Below, in pieces: positions 1 through 64,000 of a stretch of DNA of 64,000 nucleotides. Source of the DNA: Fistulifera solaris (taxonomy: Eukaryota); the NCBI GenBank assembly GCA_030295235.1, contig AP026162.1, forward strand, positions 434,001-498,000, given 5' to 3'. The position numbers were made by a program, and so were the translations under genes. The stretch's first letter is position 1. Each line of letters opens with the position of its first letter. The notes under the pieces were generated by a model. It was not told the DNA's origin and searched no databases. It saw only the letters and a list, made by a program, of their open reading frames with translations.

Positions 1-114
1 AATTCATAAGCTTCAAAAGGAAGAAGTGTTCTTGATGCGAAGATCCCGTAGGCTACTCCCCACCAATCAATCACTCCACCATATTTCCAAAACATAATCG
101 ATAGCTTGCGCCAT

Positions 115-1431
115 CTAACCGACGTACAAACTGCGGTCGATGACGGGAGGAATCGGTCGAATCTCTGTTCCAAGTTCTTGTTCGACACGACGCAGATTGG
201 TTCTGTCCTCATTGCTGATCAAATTGACAGCCAATCCCAGGTGGCCGAATCGTCCCGAGCGACCGATGCGGTGCAAGTACGTTTCACTATTCTTCGGGAA
301 GTCGAAGTTGATGACGACGTTCACCGACTGGATGTCAATACCTCTGGTAAAGAGATCCGAAGTGACAAGGTGTCTTGTAGCGCCGTTGCGAAACTCGTGA
401 AACACACGGTTGCGGTTTGCTTGCTGCATCTTGGCGTGAATGTAGTAGCACGAATATCCAAGCTCTGTAATCTTCTTGGCCAAGAGCTCCACTCGGTTCA
501 CTGAGTTGCAAAAGATAATACTCTGGTTAATCTCAAGTTTGGTGAAAAGAGTGTTGAGACAGTGAACCTTTTGACGCTCTTCGACGTAAGCGTAAAACTG
601 AGTGATACCACGGAGGGTCAATTCGTCCATGAGATTGATGCTGTAGGGGTTGGGGACAAATTTTTACAGAAGCCCTTGACAGTGACGGGGAACGTGGCGC
701 TGAAAAGGCAGATTTGATGATCCTCATGACATTGTCCGATGATCTCTTCAAGAACCGGCTGAAACTCCGGAGAGAGAAGCTTATCGGCTTCGTCCATGAT
801 AATAGTTTTGACCTTGCTGAGGTCAGCCACTTTCTTCGAGCCGAGGTCGAGAATACGACCTGGTGTTGCGACGATAATGTGGACCGAATTGTAAAGGCGC
901 ATGATATCGTCTTTCAAGGATGTACCTCCCGTGGTCACCATGCACTGGATCCCCATGTGCTTGCCCATTTCTTTGACAATAGCAGATGTCTGCAGAGCCA
1001 GTTCACGTGTAGGGATCAAGATCAAGACTGCCGAAGGAATCAGAATCTGCTTTAGCGACACAGCTCAAGAAGGCGTGATCGGAAAGAGATTACTTACCCT
1101 GAATAAAGTCCTTCGTGGTGTCGGTCTTCTCTAAGCATGGGATGATGTAAGCAGCTGTCTTTCCCGTCCCGTTTTTCGCGCGGGCTAAAACGTTGCGGTT
1201 CTGTAGAATAACAGGAATTGCTTCTTCTTGAATTGGGCTAGGCTTTTCAAAGCCCTTTTCGAATATACCCATCAGCAGTTCGCGCTTGAGAAAGAAATCT
1301 TCAAACTCTCGTCCTTTCGTATCCGTTACATCTTCTGTTTTGTAGCGGGTGTCTTTTGGTGGTGCGGTGAGACCGTCGCGATACGATCCGTTCCCTCCTC
1401 CGTTGTTCGGAGGGTTTTGAACCGATGCCAT
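115..1431 (-). CDS. DDX6: DEAD-box RNA helicase DDX6/Dhh1 (2 exons; intron ~1028-1097; homopolymer frameshift ~661)
   Basis: Motifs [27 protein letters not shown] and [10 protein letters not shown] are present. GTAAG...CAG intron. One added A in the A-run at ~661 joins ORF 618-1061 to ORF 115-630. Confidence 0.95.
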
Positions 1432-2384
1432 TCTTGATATCTGTTGTGTATTTATGCTGTCAGATGCGATAAAGACGGCCTCCTCTGAAATGTCTTCCGC
1501 CTGCTCGTGAATCTTGTTATCCGTACTAAAACGAAAAGCCTTTGCTTTGAACTTCCCAGTTGTTACCTTGATAAATAAAGTGAACAGCACCGAAAGAAAG
1601 CAAAAGCTCTAGTTAGTAAGGTGGCTTGAAAAGTATGCACTTTAATGGGCACGATGATGCAAGCAGCATGCGCTCCACATGTACGGGCAACGGCTATTTC
1701 TACGGAGCCTTGAGTACTGCGGCTACGTGGGCGGTCAACGGGGCCTCCGCAGCAGCGCCGCTGCAATCTTTTCTTTTTCACGGACGTTGACGTCGTACAG
1801 TAATGGTAAACTACTTTATTTCGTATATTCCAGAATGTGTATAAAATCCGAAGTTTTCCCGTATCCTTCGACACCGACATGAACATCACACGACGATGAT
1901 GGCATTTTTCGCCATTTGAATTCCGCATTCCAACTGCAATGACAGCAATGCTAAATGCTACCGGTATACCTTTACTATAACTTTCCCATTGACTCTGTTG
2001 GTCCGAAACGGAGCGAGAATGGAACGATAGATGAGCCAGGAAAAAGGGAATCTCATCGACAAGGCTTGATTTGGGGGTCATCGGTTTTGTTATTCTTTAG
2101 GATGCTGACAGCATTCAAGCTCGTTTATCAGACCGCTGTGTTCGCATCCTTGATCCTTGGGGATGGGAGGTACCAGGTATCAAGCAAAGTCTCATGTCCT
2201 GTGATTGGGGTTCGCAAGTAGACCTTTTTTTCTGTCATTTTATTGTCGTTGATAATGTATCGCGAATACTCGACGCTTCGCAAATCTTTGACGAGAGTTC
2301 TCGACACTGCAATTCTCGTGCTTTTTTGTTTATCGTGATCACTAAAATCAAGATTTTAGCGGGCAACACCATCAAGAAAAGATC

Positions 2385-3464
2385 ATGGAAACATCATCTC
2401 CGCAACATCTATCCATCCTCGAAAGGATTGGAAAAGCGCTTGGATTAGGCAATATTTATCCTGGAAGTGGTTTGATCTTCATCACAGGAGGGACTGGCGT
2501 GATCGGTCACCGTGTCGCCCAGCGATTGCTGGATGTGGGCTACTCTCACGTACGATTGGGAACTAAACATCCTGAGGGTCTAGGAGATTTGATGAAGCCA
2601 GGAGCCGAGACCGTTGACTTTGCTTGGGGCCACGAAGAGTCCTACGAGAAAGCTCTCAAAGGCGTCAAGTCAGTTCTTTGCACAGTTCCATATATCGACG
2701 GCTGGAAAGATCATTTCCCTGCCTTTTTCAATGCCTGCAAGAACGCTGGAGTCAAACACTTTGTGAAGCTCTCCTTCTACCACGCTCGAGATATGGCAGG
2801 GCCTATGCAAGAGATCCCTTTGGCAAGAGATCATGGCATTTGTGACAACTATGTTGTCGAAGAGTTGACTCCGCGCTACGCAACGAGCGTCATGACGGGT
2901 GACATGGATGTCGGCAACGACTTCATTCATCCAGAAATGGCGTTTACCATCCTCTACGCGAGTCATTACATGTCAAATCCTTTCATCTTTCAGAGGAAGC
3001 ATCTTGAAAGTGCACATCCTGGATTTTTGTACGGAGCGTCGGAGAACCATGGAGTGAACTATGTGTCTCCGAACGATGTGGCAGAGGTGGCAGTCCGCGT
3101 GCTTCTCGAACGAAAGAGCCATAGCAACAAAGAGTATCTGTTGACCGGCCCGGAGTCGATAATTGGCCAGCAAGTCGCCTATCTGCTCTCGGAGCATTTG
3201 CAAAAACCAATTGCTTATATCGACCAACCTTTGGAAAAATATGCTCAAGAAATGGAACATATTGGGGAGGCTTCGTGGGTTGTGCGTGATTTAGCGGCTA
3301 TGGAAAAGATTAAGGCTTCGGGAATCGAGGAAGCCAAAGACTTCTTGTCGGGTGATATTGAGATCATATTGGGTCGCAAACCGGAGAGTTTCAAAGAGTA
3401 TTTGGAACGAACCGACACTATGACCCCCGTCGAAGCAGGGGCCCCGCTGGGTATTGCTGAATAG
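2385..3464 (+). CDS. NmrA-like / atypical SDR NAD(P)-binding protein
   Basis: IFITGGTGVIG Rossmann motif, plus AGVKHFVKLS, YVSPNDVAEVA and YLLTGPE segments typical of NmrA-family proteins. Confidence 0.8.
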   Translation: METSSPQHLSILERIGKALGLGNIYPGSGLIFITGGTGVIGHRVAQRLLDVGYSHVRLGTKHPEGLGDLMKPGAETVDFAWGHEESYEKALKGVKSVLCTVPYIDGWKDHFPAFFNACKNAGVKHFVKLSFYHARDMAGPMQEIPLARDHGICDNYVVEELTPRYATSVMTGDMDVGNDFIHPEMAFTILYASHYMSNPFIFQRKHLESAHPGFLYGASENHGVNYVSPNDVAEVAVRVLLERKSHSNKEYLLTGPESIIGQQVAYLLSEHLQKPIAYIDQPLEKYAQEMEHIGEASWVVRDLAAMEKIKASGIEEAKDFLSGDIEIILGRKPESFKEYLERTDTMTPVEAGAPLGIAE

Positions 3465-3607
3465 TTTGACCCAATGCCTTCAAGTACTTTCATTCATATC
3501 ATCTACTTATTTTTTAATATTCCGTTGTCAAATTGTCACGTCATTCTAACATCTAACTGTTATACCTGCTACCTGCTACGGGTTCATGTGTCATGTAACA
3601 CAGAGCC

Positions 3608-4363
3608 TTACTCTCCTTCTACCTCTATTTCAATTTTTGCCGAAAGATCCTGCGTAAGCGATATCGTCGCTCCAAACTTTCCAGTATGTTTAATGTCACC
3701 AGCGATCTTCTCTCCGTCGGCATCCAACAGTGACGTGACTTTGACAGACTTGCGACTCAGAAACTCCTCCTCTCCAAAGGTACTTTGCAATTCCTCCATG
3801 ATCGCCTTTGCTCCAATTCCTCCGAAAAGCTGGCCATCGGGCCCTGCTTTACGTTTGAAAACAATCGATTTGCTGAGAAATAGCTCCTTCAATCTCTCCG
3901 CTGTCTCACGCGTTTGTTTGTCTGCCTCGGCGGCTTTGACTTGCTCTTTTGAACTTCTTCGTCCGAAATGAGCACAGCGGATTGCGTGGGTCGTAGTTTG
4001 TTGTTGTAAAATGCTGGGTTACCATGATAACTAAGAATGTGATTCCAAAGTAAGGCTGACACGAGATAGCGAAAATTCGAAGCGAGACGCAGTTCACGCA
4101 CCTTGACCCGCCTGGCCCGTCCCTGCGATGTGTTTCAATAACTTGACCTGAACTTTCTTGGTAGCCGTATTCACTGGGGCCTTCTTCTTAGCATTAAGTA
4201 GGGTTGTAGTGGAAGACACAAAATTCACAGGACCAGCCCTCTTTGGGGAAGCTGGTGTCACAAAACTAGCTGTCATGAAGTGAGCCGAGCGATTGGCTTG
4301 CACCATCGAGATGAACCATCCTAAGCACAAAATCAACGATAATTTTGCATTCGATAGGGGCAT
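3608..4363 (-). CDS. rpl9: Plastid-targeted ribosomal protein bL9 (one intron ~4029-4099; two homopolymer frameshifts ~4017, ~3948)
   Basis: Signal-peptide-like N-terminus, VQVKLLKHIAGTGQAG, reconstructed VTPAFYNNKLRP, C-terminal GQLFGGIG and IKHTGKF, all matching the L9 pattern. Confidence 0.8.
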
Positions 4364-4739
4364 CCTCGCAGAATTTGTTAAATAGCTTAAAAGCCAAGAG
4401 GGGCCTGTTCTCAGTCTATGATAATATATCTTGGCCTGATTTGATTGCAATTACAAGTACCAGGTATTGTGTTCGCTATCATCATCATCGCATCGTCGCA
4501 ATTCTATTGACTGACGTGACTCAACCTGATGCAGTCCCGGAACAGGCTCCCTCACAATTACATCCGAGACCGCGGCCGACCATTGCCTTTCAGTCTCTAA
4601 GACCTGATCTACCCAACAAAGTTGCAAACACAAAAACAGTCCTTGCGCTTGACAACTAGTTTGACACATATTGTGAAATGCATAACGTACTCAAAGTTTG
4701 CCAGATTTTAGAAGGCTTTTACTAAAGACTTTGACCAGT

Positions 4740-6164
4740 CTAAAATTCACTATCGTTATCCTCCATAACTGGTACCGATTGTGAAGCACCCAAGTCTTTC
4801 GCCGGTTCACGGCTGCCTCGCGTGGCGATGAAAAGCACCAGATATGTAATTGAAAAGAGGGTGAACACAATAATGAGTTTGACCAAATGCCCCCCACAAA
4901 CGGCATTCGCAGAGTTGTAAGCATTCCGGATAGGAGCAATCGCTTTCTGAAATTTCTTCATGGACTCCAGTGTCGCATCCAACTGCTCATCACTCATTCC
5001 TTCAAACATGCTGAGACTTGACCGCATGGCCTCGACGGAAGTACCCGGCGGCAACATGGATTGGACCATTTCTGGGTTCTCTTTCATCATTTTCATCAGA
5101 TCCCTCATCTGCTTTCCGGTCATATTCTCCAACATATTAGCAGTATCAACCGGAGGCTGCGTTCCAGCAGTGACTGGCCCTGAAGGCTGTACTCCGGAAC
5201 CGTTTTGCCGCATGCCCTTCTGCATCTTTTCCATTTCTTCGGGAGTCATGTCTTTCAACTGATTTTTCATCATTTCTAGCATGGAAGGATTCATAGCCAT
5301 TTGTTCTATTTGCACAATCGATTGCTCTATTTGCCCATCTGTCAAATGGGCGAACTGCGGATTAAGCTTGCGTAGCTCATCTTTGCTAATACTTCGCATC
5401 ATTTGAGCCTGATGCAGCAACTGCTCGGGTGTCATCTCCGCAATCGATTTTGGCTGTTGTTGCTGCGTTGTAGCGCGGTGTAACTCTTCCGGTGACATGT
5501 TCTGCGTTTGATTCACCATTTGTTGAAGCATCTGTGGATTGTCGGCCATCATTTCCATTTGCTCGGCCGCTTGACGGATTTGTTCATCCGTCATATTACG
5601 TAGCTGAGGATTCATTCGACGCAGTTGAGCGGGAGGCATTGATTTCATCATTCGAGCCTGCTGGCGGATTTGATCGGGTGACATATCCGCCATTTGGTTC
5701 GCACGTGTTTTCATTTTGCTAGCTTTCGCGGCAAGTTCCGCTTCTTTTGCCTTTTCTAGAGCCGCCTTGGCATTTGCGTGGGCTAGGTACTCAAATGCAT
5801 GCTCTGTTTCGATGTTCTTTACGAGGGTGCGCATATCGGCAAGGTCCATGCCAGCGAAATTAGTATTTTCGTCCTGTTCCTTCAAAATCGCTTTTAAATC
5901 TTGAATCGAAAGATCTTCGACGGGTCGGACTTCATATTTCATATTTGCCGGCTTAATACCGAGTATCTTCTTCCCAATGAGTACTTCCTGACGACCGTCT
6001 TCTTTGATGTCAGACTTCACGATGCCCGCTTTGTCATTGAATTCCTTCGCATTGAGACCGTGCAGAACGACTTTGGCGTTCATCGGAAACGCTTTTGTTT
6101 CGCGTTTGGTCTCCGGCTGAACTTCCGGCGCCGATTCCTGTGCTAATTCCGTTATTTCTGTCAT
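4740..6164 (-). CDS. Tail-anchored protein with STI1/DP-like Met/Gln helical repeats (OEP61-like) and an N-terminal SH3-like beta module
   Basis: Repeated MSPDQIRQQA / MTDEQIRQAAEQMEMMADNPQML / MTPEQL motifs, and a single hydrophobic segment near the C-terminus (LVKLIIVFTLFSITYLVLFIA). Confidence 0.55.
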   Translation of the reverse strand: MTEITELAQESAPEVQPETKRETKAFPMNAKVVLHGLNAKEFNDKAGIVKSDIKEDGRQEVLIGKKILGIKPANMKYEVRPVEDLSIQDLKAILKEQDENTNFAGMDLADMRTLVKNIETEHAFEYLAHANAKAALEKAKEAELAAKASKMKTRANQMADMSPDQIRQQARMMKSMPPAQLRRMNPQLRNMTDEQIRQAAEQMEMMADNPQMLQQMVNQTQNMSPEELHRATTQQQQPKSIAEMTPEQLLHQAQMMRSISKDELRKLNPQFAHLTDGQIEQSIVQIEQMAMNPSMLEMMKNQLKDMTPEEMEKMQKGMRQNGSGVQPSGPVTAGTQPPVDTANMLENMTGKQMRDLMKMMKENPEMVQSMLPPGTSVEAMRSSLSMFEGMSDEQLDATLESMKKFQKAIAPIRNAYNSANAVCGGHLVKLIIVFTLFSITYLVLFIATRGSREPAKDLGASQSVPVMEDNDSEF

Positions 6165-6636
6165 GACAACAAGGGATGTCTAAAAGGTTTCACTTGTTTG
6201 GTTTTTATTGGGCTCTAGTATCGATGGTTGATGGCAACCGATCGATGGAGAGATGGCGATCGCAACAAAAGCGAAGAGCGAAGCAAGAGGTACTACTGTA
6301 TGAGCGAAGAGAGACGGCGAGGGTGGACGATGCCTACTACATAGCTTACAGTAAGGTTTACCAGTACGACGCCAATTGGAAGTCTGCAAGTGCGTTAAAC
6401 TGTCACACCGGTGCAATGATGACGTGACCGGATCATAATTACACGTGGAGAGTTACAGTCGCCGAAAAACATGACTGACAATGGACAGAACGCACGGGAC
6501 GCAACACGCGTGCACGATACGACGCAACACGCGCAACATGCAAACAATAAACAAGAAAGCAACACCCGAAACCCGAAACAGGGAACGACCGAGAAATAAA
6601 CAACAAAAGCAACCTAAGATCAAAGCTAAAGTAATC

Positions 6637-7991
6637 ATGTCGCGCTCTGCTTTGTGGAGACAGGAAGGGAATTTTAAGGAGCGCGAGAAAAGAGCCGATG
6701 AAATTTTCCAGCTAGCTTGCGAGGAAGGGCGGCGTCGGAACAATGCTTTGCCGCTTTGGGGACCGGATGATTCATTTCATTTTAATCCTTTGTTGCTTCG
6801 AAACACCATTCAGTCTTCTTACTTTCAGACTTGCTGTGAGTCCTTGTCGAACTGGAATGCTGTAATTGATGAAATTTATTACAAGGTCACACACTTGCAG
6901 CCTTTTCAGGCAGAAAAATCTCCAAGGTAAGTTCCATTGAGACAGAAAAGAATAATAAACACTCAGCAGTAAGTTCAGGAGAACAAAAAAATCGTTTCAG
7001 CTGTTTGTTTCCCTAATATTTCCTTTTTTTGTTTGATTGACGAAACAGCACGGCATTCTGTTTACTTCTGCGTTTGCTCACGTTGCGAATGACGGCACAT
7101 CAGATGGACTTGACTTTGAAACATGTCGATTCTCCGTACATTCGCGGGATAGGGTTTCTTTATCTCAGATACACTGGGCCTCCGGAAGAGATATGGAAAT
7201 GGATCCAACCTTATCTGTTCGATGAAGAAGAGATCAAAGTAGAGATGTCGGCTCGACCCACGACTGTCGGAGAATTTGTTCGGCGATTGTTTTCGGGACG
7301 TGACTTTTGCAGAACAACATTGCCTCGACTTCCTATTCTAGTTGAACGCGATTTACAGGTCAAGATACTTCAAGCTGATAAGGCTGCAGAGAGGGCGGCG
7401 TTTCATTTCAAAAACTCGGCGAGGATGGCGTATTTTCAGACGTTGGGCAGTAAAGTTATGGCTCTTTACGGAGATGACGACAACCCGGTTCAATGGTACA
7501 AAGCAGAAATCGATAGAATTATCACGCGTGATGAGCAAACGGGTGCGCATCTGAAATATCCGCGTTTTGTCGTGTCGTTTCCGGAATACGGGAATGTTGA
7601 AACGGTGACGTTGGGTGAACTGGATGTGCTTGATGGCGAATGGAAACATGACCGCAGTGTCCAAGCATCAGGAAGGGAAAGGCAACCATCAAGCGAGAGA
7701 GCTTTATACGACGAAGTCAGGCGACGTGAGAGAGATAGTGTGACTGCAAATAGAAACTGGGCGAGAAGACCGCCATCGACAAAGGATAACGTTGCTTCTG
7801 CAGGATATCGACGACCGGAACCGGAATATAATAGCTATCGACAACCTAGTCAAAGACCCAACGAGCCCCGCGTTGATAAAACAACAAGTCGCGGAGAAAG
7901 CGTTAACACGGTAGCCCCCAAAAAGAGAAGTCAAGAAGAAGAAGCAGCAATTGCGGAAAAGAAACGGAGGTTGGCAGCGCGATACGGGTGA
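6637..7991 (+). CDS. PRPF38B: Pre-mRNA splicing factor PRP38 (PRP38B-like) with C-terminal Tudor-like domain (intron 6927-7048)
   Basis: LPLWG, IDEIYYKVTHL, spliced PSTAFCLLLRLLTL and HVDSPYIRGIGFLYLRY. The GTAAG...CAG intron restores the frame. Confidence 0.85.
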
Positions 7992-8095
7992 TGCGTTACG
8001 TAATCAAGCAATCAAGTAAGAGAAAACAGCATGGTTGTTATTTAGTTAAATCGTTACAATTACAGAGGGTCTATAGCGAATATACATGTGTGAGC

Positions 8096-10490
8096 CTAAG
8101 ATACTTGTACACCTGACTCACTCTTCTCAGGTGTTGGTTTGACAAAGTCGACAATTGCGACAGTATTTGAAGAGAAACATCCAGCGACTCGAGTTTCTTC
8201 TTTGTTCCACGCAACCTCAAATATATCGCCAGTTCCCTGGTAGCTCTTGACATGACAGTTTTCCTTGATGTCCCAGATATACATTTGCCCCGCAAGTGCC
8301 CCACTTGCTAAGTAGTCGCCAGAAGGAGAAAAACTTACGGAGTAGACCGAGTCGCGATGACGATCGAAGACGCGATACCGTGAGCCATCGTCGATATTCC
8401 ATAAAATTACTTTTCCATCAAATGAAGCAGTGGCCAAGAGCGGTGGTCGTCCAGTCGTCACAGGACTCCATTTGAGAGTATATATCTCCTCGGAGTGATC
8501 TTTCAAGTCAAAGAGCGGATCACTGCGATCGGAGTCAACGTCCCAGATCTTCGCTGTGCAATCGTCAGAGCAGCTTGCTAGATATCGCCCTGTTGGATCC
8601 CATTTCACGCCATTGACTTCATCCGTATGCCCTAGATAAACCTTTAAGGGCTTCGAAGACCCAACTTTACACACTTGCACGGTTTTATCCGAAGAACAAG
8701 ATGCAAAAGTTTCGTCATCTTTCCAGTCTACATCTAACGCAGGTGCATTGTGCTCGGTGAACTGCTGGACGATGAAACCAGTTGATTCCGATACGTCCCA
8801 AACGATCGTTGTTCTGTCATAACTGCCTGAAAGTAGATAGTTCCCTCGTTTGTTCCATTTCAGCGAAAAAACCGGACCATTATGACCACGGAGAGTATGT
8901 AAAGAGCACCACTGAGCGACCAAATTCGCGCAACCCCATCGTAGCTACCCGTCGCAAGATATTCCCCATTTGAGGCCCATTCCAAAGTAGTAACATCTTT
9001 ATTTTTTGAATCCCATCTATCGGTGCCATGAGGCAGCAGTTTTACAGAGTGATAGCCGTCACGTGCGTATTTGCCACCCATTTCCCATATTCTTGCAGAT
9101 GCGTCCCCGCTACCTGTTGCAATGTAATTAGTGTGAACAGGATTCCACGCGCACATGAATACTTCCGATACGTGCATCTCTAAAATCAAAACTTCTTCCT
9201 GTTTGGCTGCCGTAGCGCTGTCGTCTACTGCCGGAAGGCTCTTCGTATTAGTAAGAGCCGATGATTTGATAGGGACCGAATCTGATTCGCCGTTCTCGCT
9301 ATCATCCTTCTTTTTCTCTCCGTTTATCTTGATTTCGCCATTTTCATGCGCATGCGATACTGTTAATAAAGACTCGACCTTTTGATCTTGAGCAACCATA
9401 GCAGCTGATTCTGTTTCATCGTTTGTGGGCTCGTCCATTGGAGGATCCATCGGTTGCGGCTCTGTTATGTTCTTGTCTGACTCACTTTCGGATGCAGGCT
9501 TCGGCTCTTCCATTTTCAGCGTTTCGTCTTCCTCAATAGGCTCTCTTACAGAAGAATTTCCTCGTGAAACATCATCGGCTTTCGCTGTCTTTAACTTCTT
9601 TCCACTTCGCTTTAATCCAGCCACTGCCCCACGCTTCCCCAAAGATTGCGTGGCCACGGCGAAATCATTTCCTTCTCTTTCACCGCTGGATTGTAACAAA
9701 GCAATATTGACCAAACTTGCAGGTTTACCATTGATCTGTCCGTCCCCGGCAACAAACGAATTTCCCATTTGTTGCTGTAACTGACTCATCGCTACCGCTG
9801 CTTGAGCTGCAGCCGCTTGCGCTACTAACGCCTGTCTCGCTAAAGTGCTCTGGTCTGCAGCTAATACTGGATCAAGACTTCCTCCAAAAGACATGACCTG
9901 TCGATTCCTTAAATCCTCCTCTATTTTGGCTTGTGCCTCGAGTCTCGCTTTCACCGCCGCCGCTGCCGCTGCTGGAGGTACATTGAGTTGTATCGGTGGG
10001 TTCTCCCTCGTTATTGACGCAATTGTCGCCGGCGAAAGCAGCGAAAAATCATTCTCATTCTCTACTTTCTTCCCGTCTGCTGAGTTCTCACGGTGCAAGC
10101 CTTCCTCTATTCCGACGTATTGTAGGCCTTTTTGCAAGAATGTAATGAGAGTTCCAGGTGGAACGATTTTGTCGATAGAGCGCAATCCTGTCCTACCCAG
10201 CATACTTTCATGTACAAAGGAAAAAGCAGAATGAACAAAACCACACTCCTGTAGATATCTACATTTATCAAAATGCAATTCAGAAACGGTGAGCGCAAAG
10301 AAATGAATTTATTAGCAATAAAAAGGTGTCGAAGGACGTACCGGAAGACGAGATAATTAACTTCGTCGCTCGAAACTGTCATCTGCGGTCTGCTTGTTGC
10401 AGCGAGAACATTTTCGTTCAACTCTACCGAACCTTCGTCCATTTGATCTCCATCGGAGGTGTCCATCGATTGCGAAACCGAACCTGCCAT
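8096..10490 (-). CDS. TBL1: TBL1/TBL1XR1 (Ebi/HOS15)-like LisH + WD40 corepressor subunit (one intron ~10260-10340; frameshift ~8902)
   Basis: LisH [25 protein letters not shown], then LITFLQKGLQY, NKDVTTLEW and multiple WD40 repeats. Confidence 0.9.
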
Positions 10491-10959
10491 GGTCCATTGA
10501 GGTGCATGAATAAAATTTTTGTTAACGAGTTGCTGTCGCTTCGTTCCTGCCGCCTGTTGCCTCCACCATTCAAATCCTCCAGTCAGCCGCCTACCGCAAT
10601 CTGCAACAAAAAGTACAGTTGCGTTAAATTACTGTAGCACAGAAAGTAATGTGGCGTGATGCGGCCATGGCAGTCTCCGTTGGGGGCAGTTTCGGATTTC
10701 CACCTCGCAGGTCAACTGACATCAACGGACAAAAGAAAATCTGGTACATAGGAGAAATAAATCTATTTATAAAAATAATTAGAGAACCAATGACCTTGAC
10801 TTCATACAAGTTTGTATTAAACACGAAAGATAGGTGCCGGATGTGTTCTGCTGTAGGACAAGCAGTACGACGCAAGTCCTTGAAATTTGGAAAACAATGT
10901 TCGACCCACTTTATTCGAGAAGAACGTGCCGAAACTTGCTATCCTTTACTTCAATCAAA

Positions 10960-11689
10960 CTATTCTAGAGACTCAAATTGCCCTTTGGACCAGTGGCAAA
11001 CCAACTTCACTCGAAACTCTGCCAACTGGATACCGAACTGCGTAAGGAGTTTGCATTGCTCAACGGTGAGCTCGTCTCCTTCCTTGCAAATACTATACTC
11101 CTTCGGAACCAAAACAATTTTCCCATTCTTAATTTCCACAGGCATTCCAAGCTTTCTCAGTCCTTCCATCACACTCACTGGCTTATCATTCAGGTCCTCG
11201 TCCGTAATCGAGATAGTTCTGTGCGCGACGGCTCCAGCACGTGCAAAGTCGGGCTCCACCAACTTCTCAAAGTATTCTTCGACCTCTTTTCTAGACTTGG
11301 AAGTCAAAAGCAACCCCACGTTGGCGCCATTGATAAAGTTGGAGACGTGTTGCAAGTCCGTTTCATACTCGTCCGCATCGGATCGACCAAGGGCAATCTG
11401 CATCAATTTGTTCTTTCCCATGACAATTCGACTGTCAGCGAATTTCCAGCGGACATCCTTAAACTTTGTACTGCGCATATTTTCGTACTGGAAAACATAT
11501 AATCGATCGTATTGATCAATGTTGTCTCGTAGTGTCTGAATGAATGCAGATTTGTGATCACGAGTCGACCGTTTATCGGTTTGCGTCAAAGCGACTGTTA
11601 AAGAAACGACTTGAGCTCGGCGCTTTACTTCAACAACATTGAATCGCAATTGCGAACGTACCTGCCCTGTGTCTCTTAGATTTCGGCAT
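10960..11689 (-). CDS. MRT4: Ribosome assembly factor Mrt4 (intron ~11596-11661)
   Basis: Spliced N-terminus MPKSKRHRAVALTQTDKR, plus MGKNKLMQIALG, DFARAG, LRKLGMP and ICKEGDELTVEQCKLL. Confidence 0.92.
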
Positions 11690-12166
11690 GGTTTACGAAG
11701 AAGCTATTGTCTTGGAAACAAATTGGCCAACAAAGAACTCGGTTGTTTTTGTTATTGTTTTCATGTCTCTTTGTCGAACCGCTTGACAACGAAAAACGAC
11801 GAAGCTTTGGTTGGTGCGGGGCGCGATGATCGCGCGTCATCGCGCGCAAATGTCGCTCTGTTCCTCCCATGCATCGCACAGGCACCCAAAAGCTTCTATT
11901 ATCACGTTCTAATTTATGGTCAAATTTCGCTACTGTCAGTTAGAATGAAGAGCTGAACAGAGTTCAAAGACAGGCAGACGAGAAACTCCGAATTGGTATT
12001 CACTCTAGCTTATGAAGTAGCGACTTATCGAAAACGGCACTAAATTCGGAGCGAGGAATGAATAGAGCGCCGCGGTCTTTTTCTTTTGGGCAACTGCCAT
12101 TTATGCTATTCAATACTTTTTAAAAATTAATATCATAAAATTGCCTTTGACTTTTGACAATCAAAG

Positions 12167-13141
12167 ATGCCAAAAGAGGACTTCCAAGACAAATGCGTTT
12201 CTCAAGCTGTGCTAGACCTTCGGAAGAGGTTAAGTTGTTTTGAAACGGAGGAAGGTAGATTGAAAGGGATCAACTATCAACCTCGACCCGATGATGTTGC
12301 CATATCCACAACTCCGAAAGCGGGAACGACTTGGATGCAGCAAATTTGTCATCAGATTCGATCTGCGGATATAGGGGGTGATATGTCGTTCGATGAAATA
12401 AGTAGAGTTGTCCCCTGGATTGAGCTTGCATTTGATCAGCAGCAAGATCTCGAGGCGCCTCAGTTTGGACACGACGAAGGAAAGCCAAGGATATTTAAAA
12501 CGCACTTATGGGCGGATCACTGTCCTCCTTTTCCGAAAATCATCAATGTCGTTCGTGATCCCTTCGATGTTGTTGTCAGTTTTTACCGCTTCTTTGAGGG
12601 GTGGTTTTTTGAGCCGGGCACGATTTCCTTGGACACTTTTGCTGCAGAATTTTGGCTCGGACGTGGTGCTCCTGAGAGCAACATGAAAGCAGCATCTTAT
12701 TTTCACCATCTTATCTCGTGGTACACCCGAAAGGATGATCCAAAGGTTTTGATTATTTTCTTCGAGGATCTCAAAGAAGACCTGGAGAACCAAGTGCATC
12801 GAATATGCAAATTTCTTTCCAACGAACAACATGATTTTGCAAAATCAGAAGTAGTCAAACTAGCTACTGAGCGATCTACTTTTGAGTTCATGAAGAGGCA
12901 CGAATCTCACTTTGACGAGAAATTATCTAAAATTTACCGGAACGAAGCTTGTTTTCTCCCGAAAGACGCTGGCATGCAGTCGAGCAAGTTAGTCAACGGT
13001 AAGATTGGAGATGGAAAGTATCAACTAGGTGAATCGGTACGCCAGCGAATCCATGATAAATGGAAGGAGATTGTAGAACCTGTCACTGGATGTACGACCT
13101 ACGAAGAACTGAGAGAACAATTTAGAAATTCAGCATTTTAA
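12167..13141 (+). CDS. Cytosolic-type sulfotransferase (Sulfotransfer_1)
   Basis: 5'-PSB TTPKAGTTW, then FKTHL, 3'-PB VRDPFDVVVSFY and FFEDLKEDL. Confidence 0.9.
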   Translation: MPKEDFQDKCVSQAVLDLRKRLSCFETEEGRLKGINYQPRPDDVAISTTPKAGTTWMQQICHQIRSADIGGDMSFDEISRVVPWIELAFDQQQDLEAPQFGHDEGKPRIFKTHLWADHCPPFPKIINVVRDPFDVVVSFYRFFEGWFFEPGTISLDTFAAEFWLGRGAPESNMKAASYFHHLISWYTRKDDPKVLIIFFEDLKEDLENQVHRICKFLSNEQHDFAKSEVVKLATERSTFEFMKRHESHFDEKLSKIYRNEACFLPKDAGMQSSKLVNGKIGDGKYQLGESVRQRIHDKWKEIVEPVTGCTTYEELREQFRNSAF

Positions 13142-13194
13142 ACTAGATATTTATCTAGAGTCATTCAACACCTCCAACAGGGTTACATCTTAAT

Positions 13195-13517
13195 TTAATG
13201 CGCGTGTTTTCCGTGTTTCGCTTCGTATGCCTGTTTGGCTTCTTCCAAGAGAACAGCTTTTACACGCGTTAATTCTTTTCGACTGTGCAGGCACTCGAAG
13301 TAATCTTGACGCCGATCGGAGCAAGGTTTTGAGTCCTTTCCCTCAGTAAGAAGCGTCTTTTGGTATTCGTGCTAACGAAGAATAGTCATGAGAGACAGCG
13401 AAAATCGATTTAGAGTGAAAACGAAGAGCAAAAATCACGTACCTGGCACTCCAAGAGGTCATGATAGAAGCCGTAGCATCGGCCAGTAGTACCGCGTACA
13501 CCCATTCCGCTTGCCAT
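13195..13517 (-). CDS. NDUFS5: Mitochondrial complex I 15 kDa subunit NDUFS5 (intron 13372-13442; absent from the ORF track)
   Basis: Manual translation gives MASGMGVRGTTGRCYGFYHDLLECQ|HEYQKTLLTEGKDSKPCSDRRQDYFECLHSRKELTR...H*. It has twin Cys pairs (CX9C) and the DYxECLH signature. Confidence 0.85.
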
Positions 13518-13949
13518 ATTTTTTTTTTTATTTCAAAGTAAGTTAAAAAAAATTCCGTGATCAACCAATATCCTCAACAGAATATCGGCTTGAAAGTGAA
13601 CTTGTAAAGAAGGATAACAGAATACAACAGCAACAATAAATAATAATAATGGCATCATGGCGATCATGCGTTTATTTATTTGCAGCACAAATAATCATGA
13701 GATGTCCCACCACCTTTAGTATACAACAATGTGTATATTACTTTTTCAGTCCTTAAATATTGAAACCGCATGGACAGGGCAAGCCTACTGCTTTCTAAAT
13801 GTCTCCACTGACGTCTGACGCATTTTCTGCAAACTCATAACCCATTCTCTGACTCTTGATGGTCCGCGTTCGTTGTGATGGTTGTGCCCGCAGTTCGTCT
13901 TGTTCATGCTGTTGATGTTGTTTCTACAATCACTTGTTATTTACTGACA

Positions 13950-14429
13950 ATGAAGAGCTTCCTTTCCTTAATCCTTGCCGCCTTGGCGGTTATCCAAGTT
14001 CAATCCTTTACTGGATACACCCCTGTCTTCGGAGCGGGCCAGAAAGTATGTATTTTCGATCAGCGATTGTTATCTTTCAAAGCCGTACTTTTACTCGAGG
14101 CATTACTTCAAAGTCGTGTTTATTTCGTATTATTTACTTACGCTTGTTGAATATCTTAGACGCAGAATGGATCGAACATGCAGATGCGAGCGCGAGTTTG
14201 TGACTTGTTGGGAAAGACACCCAACCGTCAAGCACGTGTTGTTACCTTCTCCCACAAGCGCAACAAGAAGGTTCAGGAAGTCAACTTGCAATGGAAACGA
14301 TTCTTTTCTGAGGAGTTGAACCGTAATGTGCGACTTCGTTTGAGCACCAAGGGAATCAAGACTGTCAACAAGTACGGAAGTATTGATAAGGCTGCCAAGA
14401 AGTTCGAATTGGACCTTGCCAAATTCTAA
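13950..14429 (+). CDS. rpl28: Plastid ribosomal protein bL28 with bipartite presequence (intron 14046-14159)
   Basis: Signal MKSFLSLILAALAVIQVQS-F, then ARVCDLLGK, FSHKRNKKVQEVNLQWKR and VRLRLSTKGIKTV. Confidence 0.9.
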
Positions 14430-14515
14430 AAAAATACTATCAGTTTAGAATATATGGTCGCGTCTCAAGGTTTCGGTTATTCAAACGTACATCGTCTATT
14501 TTATATGAAAAAGAC

Positions 14516-17197
14516 CTATGACTGGCATGTGATGCACACATCATCGCGTTCGGCGTCTTCAATGTTTGCATACAAACTATTCGTTGCACCTTTCTCCACC
14601 GTGTATTGAATGGCGTTCACTGCTGGTTTCGTTCGTAGGTAGTACATCCCTGTCTTTAATCCTTTCTTCCACGCGTAAAAATGCATAGCAGTTAGCTTGT
14701 CAACCGTAGGATCAGCGATGAAAAGATTGAGAGACTGACTCTGGTCAATGAATTTGCCCCGATCAGCAGCCATGTCAATGATGTCTTTCATCTTGATTTC
14801 CCACACTGTCTTGTACAGATCCTTTAGACGATCGGGTATCTCGGGGATGTTTTGAACAGATCCGCCGTCTCGCATCATTTGATTGCGTACAGAAGGAGTC
14901 CAGAGACCTCTGTCGGTCAGGTCTTGAAGTAGGTGTGGGTTGGCCATAATGAACTCACCTGCTCGCACTCTTCGAAGGTAGAGATTGGAACTAAAGGGTT
15001 CAAAGCATTCATTCACACCCAAGATTTGCGACGTTGAAGCAGTTGGCATCGGTGCAAGAAGGAGTGAGTTCCTCAAGCCGGTAGACATGATGCGTTCTCG
15101 AAGTCTCCTCCAATCATATCCACCATTCGTTGAGACCTCGTCTTCATACTTTTGAATCTTTTGCTGCTGGTGACCTTGCTTCCCATATCTGTGGCTTGGC
15201 GTTTGATCATCGTCTAAACCCCAAAAATTGAACTGCAGCTTTCCTTGACTTGCAGGACTACCTCCAAAGGAACTGTACGGACCTTCAGCTTCAGCCAGTT
15301 CGGCACTAGCCTCCAACGCGGCATTATAGATCGTTTCGAATATGGCTTCGTTCAATTCTTTCGCTTGCTGGGAAGTAAATGGCAACCCGAGACGCAGAAA
15401 TGCATCTGCTAGACCGGATACACCGATTCCGATCGGGCGATGATTCATGTTTGATGTGCGGGCTCCTTCCACTGGATAGCTGTTGACGTCAATGATTTTG
15501 TTGAGGTTACGGGTGACAACTTTCGTGGCACGATGCAGTGCTGCGTGGTCAAAGAAAAGCGCTACCCGAGTCGGGGTTACTTGACCCTATAGGGCCACGA
15601 TCCGTCACAACAAACTTCGACAAACAGATACTTGCAAGGTTGCAAACAGCTACTTCTTCTGGGCTTGTGTACTGGACAATTTCCGTGCAAAGATTACTGC
15701 ACTGGATGGTTCCAAGATTCTTCTGGTTACTCTTCGTGTTGCACGAATCCTTGTACAACATGTATGGCGTACCTGTTTCGATTTGAGACTCTAATATGGC
15801 ACTCCAAAGTTCGCGTGCTCTGATTTGCTTGACAAAGCGACCTTCCCTTTCGTATCCCTCGTATAACTCTTCAAATGCGCTGCCGTACTGTTCGGGTAAA
15901 CCAGGGCATTGTCGAGGGCACATCAGACTCCACATTCCATCTTCCTCAACACGTTTCATAAACAGATCGGGAATCCAAAGCGCATAGAACAAGTCTCGTG
16001 CCCGATGCTCTTCTTTTCCGTGATTTTTCTTGAGATTCAACACATCAAAGATATCAGAATGCCATGGTTCCAGGTAGACAGCAAAAGCTCCCGGCCGCTT
16101 GCCCCCGCCCTGGTCAACGTAACGACTCGTAGCATCGTAAACTCGGAGCATTGGCACCAAGCCATTCGAAACTCCGCGCGTACCACGAATTGGGGTTCCC
16201 CGGGCCCGGATATTGTGAACGGACAGGCCAATACCTCCGGCTGATTTGGAGATTACCGCACACCTCTTGAGGGTGTCGTATATCCCCGAAATCGAATCGT
16301 CACTCATTTGTACAAGGAAGCACGAGGAGAGTTGAGGATGCGTTGTACCTGAGTGAAAGAGCGTCGGTGAAGCATGCGTAAAGAATCCTCGACTCAGAAA
16401 ATCGTAAGTCTCAAACGCGGCCTTCAAATTCGCGTCTTCATTTAGTCGGTTGGGATCGCAGCAATGAATCCCGAGAGCGACCCTCATGAGAAGATATTGT
16501 GGTCGCTCTATAATCCTATTCGTATCTGTTTTCAGCAAATAGGCCCGCTCAAGAGTTTTGAAGCCGAAGTAAGTCAGGTCGAGGTCTCGCTGGTGTTGGA
16601 TCTGAGCATCAATTTCGGGCCCCCTCCGTCGCACCAAGTCCACCAACATCGGATTAATGAAGCTTTCTTCATCTTCTTCAGATAACACTTGAATTGCTTT
16701 GGAAAATGTGTTGGGCGTACTTTTGTGATTTTGTGTTATCACAATACGAGCTGCCAATCGCGCGTAATCGGGGTGTTGTGTGGACAAACTAGCTGCCGAC
16801 TCTGCAGCGAGGATATCCATTTCATGTGTTGTCACTTTAGGGTAAATCCCTCTGACGATTGAGTCCGTCAGTGACTGTAAATTAACGAACTGCAAGTTCA
16901 AGCCTTCGGATAGATCCTTCAGTCTGCGGTACACCTTGTTGGGGTCCATTTTTTCCAAACTTCCATCTCGTTTTGTTACACAATAGTCCTCGTCGGGTAA
17001 AGCCAAGCCGTCTGTCGGGTCGTTGAAGAGAAACAAACTTGGGCTAGCATCTCCGCTTTCATCGCTGTGATGTGAATTCTGTGTTGGTCTGCTTGGAAAG
17101 AATGGTGTAAACTGGGAGCGATCCCCTCCGACGCCGTGGTAAAGACGGGCAGTAAAAAGGCCGATACAAATGATAATAGACGACGCATTTTAGTCAT
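14516..17197 (-). CDS. RRM1: Ribonucleoside-diphosphate reductase large subunit, class Ia (frameshift ~15556; N-terminal extension joined by inferred frameshift ~17124)
   Basis: ATP-cone [60 protein letters not shown] and C-terminal CITC. Confidence 0.95.
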
Positions 17198-18078
17198 GCA
17201 ATGACCCTCGCTTCGATTCACGAGAAAGACACGGGCAGTAGAGAAATAGCGTTTTGACTAGTTGTTCTTATAGAATACTTGTTAAGCATTCAGCGGTAAC
17301 TTTGATGGTGCTGGGCGGTTTATTTATTTTTTTATTTATTAAGAAATGCTTTTATTCGTCGCGATGTCAAAATGCGTGATGATGAAGCACGTGTCGCACC
17401 GCATATAAAGTTACTAAAGACCATATAGTGCAACAACGGCAAAGAACCGCGGAGGCGAAGGAGTAGTAACACGCGTTTATCGCGTACTCCATGGTCAAGA
17501 TGATCAACTGATCTTTTCTAAAAAGAGCTAAAGTTGTTTGGGACTTCATTACTTGCGAATACCTTTCGATCCACAAGTCAAAAACCGGCTCGGATGTTTT
17601 TTCTTCTAATTTACTATCGTCCATAGTGTTGTCCGTTTTTCAGCCGGACTGGATTTAGAGCCACGAGATAAAACCGTGGAGACAAAAGGAGTCCAAGCAA
17701 ACAAGGTCCGTTTTGCTAGGTAAAGTTGCTTAGATTAGTATGTAATGCATTTTATTAGCACTAACAATGCCCTTTTCATTATACGTCGAAAAGCATCGCG
17801 AATGGTTGCCGTGAATTAATTTACTATGGGACAAAGTGTTGATTCAGCGCATCCACGACTGCACACATCTCTGTCATGAAACGCGGCGAAGAAAATGACG
17901 GCGGGTGCGGGTATGCGACGGCGATGATAGAAGAGATCATTATTATTTATGATGGTGATGATGATTGATACGGAGTAATCAATACGAAGTAGTTCCTTTT
18001 AAAGGGGTGTTCCAAGTAATAGAGTCGTATCAGGACACAAAAGACAATCGAGATAGGTGTAAGACAAGCGCTGAGAAA

Positions 18079-18789
18079 ATGACGCAATCGCCGCCCCAGA
18101 CTACAGCACAGCCAGTTCGAGAAGATGAAAAAGAATCGGCACGACTGTGCAATCAATGGGTGGAGAATGCACTTACTAAAAACAAATCCATCCAATTCCT
18201 TGTACAGCATTTAGTAGATTCTGGCTGTCAGCCACCTGATCGCTTCATTCGATGTATGTCTTGCGAAGAACCCGCCGCAGGTGGATTCGGCATGGTCGAA
18301 GAAGTTGTTCTGAAGACAAACAACAAGTTAGAATTGAAAGAGCAGTGCCATCGCTCTCTGCAAGACTTGCAGGATCAGATTCAACGCGAAAAGGAAGGCA
18401 CGTCGTCACTCAAATTAAACCCGGAAATTTACATTTGCCAGCAATACATGGAAAATGAACTCATGACACACAAAACGATTGCCCATGAACTCATCCACGC
18501 GATCGACATTTGTCGGACCAAGATGGATCCGATACGAAATTGCATACATCTTGCCTGTACCGAAATTCGAGCAGAGAACCTATCGGGGGAATGCTCTTTT
18601 TGGAAGGAACTTCCGCGCATGGAGAAGTACGCGGGGCATGGAAAAGAGTGCGTGCGGAGACGAGCCATTCTATCGGTGCGAGCCAATCCGAATTGTACAA
18701 AGCGAGCCGAAGAATACGTCGATGCATGTATGGATCGTTGCTTTCAAGACGTATATCCCTTTGATCGACATCCTAACTTGAGAGATTAG
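18079..18789 (+). CDS. ATP23: Mitochondrial inner-membrane metalloprotease Atp23 (peptidase M76)
   Basis: HELIHAID (HEXXH), HLACTEIRAENLSGEC, CVRRRAILSV and CFQDVYPF. Confidence 0.92.
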   Translation: MTQSPPQTTAQPVREDEKESARLCNQWVENALTKNKSIQFLVQHLVDSGCQPPDRFIRCMSCEEPAAGGFGMVEEVVLKTNNKLELKEQCHRSLQDLQDQIQREKEGTSSLKLNPEIYICQQYMENELMTHKTIAHELIHAIDICRTKMDPIRNCIHLACTEIRAENLSGECSFWKELPRMEKYAGHGKECVRRRAILSVRANPNCTKRAEEYVDACMDRCFQDVYPFDRHPNLRD

Positions 18790-18928
18790 TTTGATGGTAA
18801 TCTTATAGATACTTGCTAGAGATAGATTTGTGTCTTTCGAAATCATTTCTCTCAATAATGAGAACTGTAAAACAAATACTGCGCTTCCTTAAGCAAATAG
18901 GCTTTTTCAATGAGTGCTAGTTTAAGGT

Positions 18929-19402
<474 letters not shown>

Positions 19403-19843
19403 TTATATTGTCTGCGACAGCAACAATAGGATCCAGCAGTCAATCACAATCGGTGCTGTGATGATTTCCGAATTGCTCGCTTCATTGTCCTTGTTGGAGG
19501 ACGCGTTTCGTTTAGTAAAGCGGTAACCTTTTGTCAGTCCCCTGTCGCTCTGGGACATGACAAAGCTTCGGTCCGTCCGGTACCAGTGTGAAAGCTACCA
19601 CGTATTATGCAATGACGAGTTAACGGTAAAATAACAGCCAAAGCTTTGGCGAGAACCGCAAGGCGCAAGGCGCAAGACCCAATAACAACGACCCCATCGA
19701 CATCGCATCGACGGCATGATGAAAAAGAGTCTTTTTGCATCAAAACAACTTCCGAATCTATCCACACGCCGCGCGATGGCGACAACACAAAGCCTTTCAA
19801 TAAATCTATTTTGAGCATAGGAAAAATTGTCGGGAAACGAAAG

Positions 19844-21585
19844 ATGTTCACGTGCAGCTATTTAGACTTCTCGAGTCGTGGAGATGATCGTCCGGTCGAA
19901 TTGATGATTTTTACCTGGGTATTTTATATCATTCTTCCGCCAGCCATTCTTGCACTAGCCATTACACAGAACTTATTCGTGACTGTGGTCGCTGCTTTGA
20001 CGCTTCCGTCACTTGCCATTTGCCAGGGGGGCGATTGGTATTTTGAAATACCGTTACTTCTTCGGAGACGCTCCTCATCCTTTGACTCCGAGTCATGGTG
20101 TTGTCGTAGTTCAATCAGAAGACGAAAATGATCTGGCAAGCGGTAACTCTGACGATGAAACCTCTCAGTCGCAATGTCATGGCGAGGAATACAGGGCCGC
20201 CCTCTTCCTCTACGAGATCCTCCGCGGTGCCTACAAGCCGCACTGCAACAACCTCCGATTCGTGTATTGGTGATTGGAGATTCTTTGGCGATTGGCGTGG
20301 GTCAGAGCAAGTCGGCAACTCCAATATTACCAGAGGCGATTAGTAAAACTATTTCGAAGAAGCTGGGCGGGCGAATTGTTTATTGGAGTTGTCACGGAGC
20401 CCCGGGTGCGTCGACCGGATGGATTGTGAGAGAAATTGAACGAGGAATTAAGTTTGAAAAACAAAACGATTCGAAGCAGTCAACTATCGAGGATGATGAC
20501 GACTCGATCGCTCTAGATCAATTTTGTAAACCGAGTTGCAGCGACACTGATTCCAGTTCGGATGAATCTTCATCTTGTGACGAGACGTCCGAACCGTGCT
20601 CGTCGTCTCGGCGCAGTGATAACGAGGAGGACTCTGCAACTCTTAGTCAATGGAGAGAGATTTTAGCAGAGCATCGAAAACGCTTTGATCAGTCTGATTC
20701 ACTGGGGCCTTATGACATTGTTGTTGCGGTGACTGGCTCGAATGATCTAAAGAGTGCATGTTTTCCGTTTCTACTTAGAGGAGAAGATATTGAATTTCGA
20801 AGGCAGGCGAGAGAAAGAGGTGGTAGCTATACGCAAGAGCTGCGGCGGCTTCTTGAATCATTGAACGATACGATGCAACGACAGTTTGAAACAATCCGTC
20901 TTCAAGTGGAAGTTGCCAAGGATTCTGTGCTCGAAAAGGTCGGAGAAACGTTTGAGTATATTTCACCTGGTAGCAGCCAACGACTTCCGAGTCCCAGTCA
21001 AAAGAAGGCAATCCACGGTATGCATCAAGAGAAAGCGACCAGAATCAGCCTACTATGAGCAATCAATCATCGCGACAAGAATCCAGAAGTCGCCCTTTGG
21101 TTGTTCTCCCGGGAATGTGTGCACGCGCCGTCCCTTCTTTTCAAATATTGCCATTGAAATTTCTCTCTGTTCCGAGCGTGGACATAATGGATATGCATAA
21201 GCGAAATTTCGCGAAAGCAAATGAAGGAGACGTCATGTTCGTTCCGGCCCCGTCCATTCATAATCTTGCAGAATATCAAAACCGAAAAGGCGAAATATGG
21301 TCGCAGAAAGATACAGAAAATACGATTCTAGCGCTTCGTGATATATCGAAAAGAGACAGGCGGCGCATTGAGCGTGACATGAGCCGCTATTACCGGGAGA
21401 AGGCGGATGCTGTGGATCGAAGTATCGCTTCTCGATTTTCGTGGCTGTACTTGCATATGCCAGCCAATGAGATGTTCTCTGTGGATCAAGTTCATCCTTG
21501 CGACGAATGCTATGACTGCTGGGGACGGTTGATTGGAAATGCCATTTCAGATGAGCTACTTTCGAAAAAGAAACTAGCCAGCTAG
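19844..21585 (+). CDS. SGNH/GDSL-type hydrolase with N-terminal membrane segments (frameshifts ~20028, ~20159, ~21032)
   Basis: Block I VLVIGDSLAIGVG, block III TGSNDLK and block V DQVHP are spread over ORFs that join by single-base homopolymer corrections. Confidence 0.75.
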
Positions 21586-22219
21586 GTTGCCGCTCATGAC
21601 CTGCTGAACGGAGTTCCTAATTTGCCTCAATCGCCTCATACGGACGCCTTGAATGGATGTTCTGTACATTTGATTTAACGATTGAGCTGCATGCGGATGA
21701 ATCATCCACGCCTTGTAATTCTTTCTATTGTAAGATACATTTGATACTTAAGTCCGTTCAAATCACATTAGCAATGTCATCTAAGTCCATTCATTGATTA
21801 ACATGACGACCTTGCATATGGTAATTAGATGTTTATATGTACAAATAACGCTGTAAGCTTAAATGATGACGTTAATTCGGGCAACATTTAGTTTAAAAGC
21901 TAAGCTTCATAGACTAGACCCCAGCAAAAATGTTCACAGCTATAGCCCTGACTACTCTTGGCGCCATAGTTCAATACAGTGTTCTTTCAAATTTCGAGCG
22001 AGCGCTATGCGACACTATTGACGGTTCATAATATAGCATCTTCAAAGCATCTTTCTGGTTTTACGTTTTCGTCCCTGCTTCGCGTCGACCCGCGAACTTT
22101 GAAGTTGAAAGCGTAAAGATCGCAGATCGAGGTCGCGTCACTTCGAGCACGATTTTACTTCTCGCTTTTCTTTTCCCAATCTCTCGAGATCCTACAACAT
22201 CGTAACAACAAGAATCACC

Positions 22220-22900
22220 ATGAAGACCGCTATCCTTGCTTCCCTTATCGCCAGTGCCGCCGCCTTTGCTCCCAGTGAGCAGAAGGCTCGCACTTCGGTC
22301 GCCACTCAGATGTCGTCGTTCGAGAACGAGCTCGGTGTGACTCGTCCGTTGGGCCTCTACGATCCTCTTGGCTTGTTGAAGAACGCCGATGAAGCTAAGT
22401 TCAACCGCCTTCGATTTGTTGAGCTCAAACACGGCCGTATTTCTATGCTTGCTGTTGTTGGATACCTTGCCACCAAATGCGGAAACCGTCTCCCTGGTGA
22501 GATCGCCTTCGGCACCAAGTTCAGCGATATTGGCGATGGATTCACTGCTTTGACACAGATCCCCAAGGCTGGTCTTCTCCAGATTCTTTTCTTCATTGGT
22601 CTTTTGGAGACCTCCTTCATGAAGGCATGGATCCCTGGTGAGACTGTTGGTGACTTCCGCAACGGATACATCGACTTTGGCTGGGACTCGTTCAGCCCCG
22701 AAGAAAAGACACGTCAATACAACGCGGAAATCAACCAGGGCCGTGCCGCCATGATGGGTATTCTCGGTAAGAACTCACTTTGTGTCTTTTGTTTGCTATT
22801 TATTTGTGCGTGGATCTAATGAACTTTTTACTTTTCAGGACTTATGGTTCACGATCAGTTGGGCAACGTCGACGACCTCATTCCCTTCAAACTTGTCTAA
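22220..22900 (+). CDS. Lhcf: Fucoxanthin chlorophyll a/c-binding protein (Lhcf) (intron 22767-22838)
   Basis: ASAAAFAP plastid-targeting motif, FENELGV, ELKHGRISMLA and EINQGRAAMMGILGLMVH. Confidence 0.96.
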
Positions 22901-23173
22901 GCGTTTTAAGAATTTAAATAACTAGGATTCTGGTTGTTGCTTAGCTAGATTTGATCTTTTATTTTGTAAGGAGCAGTAGCAGTATTTGCGGTAGTGTGCC
23001 AATCAAACTGTAATTCTTGAACGAGTTTAGCTCTTGCATTAGAGGCGCGAATAGTGCAAGGCTTGTTTCAATTGAACAGCACAAGCATCATGATCCTTAC
23101 TCTTTAAGGTGATCCGTCAAAATCCTGAGCCAACCGAGTCATTCCATTACTACTTTGCTTGAAAAGCGATGGC

Positions 23174-24142
23174 CTACTGCAATTTTTCTACCTCCTTCAA
23201 AAATGTCGCAATATGGTGAAGCCAAAGAATGACCTGCAATGGCCACAAAAGCACCGGAAGATACAGACCAGAGTAATGTAAGGAGGCGGCTTGATACAGC
23301 ATCCACATTTCACCCAGCAAACACAGGGGAAAAAAGAACGCATCCATTATGATTCCGCCCAAAGCCCACCCAATCACTGCCACAAAATGCGAGCGGTGCA
23401 CACAGCCCACTAATGGAGTAAGAGAGTACTCAAGTCCGAACCGAACAACGGGAAGAAGCAACGCATACCACGTATTATAAGGTGATCGCCCTTGCAGAGC
23501 ATAGAGTATTTCCAAAGATGAAACACCCAGGGAAACACCCAGGGCAAATCGTACGGAGGAAGATATATTCTCATTGCACCACGCGTTGTGGGTGGTGGGA
23601 TCCCACGCACAAAGAAGCAGCCATACGACATAAAGCCAGCAAAGAATCCTCACAGCATAGTACCACTTGTGCCAATCATCGGGCGTTTTCCGATTCAACT
23701 CCTGTAAAAACATTGATAATCCATTAACGAATGGATTGCGTCGCCATTTCGGAACAGGAACAATCCCCAGATCATGGAGCAGTTTTTCCATTGAAGCTGC
23801 ATTCATCCACGACAGCGCCTGTCGGAGAGCTCCATCAACATCGTTTCCCTCCTCTTGATGCCTTCTCAAGACGGCGCCAGTTTCGTGCAAGTTAGCCATT
23901 ACGGCGCGAATACTACCACCAGGAGTCGGACAGATAAACTGCAGCAAATTCAGATATTTTAAAAGCGATGAGAATACTTCCGCAATCTCTTCTATGGTGG
24001 GAACATGGCTGTCGGCTTTCTCCTCGGCTGCGCGATTTGACCTCCGAAAATCGGTTTGACAGCGACTGCACGTTTCGCGGCCGTGTTTGGCACAATAGAT
24101 GCGACCGATTTCATCTCTTTGCACTTGCACGTAAACTGACAT
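23174..24142 (-). CDS. Chimeric membrane protein: N-terminal C-x2-H-x4-C-x2-C module + divergent HACD/PTPLA-like membrane domain
   Basis: YCAKHGRETCSRCQTDFR at the N-terminus. SLEILYALQGRSP and FPLCLLGEMWML resemble PTPLA segments. Several TM helices. Confidence 0.5.
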   Translation of the reverse strand: MSVYVQVQRDEIGRIYCAKHGRETCSRCQTDFRRSNRAAEEKADSHVPTIEEIAEVFSSLLKYLNLLQFICPTPGGSIRAVMANLHETGAVLRRHQEEGNDVDGALRQALSWMNAASMEKLLHDLGIVPVPKWRRNPFVNGLSMFLQELNRKTPDDWHKWYYAVRILCWLYVVWLLLCAWDPTTHNAWCNENISSSVRFALGVSLGVSSLEILYALQGRSPYNTWYALLLPVVRFGLEYSLTPLVGCVHRSHFVAVIGWALGGIIMDAFFFPLCLLGEMWMLYQAASLHYSGLYLPVLLWPLQVILWLHHIATFLKEVEKLQ

Positions 24143-25084
24143 TACAGCAGTCGAAACTTTAAGCTTCCGTTCTTATGATTCACACTAACTTATGGTGCAT
24201 GAGACTTTGTTGTTTTAAAAGATTTTTTTGCGAAAGAGAAAACGTTCTTCGTGACTAAATAATTATTCCAGTAATGAGTTATGTATTCGTTATTATATTC
24301 GCCGCAAAAAAATTTTATGCGGCGCAGCTGGGTCAAAAAAAATACGGAGTACCCGCAGAATTAACTAACGTTCTTGTCATTTCTTTTGGATCAAACATCA
24401 CTCTTTCTACAATACGTCAAGCTTTTATAATATGTAGTTTAGGTAGGAGGATCGACTATCAGCTCTCTCAATGCGGCCAGATTTTCGAGGCCGACACAAG
24501 GGCTTTCAAGCCACTTTGTCACTATCAAAGTTCAGCCGTTTTTCGAGCACTCATGGCTTTCAGTAAAGAAGTATACCAGTGGACGAGTTCTAAGGACAAG
24601 AACGCCACGACGATGTATAATGCAGGGGAATGCAACTCAGCTGCATGAGAAATCATCCACAATTCGCCCACCACACCCAAGGGAGCAAAAATCAAATTCA
24701 TTTCCATACAAAATTCACCAAAAACCCAGCCCATCACTGCAATGTAGTGTGATTGGTGCACACAGCCCGCCATTGGTGTCACGAACAATTCGACCCCTGG
24801 CCGAAGAACGGGTAGAGACAGTTCGATCCAAGTGGTGTTTGGTGAAAGACCTTGTAGAGCGTAGACGATTTCCAAGCAAGAAACGCCCAGCGCAAATTGC
24901 ACGGAAGATGAAATGTTCTCAATGCACCACGCGTTGTGAGTAGCAGGATTAGCGCCAAGCAATGGCCAAATGACGTGAGAGCCAGCTGAGGAGTCGCACA
25001 TGAAAATACCACTTGTGCCAATCCAAGGATGTTTTCTGACTCCATTCTTGCATCACCGAAGAGATATCTGCTTTGAGAAAATCA

Positions 25085-25712
25085 TTCCAGCTTTTTGATT
25101 CTTTCGGTTCGGGCTTGATGCAGATCTCCATATGATGAAGCAGCTCATCGATTTCCTCTTTACCCATCCATGACAGAGCTGTGAGAGGTCCCTCGACGTC
25201 TATTCCTTTGCATGCAACATCTTCAATTCGCCGCCTGTCTTTTCCACATAAGAAGTGAAAGCTTCAATGTTGTTTTGAGGGGGAGGAGGATGCATCGTCT
25301 GCACGAATGCCAGCATTTGGAGCAGCTTTGAGAATGATCTCGCCATGTCATGCACGGTAGGGCTGCGAGCGAGAATTTCCTTGATGATAGTCCCGTTCTT
25401 CTGCCTTGCGTTTTCTCTTCCGTCTTGCGATCATACCAGCTTTTTGATCCTTTCGGTTTGGGCTTGAAGCAGATCTTCATATCATGAAGCAATTCGTCGA
25501 TTTCCTCTTAAGCCCATCCACCACAGAGCGCTTCAGAGGTCCTTCAACGTCAATCCCTTGTGCATGCAGCATCTGCAATACACCGCCTGTCTCTTGCACA
25601 AAAGACATGCAATCTCTGATGTCTCTTTTAGGAGCGTACATTTTCTGCATCCATGTCAGAGTTTGGAGCAGCTCTGAGAAGTCTTCCGCGATGTCTTGTA
25701 CGGTAGGGGGCA
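25085..25712. repeat. Diverged direct duplication, period ~348 bp
   Basis: ccagctttttgattctttcggttcgggcttgatgcagatc at ~25088 versus ccagctttttgatcctttcggtttgggcttgaagcagatc at ~25436. Similarity continues for roughly 270 bp. Confidence 0.85.
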
Positions 25713-25747
25713 AGAGCCAGTATTTCCCTCATTGTAGTCCCTTTCGT

Positions 25748-25838
25748 CTGCTTTGCGTTTTTCTTCTGCTTTGCGTTTTTCTTCTGCTTTGCGTTTTTCT
25801 TCTGCTTTGCGTTTTTGTTCTGCTTTGCGTTGTTCTTC
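25748..25838. repeat. 18-bp minisatellite, ~5 copies (encodes KAEEKR on the - strand)
   Basis: (ctgctttgcgtttttctt)n is directly visible. Confidence 0.95.
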
Positions 25839-26348
25839 TTTCTCGCGGTTTTCATTCGGCTTGCGATTCCATTTTTGGAAATTGACGCGACACTTGCGAC
25901 ATTTGTCTCGGCCGTGTTTGGCGTAGAATTTTCGACCTTTTTCGTCAATGCTAATTTTCATCGTAACGTCCGACTTGCTTCTTCTTTGCTCCTCAACTCA
26001 AAAACTGTTCCTTCAAATTATGTGAGAAATGAATAGCAACGATCTTTCTGTTGCGAAAACACGCGTTTATTGCGAGTTCTTTGATGCTGCGGATGACGGG
26101 AATAAGCGAATAAATAATGTCCCTTCGAGTAGACTCTACTCTTTTCGTCATATATATTTCTTTCTCTGGATACCGTTACGATTACGATCGATCTGGTTGC
26201 GGTTTTCGACCTCGATGAAAGATCGCAAAGCAGATCATAGATCATTAATCATCGCTATTGATGGTGTTGACTTGATTCCACCTCGTCTTCAACAATTAAC
26301 AATTTCCTGACTCAGCAATAAATCGTCCGGTTGCTTGTCTCCGCGTGC

Positions 26349-27114
26349 ATGAAAGTAATATTGCGTCACAGTTTAACATTGGCTTTCTTCTTGTATCGCG
26401 CCGACGCATGGATTGTTCCGCGGCTTTCGAATCGGATATTCATTCAATCATCCCGCTTATTCACCTCTTTGCCCGGCGTCATGTCATCTGAACTCCCTGC
26501 ACTGACGTTTGTGACGGGTAACAAGAAGAAACTTGAGGAGGTCAAACATATTCTTTCCTCGAACAGCAATCAACTTCCTTTTGAAATAACGAATCAAAAA
26601 ATCGATTTACCCGAGCTCCAAGGAGATGATCCAGTCGAGATTGCGAAGGAAAAATGTAAGCTTGCGGCAGAGCAGGTCCAAGGACCGTGCTTTACGGAAG
26701 ATACGTCTTTGTGCTTCTATGCCTTGAATGGTTTACCCGGCCCATACATCAAATGGTTTCTCGAAAAGTGCGGACACGATGGCCTCAACAAGATGCTGGT
26801 GGGCTTCAAGGACAATAGTGCTTACGCACAAACAGTTTTCGCATTTACGATTGGGCCTGGTCATCCTGTGGAAGTGTTTGATGGGAGAACTGAGGGGAAA
26901 ATTGTCCCCCCTCGAGGGTCTTTTGGATTTTGGGTGGGATCCAGTGTTCGAGCCACTGGAAGGAAATGGTAAAACGTATGCAGAAATGAGCAAAGATGAA
27001 AAGAATGCTATTAGTCACCGCAGTCGTTCATTGGCGAAACTCTCGGCTTATCTATCCGAGAATGCCGAATCGATCGCACAGGATCTTTCGGCAAAGAAAG
27101 CGCGTTCTTCTTAA
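26349..27114 (+). CDS. ITPA: Inosine triphosphate pyrophosphatase (Ham1/ITPA) with N-terminal presequence (frameshift ~26921)
   Basis: [47 protein letters not shown] and KNAISHR. Confidence 0.93.
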
Positions 27115-27484
27115 GATTGAAGCTTATAGACTTTGTTACTAATTATTGTATCTCGCTAAGGGGCGAGTTTCGTTTGCAACTAATTTCAGAAATGCATCCA
27201 AATCCATTCGGTTCAATCTCCCAAAAATTTACTATAGCTCAAAGTGTTGGCCGTATTCGCCAAGACTGAAATTCAATCACGAGACAAGTATTTAGTATGA
27301 AACAGAGAGTTGGAAAACAGGTTATGAGCTTTTATCGCAACAAACCGCCGTTCGATTTCGATGTTAAGTTAGTTGGCTGGCATCATCACAAACAAGAACA
27401 TCAACACATCATCACCATCATCGCACCACAAAACTTGTCAATTTGAAAGAACACTCCGTTTAACAATTTTGTCTATCTTTTTGT

Positions 27485-28546
27485 ATGATGCATAATCAGC
27501 GAACGATCAACAGTCAAAGACGGAATTCCTCGACTCCGGTCCGAGGCTTGCTCTTTTCCGTTTCTTTGTGTTGCATCCGTGTTACGGAAGGATTTGGCGT
27601 GCAACCAAACAAACTATGGGGTTTTATTTCCACAACACAATTAAATATCTTTGCTCCTCCTGGTTCAGGATACGCTAGTCTAGATGATGAACAGTCCGCT
27701 CTTCCGAATACGTATGAACCGATGATGGAATTTCCCGGAACGATGCGACCCGGTCGCACACCCGAAAAACATGCCCTTTCAAGATTTGCCCATTGGTGAC
27801 AATGACCCCGACCCCGTTCCGTGGCCCCATTTCCAACAAATTGAATGGCACCATCGTTGGGATGCACCCCATGAACACCCTATTCCGATGGAAGAATTTA
27901 TTGAACTGCAAGGTCGTTGGGTGACACCGGAGATGGAAGCCGAAATGCGAGTGGGAGCACGAAAGGGAGTGCGGGAACGTCGTGAGATGGAGGAATCGCA
28001 GAAGCGGGATAATGTTATTACAGATGACGACGATGACGATGATCTGGATATTCCGGTGGCTCTCGGAGATGGTATTTTCGGACAATTGGGTTCTTCCGCC
28101 GATCAAGCTGCAACTGCGGCCGCCACTTCGCCGAATCGGAAGGAACAAGAAGACGAAGAAGAAGACTTAGATGATGAGTTTGATGATTTCCTACTAGATC
28201 TTGGTCTGGATTCTGAAATGGAGGACGATTTGGATAAAAAGGGTCCCCAGAAAAGATTGTGCCTCGAAGTGTCGTGTTCGGTGGCGAAGACGATGATGAC
28301 GATGATGATGATGATATTGGTCTGTCGGCAGGTGGTGTAACGGCTTCGATCGATGTAGATGACGATGTCGACCTTGATCTGGGACTCGATGACGACGATG
28401 ATGTTGACGATTTGGACGGTACAGATACGGTTCCCTTGGAAGATTTTGGGGACAGTGATACTATGGACACTGACGATATTTTCGATGAAGGCGGCTTTGA
28501 TTTCGATGACGCTGATTTTGATATGGATGGTGGAGACATGTGGTAA
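27485..28546 (+). CDS. Hypothetical, probably plastid-targeted protein with a Pro/Trp/His-rich core and very long Asp-rich tail (frameshifts ~27767, ~28252)
   Basis: Signal-like LLFSVSLCCIRVTEG-F. Three ORFs join by single-A corrections. The C-terminal half is dominated by D/E. Confidence 0.6.
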
Positions 28547-28622
28547 AGGAAAAGGAATTAATTGCACTAAATTATTATCACAATTAGTAGAATTTTACAT
28601 CATGTATTTGTTGCCTTGTAGA

Positions 28623-29727
28623 TCAAATAGTGTCTTTCATTGAATCAATTTGCTGCATATCATCATTTTCAAGAAAACCAGGGTTTTCTCCGAGAAGACG
28701 AGCAAGTTGTTGAATGTGGTTCTTGTTGCTCGACCTCGGTATGACGCTCATCCCTTTCTGTAACGCCCAACTCAAAACAACTTCGGCGGTGGATCGCCCG
28801 TGTTTGTTTGCAATAGATTGAACAAGAGGACTACCTAGTACAGGGTTTCCAGATACAGAGCGGTGCTGTGTTCCTCTGCATCACCAATAATGAAGGGAGT
28901 CAGTTTGCAGTATTGAATAAGTTCTACGAACACCACGGTTGACTTACAAAGTACTATACGACACAAATTCAATATCGTGTTCCCGACAAATCCTTCTGAG
29001 TTCATCAGCTGGACGAATGGGATCGGCAAACGCCTGGACGACATCTGGTTTTCGGGGAGGAGGATCGCCATGCTGAATATCACCGCTCTCTTGTCGTTGC
29101 TTTACGAATTGTAGAATGTCCAAAAGTTCGTCCGGTCGTACATTTGACAAGCCGATTCGTTTCGCGGAGTGATCCAAGCCTACGACAGCTTCCATTGCTT
29201 GCCAAGCAGATCGGAAATCAAGAGTGGGAGGAGGATTATCACAACGAGGATGCCAACCTTTCCAACAAGCCGGGGCATGAATGTAGTAGACATCGAGAGG
29301 ATACGGAATCGATTTCTCCGTCGCAATTCCCGTGCTCTCATCTGTAACAGCTATCAACGTTTCATCACAAAAATCCCAAAAGCTCTTCTCGACTGGCGGC
29401 AGCATGAGCGCGAATGTCATCAAAGCTCGTCAAACTCCACGGTGGAATCTTTGTCGATATGCGAAGCTCTTCTACTTGACAGGATTTACCACAAAATTCC
29501 GCAGAAACACACGTCTGATCTTCCTCTTCGTTCGTCGGCTTGAAGAAATAATGGGAAAGTGCTCTTCCGACACTGGTTTGATCGTACCACCAATCTGCTT
29601 CGGCTGTATCAAACTTACGAAAGCCGGCTTCGAGGGCAAGACCGACAATGTCAAAGCACGATCCACCCAATGCGGCCGTCCCGAAACCAACACCAATGGC
29701 TGTAGAATTATTGTTCGTGTAGAACAT
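28623..29727 (-). CDS. Aldo/keto reductase (frameshift ~29372; intron ~28876-28947)
   Basis: VGFGTA, ALEAGFRKFDTA, ISTK, LDVYYIHAP, IGLSNV, SYSTLG and AEVVLSWALQKGMSVIPRS. The last exon was translated manually to TGA at 28623. Confidence 0.85.
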
Positions 29728-29786
29728 AAGAAGAGGTCGAATGAGGAGAAGGCAATAAAAGAATAACTGAAAATCAAAATCAAAAT

Positions 29787-30131
29787 GATTTCCTGGGAAC
29801 GCGAAAATACAACTGGTCCAGATTTTCTGGACCACGTGTAAAAGCCACACCCCACATTAACTGGGAACGTGAAAATAGAAGTGGTCCAGATTTTCTGGAC
29901 CCCGTGCAAATACAAGCCTCCCAGATTTCCTGGGTACGTGAAAATTCGACTGGTCCAGATTTTCTTGACCACGGTTAAACACCAATCACCCAGATTTCCT
30001 GGGAACTTGAAAATACAACTGGTCCAGATTTTCTGGACCACGTGTAAATACCACACTCCCAGATTTCCTGGGAACGTGAAAATACAACTGGTCCAGATTT
30101 TCTGGAGCACGTGTATTTACCACACGCCCAA
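29787..30131. repeat. Tandem array, 5 copies of a 68-69 bp unit carrying two palindromes each
   Basis: GGTCCAGA starts at 29815, 29883, 29952, 30021 and 30090. Units contain GGTCCAGA-TTT-TCTGGACC and CCCAGA-TTT-CCTGGG, with small variations. Confidence 0.95.
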
Positions 30132-30427
30132 ATTACTTATTCAAATGAATCCAGCAAAAACACCGCCGATTCAAATCGATTGAGGCTCTCAACGTGTCTG
30201 CGTTGATACTTAAGGGGGAGCGAGTTGTTTCGCAATGTAGTTATCTTGCGGGTGGTATTGGTTCTGACACAATTCCAATTGCTGTTACGACTGTAAACCG
30301 TTACATCTCTAATGCCGCGGAGAAGGACATAAGCTACAATACCAGTACTAATTAAAAAATGAACTCTGATAGAATACTTGCTGTTGTCCAAAGATTGATT
30401 AAAACCTCAGGAAAACGGCTTATCTCG

Positions 30428-30856
30428 TTAGTCGGCGCTATTTCCCGAGCGCGCGTTGCTCGAGTTGGATGCCTGACTAGGTCTTTGTAGAGTCGGATGA
30501 GTAATGAACTGATCTAATGCTAGATCAGACCAGCCTTCTTCCCGGCGCCGGCGTTCTGTAGCATTGTTGGCCGCCACCGAAGAGTTACCGGTCGGTGAAA
30601 CAACAATCGCATCTGCGTCCAGTTCCCCTTCTTCCAACAATGGCGCGACAATTGCTTCATGTCTCGAAATGGGAATATCGTCATCCTCGAGTCGATCCAG
30701 TTCCCATGCACTCGCGCCCGTCCAGAAATGTTGATCGTCGTCGATCTTGTCATTGTCGTCCACCAAAAGAATATTCGGACGACCAGCTGCCGGTCGAGCG
30801 AATGGTCTGCGATGTCTCGTCACAGCGACATAGTTGCTATCTGATGGTTGCGGCAT
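30428..30856 (-). CDS. Hypothetical acidic/disordered protein
   Basis: ATG-initiated 142-aa ORF flanked by AT-richer intergenic DNA. No recognisable motif. Confidence 0.45.
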   Translation of the reverse strand: MPQPSDSNYVAVTRHRRPFARPAAGRPNILLVDDNDKIDDDQHFWTGASAWELDRLEDDDIPISRHEAIVAPLLEEGELDADAIVVSPTGNSSVAANNATERRRREEGWSDLALDQFITHPTLQRPSQASNSSNARSGNSAD

Positions 30857-31156
30857 TTATATGTTGCGCGAATATAAACAGATAAGAGGGTAATGTGCTT
30901 AATAAGTATTCGAAACTGCTGTCGAACCATCAGAAAATGGCAGCAGCTTGTTTTTCGAACGGCAACGCAAGAATAAGAAGATGCAAAACTGACAGAAATC
31001 GCACCGGTACGCAAAGTATGGGAGAGACCAAAAAAAATATTCTAAGGCTCAAAGGTCGGAACTCTAGACCTAGGTCTACATTAAAAGATAGAGATTATAG
31101 AGTCAATATTTTGTAATGATCAAAATGAATTAAAGTAAAGGGTTTCGACAGCCACA

Positions 31157-34100
31157 TTACGCCCAGTGAGGGATTACTCTTGGATCAACGTCTTTAAGGA
31201 AATTTACAACACGGCCAAATCCTCTTGGCTGCTCGTCCCTAAGCCGTGTTGCTAGTCTTGGGATTGCTTCTGTGAATAAAGTAGAAAACTGCTCGGTTAC
31301 ATCCATATCATCACCTTGAGTGAAGATGTTGATATCCACATGGCTTCTGCCATCCCATAAGACGATAGCGTTTCCCCCGTGCCACAGGAGGACGTTAATA
31401 CTGCCATCCCCGATGCTGATCTCGAAAACTTCTGCCTTAGCCACTGCCTTATCGTCTATCGACCGAACGACGTCCCTGACGGCTTCTTTAACAAGGGCAC
31501 GAGTTAACACAAAGGGTCATCTGTCCGAGGCACTTTCTCGACGATTTTTTTGACTTTCTCCTCTCCGTCAACAATGATGGTTTTTTCCGTAACAACCTTG
31601 TCAATTATAGGTTCGACCTCGAGCTGAAGAACCGTTTGTCTTCCGAGCGGTTGCTGGGAGTTCCATTGCTGGAGAGGGGCGCTTTGATCGTAGTCTTTTG
31701 GAAGGAAGAACTGGGAGGGTTTGAACTTTGGTGTGTACCTGAAAAGACCACCTTGCACATTGCGAACGTCCGCTTCTAACTGTGTATCCTTTTCTATACT
31801 TTGAGAAACGCTAAGCAGTCTTTCAAAGAATCGTTCGTCTCCGGAAGACACAACGCCCATTTCCAAGCTGCTATCAGAACTGTTGAAGAAAACTTCGGCG
31901 CGGAAGACTGGTTCGAGAACGATAAAATCCCTTCGGAAGCGGTCCAAAAGTGCCCTTCTCCATTCCTCTGTTAAGTCTAATGAGTTGGCGATGACCAGAA
32001 CATCGTCTGCGAGTATCTCCTCTCTTGTGAACCTGCTTCTGAAGACCCTATGTATGATTTGGCCAAACTCATATGAGACAGCGTCATCCAATACAACAAC
32101 ACGGAACGCCTTGGCTTTAGCGGCTTCCGTAATGGTCGACAGTACTTCCTTCTCGCAGGCGAGCTTCGCGCTTAGAGCGTACTCGTTCTTTAGATTGATT
32201 CCTTGGCAAGTCCACACGGGAACCACCGTTCCCTTCGCTGCTTCCTTAAGAACTTCTAGGCTGTTGCACACGGAGCTTTTGTCCCCACAGAAAACAAGGG
32301 CACTGTAGTCGGTGTCCTTAACTAGTTCTAAGGCTCTCTTCAATACCGTTTTTGAGACCTGACTATCCTCGGGGGACTTGCGGGCCACATCTGTTTTTGA
32401 ATTACACTCTCGTGTGAGTCGAGGTCCTCGACTCTTTTCATCTTGTTTCCACGACTGTATGCCGAACATACCACCCGCAACAATGCGGTAAGATGAAGAG
32501 GAGTGTTCGCCGCTAGTCCCTGTCAATTGAATTGCAGCTTTCTTGATACTCTCATGTGCATCGAATTTAGCCCACATGTGGATATCAAACGCACAATAAT
32601 TATGCTGCGGCCATCGCCTGGCTACTACGTAACCCTCCTCAAGTAGAACAACAACGGCAGCACCTGCCGATTCCGTCGATTGCGAAAAAGCTTCGACCAC
32701 TTTGACTCCAACAGCTTGCAGAGAGGACACGAGTGCGCTCTGGAATTTTTCCGTCGATTCGAGAAGAGCCGCGGCATTTTCCGTCTCGAGGACCATCAGA
32801 ATACCCGGGCTTCGCTTTTGCTCTGTTATCTCTTCTTCAACGTCATCAGGGTTCTTGCAAGTTTTTTGCAAACTGGCTTTCTTCTTTCTTCGGTAATCGT
32901 GCCAGCTTTCAAATTGGAACTGACTGTCGTCGAAAGGGCTAACGAAAAGATTAGGTCCGGTCTCATGGTTAATAGGGTGTTTGTACAACATGTCATTTGC
33001 GTAGCTTCCAAAGACCAAAGCTTGAGTGCAAATCACGGGAACATCTCTGAAATGAACTTGGACCGTGTAGTCAAAAATTTCACTAAACTTTTCGAGGTAC
33101 AACTCATTCTTCACAATAATGCCGTCGGGTTTCAATAAGAGAGCAAGAGCGCCAAAGATATCGAGTCCATCTGTGACTGTCATGGACATTACTGTTTCGC
33201 TTAAATCCACGAGGACCATGTCAAAAGAACCAAAGTAATCGCTAGGAAGCATCAAAAGGCTCTTGGCGGCGTCTCCGTACCACCACTGAACTTTCTCGTT
33301 ATCCCAATGTGGCTGCGTTCCAAAATGTTTGAAGCTTCCTCTCGTGACTTGCTGGTCCAATTCCAATCCAACCACCAACTCCAATGAAGGGTATTTGATG
33401 ATTTCATGCAGCAACATCGAATCACCGCCACCAACAAAGAGCACTCGCTTCACTGTATCAAAGAAACGAGCTGTATAGTGGACTACCATTTCGTGGTAAT
33501 GAGCGCGATAGCTACCGCAAATCTGTACAACGGTATCAAGTTCAAAGCATGTGTCCTTGTTCTCCGGATTGTGAAAGAATGCAATCTTCTGATAGAGCGA
33601 CTGGGTAACCTCCAATACTTTGTATTTGGGGAATTCCATGGTTCGACCTTGTTTACAAAGATAGGACGTATAGTCTAAATGATCCCGTTCTTCCTGCAGA
33701 GCATCGTATCGAGGGCGACGACTTTCGTCTCCTTCGAGAAGCACTTCGCAAGACCCAGAGCCGTTGTTGGTCATGTCCGTACACTGGTGATCCAACTCGT
33801 TGGCCGATTCAATGGCATGAGCGATAGCGTTCATCAACGCATCCAGAAATTGTCGACACATTAGTTCTTCGTGTGCTGGCACGTTCAATTCCTCCTGAAA
33901 ATCAGCCCTATAAACATCTTCCAGGCGAAGGAGTTCCCCTTCCAGAAATTCGATTCCATCGTCCGGAGGCTCATCGAATAACCACGTGACTTGCATAACT
34001 GTGCTGACCTCCCCTGCTTCGTTGGTATGTTCGACTTCATCTATTTCAAAGCCAAGATTGTCGTACTGATGAAAGATCCATCTCTGCGGATACTGTTCCA

Positions 34101-34884
34101 CAAAACCATAATCGCGAAGGATCTCCGGAGTTCCGTAATCACTGTCGCGCGAACCACAATCCACGCAAAAGTTGTAGGACGTATACAGTTCTTCACCAGG
34201 CTGAATGTCACGCGAGGCTCGCACGGTCACATCGTTCGTGTTGTAGTGGACGGATTCGCATTCCGTGTTCAACCATTTGCCATTCCGATGACTCAACATG
34301 TCGTACACTGGAATCAACACATCATCCCAACTTCGCTGTAGAACGATAAGATACGCATCTTCCGTGAGATCATCCGAGTACGGATCCTTGCATTCTTCTT
34401 CAAAGGTATATCCAAAAGGAACTTCGGGAGGCAAGAATTGTGCGTCTTCGTGGCGATCGACGAGGATTTTCTCGAGCAATTCTTGACCTTCTTCTGACCA
34501 GCCGTTCGGAAGTTGTCCGGTGGGTTGATCGAGTAAATAGTTGACATACGGTGCGTATTTCGATTCTTTTCCCAATCGCATTTCGCGTACCAAATGCTTC
34601 ACCGTGTAGCATTGGTCCTCGTAGCCTTCGGCGGTGATGAGATATTCACGAGGTATGACGAACAATGTCGCATTTGCGGGTATGAAAGTCGTCGCAAATG
34701 CACCAAACGGAGAAGACAAATCTTCGGGATTGTAACGTCGAATTTCGATACCTTCATGAACAAAGCCGGTCGGAGCATCTTTCACCCACTGCACAAGAGC
34801 TCGTACATTATCTCCCATTGGATCTTCCGCGGCCCGGATTCTCTGGGAGAACAACAATACTATGATCGACTTGAGCCATATCAT
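31157..34884 (-). CDS. Multidomain fusion: signal peptide + SET methyltransferase + aminopropyltransferase (spermidine synthase fold) + two degenerate AdoMetDC-like domains (frameshift ~31512)
   Basis: SET: FGAFAT, IPVYDMLSH, ASRDIQPGEELYTSY, LRDYGF. Aminopropyltransferase: YHEMVVH, RVLFVGGGDS, LELD, GDA, FDMVLVD. AdoMetDC-like: VVVLLEEGYVVARRWPQHNYCAFDIH and VLLWHGGNAIVLWDGRSHVDINIFT. Confidence 0.85.
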
Positions 34885-35348
34885 GGTGTTTCTTTTTTCT
34901 TTACTGTAGCATGTAGCTACGATGATGAATGATTTGTTTTTATCAGTATTCAAAGCTTTGATTGCACGAGCTTTTCTTCATTTATGTCATTGTCTTTCAT
35001 CGCTTCATCGCGCATCTTTTATTGTTGTCGATGGTTCGGATTTCTCACACGTGCACATTACCATGAAGAGTGTTTTTGGACTATGGTATGACTGTACTAT
35101 GTACCCCTGAGGTTTAAAGGATGTACAGTCAGATTGTTAAAAATGAAACGTGTATGTCTTTCAACGGTTAAAAATTGGCGAACCATCCCGACCGTCCGAT
35201 AGTCGTCCGTGGCGCACCTCTGCACCTCACCCTTCATCGACCAAGAAAACAAAAGAATGAAAAACCGCTTTTCCATAAAACACAATAATAATTCGAGGGA
35301 CTCGCATCGTCCTCATTCGTCTGCATTTGCTGATAAAGCATATTCATA

Positions 35349-38063
35349 ATGATAGACCCGCATATTGAAGACAGTGATGATGATTCTGGTTTTGGTTTGG
35401 CGAACTTGGATTTTCATGGTGTCGATTTTGATGCGGCAGAATTGACACATGCCGAAATGAATGCTTTGAATTGGGAACGGCAACTTCCATTTCACGCTGC
35501 CTCGCTTCAATTTGACGACAAATCTCAAAATGACTTGAAAATCATCAAAGAAATAGAGGAACTTTTGTCTACTGGTCGCTATGTCGATGTTTTGAGGGGA
35601 ACAAAAGCACAAGAACTTTTTCGGGGATACACACAAGGGGTTTCACCCTCCGAGTATCTTCGACAGCAAGTTCATTCGCAGGGGCAGACTGTTTTGAGTT
35701 GTATAGAAATCGAGTGCATAGCTGTTGCGGCCTTGAACCTCTTTTTGCAAGCCAACTACACCGGCCCTTCTCTGGAAGTTTCGGACGTGCTTGACATCAA
35801 TCCACACGCGTGTTTCTCCGAATGGCGGGATTTATCCGTTATGGAACCAAAGAACACCACTGATGAAACAAAAGAAGAGAAGAAGTCTAGTGTTACTAGC
35901 GGGAAAAGAAACAACGCCTACCAGAATGCAATCTTAGCAGAATTAGCGGTGGATGGTATATGGCCGGTTCAGGTATGTCAGGTGTCGTACTTTCTCTGGT
36001 TGGCGCGCACCATCTTGGCAGCGTTAAATGATTCTCAAGCGCCAATCTACGAGTATTCACGACACTTGAAGGGTCTTTCTCTTTGGAAGAGTCGTTCTAT
36101 TGTGGCGCACGAGCGTTTATTACATTCACGCGAACCATCACAAACGTTATGGGTCGAAGCGCAGAATACGTTTCGGTCGTGTCTTGAGATCTACTGTGAC
36201 ACAAGTTCCCCTGAGTATCGCAGTGAAGGTGCTACGGTGATGTTGGAATGGGGTCTGGCGCAATTTCATTTTCAGAAAAAATCTCTTCCTACCTTCCGAA
36301 AAGCACAGAATCTATCGGGGTTGACGGTCGAGGTTACTGGCTCCATTGGTAAACGAACCAAGTTCCAACAAGAAGCTACCGCCCAACTGTTAGTCCGAGC
36401 CCAATCTACGGTTCCGGCATCCGAAACAACTCCGTCCAAAAACACGGCCTCGCTCCAGCGTGTCGAACATTCCAATGACGAAATCTTGCTGGAGAAAATT
36501 CAATTTGACGATGAACGTGATATGGAGATCAAGCCCTTGACCATTTTAGACCAGTCTATTTTGATGGCATTCTGTTTGGATGTCAAAGAAAGCAATGCGG
36601 CCGACGAACTCACGGCAGAAGAAATGGGTGCTTATCTAGCCCGGGTTTTGGATCATCACGATGATTGGATGGTGTACTCTACGGCGTTGTTGGAACGATC
36701 GTGGCTCGAGTTTGAACGAACACATGCCCGAGAACGAGCCATATTACAGATCCAGGCTTTGGTGGATCAACACACCAATCGACTGACCATTACCCAGTCG
36801 ACGGTGAAAAGTATCGAAGAGTCTGCCCCGGTACAGGTTCGACTTCGAAATCTGCACTTGATTGTGTATCCACCGCGATGGTCGATGATACAAGACTTGG
36901 CGGATCGGTACGCCAAGCTAGGGATTGTGACCAGTGCCGCAGAGTTGTACACCGATATTGAGTTTTGGAATGATGTCGTGGATTGTTATCGCCGCGCCGG
37001 CAAAATGGCGACAGCCGAAGCCATTGTTCGTGAACGTTTGGAAATGGAAGAGTCTCCTCGCATGTGGGAGGCCTTGGGTGACATTACGAACGATCCAACG
37101 TGTTTTGAAAAGGCTATTGAAGTGTCACACGGCCGTTATTCCAGTGCTTTCTTGGCGCTCGGCTCGCATTACTTTGAAAAGGGACAGATCGAGACGGCAG
37201 CAGAATATTATGAGAAGGCACTGAAAATTAGACCGCTTGTAACATCCGCATGGTTTCGCCTCGGCACAATTCAAATGCAACTAGAACATTGGGAGGCGGC
37301 TTTGCGGGCATTCTCAGAAGTCGTGCAGCAAGAGCCAGAGGAATACGATGCGTGGGCTAACGTTGCCGCGATTCACATGAGACAACGAAGACCAGCGGAA
37401 GCTTATCCAGCGTTGATGGAGGCGTTAAAGTACAACCGGAACAATTGGAGAGTATGGGTGAGCAAATTATACACCTGTCTTGATTTGAACAAGTTCGACG
37501 AAGCCGTTCAAGCCTGTGAGATGCTGCTCGATCTGCGGAAAGCCAAACAGGCTTCCGATGGCATCCCTCCTCTGGAAGAGCGTTGCGTGCGAGCGATTGT
37601 CGGCGGGACGTTGAAAGAGTTCGAAGCTAGTGCTGGTAATGAAATCCAATTAGATTCTTGTAGAAGGACATTATCGCGTGTCCATGCGCTGCTGGAACGA
37701 TTAAGTACCTCGTCGGATGCCGAACCCTGGATGTTTGAGACAATGGCTGTGTTCAACCAGGCAGTAGGACAAAACGAGGAAGTTCTCGACAATTTGCTCA
37801 AAGAATACCGATCTTTGCAAGCAGTGGCGGGCTGGGAAAAGGATGATAAACTTGTGATCAAGATTTGTCGAGTTGCATCGCAGATTAGCAATCTGTACTG
37901 TCAGAAGGGTGACAAACAGAATTTGACCAAAGCACGCTTTCTAGTGCGCGGAGTCAATCAAAAGATTGAAGCGTCGCGACCAGGAGACAATACTATTCCC
38001 GAAGAAGTTCTTCAGCTTTCCAAAGTGATGGATGAAATCGAGACAAAGCTAAGCAGTCTCTAA
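35349..38063 (+). CDS. TTC27: TPR protein TTC27/Emw1-like
   Basis: FLQANYTGP, GKRTKFQQ, DWMVYSTALLERS, ERAILQIQALVDQ, TPR repeats and NWRVW. Confidence 0.85.
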   Translation: MIDPHIEDSDDDSGFGLANLDFHGVDFDAAELTHAEMNALNWERQLPFHAASLQFDDKSQNDLKIIKEIEELLSTGRYVDVLRGTKAQELFRGYTQGVSPSEYLRQQVHSQGQTVLSCIEIECIAVAALNLFLQANYTGPSLEVSDVLDINPHACFSEWRDLSVMEPKNTTDETKEEKKSSVTSGKRNNAYQNAILAELAVDGIWPVQVCQVSYFLWLARTILAALNDSQAPIYEYSRHLKGLSLWKSRSIVAHERLLHSREPSQTLWVEAQNTFRSCLEIYCDTSSPEYRSEGATVMLEWGLAQFHFQKKSLPTFRKAQNLSGLTVEVTGSIGKRTKFQQEATAQLLVRAQSTVPASETTPSKNTASLQRVEHSNDEILLEKIQFDDERDMEIKPLTILDQSILMAFCLDVKESNAADELTAEEMGAYLARVLDHHDDWMVYSTALLERSWLEFERTHARERAILQIQALVDQHTNRLTITQSTVKSIEESAPVQVRLRNLHLIVYPPRWSMIQDLADRYAKLGIVTSAAELYTDIEFWNDVVDCYRRAGKMATAEAIVRERLEMEESPRMWEALGDITNDPTCFEKAIEVSHGRYSSAFLALGSHYFEKGQIETAAEYYEKALKIRPLVTSAWFRLGTIQMQLEHWEAALRAFSEVVQQEPEEYDAWANVAAIHMRQRRPAEAYPALMEALKYNRNNWRVWVSKLYTCLDLNKFDEAVQACEMLLDLRKAKQASDGIPPLEERCVRAIVGGTLKEFEASAGNEIQLDSCRRTLSRVHALLERLSTSSDAEPWMFETMAVFNQAVGQNEEVLDNLLKEYRSLQAVAGWEKDDKLVIKICRVASQISNLYCQKGDKQNLTKARFLVRGVNQKIEASRPGDNTIPEEVLQLSKVMDEIETKLSSL

Positions 38064-38100
38064 GCACGATAATGGACGACAAATTTATCGAATCATAGAT

Positions 38101-38595
38101 CTACTCTTTTGTCGAACTTTGCGCCTCGGGGTGTGCTTTGAGCCACTTGGGGCTATATGAAATCTTTACTTCTTGATCCAACATCTTGGCGAGTTGCAGA
38201 TCATTTTCGGTGATCCCTCCTAATTTGTGTGTGTATAGTTGAATTTCGACGTCTCTGTAATTGGTCAAGTGAAAATCGGGATGATGTGATTCGCGTTCGG
38301 CAATTTTCCCCATGTCATTGATTGCATCGAGAGCGCACTGAAAGTTTTTAGCCGTGAAATTGCGAGAGAGATAGGTAGAGTCTTTGTCGTTCTTCGACAA
38401 GCGCCACAGCGGGAGTTCCGCCATGGACTGCGAAAGCGTTTCGTCATCCAGAAGATGCGATGAATCCATGGACGAGCACGGCACGCATTTCGGTGCTGCT
38501 GATAGGTCTGTCAACGACGTCATTCTGTTTAGACCTGTAGTAGCTAGAGCACAAATTAGTACGAGTTGGGAAATGATAACGAGCAAGTGCAACAT
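38101..38595 (-). CDS. PCBD: Pterin-4-alpha-carbinolamine dehydratase with N-terminal hydrophobic leader
   Basis: KCVPC, IAERESHHPDF and YTHKLGGITENDLQLAKMLD. Confidence 0.9.
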   Translation of the reverse strand: MLHLLVIISQLVLICALATTGLNRMTSLTDLSAAPKCVPCSSMDSSHLLDDETLSQSMAELPLWRLSKNDKDSTYLSRNFTAKNFQCALDAINDMGKIAERESHHPDFHLTNYRDVEIQLYTHKLGGITENDLQLAKMLDQEVKISYSPKWLKAHPEAQSSTKE

Positions 38596-39017
38596 TGCCG
38601 CGCATTGATTTTTAACAACCTCTCATCGTTACAGTATTCTGGATTCATGCATCGCACGGTTTTTTCGTCGCATTTTTATGATGTTTTCTCGTCCTTTTCT
38701 ATGAATGACTTAGCGGTACCAAAAAGTAAATAACACAACATAACGTATCATACTCACGTCAGCAAAGTTGTTTCGAAAATAGCGTGCCTAATACCTACAG
38801 TGAGGCGTATAGTGCCACGTGAGATTGTTTCTTTTCCGCACTCATCGCAGTCACAAGAAAATCGCGATCGCACCGTCAGCACGCGCTGGAACGCCAAAGA
38901 AAATTTCTTCCCAACACGATGCGTTTGTCGTGAATGATGAATAAGCAGCAATAGGCCATTATTTGTATTACTTGTACTTTCGCAATCCCCGCCTTCATCT
39001 TACTTGGATTCGCAAAG

Positions 39018-40135
39018 ATGACAACGCCGGCCAAAGATCAGTGCAAATCGGAACTGAAAGCTCGTATCGTGTCGGGAACGATTGGGTCCATCATCACCTC
39101 GTTAGTTGTGACGCCGCTCGATGTCGTCAAAATACGACAGCAAGCTGCGATACCCGATGTTCAAGTAGCACCGAACTTAATACGCTGTCCCCGGGGGTGC
39201 GGTACTTTTGTTGTATTCAATGGGCACATGGACTGTGTCTTGTCCAAACAGTCGGTTTCTTACTTTGATTCTATGGGAGGTCTGACGCAACAAGCCAAGG
39301 CTTCAGCAACGAATGGAGGAGGACCGTTGCGATTAATGCGAACCATATTTGCCACGGAAGGATTGCGAGGGATCTATGCGGGTCTTTTTCCGACTTTGCT
39401 CATGGCGGTCCCCAATACGGTTCTTTACTTTTCGGCCTATGACGAATTCATTTACTGGCTCCGGAAGCGTTCGAATGATGCCAGTTGGGCGCCTTTAGTG
39501 GCAGGTGGGTCTGCGCGGTTTTTGGCCTCTTCGATCACGGCGCCTCTCGAAGCGTTGCGTACCAGGCAAGCGGCGGCGGGGCAAAGTGCGATCACTCTCG
39601 GATTGGTTGGCGATTTACAAAGAATCATCCGTAATGAAGGACTGGGTTCTGTTTACAGGGGATGGAGACCAACCATGTGGAGAGATGTTCCATTTTCGGC
39701 TATATACTGGCTGTGTATAGAAGAAATGAAAGCCTATTTGCTGACACGCTTGGATCACTCACCTTCTCGATCCGAACAGACCGGTATCTCCTTCATCAGT
39801 GGCGCTACTGCAGGGTTAATTGCCGCAGCTTGCACTACACCTTTGACGTTGTGAAAACAAGACATCAAGTAGCGAACATGCAGTTGGCCGAAACGATTGT
39901 TGATGCTCAATGTTTGCACGATGGAGCGAGTGCTTACCGTCCACCCACGCAGACAACGACACAGGGCACATTCAGTGCGCTACGAGAGATTGCGAAAAAG
40001 GAAGGAATCGCTGCTTTGTGGACAGGAAATCAAGCACGGATGCTGAAAGTTGCCCCGGCTTGTGCCATTATGATTTCAACGTACGAGTTTGGCAAGCTTA
40101 TACTGACAAAGGATCACTCAGGTCCCATGGAATAG
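39018..40135 (+). CDS. Mitochondrial carrier, SLC25A39/40 (Mtm1)-like (frameshift ~39843)
   Basis: TPLDVVKIRQQ, Cys-containing loop with NGHMDC, PTLLMAVPNTVLYFSAYD, RDVPFSAIYW and KVAPACAIMISTYEFGK. Confidence 0.88.
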
Positions 40136-40491
40136 TTGCGATTGAAATTGTTGTTAATAAAATTAGAACAGGAAACTTAGATATATTAGTTTGGACTTCT
40201 TCTCTTGTGTGTTTGGAAAGCTATAGAGGGTTCACTCTTGTCTCGCGCGAACCTAGACTACTACGATAGTCAATCGTAAAGATAGGACCAGGTCGTACCG
40301 GTTTCACTTTACACTATACTCCGGAGTACCTGTTACCGGTACCAAAGTTCACACCGAGCAGCACAGCGCGCATCTCGTCATTTTCACCATTCTCTCATCG
40401 CTGAGCTTATGAATGATAAACAAATAATCGAAACAAAAATCAATCGTATTATCATGTCGGAGACTTGACATCTTTAATTATAACTCTCACC

Positions 40492-43400
40492 ATGGTGAAG
40501 CCACCTAAAACGATGCAGCCTGAGGCTATCAACCTGGAAAAAGCAGGTCGATCGACGAACGCGACTTTTGGTGAAGACAGTTTTCGAAATTACATGGCGC
40601 GCAAGATCAATATGCAACGTCAACAGTTCGGTTTGATCTTGCCCCCTCCTCCTCCGGAATCTGAAGAGTTGAAGAAAAGTTCGAAAAGGAGAGTGTCATT
40701 TTACGAGGATGTCAAAGACAAGAAGGAAAAGAAGAGAAAAAAAGTCGGGTATACAAAGCGTCCTCAAAAAGTTGCAACGGCGTCACGGAAGACGGAAACG
40801 GAAGCGCGCGGACATTGCAGAGGAAGAGCAACACGACAATACATTTCTTGAGGATGATGTTGAAGAATTTGTAGACGAGACTGCTGTCAAATCTCCTGCG
40901 TCGGATGAGATTGAGTCAAGCGATTGCGAAACTCAAGCGAACAAACTTGATACCGAGGTACGCAAAGACCTTTTCTTTCGGGGTATTGTAGTCATGGTCA
41001 ACGGCTATACAGATCCTGATGCCGAGAGTATACAAAGAATGCTCCACAAGCATGGTGGAGACCTGGAAAAGTACGAAACGAGTAGAATCACACATATCAT
41101 CGCCGAGCGTTTGTCGACTGCCAAAGCCAACATTTACAAAAAAGCAACGGAAGCCAACACCCGTTTGTTATCCGTCCTGGATTGTTGATTGTGTGAAAGC
41201 TCAGTCTTTGCTTCCTTATGGACCCTATCTTATCAAGGAAGTGCGGGAGCAGTTTGCGACCAAAGAAAGCATCGCTGACCTTTTTCGTACGGCCAATGAG
41301 AAAGTTGTGTCTCGCGATGGTCCTTCAGTTGAGAAGGGCGAGTTTGATGCCTCTTCTTTGAGTTCATCGTCAAATGCTGTGAAGAAAGGGGATCTATTTG
41401 TAGACGAAACGTCACAATGTCATTCATGCACTGTTTCTCCAATAAACGAAAGCTTGGAGAGCCCACAACAAGAGTCCTCCGAGTATCGAGGGGAGGTATC
41501 CAGTCAGTCTCAGGATACGTACACATTGATAAAGAGTTTAGACAGCGCAGACTCCCCAGTCGATGAGATTGATCGAGTTGATGATTCTTTGTTGAACATG
41601 ACAGATAATGTGACTGACTTTCGAGTCGATCAACAAATAGAAGATGTTGTTAGAGCCATTGATGAAGGAGTTGCGAACGAAGATAGTCACGAAATTGTTT
41701 CTGGAACACTTACAAGTCCATCAAAAAGGACAGCAAGTATATCAACGGTCGTATTCGAACCGTGGGAACGGACCCTGACTTTTTGGAGTCATTCTTTTCT
41801 GCTTCTCGGTTGAGTTTTATTGGCAGCTTCAAGCAGAGGGTCCGCAATATCTCTACGCTTCTGAATGAAAAGAAGGTGAATCAGCAACGCTACGTTTTTC
41901 ACATCGATATTGATTGCTTCTTCGCCGCTGTTGCTTTGCGGAACTATCCGGCTTATCAGGATAAGCCTGTTGTCATCTCTCATTTCGGAGTTTCTCCTGG
42001 CTCTGACGAGCCGGTCGATGAGGTGACTGCTACATCGACGTCAGAGTGTGCGACTTGCAATTATCATGCACGCAAGTTTGGTATAAAGAAGGGAATGTAC
42101 CTTGGCCAAGCAAAGCAGCTTTGCCCCGATCTAGTTGTTCTCAAATATGACTTCGAGGGGTACGAAGAGGTTTCTCAGCAAGTGACAAATATACTTGAAG
42201 AACAAGCCGTTTTATATTGTGGTAACTTGGAGCAAGTCTCGTGTGATGAGGCTTTCCTTGAGATTTTCTTGGATGTTAGCGACGAATCGAGGCAGAAGGT
42301 GGCAGTTATAGCAGAAACGATTCGGACAACTATATTTGACGTTACAAGCTGTACTGTCACAGTTGGAGTTGGGCACAATAAATTCCTTGCCAAGCTAGCG
42401 ACTGACAAAGTAAAGCCAAACAGATCCTTTGTTGTCGATGACTCACATGACCTGCTCAAAGATCTAAAACTTCGCGACCTTCACGGTATCGGCTACAAGC
42501 TAGAACGCAAGCTAGAGGAGGAACAACTTGTAACTGTGCAAGATGTTTGGGACTTGGGAAAAGAAGGTGAAAGTGAGCTAATCAGAGTTCTTGGATCAGG
42601 GACGGGAAGAAAGATATGGTTGTTTTGCAAGGGGATAGATGACCGTCCTGTACAACCGGTAGAGCGAAAGACAATCGGGGCTGAGGTAAGATTAATTTTG
42701 CAGCCGATTGAAAATTTTACAAGCTGCTAACGAGGGTTTTTATTGAAAAGTGCAATTATGGTGTTCGTTTCAATGGCCCCTACGGAGTCGATCATATGAT
42801 GAAAGGGCTGGCGAAAGAAGTTGCAAGGCGAATGGCTCATGTCGGCGTTAAAGGGTCGAAAGTTTCGCTGAAATTAAAACAACGGCAACAAGGCGCCCCA
42901 CCCCCGCCGAAGTTTCTTGGTCACGGGAGCTGCCATAACTTATCCCGATGCTGTGAAGTCCCGTTCGATGCAGCAACGCGGGATAGCGAGGTACTTTTCC
43001 AGTGTGGTATGAAGCTATTCAATGAGATGTGCGTAAATCGAGATGATATTAGAGGCATGGGGTATGTACCTGGTGTGTGTGCCCTCTATATCCGCTTTCA
43101 CTTTCCTGACATTTTTTTGCAGAATTATTGTTAGCAAATTGGTTCGTGACAATATCGAAGAGATGGACCTGCGAACAAGGTCTGAGCCATCGATTCTTGA
43201 TTACTTTAAGAATCCTCATGTAGATGCGCAACCTAACGATCTATCAACTGGTGAGGGGGGAGCTGACAACCTGATAACTAGTTCAACATCGAGCGAAGAT
43301 ATTTCTGTCGTTAAAGTTCATCACCCTACCACTGAGGCAGATTGTGACATCGATATTCCTTCTCTTAGTCAGCTTCACTTAAGCCAAGTCAATCAGCTCC

Positions 43401-44143
43401 CCAGTCCCATGAAACAGACAATTTTATCTAAATTAGATACAGCAAACCAGGAGCGAAGAATGACTCATAAAAATAACGACACTTCAGCCAGGGAAGCCCG
43501 CTTACTCCAAACCGACATGCGCCGTATGATGAAACTTGCTGCCGTGAAAAGTGGCGACCAAAGTATACTCGGATCGTCAGACCTTGGCGTGTCAATGTCG
43601 CAGCTGGAAAGCCTCCCTCTCGAGCTGCAGCTCCAGATTGCAAATGACGACAATAGGCCCATTGGCATATTATCGAGGCGAAGTCGATATGCTTCGGATC
43701 TTTCATCTGGAAAACCTGTCAGGTCAAGGATTGAGAATCCAGCATCCGACCTGTCGAATCCACATGGAACTAGGTTACAGGAAGAATCCGCTATCGACTC
43801 CGACGCAGAGGTCATTGTTGTGGACGCTGATATGGATGATCAAGCTGCTTCGTTGGAGATGTTGACAAAGCAAAGCTTCTACCAAGAAAATGTCAAGCCT
43901 CTGATGATTTTTATGGATGAGAACAGTAGTGACAACGAAGAAGCTGTTAACCAAGTGCTGGAGTTTTTTCATGTTGTCGTCGCTGAAGAAGAACGTCATC
44001 AAGAAGCAGTGATGCTTCTTCGAAGTATCAAGAGACGCAAAGATACTTGGAATGGGTACCCGTACAATCGGATTCTTGATGAACTTAACAGCTCCGTGCA
44101 GCGAACATTCGGATATAGTCTAGATTGCCAAATGCTTGAATAA
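40492..44143 (+). CDS. REV1: Y-family translesion polymerase REV1 (frameshifts ~40740, ~41140, ~41725; introns ~42686-42750, ~43062-43122)
   Basis: YMARKINM, BRCT (FRGIVVMVNGYTDP), FFSASRLSFI, HIDIDCFF, CNYHARKFG, VSCDEA, KFLGHGSC and UBM-like LPLELQLQI. Confidence 0.92.
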
Positions 44144-44179
44144 TAATGTGAATAAAGTTTTGTATTCTATAAAAATGGC

Positions 44180-45869
44180 TTAATTTTGCCCTTGCTTTTC
44201 TAGCCATTTTCGTGCGATGGCTTCGCGTAATTTTTTCTTCCTGCCTTATTCTTTTGTTCCGCTGAAACTTTCTCCAGTACGAGCCGTCATCATTTGGATG
44301 TACCACCTCAATGCTCTTCGTCTCCTCGTTTACCAGAACGAGCGCTGTTCCATTTTCTACAACCATGACGGTGCGACCGCCCAATAATTTTTGATTGACG
44401 ACTATTCCCAGCGGCGACAAAGTTTCGGCGTCATACTCCACTAACTGTCCTTGATGCAGCCCAATCACTTTGCCATCCGCCATGTGCCACCAGCAAACCT
44501 TTGAGTTGACGGACGCAGCATCGGCGATGGATCCATCTGGCGTCTCAAGGTAGCATCTGTAGAAGAAATCCTTTCGTCAGCATAGTTTATGAAAATCCGT
44601 TACAATGAACATTTGTTCTCTGGACTTACCCATCTTCTTCACGCGGCACTATGATTTTCACAATATCATAGGATGTGAGCACTAAGCACAGATATAGAAG
44701 AAATTTTCCCATGAATACTCACCATAGGCTTGGAACCAATTGTCGCGATCCGCCTCCTCAACCGGCTGATTCCATTTCATTTCGTCTGTTTCGAGATCGA
44801 TTTCCACATCGAGTCGAACATTGACATCATCGGGCGTGCTCAGATGATGATTAATACTGTAGATCCGCAGGCGTTGTTCATTTCCTTGAACAAGTCTAGT
44901 TTGTCGATTCCCATCGCGAGTGCTGACAGGCCCCATGACTCCAACTTGAACGAATGTACACGATCCTACTTTCGAAATCGAATCCGGATAATCATGGGAT
45001 AAATGAAAATGCCCCGAGAACCACAGTTTGATTTGTGGATTGTCTTTTATTGTCCGAATGAATACATTTCGGTTATCGGAGCAGTGATTTAACCAAGCAC
45101 AACCGTTCGTGACGTGTACGTTTTGCAAAACTCGCAAGCCACTCCCCATAACAGGAGCATGCGAAGCTACAAGAATCTTCCATCCCTCGGACGCCGGATG
45201 CTCCTCGACTGTTTGAAGGAACCATTGTATTTGATCGTCGTCAATGTGGACTTCGTGCGAAGAATAAGGCGCATCGCGGAAGCGAACCGTCGACATTCCC
45301 AACAATACCGTCTTTTCACCGATGTAGCGCTTACAGTATGGTGTTTCGAGGTTAAAGCAATCCATCCAAGCTTTTAGATTGTCTTCATCAGACGCAAATT
45401 CGTCGAGTCCTTCCAAATCATGATTCCCTGTGACCAGATTGTAAGGCATTTGAAAACCATCAAAAAATTCCTTGGCCATTTGGAAACTGAGAGTCGTTCC
45501 AGCATCGCCCGGTTCATGTCGTATATCTTTTCTACCCAAATCACCAAGTGATACCATGAAAGTATTGAGCCAGTCTCCTTGCTGTTTGTACTTCCAAAGC
45601 AATTCCAGTTGCTCGGGCGATAAATCCCCAGCACGAGCGTCTTGCAAGCAGTCGATTGTTTCTTTCACCGACAGGGAGGAAGGTGACATTAACGATAGCT
45701 TCTGACACGCATTCCAGCAATCCTGTCTCGCTTGATGATGGCTTGCCATATCATCTTCCATGTGCAAGTCTCCCAGCACTAGCAGATTCCATGTATCCCG
45801 GATCCACGCCGACGGAGTAGCTAACGCATGCGCCGTGTGCACACACAAGAGGAACGCCAACCCAAGCAT
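44180..45869 (-). CDS. Calcineurin-like metallophosphoesterase with signal peptide (two short introns ~44556-44721; probable frameshift ~44233)
   Basis: LGDLH, SLGDL, TGNHD, ASHAP and FSGHFH metal-binding motifs. Spliced FQAYVPREEDGCYL links to ORF 44085-44483. Confidence 0.82.
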
Positions 45870-46026
45870 TGTAATAGGATAACAGAGTCTTTTTTTGTAA
45901 AGGAATAAAATACGATATTGAGGATGCCTTTTCTTGTAGTTGAACGCAATAAAAAAATAATGCAAACGTGCGTGTCTTGTTCGCGAAGCGCCTCCGTGAC
46001 TGTGAAAGGGTGCTGTGTTTTTCGAC

Positions 46027-46537
46027 AAACGCAGAGCGTCTGTGTGATTTCCAGAAAATCTGGAAATCGCGATCTCGTCATTCAGAAATTCTGTTTGAGT
46101 GGTCCAGAAAGTCTGGACCAGGTGTTTTCATCTCGCAGAGGTTCGGTGCTGGTTCCCAAAATCTTGACATGGTGTTGTGGATGATACAGAAACTCTGTCT
46201 TGAGGATTCTCTCTAGAAAGTCTGGACTCGGCGTTTGTCAAGGAAAAAGCGATCTCGTCATTCAGAAATTCTGTTTGATTGGTCCAGAAATTCTGGACCA
46301 GGTGTTTTCATCTCGCAGAGGTTCGGTGCTGGTTCCCAAAAATCTTGACATGGTGTTGTGGATGATACAGAATTCCTGTCTTGAGTCTCTCTAGAATTTC
46401 TAAACTCGACGTTTGTCAACAAACAGCGCGTCTGTGTGTTTTCCAGAAAATCTGGAAATCGCGATCTCGTCATACAGAAATTCTGTTTGAATGGTCCAGA
46501 AATTCTGGACCAGGTGTTTATCTAGCAGATGTTCGGT
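46027..46537. repeat. Tandem array, ~2.5 copies of a ~212 bp unit (one copy shortened to 180 bp) rich in CAGA-N3-TCTG palindromes
   Basis: gcgatctcgtca at 46069, 46249 and 46461. GGTCCAGA-N3-TCTGGACC at 46101, 46281 and 46493. Confidence 0.95.
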
Positions 46538-46911
46538 TTTCTTCGTAGTAGCGCTTAGCAAGCTTATAGAACGAACGGAGCTAGCTAAACAGTCAGGCTT
46601 GGAAGAAATCTAATAAAGACTGATTTTTGCTTCGATCGATAGTAAAACGAGTAACAAACTTTTTTGATTCATGACTGAAACAATGCAGTCGTGAGAAAAA
46701 GTAAAATACTCTCGGGTCTATAATGAACTTTTCAGATTAGAGACAAAGACTTCAGTCCGTCCGCCCATCCGCGCATACTCACCTTTTTCCCCGCGCATTT
46801 TGAAAAAAAAAGCAATGCGACGCATGCAAAAAGCAACGAACAAGAATTGTTTGAGAGACACATGAGAATTCGTTTTACTTTATCAATAAACCCTCGTCCT
46901 ACACATCGAAA

Positions 46912-48465
46912 ATGAGCTCCTCCGTTTCTTTAAACGGAAACGGTAGTAGCCATCATGCCGACTTTGGCAAAGCAATACTTGCTACGGAAGGCTGGCTCGA
47001 ACTTTTTCTCACACCCGCCGAGAAGTACAACTTTAGCAAGTGGAATGAGGTCGTCAAAGACAAGTCATTGGTGCATTCTTTTACACGCAAGCTCTTCGAA
47101 TACCTTGCAAAGTATCTTCCTGATAACTTGGCGCCGACCTTGCTGACATTTTCGGGACTCGTCTGCCTCAGTCAAACGTGGTATTTGGCGTACACGTATC
47201 AACACATTCATCCGACTGCTTCAACGTGGTTTTCTATGATCGGTATTACGATCTTCTTCGTCATTAGTTCTCTCTACGGCCCTCATGCTGATCTCATGCG
47301 ACAACATACGTCTCTCTCGGATCTCTTCAAGTACGCTTGCGATTCGGCGAGTGCCGTGTTTCTCACTCTATTAACCGTACAATCGTTGGGAGGGGACACG
47401 TTAGAACTGCAATGGTATGCCGTACAAGCAGTGCAGCTCGTCTTATTCTTGAAGCACCTATCGGCGTTTCGGCGAAAGGCGGGGTTGCGGTATCATTTGG
47501 GGGCTGGACCGGGCGAGGTTTTGGTCACTTGTGTCGGTTGCTTGGCCTTGCGAGCGATTTTCGGCCTCTCGCTTCTCAAGGAAATCGTCGGTAGAATATG
47601 GGACGCTTACAGTCCAGTGGAATTGACGGGAAATGAATGCATGCGCATTCTTTATTACGGTCTTCTTGTCAGCAGCCTGATCAATTCGTACTTTTTGAAA
47701 AGCGGCTGGACCAAATTCGGGCTCTTGACGAGTCTCAGTATGCGTTTAATTCCCGCCTTATTACTCCACTTCGGTATGGAACCTTCCCCCTTGACGACAG
47801 CGGACGTGATCTGCGACGGTCTTTTCATGTCGGTCCTTACTACGGATATCGCCTTGGCGAAAATGGCTGGTCGTGAATTGCATCCTTGGGTCGTGCTTAT
47901 GAGCTTGGCAGCCGTGCTCAGTCATAGCATCATCTTGACGCTGGTGTCTATCTACTTTGTCGGTGTCTTCTCCGATCTTTGCTTTTACTTGAACTTGCCG
48001 TTGCTCACCGTTTGCCGCAATGTATACTGCGACGGTGTCTACGATCTTTGCCACATTGGGCACAAGCGGGCCTTTCAGAATGCTCTACAACTAGGAAATC
48101 GATTGTTTGTGGGTGTGGTCGGCGATAAAGATGCTTCGGAATACAAGAGACCGCCCATTATGAGTGCGAAGGAACGATGCGCCGAAGTTGAGGCATGCAA
48201 AGCTGTTACAAAAGTGATACCAGATGCTCCTTGCTTTGGCCTGACGCAAGAATTCTTGGACGAACACCAGATCCACGTAGTTGCATTTGGTGAGGAGTAT
48301 CTCGAAAAATACCCCGACCCGAAAGATGATCCGTATTATGGGTATGTTCGGCAGATAGGAATCGGTGTCCCGGTGCCTCGTACTCATGCTTTGAGTACCT
48401 CGGATCTAATCTCAAGAATTCAGAAGATCTCGGCAGATTCCCTCAAGAAGAAATCTCCAACCTAG
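46912..48465 (+). CDS. Fusion of a degenerate choline/ethanolamine phosphotransferase-like membrane domain with a choline/ethanolamine-phosphate cytidylyltransferase domain
   Basis: N-part: DKSLV, LPDNLAPTLLTFSGL, multiple TMs. C-part: YCDGVYDLCHIGH (HxGH), KRPPIMSAKER, VIPDAP and RTHALSTSDLISRI. Confidence 0.8.
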   Translation: MSSSVSLNGNGSSHHADFGKAILATEGWLELFLTPAEKYNFSKWNEVVKDKSLVHSFTRKLFEYLAKYLPDNLAPTLLTFSGLVCLSQTWYLAYTYQHIHPTASTWFSMIGITIFFVISSLYGPHADLMRQHTSLSDLFKYACDSASAVFLTLLTVQSLGGDTLELQWYAVQAVQLVLFLKHLSAFRRKAGLRYHLGAGPGEVLVTCVGCLALRAIFGLSLLKEIVGRIWDAYSPVELTGNECMRILYYGLLVSSLINSYFLKSGWTKFGLLTSLSMRLIPALLLHFGMEPSPLTTADVICDGLFMSVLTTDIALAKMAGRELHPWVVLMSLAAVLSHSIILTLVSIYFVGVFSDLCFYLNLPLLTVCRNVYCDGVYDLCHIGHKRAFQNALQLGNRLFVGVVGDKDASEYKRPPIMSAKERCAEVEACKAVTKVIPDAPCFGLTQEFLDEHQIHVVAFGEEYLEKYPDPKDDPYYGYVRQIGIGVPVPRTHALSTSDLISRIQKISADSLKKKSPT

Positions 48466-48880
48466 GCAACTTTTTGGAGCTAAAGCTTGTTGCTGAGAAT
48501 GAACGCGAAAAGGAGAAGATGCTGGCGTAGGTATGCCTCTTGACGCTGCATCGCCAGATGCTGAAAGCGACTTTTTGTCGAGAACGAAGACGATAGAATC
48601 AAATCTAATAAACATCACGATTTTGGAAGCTTGATTCTAGGGAGATGGCTGTCATCGTAATTCGACTTCTTCATCGAACGAACAAACACACGTTGAAAGT
48701 GTCAAGCATTCGCAGCATATTTCTGGCTTCCCAGGCACAAATCTCAAGTAATCATTTCCAACAGACTAGTTAAAGCTAATTGATGCATCTTGTTTATGTC
48801 TTTGCAATGAAGAGACGATGGAAGAAGGGTAGGCTCAACAGAACCTGCATTTGTTCGAGTTCCGTAAAAAAGCCGATCGT

Positions 48881-49084
48881 TTATTTCATCTTATCGGCAT
48901 TGCTATTGGGTCCCACTCGCTTTCCGCCCATTCCGGTGGCAACATTGACATATCGTCGGTTGTATTGAAGACGTTTCTTGGCGCGTCCACGAGGCAATAC
49001 CTTCTTGTCCTCCTGCTTTTCCACCTTGGGGGTTTGTCCCTTTACTTTACCAGCGCGAGCCAACGAACCGTGAACCTTTCCCAT
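48881..49084 (-). CDS. RPS30: 40S ribosomal protein eS30
   Basis: [25 protein letters not shown]...RLQYNRRY...GPNS. Confidence 0.97.
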
Positions 49085-49679
49085 TTTCAATAAGTTTATT
49101 AAATCACGACTATAAATGAAGCAAAAACGAAACGAAAGATTTAATCGTGAGAAATAAGATTCACAAAACAAAGTTGCACCGCGACAAAAAGCATAATATA
49201 TCGTTCGATTGTATTTCCCGTAACCCGCGCTGCCCCACTAAAATAGCTAGGTTTTCTACACCACGCGTGGCTTAAACCAACAAGTTCACAAGGAGTTCAG
49301 TCGTCATGGTTGCTTACCTTCGGCTTTTTACCTTGCAACTGTTTCCAATTTTTGCTGCTGCAATGGAGAACCGTCGCGTTTTAGTAACAGCGGTAAATCG
49401 TTACCGTCTTTCCTTCGTCCGCAAATTCAGTTTTGGTGCTCCCTCACAATAGGGTGTAACAGTAGTCTCGTGCGATCTCAAATACCAATACGAAAACCGC
49501 TACGATACGTATGCCCTTTCTTTATCCCTAAACCTTACCGAGAAAAAGCAAATGCACCCCATTGCGACGCAAATAAAAAACAACACTCTGCATCATAAAC
49601 ATTCGTGTCAACATCCTTCGCCTACTCAAGTAATCTTGTTTACAATTTATACTTCGTCTCTAATAACTGAAAGAAAAGC

Positions 49680-49997
49680 ATGGTGGTACGCCTTCGTTTG
49701 CAGAGGTTTGGAAGAACGCACTCTCCGTTCTATCGGATGGTGGCGGCTAACAACAAAGCACCGCGCGATGGGAAGTTTCTAGATATTGTCGGCACTTACA
49801 ATCCTATCGCGAACCGCGATGGCGTCAAGGAAATTCGACTCAAAACAGATCGACTCAAATACTGGCTCTCGGTTGGCGCACAGCCTAGTGATCGAGTGTC
49901 CTGGATTTTAGGAAAATTTGGAATATTGCCTCCTCCGCCGAAGAAATTCAGTCCACAAAAGATGGTTCCCAAGTCAGAACGCGAAAAGAAAAAGTAA
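49680..49997 (+). CDS. rps16: Organellar (likely mitochondrial) ribosomal protein bS16
   Basis: MVVRLRLQRFGRTHSPFYRMVAA, PRDGKFLDIVGTYNP and YWLSVGAQPSDRV. No bipartite leader. Confidence 0.93.
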   Translation: MVVRLRLQRFGRTHSPFYRMVAANNKAPRDGKFLDIVGTYNPIANRDGVKEIRLKTDRLKYWLSVGAQPSDRVSWILGKFGILPPPPKKFSPQKMVPKSEREKKK

Positions 49998-50044
49998 TAA
50001 AAAAGACTAGCGGATTTGGTTATAAGTTTCCTGTTCTTGCCCGA

Positions 50045-51553
50045 TCATGTTGATAATGGTGCCGTTTCTCCACACGGACTGATCGTTCCGCAAACCGGAC
50101 ACCGGACAAGTTCGTATCGACTCGAAATTTGCAGCCTCTGACAGCAAGCTTGACAGCTGACAACCTGAATTGGAAAATGAGGAAAGGTCCGACTGTACCA
50201 GCCTGTGTAAAGTTCTTTATCCTGAAAGGACAACTGTTCTGCGCCTTCCGAACCACTCGGATCAATAGCCCCATTATTTGCACTTTCATTGAGTGAAAGA
50301 CTTTTGTGAAGAGCCTCTCGAGTTGGAACACGACTCTCGTAGTATTTTGTAGAATCAGCTTCGTCTGCTTCGTCAATTAAGCTGATTCTCGTGCCGTCCC
50401 TGCGGTTTTCGTTGTGACCTATATGCGAGCCTTGGACCGCTCTGCCTGAATCAATAGTCTTTTTATTGCCTTGGTGCAGTTTCACGTCCTGATCGCCGGT
50501 AAAGTTGTCGCCGTGTAATCTGGTGCCTAGTGATTGTTCATTATTGAGAGATATTCTTCCGTCAGAATCAAATGAAGATCGACCTGATTGATTACCACGA
50601 TCCACGCCGAATGGTTGAAACGATAGAGTTACATCCAACGTAGCTTCACGCGGCGGTATTAGGTTTTGCTGATTGGTCCTTCTAATTGCGGGCGGCTGAA
50701 ATCTGGTGTTCTCTTCAAGAAGTGCGTTGCTTTGATTATTCGGTGACCGAGAAGTTGTCATGTTCCGTGCTTCTTCAAAACTACGCATTTGTCCTCTATA
50801 TCGATCATTTCGTAACTCGTCGTTATCCCCATGTGTAAGCGATGGTGTACCAGAAATTTGACTTAGTAAATTCATTCCTTCATTGTCGAGCTGTTTATGA
50901 AAGCGACGGGATACGGACCACGATCCATTCAACACGTCATGCAGTTGCCTCGCCAGTGTTTCATCGGTGTCCTGATCTGAATGTTGACTCTTCGATTCGC
51001 CCTTTTCATTTTCCAAAAGCATTTTTATTATTTCCGCTGTGGTTTGTGCCGCAAGCTCGGGTGGAAGAATAAACTCATTTTCTACCGTTCCTTCGAATGG
51101 CGACTTGTTCGATCTGCCCTGTTCAAAGTTCTGCAGAGGTTTCGCTGGAGTTGTATCCGATTTCGGGCTGGACGGAAGCATATCCGAGTGCGACGAAGAA
51201 TCCGACAAAGGCTTTCTTGAAAAGTAATTCCTAGAGATGGGCTGCCGAAATACACCTTGTGGGTAGGCCGCTGGTTTTGTGTCATCGGCCGAGTTCACGG
51301 AAATACTTCGAGCCAGCTCACTAGTTTCAACATTATCCTGGAGACCGTTAATCAAAGACAGTGCTTCTTCGGCGTGTTCTTCTTGATATCGTATCATTTC
51401 CTCATATAAAGACAAAGTTGGTTGACGCGCTGCAGCTGCAGTGGGTGCTGGAATTTCATTCGTATTCGACGTTGACTGTATTTCCGACATGCTTGCGATG
51501 AGCACTTCTGAGTCCTGCTGTTCGAGCTCTATCGGGTCTTCGCCTACGTCCAT
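50045..51553 (-). CDS. Hypothetical disordered protein with UIM-like segment and C-terminal zinc ribbon
   Basis: Intact 502-aa ORF with DETLARQLH and C-terminal VSCQAC...LVRCPVCGTIS. Confidence 0.6.
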   Translation of the reverse strand: MDVGEDPIELEQQDSEVLIASMSEIQSTSNTNEIPAPTAAAARQPTLSLYEEMIRYQEEHAEEALSLINGLQDNVETSELARSISVNSADDTKPAAYPQGVFRQPISRNYFSRKPLSDSSSHSDMLPSSPKSDTTPAKPLQNFEQGRSNKSPFEGTVENEFILPPELAAQTTAEIIKMLLENEKGESKSQHSDQDTDETLARQLHDVLNGSWSVSRRFHKQLDNEGMNLLSQISGTPSLTHGDNDELRNDRYRGQMRSFEEARNMTTSRSPNNQSNALLEENTRFQPPAIRRTNQQNLIPPREATLDVTLSFQPFGVDRGNQSGRSSFDSDGRISLNNEQSLGTRLHGDNFTGDQDVKLHQGNKKTIDSGRAVQGSHIGHNENRRDGTRISLIDEADEADSTKYYESRVPTREALHKSLSLNESANNGAIDPSGSEGAEQLSFQDKELYTGWYSRTFPHFPIQVVSCQACCQRLQISSRYELVRCPVCGTISPCGETAPLST

Positions 51554-52182
51554 TTTTCAGCAGCAATCGATACACATTCAGCAATTAAAAAATAAAATAG
51601 AGTAAATTTTCGCTTTCTTTCCGACGTAAATACCAAAAGGCAAGCGATGAAAAGAGAAACAAAAAGGAAATAATAATCATCGCATCGTCGGCCGTCGTCG
51701 TTTTTCAGCATACAGCATGACTGTGTGCCAAGGTGTACACTCGTAGTAGTGGTTCGTGGTTCTGTCTTTTACGACGTAACCATGTTTTAGAATATAAAGT
51801 ATATAGAGGCCATGAGTACAGTTGCAGTACCGAAAAGGCTTGACTTTTCAATAGCGCGTTTCATGCGTACTAAGGTTACTGTACGAAAGCGAACTCCAAC
51901 TATAGTCCAATAAAGTAGTCGATAAAGAATGCAGAACGCAGAACACACTTCTTTCAAGAATGACCATGACCGCGCCCTGCGCCGCCACCCGCCACCGGAA
52001 ACAAGAAAAAGCGCCGCAACCGTCGTCACAAAACGAAGAGGAAGATGCAACGAAGCCACCATAAGCTTGACGCCATTGTATTTATCAAATAACCGAGATT
52101 CTCGCACACAGCACCGAATCCTCTACACTACAGGAAAGCAGGAAGTCATCGCATTTGAATTGCTATTGCGAAAATACACACC

Positions 52183-53633
52183 ATGAGATTGAACCGAAAT
52201 CTCCGCCGATTTTCACAGCCTCTGAGTATCATCAGTAAGTAGCAAGACCGCATCGAGAAACACATGCTTGTGCTCGGCTCTCACGTTTTTGAAACATAGC
52301 TTGTACCGACAAACTGATCCAGAATGATCCTGGCTTTGTTGAATTATCTCTTGAACGATTAGGAGAAAACTTTGACTTGGATGATTTTGTCTATGCCATC
52401 AAAGCGAATCGGACTGTCAAACACGTCTGTTTCTCCGGTACTTTTGTTCGCGAGCTACAATCAGATCAGTGGAAAACAATGCTCGAGGCAGTGGGACACC
52501 TATCGACTTTGGAAGAGCTTCAAATTTGGTGTTCCACCATTCCGATTGGCGTCTTTCGCAAGACCATTGAGTCTGCTAAGGTACTCCGAAAAGTGTATTT
52601 CTTTCGAATCACCTTGTCAGGTACGCAAGCGGAATTCGATGATTTCGCAGCAACTTTGAAAGACCATCCAAGTCTTCGCGACTTTAGAATCGGCGGGTTC
52701 CAGACATCGGATGAAAACATCAATCTAGATTCGGTGGTAGAAGCATTCGCCGAAATGCCAGCACTCGAAGTCGTTAGTCTACAGTTGACAGGCTTTCATG
52801 AGTCAGTCCCATTCTCTGGCAACTCGCTGGCTCGGCTTTTTCAGTCAGAGAGCTTGAGTGACCTGTACTTGTCGCGCCTCGGACTCGTCGCAGAGCATTT
52901 CGATGTTATAGTACGCGGCATGACCGAGAACGAGAATTTGCGTGTTCTCGACCTCTTTGGTAATAATATAAGTAATGAGCACGTTGTCTCTATGGCAGAG
53001 GCGCTGGCTCAAAATACGGGACTCGAGACTCTTGTATTGCCATGTCCCGCCGAAGATCTGAGCGTCGAAAGCTGCAAAGCTATCTCACAGGCTTTGCAGG
53101 TAAACAAAACGCTGGTCACACTCAACCTACCCCGCAGTATACTTACCGATGAGGGATTGACACACATAGCTGAAGGACTCACGGTCAACACAACGTTAAA
53201 GAAGATCGAAGTTGGTGTCAGCAAATCCATCGGCGGAAAAGGAACCGACGCGCTCGAGGAGATGTTAGAAAAGAATTATGAACTCCAGCGGTTAGTTGTC
53301 TCGAGCGCAGAAAAGGGAGTAAAGGAAAAGGTTGAGTTTTATATGCGTCTGAATGAAGTAGGCCGAGGTTCCTTGCTTCGAGATGGAAAGGCTACTAGAG
53401 AACAATGGGTTGAGATGCTCTCGACGGTAACCAACGATCTGGACTGTCTCTTTTACTTCATATCAATGAATCCTGCTTTATGCCAGTTTGCTAACACACA
53501 GGGAGCCGATGTGATTATCACGGAAGAGTTTAGACCCAAGCGACGACACACGATAGAGCTTGGCAACTACAACTCTGCGGAAGATGAAGCCAACAAATTG
53601 AAAGCCAAGCCGAGAAGAGCGTCTGCATTCTAA
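52183..53633 (+). CDS. RNI-like leucine-rich repeat protein (intron 52235-52299)
   Basis: NENLRVLDLFGNNIS, NTGLETLVL, NKTLVTLNL and NTTLKKIEV repeats. The GTAAGT...TAG intron gives a continuous frame from ATG 52183. Confidence 0.82.
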
Positions 53634-53780
53634 ACTACAGCATTACATAAAGGAAGCATAACTGCTTTATTATTTACGACCATACCTCCGCAATATATGT
53701 AACGACATCACAATTCTATTTTACTAAATGTCACCACTGATTATCCACATAGCCACTATCCACTACGGAGTATTATCCTT

Positions 53781-55525
53781 AGTGAAACGTAGTCCATCGG
53801 CATCTTCGAAGACACCAAGAACGCGTGCACTATCGGCCCAATATTTTTGCCTCCACCAGCCGATGATTTTCTTTCACGCAATTGACAGAGCTCATCTTTG
53901 ATCGAAGACGGGATACTTCTACAATGATCGCAGAGATGACCGCTTGCTAAATTTTGGGCTGCTTGATAAATTCCCGTAGTTGTGCTTGGATAGTACGTAG
54001 AACCACGAGAGCGCAAATGAAGTGCCAAGTGGCTGCAGTGTCGGCATCGGATACCCACCTGTCCAAGAACTATTGGACGGTTTCTGCCTTGCGCATTGGT
54101 ATTGACGTCTTCTTGGGAAGCTTCGAAAAGCTCAATTTGTAGTCTGACTAGACACTGGTACGGAGAAAGCATGTCTTTGTCGCAGCTCATTGCGAGAATC
54201 ACACTACCTCGTCTCGTCAGAGGTAGTTCAGCACTGTCCTCTTGGACTTTAAGTTCAGTCTCACTATCTTGAGCGGGTGGTCCATGCACACTTTGCTGGG
54301 CTGTAGTCGAACCACTCTGCGAAACTCTTAGGCCATCTCGAATGTTCGACGAAGACTGCCCTGAAGCCTGACGAAAAAGTTCAACAAGCAGACGCTCCGC
54401 ATCCGCGTTCTGGCGCATTGAGGTGTTCGAAGAGGAGGTATAGGTAGATACACCATGGTTGCTGTTACGAAGGTGGCTTTGAGATGAGTTGACTGCATAG
54501 CCGTTTGTACTAGCTCCTGGAGTGGACAATTGCAGAAGCAATTCAAGAACACCGTGATTACTTGGCTGATAACTACTTGTACTCATTGTTCCTTGACCAA
54601 ATGTCTCATGCACTCCATGGTTTGTTCCTGATTCCTTCTGAGCCACATTGTGGCCAGGTGATGGAGATGCTCCTTGAGTCAGTGTCGCTAACAAGTGGGA
54701 AAGACCGGACAATTCTCTAGTAGTTGAAGAAGCCGACGCACTGCGTCCGTTTCTCATCGGATCCAGATCTGTCGAAGGGTTATGAAGTCGGTCTTGAACC
54801 AATCTCGATGATCCTTGAGTTAAAAGAGACATGATCGACTCTTGGTTTGAAAGAGAGCTGCCTTCTAAAACACAGCCAGCTATCTCTTGACTGGCCCAAG
54901 GTGGTGCACTATTCGTGTCCGACAACCGTTGGTCCTGTTGATTCTGCGAATACGCGGGGTTATTCTGCTGGAGCGAAGAGAGGTTCTGTAACGCATTGAT
55001 GACGTGTTGTATCAACGACAAATCTTCGTTGTTTGAAATGGGTTGAGTGGGGATCGGGTGCGTTTGAAAGGAATTGCTGTGTCTGCTGGCTGAAGGAAGG
55101 CTTGAGTCGGGGGCAGAGCCATTTTGTGGGTGTTCAATGCGAAGCATCGATGCGATTACATCAGTTAACTGACTTCTTTCTCCCATGTTTCGATTCTGGG
55201 GCTCACTTCGTGGGAAGGTACGAAGTGTATGATCAACTGGAAGCTGGGTGGCCATGCATCGCAAAATCAAATGAAGAAGCAGCTGAGTAGGAGTAGGTGG
55301 CGGCACAAAGCTTTGAAGCTGGCCCAAAGCAAGTTGCGAAAACAAGCCTTGCGATGAATGTTCGGCGTTTAACAAAGCGCGCTCAGTGCCCTCGAGGTCC
55401 GTTCTCCTTTGTTTCGGTTCTCTATCGCTTTCGTTCACACTCGAAAAATAACTTGAACGGAGTTGGTCATTGTTCTGTAATGCATCGTTGCTGTTACTTG
55501 GTCTTTTCTTGCGGTGGTTGTTCAT
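53781..55525 (-). CDS. Low-complexity protein with C-terminal Cys/His domain of a diatom-expanded family (putative DNA-binding/transcription regulator; frameshift ~53846; end approximate)
   Basis: Q/S/N-rich N-terminus, then LSPYQCLVRLQIELFEA, GQVGIRCRHC, YYPST, IYQAAQN and HLCDHC. The corrected end reads GGKKYWADSARVLGV. Confidence 0.6.
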
Positions 55526-56470
55526 TGTGGATGTCGATAAATGCAGTGTGTTACAATTATTTGGCTGATTTCCTTTTGTGAACGCAATGGGGAGAGCGAT
55601 GGTAATGTGTTTCCGTAAAATAAAAATCCATGGGCCATCTGACTTCTGAGCCTGAAATCTGAAATGAACAGCTGGGTGGATTCTATTGATTTGATTGGTC
55701 GAGCCCGTTCATACCGAAATACGTACTTGGCAGAAACGACATGCGAGCGTTTCACTCCGAGGTTCCATGCTTCAATTTTCTTAGGGTAATAATTCGTAGA
55801 TCAAAATACACGCTGAACACCTACTCAGTCATACGTAAGCAAAAAAGAAACAGGTGGGTTCACTTTCTTTTTGTCTGTGCATCATCATTCCGAAATGTCC
55901 TCTTTCTTATGACACGTAACTCGTGACTAAGGCAATCGGGTTGCGAGAATGTGGAAACATTTCCTTAAGTGAAATCCGTGTCACTACAGTAGTGGAGAGT
56001 GGAGACAGCCTTTTCCAAATGCTCTCAACGTGTCTCACTGTGATCTATCAGGCTCGAACTAACAAGAAACAAAAAAGTCTCTTTTCGCAGAACATACAGC
56101 TGTCGCAGATGGAACACGCCAGGTGGCGAAGCAGTAGCGCAGTACCACAGAAAACCAGCTACCAGCTGCTCGAAGCGACAAATGCGAAGGTCGAACGCGA
56201 AGAAAAAGTTCAAGTTGCACTTACTACGACTGCGATAGTCCGCGTAAGCCTTAACCTTTCCAGGATCCATGAGATGACTTCCTCGATTTTATCCGTAACG
56301 TTAATGCAGATAGGTAACCATACGCCGAAAAGATTTTCCTTTCCGCGTCTTTATTTTATCGGCAAGGGTTTTCCGTGTGCGTCTATTATTCATTCGCATT
56401 CATTCATCCTTGCATCGATCATCGAACGCCTATAAATTTATTTATACTTATTCTTAGTTGTATAATAATT

Positions 56471-57989
56471 ATGAAGCGAAGACTGACTGGTCATGTGCTT
56501 AACCCGGAAGAAGCTCTTCCAGTTCACGAAACGCAAGAGTCGAAATACAAGGATAAACGGCGACTTTCGGCTTTTACGCTTGCTATCCGATGCATTGGCT
56601 CTGTTCTGTTGTTTATCTATCTAATTTATCGGACTGTGAATACGTCGCAGCATCAACACAGCTTACTTAGCTACATACCTAAAGCTAACGAGCAGGCCGT
56701 GTGGGAATGGCCGTTGGTTCATATCGTCAATACACGTTTTATGCAAGAACAGGGTAATTTGACTGCTCTTGCAAAGGCACGACTTGCTCTGTTTCAAGTG
56801 TTCTGTCTTCCCACAATGCGAAATCAATCGACGCAACAATTTCTCTGGATCATCAAAACAGATCCAAATTTGGACCCTGATGTCCTCGCTGCATTGGCCG
56901 AAGAACTCAAACCGTTTCCTAACTTCTTCCTGGTGGCATCCAACAACAACTTTCGCATCAATGAAGATTTTCCAGGGGCTTGGAGAGACGGTGCGGAAGC
57001 TCAGGATTTGTCTCGGTCTCTAGTCTACACTGGTGATCAGGCTTTACTGGAAAATGCAATGGCTTTTCATCGAGCAACAGATCCTTATCCTGTCATTGAA
57101 ACGCGGCTTGATAGCGATGATGGATTGCATTTAGAATATCTTAAAGCAGTTCAGGATGCCGCTATCGATATTTTGAAGCAACCGGGAAACGAAGAAGAGT
57201 CAAGGGCTAGCTGGATGTACTGGTGTTCACGTCGTCATGTGGAATGGCACTTTGCGGAAAAATTACAGGGTAATGAGGCTATATGGAAACAAATTACAAC
57301 GTTTGGTGCATTCCAGGGTATCCAACATAAGAACCTGTGTATAACACCTGGGATTACCGTCGGATTTGGCTACGGTGTATCGGAAAAAGATGTTCCCGTT
57401 TATGGTCATCACGTTTTGGTCGACAAAATACGAGAGACTCCTAACGATGAGGCGTGCGGTCTTCCTGACCATAATGATTGCCTCCAGTTCGTAGAAGGCT
57501 TCGTTTTTGAAGCAATCAGATCAAGGAGTCCTACGGTACGTATTTGTTCTGGCTAGATTTTACTTTCTTTCTCTAGCTTTAATTTCAATGATTTCCTCAT
57601 CGATCTTGCTTTCATCCTCAATGGTCATTCTATTTCCTCAGTCGGCTGGCATGTTGAAAGTTGATGTCAATGCTCATGAAGTTGCAACAGATGCTTGGCT
57701 GTATTTCGCCTACCTCAATATGGTACGCGACAAGTTCAGCATACAAATACAACAGCTCAAGTGGATGAATGAATATCTATCCGAAAACTTATTGAAGATC
57801 GCAGAGGATAATCTTGTGGGCCAATGTACCACGGGACATAGCTGCAAAGTACGTTGCTCGCTCGCCGTTTACATTTATTATTTAGTTCGATCACTTCCTT
57901 ACCAATTTTCACTTCCACTTGTACAGGATGACGCCAAAGCAAGCTTGAACGCACTTATTGCCAGTCGAGTGAATTCGACACTAAGTTAG
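56471..57989 (+). CDS. Type II membrane GT-A-like protein, putative rhamnosyltransferase family (introns ~57536-57641, ~57849-57926)
   Basis: N-terminal TM, then IVNTRF, RLALFQVFCLPTMRNQS..FLWII and ETRLDSDDGL (DxD). Confidence 0.65.
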
Positions 57990-58264
57990 AATTAGGTAGG
58001 AGCTTGGGAAATCACCGAGTGCACTTGGACTTACTGTACCCTAGTTTTTGTCTTTGAAAGGTCTTGACGTCAAAGATACCGATGACGTCACACACATTTC
58101 GAAAAAACTGCACACAACTTTTGCAATGGTTTCACATTACTTCGGAGTATTTGTTATTGTTGCTCGAACATATTATTTTATGCTATCAAGATTTTTAAAC
58201 TCTTGCTTGAATCAACAAAAAGAAAAGAAGTCGCTAGTAGCTAACTGGGAAGATCGGAGCGAGC

Positions 58265-59261
58265 ATGTGCAATTTCTACAGTCCCCATGATCTTTGCTTG
58301 AGCATCTGCATCTTTTTGTTCTTAACCAGTTCGGGTGCTGCATTCTCAACGCGATCTTTCCGTTCGTCGGAGCAAGCGTATCAGAACAATAAAATAAGTC
58401 ATTATGACTGGTTTCTCCAAGCATCGCCACTTGATCAAGAATCCGTGCAAACATGTTCAGACACGATTTCGCGTCGTGCAACCATTCGTTCACTGGCAAT
58501 GGCAGCTGCTATCACCTGCTCCTCATCATTGAGCCCCCATGCGACCGCAGCTGAAGACACCGGAAAGACAGAAATCACAGATCGCATCTACTTGACTCTA
58601 AAGGGTCTTGGTCCAGATCCGAAAAGAATCGTTATTGGATTGTTTGGCAAAGAAGCCCCAAACTCGGTGTCGATGATTAAACAACTGGTATCCGAAAGCG
58701 GACTTCCAGCTCCTTGTCGACCGCGAGCGGAAAGGTCGCTGCAAAAAGAGCAGCTGGAGGCAAACAAAGTCTACAGTGCATGCAAAGAAAGAGAAAAACA
58801 CCGGTGTATATCTCAAGTTTTCTTCCATTTGGAGAGTTATTAAGGATGAAAGAATTGATGTCGGTGCCGTGTCGGGACGCTTTGTAGCAAGAGCATATCC
58901 AATGTGGTCCGAGACAAAAGCATCGTCACTGAAGCACGATGCGCCTGGGGTCGTATCAGTACGACGTGGTGACGACAGTGGCTTTGGTTTCGTCATATAT
59001 CCAGGTGATGGCAAAACAAACACAGCAGCGCTAGATGAAGATAATATCGTTGTTGGGAAAGTGATTGATGGATTGGATGTTGTAAAAGAGTTGAACGAGG
59101 TCCCAATCATCCTCTCATCGAAATACAACTACATGGGACTCACTGGAGGCCCGAAAACGTCAAATTCGCCAGATCGTTCTTGCCGATATGGTGGTCCGAT
59201 GTATTGCAACGAAAACAAGCCGCTCATCAAGCTTTCTATAACGGACACTGGAGTTATCTAA
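58265..59261 (+). CDS. Divergent cyclophilin-like protein, probably thylakoid lumen (frameshift ~58797)
   Basis: Signal ending GAA-F, twin-Arg ISRRATIR...ATA, ITDRIYL, RIVIGLFGKEAP, LKHDAPGVVS and VVGKVIDGLDVV. Confidence 0.8.
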
Positions 59262-59318
59262 TATGATTACGTTACAATAGACGTGCGATTTCCTTGTACT
59301 TTAATTCAGCGCATCATG

Positions 59319-61019
59319 TTAAGGTACTGCAGCAAATGCCTGCTGGGCCAGCTTTCGTGCTCGCCTACTAACCGGAAGAGGTCTTAATATGGCACTCTTC
59401 GCCCACGCAGCGATGAACAAGATCATGATTACTGTGCGATACTTCGATAGAAGAGCCAACACTTTTGCATGACTCTCCCAGCGTAAATAAGTATTTTCGA
59501 AGTTCTCAACAATCTCCGTAAAAGCTTCGGGGTTACGCCTTTGCAAACTTCGGCCAATTTGGCAGCTTGATAATCATCTAGTGGAAAGCCAGCCATACTA
59601 GCCATTTGACGTATCTGGGGCCCGGATGTGTTTTGCAAAACGCTACAAATTTGCTCTTGCGTTTCATCCTTGTCCAAACGCTTGGAGAGCGATGACAAAA
59701 CAGATTTCGCTAGGCTCCCGGCACCGCCCTCTTTGTTCGACCCGGACCCCATCATGTTACTTAATAGCGAGGACGTGAAAATGTCTTTCATATCACCCAT
59801 CGGTGACGCTGGTATATCATTGCTTGATTTTTTCAGCAGGGATTCCAGCAAGGCATTGGATCCAGAAATATCTAATGTTTCCGACGAGCCTGTTGACGAT
59901 TCCCGCATGAGCTTTCCGTACAAAGCAACTGCTTTGCTATCCCCAAGAAACGCCGCAGATCGAGCGTCTTGTAGCGCAGCAGCCGTGTCACCGAGCTCCA
60001 ATTCGGCTTTTGCCCTCCGATAGAACGCCCGAGCGCGCAATGCCGGTGTCGCGCCGGTTCCCTCTGACTCCACCAACTCCAGCACTGCCGTGCACGCCAA
60101 TTTCGCCTCTTCGTATTTTTCACACTTCAGTTGGCACAGGGATTCGTGTAAGCGACACGTTGCGTACTCGTTTAGGATACGATTGTCGCCCTCTTCGTCT
60201 TCCGACGATGATTCGAGAAAAGGAAGCAGTGATTGGGCTGCCTCCGAGAAGCGCAAAGCCGCCTTTTTAAACTTCTTCCGATCGTGCAAGCTTTTACCTT
60301 TCGCTCGTAATTGAGTAACCCGATCCATCGCTGCTGCTAGGTCTTCTTTTAAGAGTGCTGGAGTGGCCGCTTCCGTTTCTGGGGGAAAGAGTGGTAGTAT
60401 CCAGGTCAACCGTCGAGTTGTCACTAGCTTCCAACTCAACAACTGCAAGATCCTCTTCTACAAGCGTTGGAGTGGCCATTTCTGCTTCCGAGGGGAGAGT
60501 AGGATTATCATGTACAAGTATCGAATCACCATTCGCTTCCATTTGAGCTGCTCGATCCATTGCGGTTGCCAGGTCTTCTTCGGCCGTTTCGGGTTCAGGG
60601 GAACTATCGACGGCATCTTGCTCAAGTGCCGACCTATCTTCGCTATGAGGTAGTATCGTTGCCATGGTGGTTTCGAGAAATGCGGGTATTGTTCCTACGA
60701 AGGACGAGTCCGACAAAATAGCTGTATCATTTTGAATTGTATTTATACCGTTCTCCTCATTGCTTCCGTGCGATTCTGAGGCCGTTACCTTTTCTTCCCG
60801 GCTATCTTCATTATGCTCTAGTACAGTTACAGTATTCTCGGTAGCGTTCAAATTTTCTTCGACCTCCGCAGCAAGCGTATCACTGCTTCCTCCCCTGAGG
60901 ATCGTAAACGAAGGCGCTCGTCGTGATACCCACGATGCTTCGATCTGAATTAGTAATGCGCACAACAAGAAAGAAAGTACGACAACCACCCGCCGTAATT
61001 TACTTTGTCTTTGAATCAT
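59319..61019 (-). CDS. TPR-containing protein with signal peptide and C-terminal TM (frameshifts ~60383, ~59464)
   Basis: Hydrophobic leader plus LRGG, TPR-like KYEEAKLACTAVL and RAFYRRAKAELELG, and a terminal hydrophobic stretch. Confidence 0.65.
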
Positions 61020-61377
61020 GTCGTTAGTTGCGTGGCAATGTTGTGGGAGCTTCGAATGATCTTATAGATGAAAGCATTCGCATCATTGTCACACATTGTG
61101 TTCAAATAACGAGGCGAACAATACCAGTAAAAAGCAAAGATCGTCGGCGGCGCGGTCGGCGGATGAACCGTCTGAAGTGAGTACCGATAAGATATGTCCC
61201 AATAACTAAGTCCCTTGTTGGTTCATTCCCGGTTCTTCGTCGTTCGCAAACGGACAAAAACAACAGGAAGATCCGGAATCGTGATTGAAAATCACGTTGT
61301 CGCAGTCACGAGTAGCATCAACGATAAAACTACACGCAAGCCGACCCTTAACTCTAGAAAAGGATTGCTCGGCCGGC

Positions 61378-61524
61378 TACTTTCCCCAGTGGTGAAACAC
61401 CTTTCTCATCACTTTCCCCAATTGGGGAAAGTGCGAGACACTTTCCCCAATTTGCACTTTCCCCAATGCAACTTTCCCCAATTGGGGGAAAGTGCGCAAC
61501 ACTTTCCCCCATTGGGGAAAGTGT
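61378..61524. repeat. Cluster of CACTTTCCCCAAT motifs including the 24-bp palindrome CACTTTCCCCAATTGGGGAAAGTG
   Basis: Perfect palindrome at 61410-61433 plus further direct and inverted copies. Confidence 0.93.
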
Positions 61525-61907
61525 CTCGCTTTACGCGCAATCGCCAAAACAATGCTCCGGGCGGCTGTTCACACCTTGCAGACGACATGACGATTGTTAT
61601 CATTGCAGATACCTTCAACAACAACATTGACTTTCACGGAAAATGAGGTAGGCAACATTACGGATGCGACGGCGACCGAAGCCGCACCGTTAATCGGTGC
61701 GAAGCGCGACCCTAACCAATCAAGAGGAGCCAGCCAGGACAAGGAATGGCGGCGTGGACGTGAAGAAAAAGCCAGCTGATAAAAAAGACCACAAGGTTAA
61801 TATATTATTACATGGATGTTATTGAAGTAAAAGGTTGTTGCTGTTATTATTATTCATTCCTTTCCTCCGGCACGCAAAGACGACTTTTTGTTTGCGCAAC
61901 GTTGAAG

Positions 61908-62037
61908 CACTTTACGCACTTTCCCCAATTGCACTTTCCCCAATTGGGGGAAGTGCGTGACACTTTCCCCAATTCGCACTTTCCCCAATGCAGCTTTTCC
62001 CCAATTGGGGAAAGTGCGAGACACTTTCCCCCAATTG
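61908..62037. repeat. Second cluster of CACTTTCCCCAAT motifs and palindromes
   Basis: Same motif, in nearly the same order as in 61378-61524. Confidence 0.93.
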
Positions 62038-62322
62038 CGCAAGCCGTGCTTATCATCATTGAACCTGTTTTGCGTGAAGACTTTTCAAATCGCTGATAAG
62101 GAGCGCGGTCGGCGTTTTATGATGACGAAATCAATGCCAAATTAAGCAAAACAGGACTGATTGAGTCACGATTCCGGATCTTCCAGTCACACCCGTTTAC
62201 ACACAGAACGTCGCGCACGCACGTCGCACACCGCACATCGCTTGCACAATAAAACATGAGAATGCCAATTTTCTCCAAATCATTAGTCTAATATCTCACC
62301 TTACGAATAGATTACTCGAACG

Positions 62323-63289
62323 ATGAAAACGCCTATTCTTTGGTTCACTCTTCTATTGACATGCCGACACACCGCTGCTGCTGTGCCTGTGGCGGGGCGA
62401 CGTGCACAACAGCCGGCTTGGGTGGATGGCTTGAAAAACGGTTTAGCGAGTGCGCTGGCCGCCGGCTGCGTCAAAACGAGTTTGCAGCCCATTGACGCCA
62501 TCAAAACCATTCAGCAATATCAACAAGCCAAAGGAACAGCCTCTCTGACAATATGGGAAGCTTGTCGGGAAATCATGAGTCGGCCGGGAGGATTTTGGAA
62601 CTTTTACGCGGGGTTGGGCGTCACGGTCTTTGGGGCTATGCCGAGTGTGGCTCTTTATTTCGGGGTGTACAGCTATTGCAAGAAAACGTTACTGAATAGT
62701 CGCTGGGGTAAGAAGCATCCTACTGCTAGTGTGGCTTTATCGGCGGCTATCGGCAACTCGGTGGCTAGTTTTTCACGAGTGCCGTATGAAGTATTGAAGC
62801 AGCAACTGCAGACCGGAGTTTACACAAGTACATGGCAAGCCTTCAAAGAAATATCATCTTCAAAGGAATACATGTCGCTGCTGTTTCCGAAAGGTGGTAT
62901 TGCTATCCAGATGCTGCGAGATGTCCCCTACGCTGTCATCACTTTGATGTTATATGAAACGCTACAGAATACATTTCATAAATCGCGGTCGAACAAGCTG
63001 ATTGATTTTTTGTGTCGGGGGAGCCGCCGGCGGCTTTGGAAGCTGGGCCACGAACCCCACGGATGTTATTAAGACTCGTCTTCAGACGAATTCGGAGCTT
63101 TATGGTGGATCCGTTCGAACATGTACGGCCGAAATATGGCGAGAAGGAGGAGCCATGGCATTTTTGAGAGGAAGTGTGCCACGACTTGTACACAAAGTGC
63201 CCGCAAACGCATTTTTCTTTGTGTTTTACGAGGGATTTCGGCAATTACTGGGAGTGCGAGATAACGAAATAGGGTCGAAAGATGACTAA
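62323..63289 (+). CDS. Mitochondrial-carrier-family protein (SAM-carrier-like) with N-terminal signal-peptide-like leader (frameshift ~63008)
   Basis: QPIDAIKT, VPYEVLKQ, RDVPYA, NPTDVIKTRLQ and leader MKTPILWFTLLLTCRHTAAA. Confidence 0.85.
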
Positions 63290-63329
63290 GAATGCTAGAT
63301 AGGACGCTATAGCTTATCGTCTAACCTAT

Positions 63330-63674
63330 TTAATTATAAGCGTCGTTCGCACTATTTGTTGTTGCTTCGTTAACCTCGTTTGCTAAATAAGGAGGCAATG
63401 AAAGCTCGGCCGGTGTCCACCCGTCCAATGCAGATAAGTCAATTTCTTTCAAAGACGGAGGGCACCAGTCAATGGATATTTTTTCATCGTCGTGCGCCAT
63501 AATTGACTGATTAAAGCAAGTGCTGATTGCTGAATCGTCCCATTTAAAATCGGGCGACGGCTTCAAAGGTAAGTGCTGTTTTTGTGGAACAGATTGTTGG
63601 AAAATAATATTGTCATCGTCTGAGCCCGACGATGCCATTTCGTCGTCATCAACTTCCCTCGTTGACATCGTCAT
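63330..63674 (-). CDS. Small acidic protein with SMN-like Gemin2-binding motif
   Basis: FKWDDSAISTCFNQSI resembles the SMN N-terminal WDD(T/S)ALI..(Y/F) helix. No Tudor domain or YG box is visible. Confidence 0.4.
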   Translation of the reverse strand: MTMSTREVDDDEMASSGSDDDNIIFQQSVPQKQHLPLKPSPDFKWDDSAISTCFNQSIMAHDDEKISIDWCPPSLKEIDLSALDGWTPAELSLPPYLANEVNEATTNSANDAYN

Positions 63675-64000
63675 TACTTCTCGTTTTCTGTCTTAAAAAG
63701 CTTGGGCAATTAAAACGGCGCTTTGACTGCTATTCCAAATAATGGGCTTGTCTATCTATCAAAGATGAGATGAACAGTAATTATTGCCAATCATCGATTA
63801 GGCAAATATAATGAGGCACATGCCAGACTTTTCAGTTGCCGATAAGACACGGGTCTGTTGATTCATTGTTCATTGTTCATTGCTATAAGGCGAAAGGCAA
63901 TCCCAATAAGGTTAATGCTGAAGTGCTTAGTTGATTGTATTGCTGGTTTTCCAGCTCCAGTAGGGAGACGGGCCAAAATCATTGTAGCGAGAGTTGCTGC

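Follow-up and report, generated by a model that had tools for sequence, protein, structure and literature searches.

How diatoms produce the long, N-methylated polyamines that serve as templates for their silica walls is an unsolved problem, and gene fusions proposed in 2011 are candidates for this synthesis. The abstract of that proposal is said to describe a version with a catalytically dead AdoMetDC, in one case with a Tudor domain, and to assign it to silaffin modification. We know of no experiment on any member of the SET-aminopropyltransferase-AdoMetDC fusion family. The available text of several reviews credits Michael (2011; FEBS Lett 585:2627) with proposing AdoMetDC-aminopropyltransferase fusions, with or without a histone N-methyltransferase, and with the suggestion that long-chain polyamines are made, methylated and transferred by them (PMC3820600, PMC12029483, PMC6356823, PMC4483651); a passage in a paper that the same laboratory published in December 2025 still names these diatom fusions as needing study. 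As the class is described in excerpts of two of these reviews (PMC3820600, PMC12029483), it unites an aminopropyltransferase with a bacterial-type AdoMetDC domain and, in some members, a histone N-methyltransferase domain; the gene analyzed here brings those three domain families together in a single diatom protein and would share the proposed long-chain polyamine role. It adds no new class and is a further member of a known diatom fusion class, in line with the first-pass annotation of this DNA, which had called the general class not new. What we contribute is a full-length, intron-free gene model, a domain map of the C-terminal half, and a residue-level argument, drawn from sequence, that the aminopropyltransferase and SET domains look alive while, in each of 104 relatives, the decarboxylase is dead.

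Dead AdoMetDC folds have described precedents. The trypanosomatid AdoMetDC prozyme (5tvf) is a catalytically dead AdoMetDC fold kept for a non-catalytic role, and it forms a heterodimer with a live AdoMetDC, which it activates. Human spermine synthase (3c6k), which has bacterial AdoMetDC-aminopropyltransferase fusion ancestors, joins a dead class 1b AdoMetDC-like domain to an aminopropyltransferase-fold domain. According to the portion of a recent paper available to us, this dead N-domain is needed for dimer formation and for activity (PMC12803844). For the methyltransferase part, the closest described proteins are SETD3, SETD6 and Rubisco LSMT, which, in the sections consulted of one paper, share an elongated helical domain that touches the protein substrate in LSMT, target Lys or His of proteins, and have, in Tyr312 of SETD3, a residue conserved among SET domains that is linked to the binding of SAM and to activity (PMC6684798). 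A 2020 study of seven genes (Mar Biotechnol 22:551), as described in papers that cite it, suggested cell-wall proteins and long-chain polyamines as the targets of diatom-restricted SET proteins (PMC11151724, PMC11554505); at the level of those descriptions, the likeness to our protein is a diatom-restricted SET domain.

Within the window, a 64,000-nucleotide stretch of Fistulifera solaris DNA, a single intron-free gene occupies positions 31157-34884 on the minus strand. The window record splits it into a 1126-aa open reading frame (31504..34884, minus strand) and a +2-shifted 119-aa frame (31157..31516). The cause is a one-base shortfall at 31510..31513 (gene on the minus strand), where the window reads AAA on the plus strand and outside contigs read AAAA. 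An extra A after plus-strand position 31510 is present in the contigs of all four covering public runs (X1, X2, X3, and X5; three from one organism and one from an independent wetland metagenome, two studies in all), and in every one of these runs, the depth with the inserted A equals the total depth. The X1 contig is otherwise identical to the window across 643 bases. Because four of four runs carry the extra base at full depth, outside sequence data back the one-base homopolymer correction (ttt becoming tttt on the gene's own strand), which joins both pieces into a 1242-aa frame. Three of the runs reveal another single-base discrepancy in the window record, at 34893; hence, indel errors do occur in this record.

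The corrected frame is collinear with P0003, a 92%-identical Fistulifera solaris protein of 1242 aa that reads straight through the frameshift site (...DDPFVVTR). Their alignment is free of gaps, with 1040 of 1125 residues identical in the main frame and 107 of 119 in the shifted tail. The start codon (ATG, 34882..34884, minus strand) is the first ATG of the main frame and aligns with P0003 residue 1, the stop codon of the corrected frame (TAA, 31157..31159, minus strand) closes the shifted frame, and the C terminus (...PHWA) agrees with both P0003 and the family consensus. The gene is intact, and the single frame of ~1240 residues after one homopolymer fix that the first-pass annotation had drawn is borne out. 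That annotation had also raised the prospect of transcripts in which SET and aminopropyltransferase are separate genes; in the MMETSP set, the transcript-derived 'type:complete' ORFs P0012 and P0018 unite SET, Spermine_synth, and AdoMet_dc. The protein has at least 408 relatives, and all of the named ones are from diatoms, including P. tricornutum P0025 (43% identical over 95% of the query). Residue-conservation counts below refer to 104 relatives, and N-terminal counts to 114 relatives that start with Met.

Residues 1-19 (34828..34884, minus strand) are signal-peptide-like by a hydropathy heuristic (MIWLKSIIVLLFSQRIRA, with the likely cleavage site before an Ala). The hydrophobic core, of about 8 residues, is short; acidic residues follow, with Ala-Glu-Asp directly after the likely cleavage site. 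By the same heuristic, a hydrophobic 9-residue window lies within the first 45 residues of 94 of the 114 Met-starting relatives, while 0 of 19 columns are conserved at 90% or more; a hydrophobic feature kept without its sequence behaves as expected of a signal peptide. A hydropathy scan found no further 19-residue window with a mean of at least 1.6 anywhere in the protein. Conservation among relatives is at least 89% for fourteen cysteines, and the protein holds three N-X-S/T sequons. The protein is thus probably soluble and lumenal, within the secretory pathway (the ER, the Golgi, or the route to the silica deposition vesicle). Of the signal peptide in the first-pass annotation, the conserved hydrophobic stretch stands; cleavage is a prediction from the heuristic and from conservation.

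The SET domain and its C-terminal helical domain span residues 20-374 (33763..34827, minus strand). Pfam SET matches residues 60-238 (34171-34707) with 36.5 bits against a cut-off of 22.4. A family profile searched against the PDB found SETD3 (3e-6), SETD6 (1.1e-3), and LSMT (5.3e-3), all of which a single-sequence search missed. An AlphaFold2 model of residues 20-374 matches SETD6 (3qxy; Z 21.2, 291 residues aligned), SETD3 (6mbj; Z 21.0, 307 aligned), and LSMT (1mlv; Z 19.4, 304 aligned), so that profile and fold, the latter over about 300 residues, confirm the LSMT/SETD3 class assigned earlier. At the motif level, DMLSHRNG corresponds in the alignment to DMCNHTNG of SETD3, and GEELYTSY to GEQIYIFY. 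The second Tyr of GEELYTSY falls on SETD3 Tyr312 and is Tyr in 86 of 104 relatives, and His199 of the (N/S)H motif is kept in 102. The core, the helical domain, and the conserved Tyr are thus shared with SETD3, SETD6, and Rubisco LSMT, but identity is about 14%-19%, and the residue before the conserved His, Asn in SETD3, is Ser here (Ser in 52, Asn in 32, and Arg in 12 of 104 relatives). Unlike in those enzymes, the SET domain of the diatom protein is joined to polyamine enzymes and is probably lumenal. We judge it active-looking, and it should move a methyl group from SAM to an amine nitrogen; to our knowledge, no SET enzyme methylates a free polyamine.

A Cys-containing linker at residues 366-414 (33643..33789, minus strand; pLDDT below 50; 2 of 49 columns conserved at 90% or more) leads into a spermidine-synthase-type aminopropyltransferase at residues 410-660 (32905..33657, minus strand), which has an N-terminal beta part and a Rossmann catalytic domain. 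In spermidine synthases, the GGGD(GG) loop binds the donor, E-x-D contacts the ribose and adenine, and the Asp of D-S-S-D is catalytic. The corresponding motifs are GGGD (485-488), ELD (508-510), D538, and D560-L-S-E563, and they align with GGGDGG, EID, D, and DSSD of P. falciparum spermidine synthase (phmmer against the PDB, 2.1e-13). Pfam Spermine_synth (PF01564) matches residues 462-594 with 60.3 bits (cut-off 22.9), and the AlphaFold2 model of residues 410-660 superimposes on 2e5w with Z 23.6 and an rmsd of 2.8 over 233 aligned residues (Foldseek E 3e-15). This is the most conserved domain of the protein, with 82 of 246 columns conserved at 90% or more and a mean identity of 59% versus 30%-40% for the other domains. 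Among the 104 relatives, GGGD is present in 104, E508 in 103, D510 in 104, D538 in 102, Y463 in 101, D560 in 103, and E563 in 93, with Asp in 5 more; the GGGD motif and the catalytic-position Asp (VDLSE) reported in the first-pass annotation are therefore family-wide features. The domain looks catalytically competent and should transfer an aminopropyl group from decarboxylated SAM onto an amine. Its glycine loop is GGGDSM, not GGGDGG, and Glu replaces Asp as the second acidic residue; hence, its acceptor or activity may differ from those of spermidine synthases.

To examine the C-terminal half, we used an AlphaFold2 model of the 92%-identical P0003 in place of the window's own broken frame. 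A first AdoMetDC-like half of class 1b type lies at residues 690-828 (32401..32817, minus strand). Pfam AdoMet_dc (PF02675) matches its residues 705-787 with 37.5 bits (cut-off 25), and in the model this half aligns 117 of 120 residues with Aquifex AdoMetDC (2iii) at Z 15.7. The pyruvoyl-forming Ser63 of T. maritima AdoMetDC aligns with Gly751, both in 1tlu and in its S63A mutant 1tmi, and this position is Gly in 104 of 104 relatives, as is Trp771 Trp in 104 of 104. The second half (residues 1127-1233 of the corrected protein; 31187..31507, minus strand) falls below the Pfam AdoMet_dc threshold (13.9 bits against 25, E 0.069), and its hhalign match to the first half is in register but weak (probability 29.7%, E 5.6e-4). 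At its processing position, 51, 20, 6, and 5 of the 104 relatives have Gly, Glu, Ser, and Thr, respectively, with no conserved serine. Of the two AdoMetDC-like segments annotated earlier, the first thus stands on sequence, whereas the second fails on Pfam and is recovered by the fold of the P0003 model. The prefix 'pseudo' that the segments had been given is well earned: Gly at the pyruvoyl-serine position means that the module cannot make decarboxylated SAM, and because the self-processing Glu-Ser site is absent, we call the module AdoMetDC-like rather than an AdoMetDC.

Between the halves, the model places a degenerate Rossmann domain of the class I methyltransferase fold, roughly 200 residues long (838-1044; 31753..32373, minus strand), that the first-pass annotation did not describe. 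Residues 838-1044 have no Pfam match, and profile comparison with the upstream aminopropyltransferase gave no similarity (hhalign probability 0.26%). By structure (VIA-align), its best matches are catalytic domains of spermidine synthases, namely 3gjy (Z 10.2, 174 aligned) and the T. cruzi enzyme (Z 9.9), the latter in a tie with the PrmC-like 4dzr (Z 9.9). Only 7 of its 207 columns are conserved at 90% or more, the spermidine-synthase motifs are missing, and the domain is probably non-catalytic. A lineage-specific Lys/Glu/Val-rich insert follows at residues 1078-1119 (31528..31653, minus strand); it is gapped in most relatives (consensus gaps 1092-1126), and the model folds it into three long beta strands (model positions 391-432). 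Human AdoMetDC (1jl0/1msv) aligns 216 residues spanning positions 1..544 of the model, and thus both halves (Z 13.9-14.1), and T. brucei AdoMetDC/prozyme (5tvf_E) aligns 195 residues across both (Z 11.6). In the model, the two halves form one AdoMetDC-like sandwich within a single chain.

This arrangement recalls both precedents and departs from each. For the C-terminal half, human spermine synthase ranks first in Foldseek (E 1.9e-8, about 390 columns). In the diatom protein, however, the Rossmann domain after the dead half lacks aminopropyltransferase motifs, and the active-looking aminopropyltransferase lies upstream; the second half would complete the sandwich in one chain rather than by dimerization; the domains are placed differently relative to each other (rmsd 13.7 over 247 residues); and a SET domain and a signal-like N terminus are added. 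Relative to the trypanosomatid prozyme, both halves are dead and in one chain.

Taken as a whole, we think it fairly probable that the gene encodes a lumenal enzyme with two active-looking domains that builds N-methylated polyamine chains, with a non-catalytic C-terminal module. The data show an intact gene, its domain architecture, the conservation of its residues, a dead decarboxylase and membership of the family, whereas location, both activities, the substrates and any tie to silica are inferred, as is the first-pass reading of polyamine extension and methylation in the endomembrane system for biosilicification. The enzyme, of about 1220 residues, would be soluble in the secretory-pathway lumen of a Fistulifera-like diatom. 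Its aminopropyltransferase would pass aminopropyl groups from decarboxylated SAM to an amine, its SET domain would put SAM methyl groups on an amine nitrogen, and alternation of the two steps would yield N-methylated oligo-propyleneimine chains, either as free long-chain polyamines or growing from the lysine side chains of silaffin-type wall proteins; either role is plausible, and silaffin-lysine modification is at least as likely as free synthesis. In favor of a silica role are the diatom origin of all named relatives and the function proposed for such fusions in 2011. In the C-terminal 550 residues, two dead AdoMetDC-like halves would flank the degenerate Rossmann domain as one sandwich, with a role that is probably structural, in oligomerization or in ligand binding, like that of the dead N-domain of human spermine synthase. 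Since the protein cannot make decarboxylated SAM, the aminopropyl donor would come from another enzyme or a transporter, and the 'assembly machine' of the first-pass annotation is not self-contained. We know of no lumenal source of decarboxylated SAM.

A cytosolic site, or one on the cytosolic face of a membrane, would solve the supply of cofactors, because SAM and decarboxylated SAM are both present there, and the short hydrophobic core and heuristic signal call would allow an uncleaved N terminus. We nevertheless consider this location very improbable: the hydrophobic feature persists in most relatives over a stretch with no strongly conserved column, acidic residues follow it directly, and the fourteen cysteines are kept. 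The signal-like N terminus and these cysteines also sit badly with cytosolic housekeeping and so weigh against an ordinary polyamine enzyme, making, for example, spermidine, thermospermine, or norspermine, that is fused to a regulatory protein methyltransferase and has no specific silica role. Such an enzyme would explain why the aminopropyltransferase residues agree with standard spermidine synthases, and diatoms have many aminopropyltransferase paralogs, Nitzschia inconspicua having 8 standalone and 32 fusion proteins in the part of the source available (PMC12803844). However, the three-part architecture is kept in at least 104 diatom proteins, with diatoms the only named relatives, and GGGDSM and D-L-S-E are consistently unlike the housekeeping enzymes, which leaves this explanation with little to recommend it. 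The faintest prospect of all is that the window copy is decaying, with a real frameshift at 31510 and a protein that ends at residue 1126 without the second AdoMetDC-like half. The main frame of the record does have a TAA at 31504-31506, but the extra base is in all covering contigs from two studies, in X1 with no other difference, the shifted tail is 90% identical to its homolog P0003 without a stop, and the discrepancy at 34893 marks a record with indel errors.

A more serious competitor, possible though doubtful, is an enzyme that works on protein substrates only, methylating lysine epsilon-amines of silaffins, cingulins, or similar proteins and starting or extending polyamine chains on those lysines, with no free long-chain polyamines. 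The passage of silaffins through the secretory pathway agrees with an enzyme that bears a signal, and P. tricornutum P0025 has a weak, below-cut-off Tudor-like match (E 0.0054), reminiscent of the Tudor case reportedly assigned to silaffin modification. The SET domain also keeps, at fold Z 19-21, the helical domain of the LSMT/SETD3/SETD6 class, which contacts the substrate in LSMT according to the excerpted source (PMC6684798). On the other side, sequence looks the same for a lysine-bound and a free amine, and this proposal overlaps with the lumenal chain-building enzyme that we prefer rather than excluding it. Spermidine-synthase-type enzymes, moreover, are known for small-molecule acceptors.

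For the C-terminal 550 residues of that preferred lumenal enzyme, a bolder idea, which we rate as a long shot, is that they are no mere relic but a fossil AdoMetDC-aminopropyltransferase unit rebuilt as an intramolecular pseudo-dimer, its two dead AdoMetDC halves gripping the degenerate Rossmann domain, which as a module would bind the growing chain or a nucleoside cofactor or product and would thereby set processivity and chain length. If so, the pseudo-dimer module would be a molecular ruler and could explain the species-specific lengths and methylation patterns of long-chain polyamines.

The window record carries an ATG-to-stop open reading frame of 1126 aa at 31504..34884 (-) and another open frame, shifted by +2, that starts at 31516, overlaps the first by 13 bases, and reaches its stop codon at 31157-31159. 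The best database relative, P0003 (a 1242-aa F. solaris "hypothetical protein," 92% identical), reads without a break at 31510 (...PRTDDPFVVTR...), and both window pieces align to it free of gaps (1040/1125 and 107/119 identical). We aligned contigs of four public runs (three from one organism and one study, the fourth an independent wetland metagenome) to window 30900-35300. Every covering contig, in 4/4 runs, has an extra A behind + strand position 31510, with an insertion depth equal to the total depth (15.9, 22.6, 11.9, and 10.6); apart from this base, 643 bases of a contig of X1, one of the three same-study runs, agree fully with the window. The frameshift at 31510 is therefore peculiar to the window record, either as an error or as a private variant. 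The gene (31157-34884, -) is a single continuous frame of 1242 codons, which confirms the frame of about 1240 aa that the first-pass annotation had obtained by one homopolymer correction. An intron in place of the frameshift is out, given so short an overlap, a homolog that runs through without a gap, and outside contigs that show a one-base insertion rather than a splice. Joints inside the gene were absent from the contigs of all four runs; no run listed as carrying the region is recorded as RNA, and three of the four are merely guessed to be RNA, so a single exon is argued from the unbroken frame and the collinearity of the homolog.

Another version of the gene, with differences at ~8-10% of positions, is present in these runs (window 32460-34600; e.g., X1 records 3/4 and 6/7), and paired contigs of the two versions show 0 versus 22 or 31 differences from the window. 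The divergence matches the 92%-identical P0003 and points to a pair of homeologous copies in a single organism. A further indel discrepancy of the record lies in the 5' leader at window 34893 (+), 9 bases 5' of the start codon, where contigs of X1, X3 (same study), and X5 (the wetland metagenome) have one base fewer; X5 contigs also carry small insertions at 34920-34928. Just 3' of the stop codon, one X5 contig skips 127 bases (window 31009-31137, ends CG..GT); a deletion at strain level in the 3' flank is more likely here than a splice.

At least 408 relatives with E ≤0.001 were found among 7999 candidates scored, and those named are diatoms only (Fistulifera, Phaeodactylum, Seminavis, Nitzschia, Mayamaea, Epithemia, Corethron, Odontella, Ditylum, Chaetoceros, Entomoneis, and others). 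Conservation was counted in 104 of 120 listed relatives, the 16 left out of the alignment (P0011, 13, 15, 17, 58, 59, 70, 80, 88-92, 104, 105, and 107) being near-duplicates or N-terminally short forms. Pfam places SET at residues 60-238, Spermine_synth at 462-594, and AdoMet_dc at 705-787, all above the curated cut-offs, and we regard the domain architecture described below as close to certain. Window residues 1-660 were modelled with AlphaFold2 on 61 aligned sequences (mean pLDDT 81.8, residues 366-414 disordered); residues 20-374 of the model superpose on human SETD6 (Z 21.2, 291 aligned), SETD3 (Z 21.0, 307 aligned), and pea Rubisco LSMT (Z 19.4, 304 aligned). A sequence search with the family profile returned the same three (SETD3 3e-6, SETD6 1e-3, and LSMT 5e-3); only profiles recovered this class, as a PDB search that used the SET region as a single sequence gave nothing but an unrelated helicase (E 0.42). 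The family profile and the fold match (Z 19.4-21.2) agree with the LSMT/SETD3-class SET domain noticed at first pass. In the profile alignment, DMLSHRNG and GEELYTSY of the window protein face SETD3 DMCNHTNG and GEQIYIFY. The second Tyr of GEELYTSY, a Tyr in 86/104 relatives, occupies the position of SETD3 Tyr312, which one study describes as the only one of the pocket residues to be conserved among SET enzymes, and links to SAM binding and activity (PMC6684798). The His of the SET motif is kept in 102/104 relatives and is preceded by Ser (52), Asn (32), or Arg (12). SETD3 Asn255 faces a family Ala, but in a low-confidence stretch of the alignment where the model predicts a helix.

The aminopropyltransferase is by far the most conserved domain, with 82/246 columns at ≥90% and a mean identity of 59% versus 30-40% elsewhere; 240 of its 246 residues are identical between the two Fistulifera copies. 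Model residues 410-660 superpose on spermidine synthase 2e5w (Z 23.6, rmsd 2.8, 233 aligned), and Foldseek agrees on this fold (E 3e-15). GGGD (residues 485-488) and D510 are conserved in 104/104 relatives, E508 and D560 in 103, D538 in 102, Y463 in 101, and E563 in 93, plus five with Asp. GGGD and D560 are the motif and the catalytic-position Asp reported from the bare sequence. Alignment to P. falciparum spermidine synthase gives GGGDGG, E-I-D, D, and D-S-S-D as counterparts, and we take the residues to have the catalytic roles seen in spermidine synthase structures.

Since the window's own frame is broken in the C-terminal half, we modelled P0003 there (AlphaFold2, residues 688-1242, mean pLDDT 88.1, pTM 0.62). 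A first AdoMetDC-like half (residues 690-828, P0003 numbering) matches Aquifex AdoMetDC 2iii (Z 15.7, 117/120 aligned) and is followed by a Rossmann/class I methyltransferase fold (residues 838-1044, P0003 numbering). Human AdoMetDC has two such halves in a single chain, and both AdoMetDC-like segments of the model match it together, over 216 residues between model positions 1 and 544 (Z 13.9-14.1, rmsd 3.6-3.8); another match, over 195 residues, is the T. brucei AdoMetDC/prozyme chain 5tvf_E (Z 11.6). Thus, the last 116 residues are modelled as a second AdoMetDC-like half, packed against the first. By sequence, this second half falls below the Pfam threshold (AdoMet_dc, E 0.069), goes unreported in whole-protein scans of four relatives, and aligns to the first half marginally, in the right register (hhalign probability 29.7%, E 5.6e-4). 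Of the two AdoMetDC-like segments proposed earlier, the first stands by Pfam and fold, and the second is supported by the P0003 model. Residues 1078-1119 are a lineage-specific insert.

A single-sequence PDB search with the first half gave a weak match (E 0.07) that served for residue register only. Between the wild-type and S63A entries of T. maritima, exactly one aligned position changes, that of the pyruvoyl serine; it faces Gly751 of the window protein and is Gly in 104/104 relatives. The Cys of T. maritima ...LFTCG is faced by Trp in 104/104, and the His of ...IHTWP by Arg in 84 and His in 10 (n = 104); both T. maritima residues presumably have functional roles. With the pyruvoyl-forming serine absent, a pyruvoyl group cannot arise, and the AdoMetDC-like module is a pseudo-enzyme throughout the family, as the first-pass annotation had surmised for this one protein.

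The fold of the middle domain fits spermidine-synthase catalytic domains best, tied with unrelated methyltransferases (Z 10.2 versus 9.9; 3gjy 10.2, T. cruzi 9.9, and 4dzr 9.9). Only 7/207 of its columns are ≥90% conserved, an ESM Atlas search with it gave no usable match, and it is probably non-catalytic. Tandem duplication of an aminopropyltransferase-AdoMetDC unit is unsupported by sequence, hhalign detecting no similarity between the middle domain and the upstream aminopropyltransferase (probability 0.26%, aligned stretch out of register), and the fold match is ambiguous. Human spermine synthase, in which a dead AdoMetDC-like domain precedes the aminopropyltransferase, is the top Foldseek match of the whole C-terminal half (E 1.9e-8), but domain placement differs (rmsd 13.7).

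The first 19 residues comprise M-I-W-L-K, a hydrophobic core, and ...R-I-R-A-A; E-D-P comes next. A crude test (mean hydropathy ≥2.0 over nine residues within the first 45) was passed by 94/114 relatives that start with M, seven others being excluded, and several of the 20 that failed plainly begin within the SET or aminopropyltransferase domain. The feature is kept and its sequence is not (0/19 columns conserved). The window protein has no further hydrophobic segments, three N-X-S/T sequons, and fourteen cysteines that are ≥89% conserved in the 104 relatives. These features would fit a soluble lumenal or secreted protein. The cysteines include a C-x-x-C pair at residues 240-243, just behind the SET catalytic motif, and positions 92, 165, 379, 410, 446, 456, 619, 827, 866, 873, 893, and 910, each kept in about 90-100%.

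We lean, with some reserve, toward a protein in which live transferases build N-methylated chains and the AdoMetDC module is dead. Two live-looking domains that pass groups from SAM-derived donors to amine nitrogens would be joined in one signal-bearing chain and could build N-methylated oligo-propyleneimine chains stepwise: a propylamine unit would come from the aminopropyltransferase, and the amine so formed would then be methylated by the SET domain. The dead sandwich probably has a structural or ligand-binding role; the dead N-domain of human spermine synthase, required for dimer formation and activity according to one paper (PMC12803844), is a precedent. The enzyme is unable to make its own aminopropyl donor, a consequence that the first-pass annotation did not draw, and a lumenal supply of decarboxylated SAM must be postulated. 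The first-pass idea that the protein both extends and methylates polyamines is upheld in architecture and plausible in function, and loses self-sufficiency. As for the acceptor, the sequence seems neutral between a free chain and a chain on silaffin lysines. Descent of the SET domain from protein methyltransferases leans to protein-bound chains, as does a review's summary of Michael (2011); that the chains would be exclusively bound to silaffin lysines, with no free polyamines made, we judge rather doubtful.

Tudor-like insertions occur inside the SET region of some family members, and the window protein is without them. In the relative P0020, Tudor-like PF21743 and PF18359 are precomputed (two places), and a similar stretch lies near its C terminus. 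In the P. tricornutum relative P0025, a Tudor-like profile is weakly matched within the SET region (residues 107-135, PF21743 E 0.0054, below cut-off), consistent with the dead-AdoMetDC/Tudor subclass that Michael is said to have described in 2011. That subclass reportedly has a catalytically dead AdoMetDC, in one case with a Tudor domain, and was assigned to silaffin modification; we found no literature joining these three elements. Diatom fusions of a bacterially derived AdoMetDC with an aminopropyltransferase, some also carrying a histone N-methyltransferase domain, are credited to Michael (2011) in four articles (PMC3820600, PMC12029483, PMC6356823, and PMC4483651). The window gene belongs to this known class, in line with the first-pass remark that the general class is not new. 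Two further articles (PMC11151724 and PMC11554505) credit Nemoto et al. 2020 with SET methyltransferases specific to diatoms, for which a comparable role is proposed. The literature found, as far as its accessible text extends, comprises reviews and transcriptome studies, with no functional study of these fusions, and a December 2025 paper counts 32 in Nitzschia inconspicua and calls them still in need of study (PMC12803844). Two features are possibly new: the modelled arrangement in which two dead AdoMetDC halves pair within one chain around a degenerate Rossmann domain, and the loss of the pyruvoyl serine throughout the family.

Among the neighboring loci, an aldo/keto reductase at window 28944-29727 (-) is split over two overlapping frames, 29365..29727 and 28944..29420, whose Pfam matches (E 3e-4 and 4e-4) are both just under cut-off; the split may reflect a single-base record indel, as at 31510, or a short intron. 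The divergent neighbor of the gene encodes a 904-aa TPR-repeat protein (35349-38063), and window 39018-39854 (+), 4 kb away from the gene, encodes a member of the mitochondrial carrier family (Mito_carr, E 2.7e-41); both are neighbors by position alone.
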